20,000 nucleotides of DNA, taken from Raillietiella orientalis. Taxonomy: Eukaryota. A model generated the notes under the pieces. That model was not told the origin of the DNA. It saw only the letters and a program-made list of their open reading frames with translations, and searched no databases. The position numbers and the translations under genes are program-made. Below are positions 1-20,000 of this stretch, one piece after another (position 1 is the stretch's first letter; every line of letters begins with the position of its first letter). The DNA lies in NCBI GenBank assembly GCA_036172245.1, contig JAYWIR010000062.1, positions 612,627 to 632,626 of the forward strand, in the 5' to 3' direction.

Positions 1-1860
1 TACGGCAGGTGCCGAAGGATTGAAAGAAACAGCAGAGGGAACTTCACGATTACGTCAGGTGAATCTGAGAAGGAACAGGCATCGAAAATTCTGGAACTCG
101 AGGAAGAATTGGCAATCGCTACAAGGAAAGGGGTCGCATCGATCCGGAGGATGCTCGTAGGAACCCGCGTGGAAAGCACTTTCGATTTCACTCGTGCGCA
201 AAAGTCACGGATGGCGCCGCTTCCATCTTGCAGTGCACAGTCGGATCACGAAGAGCGATCGCCGGGCTGCTTGCTGCTTGTTCCAAGAGCGGTCAGTTGT
301 GACCGCGAGGAGCGGAACCCAGAAGCATTCCTCATTTCCGAGGGCGCCGATCGAAGGATGGCACCGCTCCCGTGGACGGACGGATTCCTTCCGGGTTCCC
401 GCAGGGGGGTTGTCTTTTTTCGCCCCCGGAGACAAGGTCATCCCTGAACCAATTCATAAACTCAATAAACTCTCACCGTGACAAGAAGAAGGACGAACCG
501 CCTCATGCTGGCCGGAATCGCATCTGAACCGCTTTGGAAAGATGGCACCAATCAGATCGAGTGCTAGCGGAAGAAAGAGGAACCGGCACCGGGATTTTTG
601 ATGCTGAATCTGGAGCGAGCACAGGAAAGCAGCCCGAGATGCCAATTCAGCAGTTGCGAATTGCAGCAGCTGGCTTTCCCACGCGGGGACTCCGCAGGTC
701 CCCGAATTCTTGCAAGCGCTGCCGTTTGCGCCTGACTCAAGCGAAACGCAGAACCTCGGTTCTTCAAGGTCAGCTTGACTTCGGAGAGTAGGGGAAGAAG
801 GAGGGGGTTGGCCTCCCCCGTTCAGCTGCCATGCGTCCATCTTGGCCTGTGCTCCCTGTTTCGGCAAAAAAGCTCCGTTTCTTCGCCTCGAACCGGGCGC
901 CTTCCCTCCATTCGCCCTGCAGGACTCAGGGAATCCCCTCCCTCCTCTCCGACGCTCCTTCCCCGGGACCACGAGAGGCGAGAAGAGGGAGCACACTGGG
1001 GGACCATTGCGATCTAGGATCGCAGCAGCAGCCTGTCCAAGAACCAGCAAGCACCGCTGGGTGCTCGCGACCGGAGATGATACGCCGATTCCTCTGCGCG
1101 CAGGAGCGGGGAGCCGCCCGACGCTTTCGTGGCGCAGGTGGGTTCTGCAAAGCAAACTGCCTCCAGCTCTGCTGATCTGCAGTCGCGAGCGAGCGATGCA
1201 GCAGACCGAAGATGCAGACTCATCCTTCTCGCATCACCACCTTCTGGAAGGGCGCCATCTCCGAGCGAAAATTCGTTTCCTCCGTAGCGGAAGTGTTTGT
1301 TCGGAAAGGGGGAATCTCGTGCCGCCGGCGCTGTGCTTCCCATCTTCCGGTTGTGCAGCTGGCTGTCATTCCCAGCATCCGCACTCCACTGGATCATGAA
1401 ATCATCAAAGGTCGGGACGCGCTTCCCGCGACACGATGGTGAGGGAGGTGAAAAAAGATGTCACGTCGATCTCTTGGGGAAGAGAGAGCGCCGCCGCACG
1501 GAGGAAGCGTCAAATCTTCTCCAGAAGTCTCCAGCTCGGTGGACTACCGAAGTGAAAGTGGTCCGACACATGCACTCTCATTTTGCCATTCTCTTTCGCC
1601 AGTTGCAAAGCGTCTCCCCCAAGGAGCCATTCCCCAGTGCACCCTCATAGTTGTGCGCTCGCTTGATTCCTCTGAAGCAACCTATTTTGCCGTTTCATCC
1701 ATGGTCCACTGAGAGGATGAGCTCCTGCCGATTGACCGATTGACTAGTCTTTCCTTGTGGGTCTGCCTTCACGCCAGACTTCCACCTTCGCCCTTCTGGA
1801 AGGAAGCACCCCCCACCTCCCCACCCCGCATGATCCATGACCGTGAACACGCCTTGGAAA
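1..1860 (-). mobile_element. Strongly decayed copy 1 of the same composite element
   Basis: Same order of relics as copies 3 and 4: extra-ORF-like minus reading (GTCGVPAWESQLLQF; LLAVTTDRSWNKQQAARRSLFVIRL) at ~100-750, then a plus-strand zf-RVT relic (FALQDSG..AHWG..KLPPAL) at ~830-1200. The ORF2 part is barely recognisable. Confidence 0.45.
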
Positions 1861-1884
1861 CGCAACTGCTGGATTGCACGCGGT

Positions 1885-2450
1885 CGTGCCGATAGATGGC
1901 TGCCAATTCCCCACGCGCGTGGTGCCAGGCGTCGCCGGTTTGAATCCCGCCCGGGGAAGGAGAAAAGATGCCACGAACGCGGGGGTGCGTCTTAGGTTTC
2001 GAGTTCTCCCCTCAGGATGGAACCGGATGCTTCCGCTGACAGGCCGTGATTGAAAGTCGACCCTCCGGGGTCCCTCCAGGAATGAAGGTTCCCTTGGGCG
2101 TTTCCCACCGGTTGTGAAAAGGGAACTGGTTGATACCTCCCCCTCGGAAGGTTGCCTCTCCAGGGTGTCAGGAAGAGCTCTGCTTTCTGCGGGGACAGCC
2201 CTCCAGAGAAATTCGGAAGCGTCTCTTCGGGGTTCTCTTCAGAGGAGGAGGAAACAGGAAGTGGATCCTTATCGGGTTCCCTCCATAGAAGAAGCGAAGA
2301 GTGCTCCTTTCCCTCCGTGGGGTCCCTCTGGAGAAAGTAAGGAAGAAAAGGTTCTCTCCGGGATTCCCTGCCAAGCGTAAGAGGGACGGACTCCTCACCC
2401 CAGGACTTTCCTGGATTTGCAGGGTAGTCCCCTCCCGGGGTCACCCCTAA
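1885..2450 (+). mobile_element. tRNA-headed SINE-like repeat, 3'-truncated copy
   Basis: CGCGCGTGGTGCCAGGCGTCGCCGGTTTGAATCCC (B-box 1937-1948), GGTTTCGAGTTCTC, CGGATGCTTCCG, GGGGTCCCTCC, CCGGTTGTGAA and GAAACAGG are colinear with the 7775-8295 copy. Confidence 0.7.
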
Positions 2451-3960
2451 CTTGAAGAGTTAGTGCGCACCCTCGGGTGGTGCGGACATTGATGAAGAAG
2501 AGCTCTGAGAGCTTCCCCTCCTCCTTTAAAGAGGCGAACGGTTCTTCAGCACTCCTTGAGAACCAAAAAAATCTGGAGGGAAAGCAGAGAGAACAGAAGG
2601 GTCCCAAAGAACTTCCATCATCCTGTTGGGTTCTTCGAGAAGTGACAGACGCGGCGACCCTGAATATCTCACCCACGGACTTGTACGCTGGGGAGCGCTG
2701 CTCAGCATCCTTCCGGAGGAGGTGAAGTGGCCCAAAGCATGCTGGAACAGTGGCGTCCTCCCCCTCAAGTGGCAGGAGTCTGAGTTGCCGGTGTTGCATG
2801 GGGGAATCCTATGCAAAGCGCGCCTTCACCACTGGACCCGGAGGAGCATGGATGCTCAGTGCAGCAGGTGCAGGAAGAAGGAGACGCACCTGCTTTTGGA
2901 CTATGCTGCCCTCCGATCCCTTTGGGATCGCATCTCGACGATAATAGGTGTCCCGGTAGGCAGCCCTAGGGGAATTCTCAGACGCCCCTCCACGTGCGGT
3001 GCCACTCTGCCGCCAGCCGCGTCCCTGCGACGAGGGATGCGTCGAGAGACGAGATCTCATCTGCAGCAGCGAGCGGAGGAGAATGCTACCTGCAGAGAAC
3101 GCGACCTCGTGGTCCCCGTGATCCAGCAGCAGCGACCACTGCCATGCACTCACACGCCTAGGGCGAAAAGGGAAGATCTCACTCGCCGACCCACGCGCTG
3201 TGAGTTCGACCAACTCCTCCGCTGCCGCCAACTCGTGGCTGACCTTGGAGGACTCAGGAGAGTCATCGCCTCGTTCCGCAGTAGCGGCCGCTCAGGAGGG
3301 ATTTAGGCTTGGAGCCACTTCACCTTCTCCAGAGAGATGTCGAGAGAGATGCACAGTATAGAAGTCCTTGGGGTGGGATACTTGGGGTCGCTGCCGAGTT
3401 GTCCACGGCTCCAATGGTTTCTTCTTTGCTGCTATGCAGCAAGTCACTTCCCACCTTGCCGTGATTGCTCTGTCCCATGCGTCCCTTAGGGAGGGCAGAA
3501 CTGAGATAAGGGAGGTAAGGAGTCCAACGTATCTTCTGCGGACGATCTCCTCCAGCGGCTTACAAGTATTGATGCCTCGCTGCAAGCAGGCAGCCTCGAG
3601 GCACTCCATCTCGTTCGTGTCGTAGATCTTTCCCTAGGCGAAGACCGATTCCTGGAGCGAGGCAGTGCAGTTCGAGGGGAGGCAGGAGATCCAGTTCTGC
3701 TCCACCAGGGCAACCTCATTTGACGGAGTTGGTATATCCGCAACGCCGCCTCAGCAATCTCTAGCGAGCGACGAGGAGGGACGCGAGTCCCTAGCAGCCG
3801 GTTGCTTTGCGAGAAGCCGTGCTGGTATGCACCAGGGTGTGGTCCATAGTTACGCCGCGAGGGCGAATCTTTTAAATTGGAGAGGACGCTCCATCCTCTC
3901 CAGCATAAGGAGGTCCAGTCCGCCATCCTCACGCGGAGGTGTGCGGTGGAATCCTTTGGG
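2450..3960 (-). mobile_element. L1/Tx1-clade ORF2 C-terminal fragment, copy 2
   Basis: One minus frame with scattered stops: PPREDGGLDLLMLERMERPLQFKRF...PW (3830-3940; GGLGL motif), LISVLPSLRDAW, KDFYTVHL (~3345-3370), PRRVSAWQWSLLL (~3125-3165). It abuts an antisense zf-RVT ORF. Confidence 0.72.
2626..3030 (+). pseudogene. zf-RVT-type (L1/Tx1 ORF2 C-terminal CCHC) coding segment, antisense to copy 2
   Basis: GLVRW..W..LPLKWQES..LHGGILCKARLHHWTR..CSRCRKKETHLLLDYAALRSLW fits the W..LH..CxxC..ET..H/L..C..LW pattern. Confidence 0.8.
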
Positions 3961-3961
3961 G

Positions 3962-4740
3962 TTCTTTTCTGTCTTCGTTGTTTTCCTTTCGTCTTTTTTT
4001 TGGCTCCCTGAGTACCTCAAGAGCCGCAGCGCCCCTGGCGGCGGCGCACGCAGCTCTGTGACATCGTCTCACACCTGGGGAGGGATCCCCGAAGGGGAAC
4101 ACCTCCGTCCTGGTTGTCTCCGAAGGGAACCCCGAAGGGAATCTCCTTCCTTATTCTCTCCGAAGGGACACCCGGAGGGAAGGGGTGCTCAATTTTTCTT
4201 CTCCGAAGGGAACCCGAAAAGGATTCGCTGCTAGGAAGAAATTCTTAGCAGCGGATCCTTTCATCTCCGGAGGAAACCTGCGAGGGAACCACTCCTGTTT
4301 CCGCCTCCGAAGAGAACTCCAGAGGGACACTTTCGAAATTTCTGAGAAGGGCGCTCCCCGAAGGGAGCGGCTCGCTTTGTACTCTGGAGAGGTGTCACCA
4401 ATCCACTAGCACCATGATACGAGACGGAGGGTTCCCCTCGAAGGAAGGGGTCCGCTCCTTTGCACAACCGGAGAGGAACTGCCACTCCTTGATTCTGCTT
4501 CCTGGAAGGACCCCGGAGGGTCGACTCCCAATCCCGGCCACTCATCGGGGGCATCCGGTTTGAACGGCTACTGGTGCCGCACCCGAAGCTAACCGAGGCC
4601 AACCAGTGTCATCTCGCGGGAGAAACTCGAACCCGCGAAGCACCCATTCCTCTGTCGTCGATGCTTTCCTGGGAGGGATTCCAACCCACGACGCTTGGTG
4701 GTGCCACGAGCGGAGACCTCAGCAGCCGAGTGGCCTCCGA
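3962..4740 (-). mobile_element. tRNA-headed SINE-like repeat, most complete copy (head, hairpin-array body, A-rich tail)
   Basis: The minus strand has B-box-like GGGTTGGAATCCC (4687-4675) and GGGTTCGAGTTT (4634-4623). The body aligns to 1885-2450 and 7775-8295 and contains repeated CCCTTCGG(A/G)G units. An A-rich tail lies at 4001-3962. Confidence 0.65.
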
Positions 4741-4915
4741 CGTGGGTTTAAGTAGCAGGGCAGTTGCCCGCCTCCTAAAATATAAATGCGTATTTTCATT
4801 CCAAGCTATATGGATTGGAGAAGAAGGTTCCCACGCTTCTTTGTTTTCTTTTTCTTTTTTTTATCGATCAGGTGCCATTATTCAACAGTTTCACGGAGCT
4901 TTGATTTTAAAATTT

Positions 4916-5922
4916 TCACAGAATAGGTCCCTGTCTTACTCTCTGGTTCTTCTGGACGCGATCAGCAGCAGGGTGACGTCGACGACAGCCGGCCCTGGGC
5001 ACGGACAGGCTGCCTGCTGCCGAGGAACCCGAATCTTTCAAGGAGAGCATCTTCGCGTTTTCCTTGTTCTGACTACTTAAGAGGAAAATGAATCCCTCGT
5101 ACGACAGAATAACCTTGAACACCACCATCACGATTGGTTCCTTGCTATGTCGAGGATCCACACGCCACTCAATTGCTGAACTTCCTTCGGCCTCGATTGG
5201 TTCCTCGATTGGTTGCTGGACCTCGAAGACGACTTGCTGGCGGCTGAACGTTCTGTGCTTATTGTGGTATACATAGACGCGCCCACGCGGTTGGCGACGC
5301 TCTCCCTGGCCTGCTGCGAGGTAACGGTTCCATCTTGAATTCGAGGAAGATGGCATTCCTGCTGCCATACGGATGTCTCTGTTCTCGATGAGGGCAGAAA
5401 CGATGGGATCCAGAAAGAAGGCCGGAGTGAAAGTGTTTTCGTGTTCCGACGCTGCTGCGGTTATGACGAACGTCCTTCCCCAGAATTCCACTGCGGAGAC
5501 TTCAGTCTCTCCGAGTATCGAGAAGATCTGCGTCTCGACGAAGCCTCCTTCTGAGTGGTCGACGGGGGGCAGAATGCGAACGAGTCGACGTCGCTGATGA
5601 CTGTTCTGGAGCGGTAGCTCTTCAGGGATATCATGAAGATGATGCTTCCCTTCTCAGCCATCTGGAGGTCCATGGTTCTTTCCTCTGATTCCATGCTCTG
5701 TGTGAGTTCGTACGTTCCTGCCTGCCGATCCAGTGGGAACGTCATGATCTCCTCTTCCGACCCACGTTCCGGAAGTCCAACAACCGCGAGCAGCTGCAAC
5801 CTCAGGGTGAAGATCACCGCGCCAATTTCCTCGGGGAAGTTGGGAGAGATGGGAGGTTCCGTCATGGGAGGGGATAGATCCCGTCTTCCCGGGTTCACCT
5901 GAGTGATTACATGTAGTGCCAT
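4916..5922 (-). pseudogene. Intronless ~335-codon ORF with one frameshift (~5570-5650); possible EPTP/EAR-repeat beta-propeller protein carried by the LINE
   Basis: ORFs 5461-5988 and 4916-5491 join through one frameshift: MALHVITQVNPG...LQLLAVVGLP...TYELTQSM...GSIIFMIS.../RILPP...GFVETQIFSILGETEVSAVEFWGRTFVITAA...RVYVYHNKHRTFSRQQVV...PIVMVVFKV. The repeated (F/Y)xxxQ..G..F-hydrophobic and VYxY..F..Q pattern resembles EAR repeats. Domain call is by eye. Confidence 0.55.
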
Positions 5923-6059
5923 CCGGATGAGTCCGCCAGGTGAAGGTAGATGCAGCTGCACTCCATCCTGTGGTAGTCCAGCAGGCAAGCCACCGCCACC
6001 ACCTCCACCGGTGCATCGAGAGAGAACGGTAGTGCCTGGCTGCAGGAAGCCGCGCGCAC

Positions 6060-6730
6060 GTGGGCGAAGATCAACGAGCGGAGCCCGGAGTTGCGGTAGC
6101 GACCTCTGTACTCCTTCTGAAACAGCTGCTCGCTATGGGAGACCATCGTGCATTCCACCAAGTGTGCGTGGACAGGACGAACTTCCCTTCCGTGGCGCTG
6201 TCTTCCCTGAAAGAGCATCTCGTCCTCAGCAACCTATCCGCGAAATGGGAAGTCTCCTGAGATATTTCATCCAGAAGCAGCACGCTTACTGGTTGGACCA
6301 CGGACCCGCTAACCGACGCTGAGATCCCAAGTCTCCAGCCGGAAGGACTTGTGCGTTGGTGCGAGCTGCCGAGCATTCCCCGTTTGGATCTCGAATGGCC
6401 CCCGGCGCTCCTGAACAACAGCACCCTCCATCTCAAGTGGCAGGAGTCGGCTCTTCTGTTGTTGCACCGGGCCTCCCACGCAACTTGCACCGATACCACC
6501 GGACCCGGGTGTGTGTGGATCCGAATTGCAGCAGATGAAGGAAACGGGAAACCCGCCTGCACATGCTTGTGGACTGTGTTGCCCTGCGACCGCTTCTCAG
6601 CGACGTCCCTTCGGACCCCATGCGGCAACCCCAGGGACGCACAGAGACCTCTCTTCGTGTGCGACACATTGCCGCCGGCCGCATCCCGAGCAGCTCTGTG
6701 CCGCCTACGCGGGATTGTGACGGCGGGGAG
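6060..6730 (+). pseudogene. zf-RVT-type coding segment, antisense to copy 3
   Basis: GLVRW..LHLKWQESALLLLH/GLPRNLHRYHRTR..NCSR*RKRETRLHMLVDCVALRPL..AASRAALCRLR, with frameshifts and stops. Alignable by eye to 2690-3030 at the nucleotide level. Confidence 0.8.
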
Positions 6731-7650
6731 CGACACCAGTGGAGGAGGAAGCTGCAGAGACGCCATCCATTTAGCCCTGTATTTCTCACGGAGGGCAGCG
6801 AGATGGCCCCACCTGGGTAATACAAGAGAGGAACTTGCCAGCATCCTGGAGAGGATGCAGACGACGGCCTCCAGCAAGCAATGATCTCTTCTCGTGCCTC
6901 CCTCCCCGTTCCAGAGTTTATTCATATTTGCATATATATGCTGTCGAGGCCATCCTCCCCGGTCCGCGCACTGGACGCCCGGCAAGCCGTGGAAAGGACA
7001 GAACTTGACGTAGCCAATGGCTCTACCATGTGGTAATATTTATCGAATTCAATGAACACCCACGGCGATTCCGGGTGAAAATCGATCACAAACCCCTCCC
7101 TGTCCTCCCTCGAAGTGCCCTAAGGAGGACAGTTCACTTTCCAGCAGTCACTTTGGTGGGAAGAAGCATGGGATGCTCAAACACCATGTAGACAGGTGAG
7201 GAAGATCCCTGAAACGAATAGAAAGAGGATTTTATTATCATGTTTTTTTTGGGTGGAGGTGGGAATGCCTATAAGAGGTTTTTCCTGTTCTGTGGAGACG
7301 AGTTTCAGATGTCTCTCTGGATACACCCTCTTCAGTGGTGTTTGAAAAAAGCTCCTTCCACGAAAGACGTCTGTTCGCTTGTTGGTTCGTCCCGAGGCAC
7401 AGGAGTCAAAGGATGACGTGTAATGACGGCAGCATTGTCAGTGATGCTTATCTGACGTTCGATCTTGTCATCTCTGTGAACTGGTTTACGTCCTGGTGAC
7501 GCCGTGGTGCTTCATCTTTGTCTTTTGCTGGTGTAAAATGAGAAGTCGGAATTTCGGCCTTGGTCTCTGAGTTTGGACACGAACTCGTCTCGTACAGACT
7601 AGGATGGCCCCATTCTTTTGAGGGACGCTGCTGCAGGAAGGTGGACGCAG

Positions 7651-7680
7651 GAAAAAAGAAAGAAAGAAAGAAAGAAGGAA
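7651..7680 (+). repeat. (GAAA)n microsatellite
   Basis: GAAAAAAGAAAGAAAGAAAGAAAGAAGGAA. Confidence 0.85.
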
Positions 7681-7774
7681 ACCGAAGTGCCAACACGTCA
7701 GCCGCATCCACGCGTGGTGTGGAAGTCCGTAGATTCGGACACTCGTTAAGAAGCTGATGGAACCGACTCAGCCC

Positions 7775-8295
7775 TCATCGGCGGCTGCGTGTCCGCGCGT
7801 GGCACTAGGCGTCACGGGTTCGAACCCCCCCCAGGGAAGAGTCGGCGCCGAGAAATCGGAGGAACGTCGTGGGTTTCGAGTTCTCTCGGCAGGATGACTC
7901 TAGATGGTCTATAGGCTCTGGATGCGGAATCGGATGCTTCCGTTGAATGACCGGGGATGGAATTGGACTCTTTGGGGTCCCTCCGGTACATCAAGGAGCC
8001 CTTCAGGGTTCCCCTCCGGTTGTGAAGATGAAGCCATCTCCTTCTCAAGGGGGTGGGGTGGAGGGGAGGAGGACCCTCTGTCTCGTACCCTGGAGCTGGT
8101 GGATGGATGCCTCTCCAGAGTCTCAGAAGTGCGTTGCTCCCTTTGGAGAGCGCCCCTCAGAGAAATATGAAGGGGGTCCCTTCGGAGTTATCTCCAGAGG
8201 AGAAACAGGGAGCGAATCCTCTCCGGACTCCCCCCCATGGAGAAATGAGGAGCAATTCCCTCCGGGGACCCCTCCGGAGAGGATGAGGAAGAAGA
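7775..8295 (+). mobile_element. tRNA-headed SINE-like repeat, 3'-truncated at the NUMT junction
   Basis: CGCGCGTGGCACTAGGCGTCACGGGTTCGAACCC contains a canonical Pol III B-box at 7817-7827, and a second B-box-like motif lies at 7871-7885. The body is colinear with the other two copies. Confidence 0.72.
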
Positions 8296-8299
8296 AGGA

Positions 8300-9720
8300 A
8301 TATGCACGGAATATGCGCCGTTGTATGAAGCGTTTTGTAGTCGAAAATACGCGTGGTGAGCTACGAAGCGTTTCGTGTTTCTGGCGTTTGGGTTTGCGGT
8401 GAGAATGATGGTAATTGCAAGTGGGAGGGGGATGGTAAGCGTAATTCTGGGATGGGATGGATCTGCAATCATCACTTACTGTTTAGTGTTTTTTTCTAAG
8501 TAGGTCATAGTTCTCACTATAACGGTGTAATTTGCGTTTTTCAGTACTTGTGTTGGTGGTGGATCCTTTGACGGGTGTGAATGGGTTGGCTGGTGGTGGA
8601 TCCTTTGACGGGTGTGGGTAGTTTGGTGGTGGTGGAATTCTTTGACGGGTGTGGATGCGTGGTGGTAAAAAAGTCATTCGAATTAGGTGTTTATGAGTGT
8701 AGGTAATTGGAAGTTTCACGAAGTTGTATTGATATGGGTGATCAAGAGCACAGCTGCCATTTAGTGCTTGGCAGCCAGAAGCTATGGAAACACCTATTGG
8801 CTTTCGGAACAACTTTCGTTCATTTGTCTACTCTGGTTACTAAGAGGATCTATTCGATAGTTCTGTTTGATGAGGTTGAGATTGGTTGTATTGGTGCATT
8901 CGACTTGCAGTAACAAACGCGCACCCAGGATTTCTAGGGAGGGCGAGGCTCGATGTAAAAAAGGCCATTGTATATTCTACATTGAGGCAATTGGGCATTA
9001 CTTTAACGTTTATTGCTACATGTTGCATTCAGATCATCGGTGTTTCTGCATGCAGTATCGGTGATCCATGGATGCAATGGAAGCCAAATTATGCATGGTA
9101 TAGGAAAGAGTTTTCGAAAGTCATTTAATGTTAGTGAGATGGAGTTGGTGAAGTTTGCTCTTTAAAAAGGTTGTTGTAGGAGAGAGTACTTAGCGGAATA
9201 GGCATCGTATTCAGTTTGGGGTGGTTTTGTTGACCTAATGGCGATGGTTGGAATGGTATTTAGAGTTCGGATGGTATTTTTGGACATCATATGCTGGAAT
9301 GATTAGTAATAGGAGGTAGGAAAAGGGTGGATAGGATGGGAAGATGGGAATGGAGACTATGTTCCGTTAGTGATTTTGAATTTCTAAGTGGTTGTAATAG
9401 CAGGATAATTGTAGAAGAGGTTGAAATGTTTCCTCTGTTTGATATGGAGAAGTATATTGCAGTTGTATTTGTATGATTGTCGGGTTGATAAAAGGCTGAA
9501 TTGTGATGCTGATATCAATGGAATTAAAGGTAATAAGAGGTTTGAGGATAAGCAACTGAGTGATGAGATTTGGAGGGCTGAGCAAGTTGGTAGATAAATG
9601 ATGGATGTAATGGAGAGGTGTATAGCATACTAGAGTAGTGAAGAGAGTAATAGGAAGAAGCGGTGATTGTAATGTTTCAGAGAAGAAATATTTATGGTGT
9701 ATTTTGTGATTTGTTATTAG
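8300..9720 (+). pseudogene. nad5: NUMT: degenerate mitochondrial NADH dehydrogenase subunit 5
   Basis: G+T-skewed stretch with colinear ND5 motifs when AGR is read as Ser: KRFVFLAFGFAVSMM (~8365-8410), ILGWDGSAIITYCLVFF (~8444-8495), SAQLPFSAWQPEAMETP (8745-8795), VHLSTLVT (8818-8841), DVKKAIVYSTLSQLG (8952-8996), SVIHGCNGSQ (~9058-9087), VDKWWM*WSG (~9590-9620). Multiple stops and frameshifts; the 5' end of the gene is missing. End coordinates approximate. Confidence 0.9.
8551..8660 (+). repeat. Three tandem copies of a ~36-37 bp unit inside the NUMT
   Basis: TGGTGGTGGATCCTTTGACGGGTGTG at 8554 and 8591; variant TGGTGGTGGAATTCTTTGACGGGTGTG at 8627. Confidence 0.9.
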
Positions 9721-9875
9721 GGATGACTCATTATCGGGGTAAAAAAGTTTCCGACTTTGAGTTAGATAGGATGCATTTTGAGTATATAATGTACTGATTT
9801 GTTTCTGAAAAAATCCAGTGATGTCATTGGAACGAAGGCAAATGCTGCATCTAGAATCGAAGGCCAGTTATCTAG

Positions 9876-10416
9876 ATGATATCTGCGTACTCAAGGTGGA
9901 GGATAGAGTATATGTACTGGGATATAATTGATAAGATTGACATGAAAGATAATGTCGGTATGCTTCTTTTTCAATGTATTGAGTTGAGTTATTTTGTATA
10001 AAAATGTTGCAATAAAGTCACGGCTCTATAATGTTGAAATACGTAAACTTGTCCATGATACAATTTCTTCCTTTACCTTTTCTTGCTCAGTGTGGAGAGT
10101 AATAATCATGAATTTTCGAAATTGAGTTTTAGAATGCTTTTTCTGAGGACTTTTGATTAAAGATACTTTTCTGTAGTTGATCCAGTTATTTTCCTTTACT
10201 CGCAGCCACCATACTAAGCGATTATTTGAGCAAATTACAGAAGAAATGGAATTTTTGTTGTTATTCCTATTCTAATATTGAAATGATCATTTTTTAGATT
10301 ACTTGACTGTGCAATTTAATCAAGGTTCTCTAACAACTTCATATGGATGGATTTCGCTGCCTTCAAAAAAGCGCTAGGATGACAAATTATGGAAAATCGA
10401 AAGAAAAACTGAAAAA
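9876..10416 (+). pseudogene. Possible relic of a multi-exon gene, product unknown
   Basis: Short protein-like frames bounded by splice-like sites: MISAYSRWRIEYMYWDIIDKIDMKDNV|gtatgc; NVAIKSRLYNVEIRKLVHD..WR|gtaata; ctgtag|LIQLFSFTRSHHTKRLFEQITEEM; ttttag|..YLTVQFNQG..KKR*DDKLWKIERKTEK|gtatgt. One acceptor is missing and there is an in-frame stop. Confidence 0.22.
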
Positions 10417-11404
10417 GTATGTCTTCCTGAAAGCGCTCGAAGAAATTCAGAGAAATCATTCTTTTCCATGCAATCTGAGTCCTTAAACCAAGAACTTGCT
10501 CGCCCGCAGCGTCATTTTCTCGTAGGTTTCACGAAAACATTTGCTCCAAACTTACCACCTTGGCATCCCTGCACAATTAAGCGCTCTCGGGAGTGCGCCC
10601 ACTCGATGCGTGGTGTAGGGTGCAGCGTTACTGTTAACTTTCCTTGTGCACGTACAAGATTAAGCTCTTTGCAAGGTCCCAATCTACCTGTTTAATGGAG
10701 GCTTACTTGTCAGTGGAATTTCTCATTTTCTCGTTTTTATATCATATGACTAATTTTATGCTTCTTGGAAGCCTCTGTAGAAGTTCAGTTACTTGATACT
10801 AGAAAACCTGAGCCTAGTCTTTGAAGTGTCTTGCATGTTTTCGTTCGGTTGTGTGAATTTCATTTGGAACGATTTAATTATTGAATATTGTGTCAATGTA
10901 AGTGTTGTGTTGGTGTACGTAATGCAAAAATGTTTCATTTGTTGCAAAAATTGTGCGAAACGTGCACTGTTTATGCGTAGACAAGACGGAGCTTGGTATT
11001 TGAAAGAATTTGTTTCACTTGGGCTTTGCAGCAGAGTAAATAAAATACTTGGATTCCTTCGGTTCTTTCGAGTGTTTCGAAAGCCCACGCTATGCATGTT
11101 GTGTGGGTGCGTGCTTTGTTCGTATCTCCAATGTTTTTTTCGCCCTTGGGTGATATACCACCCATCTGTGTATACAGCTGTGCTATTTCTAAGCATAGCT
11201 TTTGAAGCATTCATTGAGTGAATGAGTCAAGATTGAATTTGTAAATACTGATTTGCTTTAATTTTTCTGCTTTTTAAAGGTTCAGGGTGTATGTCAATTT
11301 GTAACTAGGCGAAGCTTCACAATATTAGGTCAAAGAAGCTTTCATTCTACAAATCAGACGCAGTGATTTCGACTGAACTTCGAGTGCATTAGTAGTACAT
11401 TACA

Positions 11405-11407
11405 ATG
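11405..11407 (+). CDS. YJU2B: YJU2B coding exon 1 (start codon only)
   Basis: tacaATG|gtaagt: ATG directly followed by a consensus donor. Exon 2 starts in phase 0 with GGT (Gly2) after tttag, so an upstream ATG-only exon is required. Other upstream ATG|GT sites are not formally excluded. Confidence 0.75.
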
Positions 11408-13360
11408 GTAAGTGTGTGAAACCTCAGAATATTGAAATACTTGACCTTTACATGTTCTGTTCTAAGAGTTTTTCTATTTGCTAATTATTCCATTTTTGTA
11501 TGTAATAACTAAAAAGATTCTGCAGTATTTACTCGGAAACTTTATAAATTTATGAATTTGTTTTATTTGTACTGGGCAGCATACGTGCTATATTCCATAA
11601 TTATTAATAATAATTTTTCTGTGAAGCATCTGATAAAGCATATTTTCTGTAAAAACATGATTTATCAGTTATTTGCATGCTTATGAAATTCTTTATACCC
11701 GATTGCTGTACAATCTTTTGACGTGATATTTGGAGATGAACACATTTGTCTATTTTTTTATTCATTTTTGGACTTCAATGATTGCACCATGAACTTGGAA
11801 TTGAAGCATCTGTTGATCAAAGATCGTTTATCAAATACCATTACATGCACGTTTTTCCAAAATTTCTCAAGTTTTATCATTGATGCTGATTTTAGTAATT
11901 TTATAAAAAATCAAAATTTATAATTGTATTATCAACCACTGTAAAAAATAGTTGTTTCCTTGTATCAAAAAAGCAGCTAATTTAGCTTTAAAATTTTTCT
12001 GTTGTAAAAGGGAGAAACGAGCATTTGTGCATACAAATAATACTTCTTCTGTTCTGTTTTTCAATATATGATTAAGAAACTCTAGGACTAAAATTAAGAG
12101 GCTAGCATTAAAGTTCACGTAAAAATAGAGCATTTAAGGCTGTATTCTGCTTTGCAATCACTGCTTTGTTTCAGAGAGCTGTTTCAAAAACTACAATTTG
12201 TTCCTTATGTTTCCATTGTGCACAAGGTTACATAAAATGTCTGTACTTTAGGGTGAGAGAAAAGGAGTGAATAAATATTATCCTCCTGATTGGAAACCGG
12301 AGATGGGTAGCCTTAATAAGTACCATGGGACCCATGCCTTAAGAGAAAGAGCTCGGAAGTTATCACAAGGGATTCTTATTATTCGATTTGAAATGCCATA
12401 CAATATCTGGTGTGAAGGATGTGGTAATCACATTGGCATGGGTGTTCGGTAAGATGCATTAGTTCTCAAGAATTAGCATTACTTGTTGACAGTTATAATG
12501 CTGAGAAAAAGAAGATAGGATCTTACTACAGCACGCCTATTTGGCAGTTTCGTATGAAATGCCACCTGTGCGACAATCATTTTGAGATCAAAACGGATCC
12601 AGCGGTGAGGATTGGCCTTCGTGCGATCCAACACAGTGTGCTGTCAGAATCTGGATTACATCATAGTCAGTGGTGCTAGAAGACAAGAGAAAAGATTTGA
12701 TCCTCGGCAGAATGAACAAGTTGTACCAGATGAGCGATCCATAATCCAAAAATTGGCCACTGATGCAATGTTCAGCCTAGAACATGGGGTGGAAGACAAA
12801 TTTAAAGCTGCATCTGTACAGCCTTCTTTAGAGCAATTAGAAGCTCTACAACAACGCTTCAAGGATGATTATTTGTCAAACAGTCTTCTAAGAGATAAAT
12901 TTCGAGTGAGTGATTTCACATTACGTGAAGTAACTATTTGATGCAGACCAGAAAGAAGGAGATTGCTGCCATTGCAACTCAAGATGCTGAATTGTTGAGG
13001 AAATGCAGTTTAAATTTGAAATTGCTCCCTGAAACGGATGAAGATCGAAAGTTAGCTGAATTACTGCGTTTACAACCTTTACATTGTAAGTTTTTTTGAC
13101 ATTCTTTTTCTGGGAATGAGGGTTGCATTTCAGCATTTGAAGAAAGGGAGCAAATGAGAAGGAAAGAGATTATTTCACAACCTATTCTTCCAAATCTGGG
13201 GACAAACTCTTCACAGTTGCATAATTCTAATGCTTCTTTAAAGTTTGATTTAGGAGTTGTGACAAAGAAAAGAAAACAAGAATTGGATACATCTGCTTCA
13301 GTACTATCTACATCATTAGTCTCTGGTGACTATGATTCCTCTTCATCCAGCGATACCTGA
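11405..13360 (+). CDS. YJU2B: Splicing factor YJU2B/CCDC130 (Saf4/Yju2, CWC16 family), 6 coding exons, 311 aa
   Basis: Exons 11405-11407 (ATG), 12252-12448, 12493-12604, 12648-12905, 12947-13085 and 13134-13360 join in frame through GT..AG introns. Product: MGERKGVNKYYPPDWKPEMGSLNKYHGTHALRERARKLSQGILIIRFEMPYNIWCEGCGNHIGMGVRYNAEKKKIGSYYSTPIWQFRMKCHLCDNHFEIKTDPANLDYIIVSGARR...LVSGDYDSSSSSDT*. The N-terminus matches CCDC130 (MGERKGVNKYYPP, ERARKLSQGILIIRFEMPYNIWC) rather than YJU2/CCDC94 (MSERKVLNKY). Confidence 0.96.
12252..12448 (+). CDS. YJU2B: YJU2B coding exon 2
   Basis: tttag|GGT GAG AGA AAA...GGT GTT CG|gtaag; encodes GERKGVNKYY...CEGCGNHIGMGV(R). Confidence 0.95.
12493..12604 (+). CDS. 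YJU2B: YJU2B coding exon 3
   Basis: gacag|T TAT AAT GCT...GAT CCA GCG|gtgagg; encodes YNAEKKKIGSYYSTPIWQFRMKCHLCDNHFEIKTDPA (second CxxC). Confidence 0.95.
12648..12905 (+). CDS. YJU2B: YJU2B coding exon 4
   Basis: gtcag|AAT CTG GAT TAC...AAA TTT CGA|gtgagt; encodes NLDYIIVSGARR...DAMFSLEH...DDYLSNSLLRDKFR. Confidence 0.93.
12947..13085 (+). CDS. YJU2B: YJU2B coding exon 5
   Basis: tgcag|ACC AGA AAG AAG...TTA CAT T|gtaagt; encodes TRKKEIAA...LKLLPETDEDRKLAELLRL. Confidence 0.9.
13134..13360 (+). CDS. YJU2B: YJU2B coding exon 6 (terminal)
   Basis: ttcag|CA TTT GAA GAA...; in frame with ORF 13154-13360 and ends LVSGDYDSSSSSDT-TGA. Confidence 0.9.
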
Positions 13361-13464
13361 AAATTCATTACCTATATGTTGGAAGTGTTGTATTGATTTT
13401 TTAGCTGATTTGTTATGCAAGTCGTATAATTTGAGTATACTAGCGTTAAGTCTTGAACACAGAT

Positions 13465-13470
13465 AATAAA
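13465..13470 (+). promoter_or_regulatory. Putative polyadenylation signal of YJU2B
   Basis: AATAAA ~105 nt after the stop codon, followed by T/GT-rich sequence. Confidence 0.55.
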
Positions 13471-14269
13471 ATAATTTTGTTATGGATTTAGTACCATTTA
13501 TTTTAAATTAGGGGAAACCATATTTGTTAATGGTGTCATGTAAATCATTTTCTCCAAGTGTTGAAGCTGACAAAATTAACTGCTGTAGGTAACTTTTTGA
13601 ATGCAGGGTTGAAAATCGTTAATGGTGAGAAAACTTCTGAAACATGAATCAGACTTTAAAACATGGTTTGAATAGTTTTGTAACCCATGCTTTATTTCTT
13701 GAATATATTTCATGAGAAACTTTGCGTGCTTGATTTTTTCCTGAGATTATTTTGCAACATTCAGTGATTTCAAATGAATTTTTTTTTTTTTTATATTCTG
13801 CTCCAAGTTTCTAATTCCAAAAGCTGCAGTGATGAGATTGCAAAAGGATTTCAGCATCATTAAAGAAACATCTTTATACTTTCATCATAGCCAAGTATTT
13901 TATGAAGAACGATCTTATAATCTTTTTTAAAAAGTCTGGTCTCACCCAACGCAAATCTAAAGGGTGTTCGTGGAGGACAGTACTAAGGAGGAAGTGGAAG
14001 GTGTTGAGGGAGTGCAAATAAATAAATGGTTATGGGCATGGTTGGTTCTAAAACGGTTTCATTGTGGCAGAAGATTTCTCAGGATTTCCACGAAAAATCT
14101 CATATAACATAAACTGACTGACTGAAAACTGCCACTTGCCTAGGAAATTTAATTTGCGCACAAAAGTGATTGGACGAAATTTACAATGCAAAGCCTTCTG
14201 TTAAAATCATTATGTTAAAAAATGACAATATGGTTTCCTTATTACTTTTGACAGTTTTGAATCGTGGTA

Positions 14270-16430
14270 GAATCTAGCCCTTCACTATGGGCATTCTCAT
14301 TCCCATTGGAAACGGCGTGAGAGTGAGCATCAACCATGTGAGCACTTTGTCACTTGCGGGAACCCCCACGAAAGACAAGGCGTTAAGACTACATGCGCCC
14401 GCTGCAAGGGTAGGCGACCCACCGGACCCACGCACTCTAGCAAGACCAGGGCTCGCAGTGGTCCAGAGTAGAACTCCAAGCACTTGATGACCTCTTCAAG
14501 TCGGAAAGCAATGCCAAAGACGGTTTGGCCAAGATGTGGGGGAGGTTCAGGCAATCAGCCCTAAACCCACTGGCCACCAGGACCGTCCTTTGGAGAGCAG
14601 AACTGCCTCCAGAGATCCAGGGCTGCTTCCTGATGTTCCATCATGGGGGGATCCTGTACAGCACAAGGACTCCTCATTGGACCAGAAACCCAGATGATGG
14701 AGACTGTTCTGCATGTGGGAGCCTAGAAGTCCCTCTCCAAAGACTGGAGAGTGGCCAAGCAGGCTCTGAACTTGCGAGAGCAGTCCGGACTAGAGATCCT
14801 TCAAGAACTCTTCCAAGGAGATAGAATCATCCTCCTGAATAACCCCATGCTAAGGCTCATTTTGGCCTTTTTCGTTGGAAGGATCCTCATCATCCTCAAA
14901 GCTTCGAGGGGGCACGCAGGACTTAGCCATGCTGATCCTAACGGGACTCCTTGGGAAAGAAATAGGGATACGAAACCGCGGCATGTTGGTGTAACTAAAA
15001 GTTCATGCTGGTAGAGTACTGACAGGAACTTTTAGATACCCTGGGAAAGGTACAGGAAGCACAACAGCAAGTCGGTGCAAGGGTGAGTGCCACAAAGTAG
15101 AAGAAGGAATTTCCCCCCTCCCTTCCTGCTTTCCTACACCCCATCAACTCTCCATCCCGATTCTTGGCTCCCCGTAAACGGCAAAACCATCGTGGCCTAG
15201 TGAAAAATACAGGAATTGTCAAGGACAAGTTCATAGCCTGCTTGACCGGCAACGGAATCTTTTCAAGGTCTTCCTGAAATCCTGTCCTCTGCAAGAGCTC
15301 TCGACGTATGGCTTAAGAGCAGCAGCAAAAAAGATGTGTTTTTCTCAAGGTGTTCTTCAAAGTCCATTTAGGAGCACAAGTTACCGGAACATTTCTTTTT
15401 ACTTGACTTTCGTGCTGCTGCCTGTAACTCCTGAAGCTACTTTCCCGTGAAAACACTTTTGGATACGAGGTCGCTGACCCTCTTTGCGGATCCTCGTGTG
15501 AAGAGTCCTCCTTTTCGCTACGTCTAAGCCGAAGCCAACCTTCTGTTCTTAATTTGAAGCACCGGAACATCACCGTCTTCGGTTACTGATTTCCGATGAC
15601 AGTGAAACCACCGGAAGAATTGGTCTCCTAATCACAGTGCACTCCGGAGAAGAATGGCAGAGCGATGCTTCTGAGAAAGAGGAAGGAGGAAATTGGGATA
15701 AACGGAGAGAGCGCCATGTTTCTTACTGTTATCATGGGAAAGCATCGAACGAACTTCTACCGCACTTCTTGACGCACCATAGCCCCTCCTGATCGATTCT
15801 TCTCTTTGTCCTGGAAAACGATCCGATAAGAGGGAGGATGCAGTTAAATCAGGGACTCGGTGACAGCCTTTGCACATGTGACCAAAGAGTGCCCTCGAGG
15901 ACTGGGAAACTAGAGGAACATCGCCATTCGCTCCGAGTCCACTCGAAGAGGAAACAGAAGAGGCATCAGCCACAGATCAGCCCATAGCGTTTCGCTGCTG
16001 CAGAGGAATCGCAAGACAAACGTGCAAACCAATTCTTTGGTGAACAAAAAAAAAAAAAAAAACAAGCGGACTTGGTCTTCTGAGGCTGTGGTGAGAGCTG
16101 AGGATCCAATGGCGAGCGTGCGTGCGTGGAAGAACTTGAGCGAGTGAATGCTCCTCCGTAGAACTCATTCGGGAGTCCATTCCACCGCAAAGACTTCTGG
16201 CGGAGCTGGCTGCACAGTTTAGACTGATCGACTGGACCTGAGGTTCGAACACGAATGAGCGAGCGAACGCATGAAGGACCTGAGAGAAGACGGAAGTCGT
16301 CTGGGAGACAGAAGCTCTCGGTCTGGGGAAGTGTGGGAGGAGAAGAACCGTAAACGTCTTTTCTGCTCTTCAAAAAACGAAAGGTTCCAAGCATCTTTCG
16401 CATGAGAGACCACGCTGCAACAAACTTCAG
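14270..16430 (-). mobile_element. Decayed, internally deleted L1/Tx1-clade element, copy 4
   Basis: Minus strand: KSLRWNGLPNEFY (~KSPGPDGLPxEFY, 16158-16196), PKNW (16029-16040), KGCHRV (~KAFDRV, 15854-15871). An antisense zf-RVT ORF lies at 14525-14910 and the start of the extra 3' ORF at 14274-14483. Confidence 0.7.
14525..14910 (+). pseudogene. zf-RVT-type coding segment, antisense to copy 4
   Basis: LWRAELPPEIQGCFLMFHHGGILYSTRTPHWTRNPDDGDCSACGSLE, followed after a frameshift by the hydrophobic post-zinc-finger helix MLRLILAFFVGRILIILK. Confidence 0.8.
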
Positions 16431-16470
16431 ATCTGCACGAAGCGAAGAGTTTGGTTCAGGATGCAGAGAA

Positions 16471-16632
16471 GGTTAGGTTTGGTTAGGTTAGGTTACGTTA
16501 GGTTGGGTAGGTGAAGTGGGTTTGGTAATTTGGGCAGGTGAAGTAGATTAGTAGAATGGGTAGGCGAGGTCAGTTGCGATAGGTTGTTTTATTTTATTTT
16601 AGGTTGTCTTCGGTTAGATTAGGTTAGTTTGG
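16471..16632 (+). repeat. Degenerate (TTAGG)n telomere-like tract
   Basis: GGTTAGGTTTGGTTAGGTTAGGTTACGTTAGGTTGGGTAGG at the start; 5-nt periodicity is still visible at GGTTAGATTAGGTTAG (~16612-16627). Confidence 0.75.
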
Positions 16633-16776
16633 GTCGATTTTGCTGAATGTTGTGTCTAGTAGGTGAAGTGCATTAAAAGGATGGAATGCGTGAAGATCTG
16701 TGCCCATGGAACTGAGACGTGGTCCTCTCGTTCGATAAAAGCTTCCCCGTGATCTCCTCTGAAATCTAAAATCAAC

Positions 16777-19700
16777 TTCTTCCTTTTTTTTCTCTTCTGC
16801 GAAAATACCTACAGGGTTGCAGCACGTTTGTGCCTTCGGGCAACAGAGAGGAGCTCAACATTCGTTCCGATGATTGCCTCCCATCCACGCTAGCTACGAA
16901 CGGCTTCTTCCGCTACCGCAGTGACAGACGAATCTCTCTTCACTCAGAAAATGTTGTAACGGAAGGAAATTAGCTCAGGGGGAAGTTTTCTCTTTGAAGT
17001 TTTCCGCTATCTCGCAACAGGTCATTCGTCTGTTCGAATCTGGCCTGTTACTTCTCTATCATCCTCCACACACAAAGAAAGATACTGAGCATTCCTTCAT
17101 CTCGTTCCTTCGGGAAAATTCTTCGCCGATGCGAGGCAGCCATGCAAAGGTGCTGCTGCTGCGAAAACAGTCGCCGAAAGGTCAGGAAGGATTTTCGATT
17201 AGAAGCGGGCGATTCAGATCCACACCTTCCCAAGGGAGTGGAAATTTCTCCCGACTGTGAAACCTCACAGATGTCATCCGTGTTTGGCATGGTGGACGCC
17301 AGTCGGTTCCTCCTGTTTGGAGACTTTCAAAGGAAACTTTGAAAAGTTCCAAAAAAAAAAAAAAAAAAGAAAAGCTTGCTTGCAGCTACGTGGAAGTTTC
17401 GAAGCAGCTGACCATTTCCGGACGGCAAAAATCGGAGGAAGGAAACTGACTCACGAGTCGAGGAGTTTCCAAATTGCAATTGGCTGCTTGTGTTCCAGAA
17501 ACGTGCCAAAGTAGGAAATCCGGGAAAAACGCTTGCCTGAGGACAGGAGAAGCTCCCTTCTGCACGACAAAGAACCAATTGGAAATTCTTCCTGCAGCCG
17601 CAGAGAGGCATCAAGTTCAGTGAGCTTCAATTCCCTCGCCTCAGATACCGGAAGCCGTATCTTGGTTGCTTCGCCTTGGATGACGCTCCGGGCACCGACA
17701 GGATGGATCCTCGGAACGCGGACCCGGACAGTACTTAAAACCTTCAAGCACGTGGCAAGACATAGACGAAAGATTCCCGGAGGGAAACTGCACCAGCAGT
17801 TCGTCCCGGAATTGCAGCTCCGAAAGCCTAGAACGGCCCGACCTCTCAGGCAGCTGAAACTTCCGGTGTAGCAAGAAGCAGATTGCGGTTGGTTGCTGCC
17901 GAGGAGGAGGAGGAGACGACTCCTCCAGATCCTCCAGCCTTCCAGATCCAGAGTAGCAGGTTGAGGTTCTGTCCATTGAATTCACCTTCGCCTCGTGTTG
18001 TGGAGGGAGGTCATGGAGCAGCCCACCGGCAGAGTGTCCGTCGGTGAAGCAGAGTGTCCGTTGTGTCCTAAGGACAGGAGGATTTCCTGACAAGTACTGC
18101 TGTCCTTTCCTTCCCAGGCAAAGCTCCTTCTAATCCTTCTGTTCTAGACTTGCTCCATTTCTCTCCTCTGATTCTCCCATACTGGCTTCCTGGTATCCTT
18201 GGAGACGCATGCTAGGTGAAGGAACTCCAGTGCTTCGTTTTGGAAGCGGAGTAAACGCAGAGCTACAGAGGCAAGACGAGGAAATCTCGTACGTGTTTCC
18301 AGGTCACTCTCGTCTGGCCCGCGAGAAGTGGCACACGTGAGGAGAATGGTAGAAACGTGCTCGCAAAGGAGGCTGCAGCTCCGAGGATGGTTTGAAGTTT
18401 TCTGCAAAAATTCCTTTTCTCATGGGATGCTGATCTTTCCAACATCACGCAAAGATCGGATCTTCTCATGCGACGCAAACTGCTGCCGAAGGAGATGAGG
18501 CGCTCTCAGGCATACAGCGTTGGAAGAACCGCAGTGTCCAAGACTCACTGCCCTCCGGATCCATCAAAAGAGACGCAGTGACGCCGAATTCAGGGAACGC
18601 ATGAAGCAGCACCCTCCAGGCCCCTCAAGACACTGATCTCAGAAGCGAAACATGCGAAACAGCTTCCACCTGAAGGTTTCTTTGTCACAGAAGAGCCGGA
18701 GAGCTCCATTTCCGTTGGGAATTGGGAATTCCCGGTTCCATGAAAATGTGACAAACTCAAATGCCTTCAAAATAAGGAAAGGGAAAGCAAGCGTGAAGTC
18801 ACACGTCAGGTTAATTGATTCTAAGAGAGTCGAAACCGATTCTATCGAACGCCAGCGAGTGACGTAAGCATCCGGCTGGCCGTCGACCGATCCCTAAACA
18901 CCAAGAAGCCATTTTGTTGCCCCAAGATGTTAAGCACCTCGGTTCAGTCTTTGATTCGGGCAGTCTGCAAGTGCGGAAACCCGGCAGGATAAATTCTGCC
19001 TGCCATGTTCAAGTAGGGGAACGCGCTGTTGTTTTGGACGGAGCTTTGCCCCACGAGCGAGATCACCTAGCATCCATCACATCTCCTCGAATGTGAAAAG
19101 GCAGCCGAGACCCCAGCTAGCTATCCAAGAACTGTCGCTTCGTCCCCCTGGAGAGATCGGAGAGCCTCGACAGTGCAGGGAAGGTCGAAGAGCTCCTGCA
19201 TGGTCACGCGCCCAAAATGCGCGCGAAGCAGACCCGAACGGTCCACTCTTGTTTTTCGGCCCGACAGCGTGGCAATCGCTCGTGGTGGTCTCGGGAGCGT
19301 GCTAGGAATGATGAGTGTGAGCACACGCGAAGAAGCCTGGAGCGATCCCAGCGTCATCTCGCAGGAGGACTCGAAACGCACTCGCGTTCCAGCCCGCATC
19401 GATTCCAGGCCCGCGACTCTCTAGGTGCCTCGAGCGGTCCGCAGCTGGTTGGTGGGGCAACTGGACTTGTGCCGCCCGCCAGTGACTCGCGGGCGCCCTC
19501 GCGCGTTTTCGCCTTCCCTAGACGAAAACGCTAGGGCGGAAGTTCCAGGGAGGGAATCCGGCATCATCCGTCCATCCCCTCGAGTTCCGATGGAAACGCA
19601 GAAGGAAGGTAAAGAGGCGAACGCCGCCGTTCGCTCCTTCGGACCGGCGACTTTCGATCCCATCTAAGCATTCGAGTTTACCAGTTAGGTCTTTCCACTT

Positions 19701-20000
19701 GCATATGGCTTCGGACACGTCCTGATGCACTCTGGAGAGAACGTCCGACTTGGAGGACCTTTTGGAGAAATACGACAGGATCGCTTGCCCGTCGTCTTCC
19801 AGCCTCACGTTCTGAAACAGACCGTTGTGTTTTTCCTTTGCTGACGAGGATCCGCTCGCTTTTGCCGGGCGCTTCGGGAATTCGCGACCGTTCGAATCCG
19901 TTCGCTGTCGCGCAGCTCTCCGCACGCGCGCACGCATCACGATCTCGCAAGGAACGGGGATTTTCGACGCGCGCATGCGCACCTCATTATGATCGTGGCG
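16777..20000 (-). mobile_element. Decayed L1/Tx1-clade non-LTR retrotransposon, copy 5 (ORF2 linker, RT, zf-RVT, 3' region, A-rich tail); continues beyond the window
   Basis: Minus-strand motif relics in the expected ORF2 order: TDSNG..LF linker (~19900), KVAGPKERTAAF (~KxPGPDGxTAEF, 19620-19655), SHWR (~NWRP), AIATLSGRKTRVDRSGLLRAHFG (~SLDxEKAFDRVD..FG, 19210-19280), LRSLQGD (~RQGD, ~19150), EVLNILG (18921-18940), L*QRNLQVEAVSHVSLLRSVS*G (~FLW..VS..L..GGL, 18620-18695), FLLHRK (~17860). T-rich tract 16777-16797 reads as an A tail on minus. YADD not preserved. Confidence 0.7.

Follow-up and report, generated by a model that had tools for sequence, protein, structure and literature searches.

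In target-specific LINEs, every copy is bordered left and right by one and the same target sequence, and Tx1L of Xenopus is a LINE that lands in another transposon. Where an L1-type copy is inverted by twin priming, the sense piece holds the 3' end and the tail, and the inverted piece is the more 5' of the two and lies upstream of it. The zinc ligands of the zf-RVT module follow the pattern C-x2-C ... H-x4-C. In the available text of two sources, zf-RVT appears as the zinc-binding module of LINE ORF2 and is listed after the reverse transcriptase (RT) (PMC5563155; bioRxiv 10.1101/706580). The available text of a further source names 5'-inverted L1 copies as a class (PMC2912911), and the accessible portions of three others deal with chimeric LINE retrocopies of the U6/L1 type that arise by template switching (10.1101/2025.02.02.635956, PMC4476161, PMC2104539).

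Here, we analysed a 20,000-nucleotide stretch of Raillietiella orientalis DNA (the window) that harbors several plus-strand segments coding for a zf-RVT-like domain. A preliminary description of this DNA had offered two readings of them: a functional, antisense-encoded protein without an RT, or a second site-specific element family that repeatedly inserts in antisense at the end of a minus-strand ORF2. Within this window, we find no support for a functional antisense protein or for recurrent antisense insertion at a specific site. Instead, the plus-strand segments probably represent tail pieces of non-LTR (LINE-type) retrotransposons, dead and truncated at the 5' end—ordinary genomic debris. 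What was directly observed are the homologies among the fragments, their lesions, the neutral pattern between two of the copies, the different 5' extents and the lack of a detectable RT; the LINE origin we infer.

The preliminary description had placed plus-strand segments near 2626-3030, 6060-6730 and 14525-14910, and these are real and related to one another. The first, c2 (2645..3025, plus strand), is a 5'-truncated fragment of what we refer to as the c family. It is spanned by a 248-codon stop-free frame (2560..3306, plus strand) and encodes ..LPLKWQES..LHGGIL..HWTR..CSRC..ETHLLLDY... The second, c3 (6012..6687, plus strand), is a longer 5'-truncated fragment of the same family, with positions 6312-6687 constituting the part homologous to c2. 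Comparing the window to itself aligned these two copies at 65.6% DNA identity over 285 nt (E 6e-29), plus a stretch of 67 nt at 70%. The third, c4 (14540..14737, plus strand), carries HGGIL..R..HWTR..D..CSAC and represents a fragment of a second, distant lineage: it matched c2 in protein only, and in the plus frame only (36% over 72 aa, E 1.8e-6 among 600 six-frame pieces; E 1.8e-7 by phmmer). A further relic, proposed at 830-1200, did not rise above noise level, be it in DNA alignment (z 0.4 to 1.5), by phmmer (E 1.4 to 10) or against a profile built from the three copies (E 1.1 to 2.6).

With respect to domain identity, the name zf-RVT that had been given to the segments stood in part. A Pfam search for zf-RVT (PF13966) returned no family at all for c2 and c3 at E ≤ 10 and none for c4, which yielded sub-threshold GATA and DAP10 matches only. 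In the Atlas feature search, c2 scored 0.95 with 192 shared features, and 25 of its 30 matches were PF13966 clusters; c4 likewise scored 0.95 with 165 shared features, 10 of its 30 matches being PF13966 clusters and zf-RVT ranking first. The Atlas recognition values of 2216 (c2) and 1963 (c4) both lie below 2300, a level reached by 91 of 100 known-family proteins. Manual inspection revealed the Cys/His pattern in pieces. In c2 it reads C-S-R-C-x4-E-T-H-L-L-L-D-Y, the last ligand being Tyr; c3 has the first Cys, a TGA at the second and E-T-R-L-H-M-L-V-D-C kept in another frame (6539-6820); and c4 retains C-x2-C only. Together, the three copies rebuild C-x2-C ... H-x4-C, which is whole in no single one. 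As Pfam gave no match and the support comes from the Atlas neighbours and the visible Cys/His pattern, we term the segment zf-RVT-like rather than a tested member of this family.

Searches for relatives outside the window came back empty. Querying 1.84 billion representative proteins with the c2 frame by phmmer identified none. Word-seeded searches of longer proteins left no relative at E ≤ 10 out of 3332 candidates for c2, nor any out of 456 for c4. The PDB sequence search gave no match to c2. Metagenome scans returned 132 pattern matches to the A1 profile, none of them a relative, and no match to a 35-nt IUPAC pattern. An AlphaFold model of c2 alone, at a mean pLDDT of 39.5, was too poor for fold comparison. 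With no relatives of c2 or c4 found, there is consequently no full-length element that would link the fragments to an RT.

The preliminary description further held that each plus-strand segment converges on a minus-strand ORF2, a claim the window does not bear out. Pfam detected no RVT_1, endonuclease or zf-RVT in any of the 187 stop-free pieces of at least 60 aa taken from all six frames window-wide, nor in any of the 147 shorter ones (33-59 aa) from the GC-richer parts at 1-8600 and 14000-20000, making 334 open pieces in all. Regular expressions for RT motifs matched four times, never in an RT-like context. The position expected of zf-RVT, C-terminal to an RT within one ORF, was not observed: no RVT_1 match precedes any of the copies, nor does the rest of the window contain one. 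The RT may simply be missing from these copies, all being 5'-truncated. In addition, the right flanks of c2, c3 and c4 are mutually unrelated on both strands (z -0.7 to 0.9), and no long frame exists on either strand to the right of c3.

Minus-strand zf-RVT relics had been reported for copies 2 and 3. The one beside c2 is there, at 3394-3307 (74% identity), and the one beside c3 is not (z 0.8; no phmmer match below E 10 in that region). We also considered 18593-18766 as a minus-strand relic; it shares only 10 of 27 residues with c4, which we judged to be chance. On the minus strand to the right of c4, 690 codons fall in frames of at least 80 codons, as compared to 307 ± 140 in shuffled sequence, a value reached by one of 200 shuffles, and this excess counts against the LINE-debris reading. 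It lies at 14900-16500, and one of the frames runs through a plus-strand A16 tract. The minus-strand ORFs in this region have no Pfam relative, and the PDB matches obtained for three of them were chance matches to antibodies (E 0.4 to 2.1).

The minus-strand relic next to c2 turned out to be part of a larger fragment, c2inv (3307..3700, minus strand). Its positions 3394-3307 match 2651-2738 of c2 (89 nt), the fragment being cut off at 3307, and its upstream part is collinear with c3. In family terms, c2inv covers about 300 bp upstream of the point where c2 starts together with the first 93 nt of the segment. DNA alignment of these upstream 300 bp, which extend to about 3700, gave z 6.1 for c3 and c2inv, z 1.1 for c2 and c3, and z 0.3 for c2 and c2inv. 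As c2inv thus matches both the c2 segment and the DNA upstream of c3, it belongs to the same family as these two copies rather than to a different element. Comparing the c2inv ORF to the upstream frames of c3 at protein level produced no match; the homology shows only as collinear DNA alignment. Between c2 and c2inv lies a 282-bp spacer (3026..3306) without an A-rich tail, unrelated to the rest of the window on either strand (z -1.0 to 2.3).

The c family therefore exhibits variable 5' truncation, a feature of non-LTR retrotransposons: c3 and c2inv reach about 300 bp further 5' than c2, which is truncated by that much further 3' than they are. A fixed 5' start with an ATG, which had been named as a mark of a functional protein, is not seen. 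The first in-frame ATG of the c2 frame falls at codon 97 (2848), four codons before C-x2-C, and none precedes the domain. One observation at the other end counts against the LINE-debris reading, namely that the homology between c2 and c3 stops at one shared point (3025/6687), inside the open frame and with no stop or tail there. A break in either c2 or c3 alone would suffice to produce this common end.

The preliminary description had named tails and target-site duplications as support for a second family. No tail was found on c2 or c2inv, and no target-site duplication longer than 8 nt was found for c3 or c4. The candidate 3' tail of c3 is an A-rich (GAAA)n tract (7652..7681, plus strand), 965 bp beyond the end of the c3 homology, which we infer to be that of the c3 element. 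On the simplest reading, 6012-7681 would be a single plus-strand element with its own 3' region. The 3' flank of c2 does not match that of c3 (z 0.2), so c2's own tail is not identifiable.

A second repeat, R, accompanies the c family. It is about 740 bp long and unrelated to the latter, and occurs in three copies of 63-75% identity: R1 (1890..2625, plus strand), whose 3' end lies about 20 bp before c2; R2 (3940..4725, minus strand), an inverted copy that ends, on its 3' side, some 240 bp ahead of where c2inv has been mapped to start; and R3 (7770..8300, plus strand), which begins some 110 bp beyond the (GAAA)n tract and is devoid of the last third of the repeat. R shows no codon periodicity and is, by that measure, non-coding. 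Its head contains GGTTCGAAyCC-like and GGTTTCGAGTTC motifs, which we take to resemble a pol III B box; a 40-bp subrepeat lies inside R (4103-4181), whose 3' end is rich in A and G. A tRNA-derived origin of R was considered and is unsupported, with both ARAGORN and Rfam finding nothing.

Two of the three c-family pieces immediately follow an R copy that points the same way, and they do so at different c positions (junctions at 2620-2650 and 3700-3940). Simple random insertion does not predict that c pieces follow R in two of three cases, and this adjacency accordingly counts against the LINE-debris reading. It could reflect an insertion preference or template-switch chimeras. The mirror layout as a whole, R1-c2 facing c2inv-R2, could have been generated by independent insertions beside R, by chimeras in which the template switched from R to the LINE, or by an old inverted duplication.

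In the reading we favour, LINE debris, the ancestral elements would have been LINE-type, their ORF2 ending in a Cys/His (zf-RVT-like) module. The copies c2, c3 and c2inv would stem from one old family and c4 from a distant second lineage. After insertion, the copies would have decayed neutrally. The tail-to-tail look of copy 2 would then go back to two fragments of the same family that came to lie in opposite orientation, both closely following a copy of R. Besides the observations named above, the lack of Pfam recognition, the Atlas values below 2300, the empty searches for relatives and the missing RT, endonuclease and target-site duplications count against this reading.

The layout might alternatively stem from a local rearrangement, in which an ancestral unit of R plus c was duplicated in inverted form by palindrome formation and later deletions left R1-c2 and c2inv-R2. 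The order R1(+) c2(+), c2inv(-) R2(-) is indeed mirror-like, and its arms are similar (R1 and R2 73-75% identical, c2 and c2inv 74%). However, each arm resembles its counterpart no more than it does the third copies (R1/R3 70-75%, c2/c3 66-70%), the two arms are not collinear, as the c2 and c2inv upstream alignment above shows, and the distance from R to c is about 20 bp on one side and about 240 bp or more on the other. Because the arms are not more alike than either is to third copies and are not collinear, we rank inverted duplication low and regard it as unlikely.

Antisense homing would account for the same arrangement by having c2, the 3' part of a c-family LINE, insert backwards into c2inv, an older copy of its own family, just upstream of the zinc motif. 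In line with this, two same-family fragments do face each other with their tails, and the break in c2inv falls at family position +93, within the coding stretch. The arrangement is, however, seen for one of three copies only, with no related minus-strand sequence to the right of c3 or c4. Moreover, the 282 bp of unrelated, tail-less DNA separate c2 from c2inv, the remainder of c2inv beyond +93 is absent left of c2 (z -0.2 and 2.6), and the 3' flank of c2 is unlike that of c3. We hence consider antisense homing improbable. The idea of a second site-specific family, from which it derives, was right in that the segments behave as separate element copies with different 5' extents; no ORF2 was found as the target, the flanks are unrelated and the partner c2inv is of the same family.

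A broader version would endow the c-family LINE with a landing preference, such that it went backwards into the zinc-finger part of its own older copies or became joined to the 3' end of R by targeting or template switching. We give this, too, a small chance. A constant target at the same nucleotide, as in Tx1-type elements, was not observed: two of the three c-family pieces have R as their left neighbour, with unequal spacing.

Conservation through different codons had been the main argument for selection, and the underlying observation on copies 2 and 4 is exact, every named codon pair included. Over 66 aligned codons, c2 and c4 have 26 identical residues, 18 of which are specified by different codons, among them Arg CGC/AGG (twice), Arg CGG/AGA, Ser AGC/TCT and Cys TGC/TGT (twice). 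Codon positions 1, 2 and 3 differ at 32, 32 and 49 of the 66 codons, respectively—a third-position excess with p 0.0026—and pN was 0.49 as compared to a pS of 0.84. Selection on the plus-strand protein while the copies diverged is thus borne out for this pair. It is not for the same-family pair c2 and c3, which differ at 40/126, 36/124 and 47/123 sites of the three codon positions (32, 29 and 38%), without bias (chi-square p 0.29). The alignment of c2 and c3 contains 21 gap columns, some in runs that are not multiples of three, and their similarity surfaces in several frames on both strands, for example at 56% over 41 aa in a minus frame. The divergence of c2 and c3 is hence neutral decay.

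All three copies bear lesions in the motif. The last Cys, encoded by TGT in c3, is replaced by TAT in c2. In c3, TGA occupies the codon of the second Cys (6536-6538); this copy has also suffered one or more frameshifts and gained 6 nt by insertion. In c4, the His...Cys half of the motif was lost by deletion and frameshift; Glu and Trp are about 6 codons apart, with a change of frame between them, as opposed to 14 codons in c2. Nor is the 248-codon frame of c2 unusual for this GC-rich DNA: an open frame of at least 248 codons was reached in 28% of 200 dinucleotide-preserving shuffles of 1-8500. Given the neutral pattern between c2 and c3, the motif lesions in all three copies and the unremarkable open frame, we ascribe the constraint to active ancestors and not to the present loci. 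The residues that c2 and c4 share via different codons would accordingly go back to purifying selection on those ancestors, before the copies were deposited.

The hallmarks of a functional gene—a start codon, an intact frame and purifying selection among close copies—were found in none of c2, c3 and c4. A functional, antisense-encoded, RT-less zinc-finger protein, to which the long open frame of c2 and the protein-level constraint between c2 and c4 could have pointed, is therefore hardly credible in view of the late ATG and non-significant frame, the zinc ligand replaced by Tyr in c2, hit by TGA and a frameshift in c3 and deleted in c4, the neutral c2/c3 pattern and the empty search of the representative proteins.

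With this outcome, an antisense gene and a site-specific element both cease to be candidates, and the finding matters little in itself. It does provide a worked example of how conservation through different codons between two transposon fragments is not equivalent to selection at the present loci, a test for which copies of the same family are needed.

As for the surroundings, three plus-strand stop-free pieces at 12252-12938 matched Saf4/Yju2 (PF04502) with E 3e-20, 4e-17 and 3e-13. This region, possibly extending to 13357, comprises exons of a plus-strand Saf4/Yju2 (CCDC130/CCDC94-like) splicing-factor gene that occupy three frames and are separated by very short introns, and c4 follows about 1.5 kb further downstream. 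The gene region is AT-rich (32-39% GC), and the parts at 1-8500 and 14300-20000 are GC-richer and repeat-like. Where GC-rich repeats give way to AT-rich DNA, at 8001-10000, GC skew amounts to 0.29 and 0.53 in 1-kb windows, and a 37-bp tandem repeat is present in three copies at 8554-8666.

Within 1-8500, we counted seven frames of at least 200 codons, as compared to a mean of 1.34 in 200 dinucleotide shuffles. No Pfam match was obtained for any of the seven; several of them (454-1233, 6071-7039) read along the minus strand. A minus-strand fragment occupies 4840-6010, its tail marked by a tract at 4840-4863 that reads T-rich on the plus strand and A-rich on the minus strand. It contains the long minus-strand frames 4916-5653 (245 aa) and 5461-6132 (223 aa), both devoid of Pfam matches; for the minus-strand ORF at 5464-6132 within the latter, no relative emerged at E ≤ 1 among 3274 longer candidates. 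Further to the right, the plus strand carries poly(A) tracts at 16046-16063 (A16) and 17351-17375 (A18), which are likely tails of plus-strand retro-insertions. The A16 tract could close an element containing c4. Target-site duplications were looked for at these tracts and none turned up.

Viewed next to the described systems, the locus bears a partial resemblance to each. It is like Tx1L-type insertion in that repeat R closely precedes two of the three c-family pieces, and unlike it in that the flanks of the copies are unrelated, no remainder of R follows a c copy, and the c pieces are in sense rather than antisense relative to R. The two same-family pieces in opposite orientation, overlapping by 93 nt in family coordinates, recall 5'-inverted L1 copies. 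Twin priming was considered for c2 and c2inv and rejected, as the topology is reversed and neither piece has a tail. As far as the available text on U6/L1-type chimeras goes, the joints share with them a fixed 3' end of R beside a 5'-truncated LINE part, in the same orientation and at different LINE positions; they differ from them in that both c parts are devoid of 3' ends and tails, there are no target-site duplications and the joint of R2 and c2inv is mapped only approximately. The closest likeness is to the L1/Tx1-type LINEs that carry zf-RVT. Unlike these, the fragments come without a Pfam score, an RT, an endonuclease, a target-site duplication or a full-length relative here, and they are not assignable to the L1 as opposed to the Tx1 clade. 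Like them, they display constraint between lineages only, the C-x2-C ... H-x4-C pattern in pieces spread over the copies, and an A-rich tract after one copy. And as in 5'-truncated, 'dead on arrival' copies of L1/Tx1-type non-LTR elements, they consist of the 3' coding part only, differ in their 5' extents and decay neutrally within one family.
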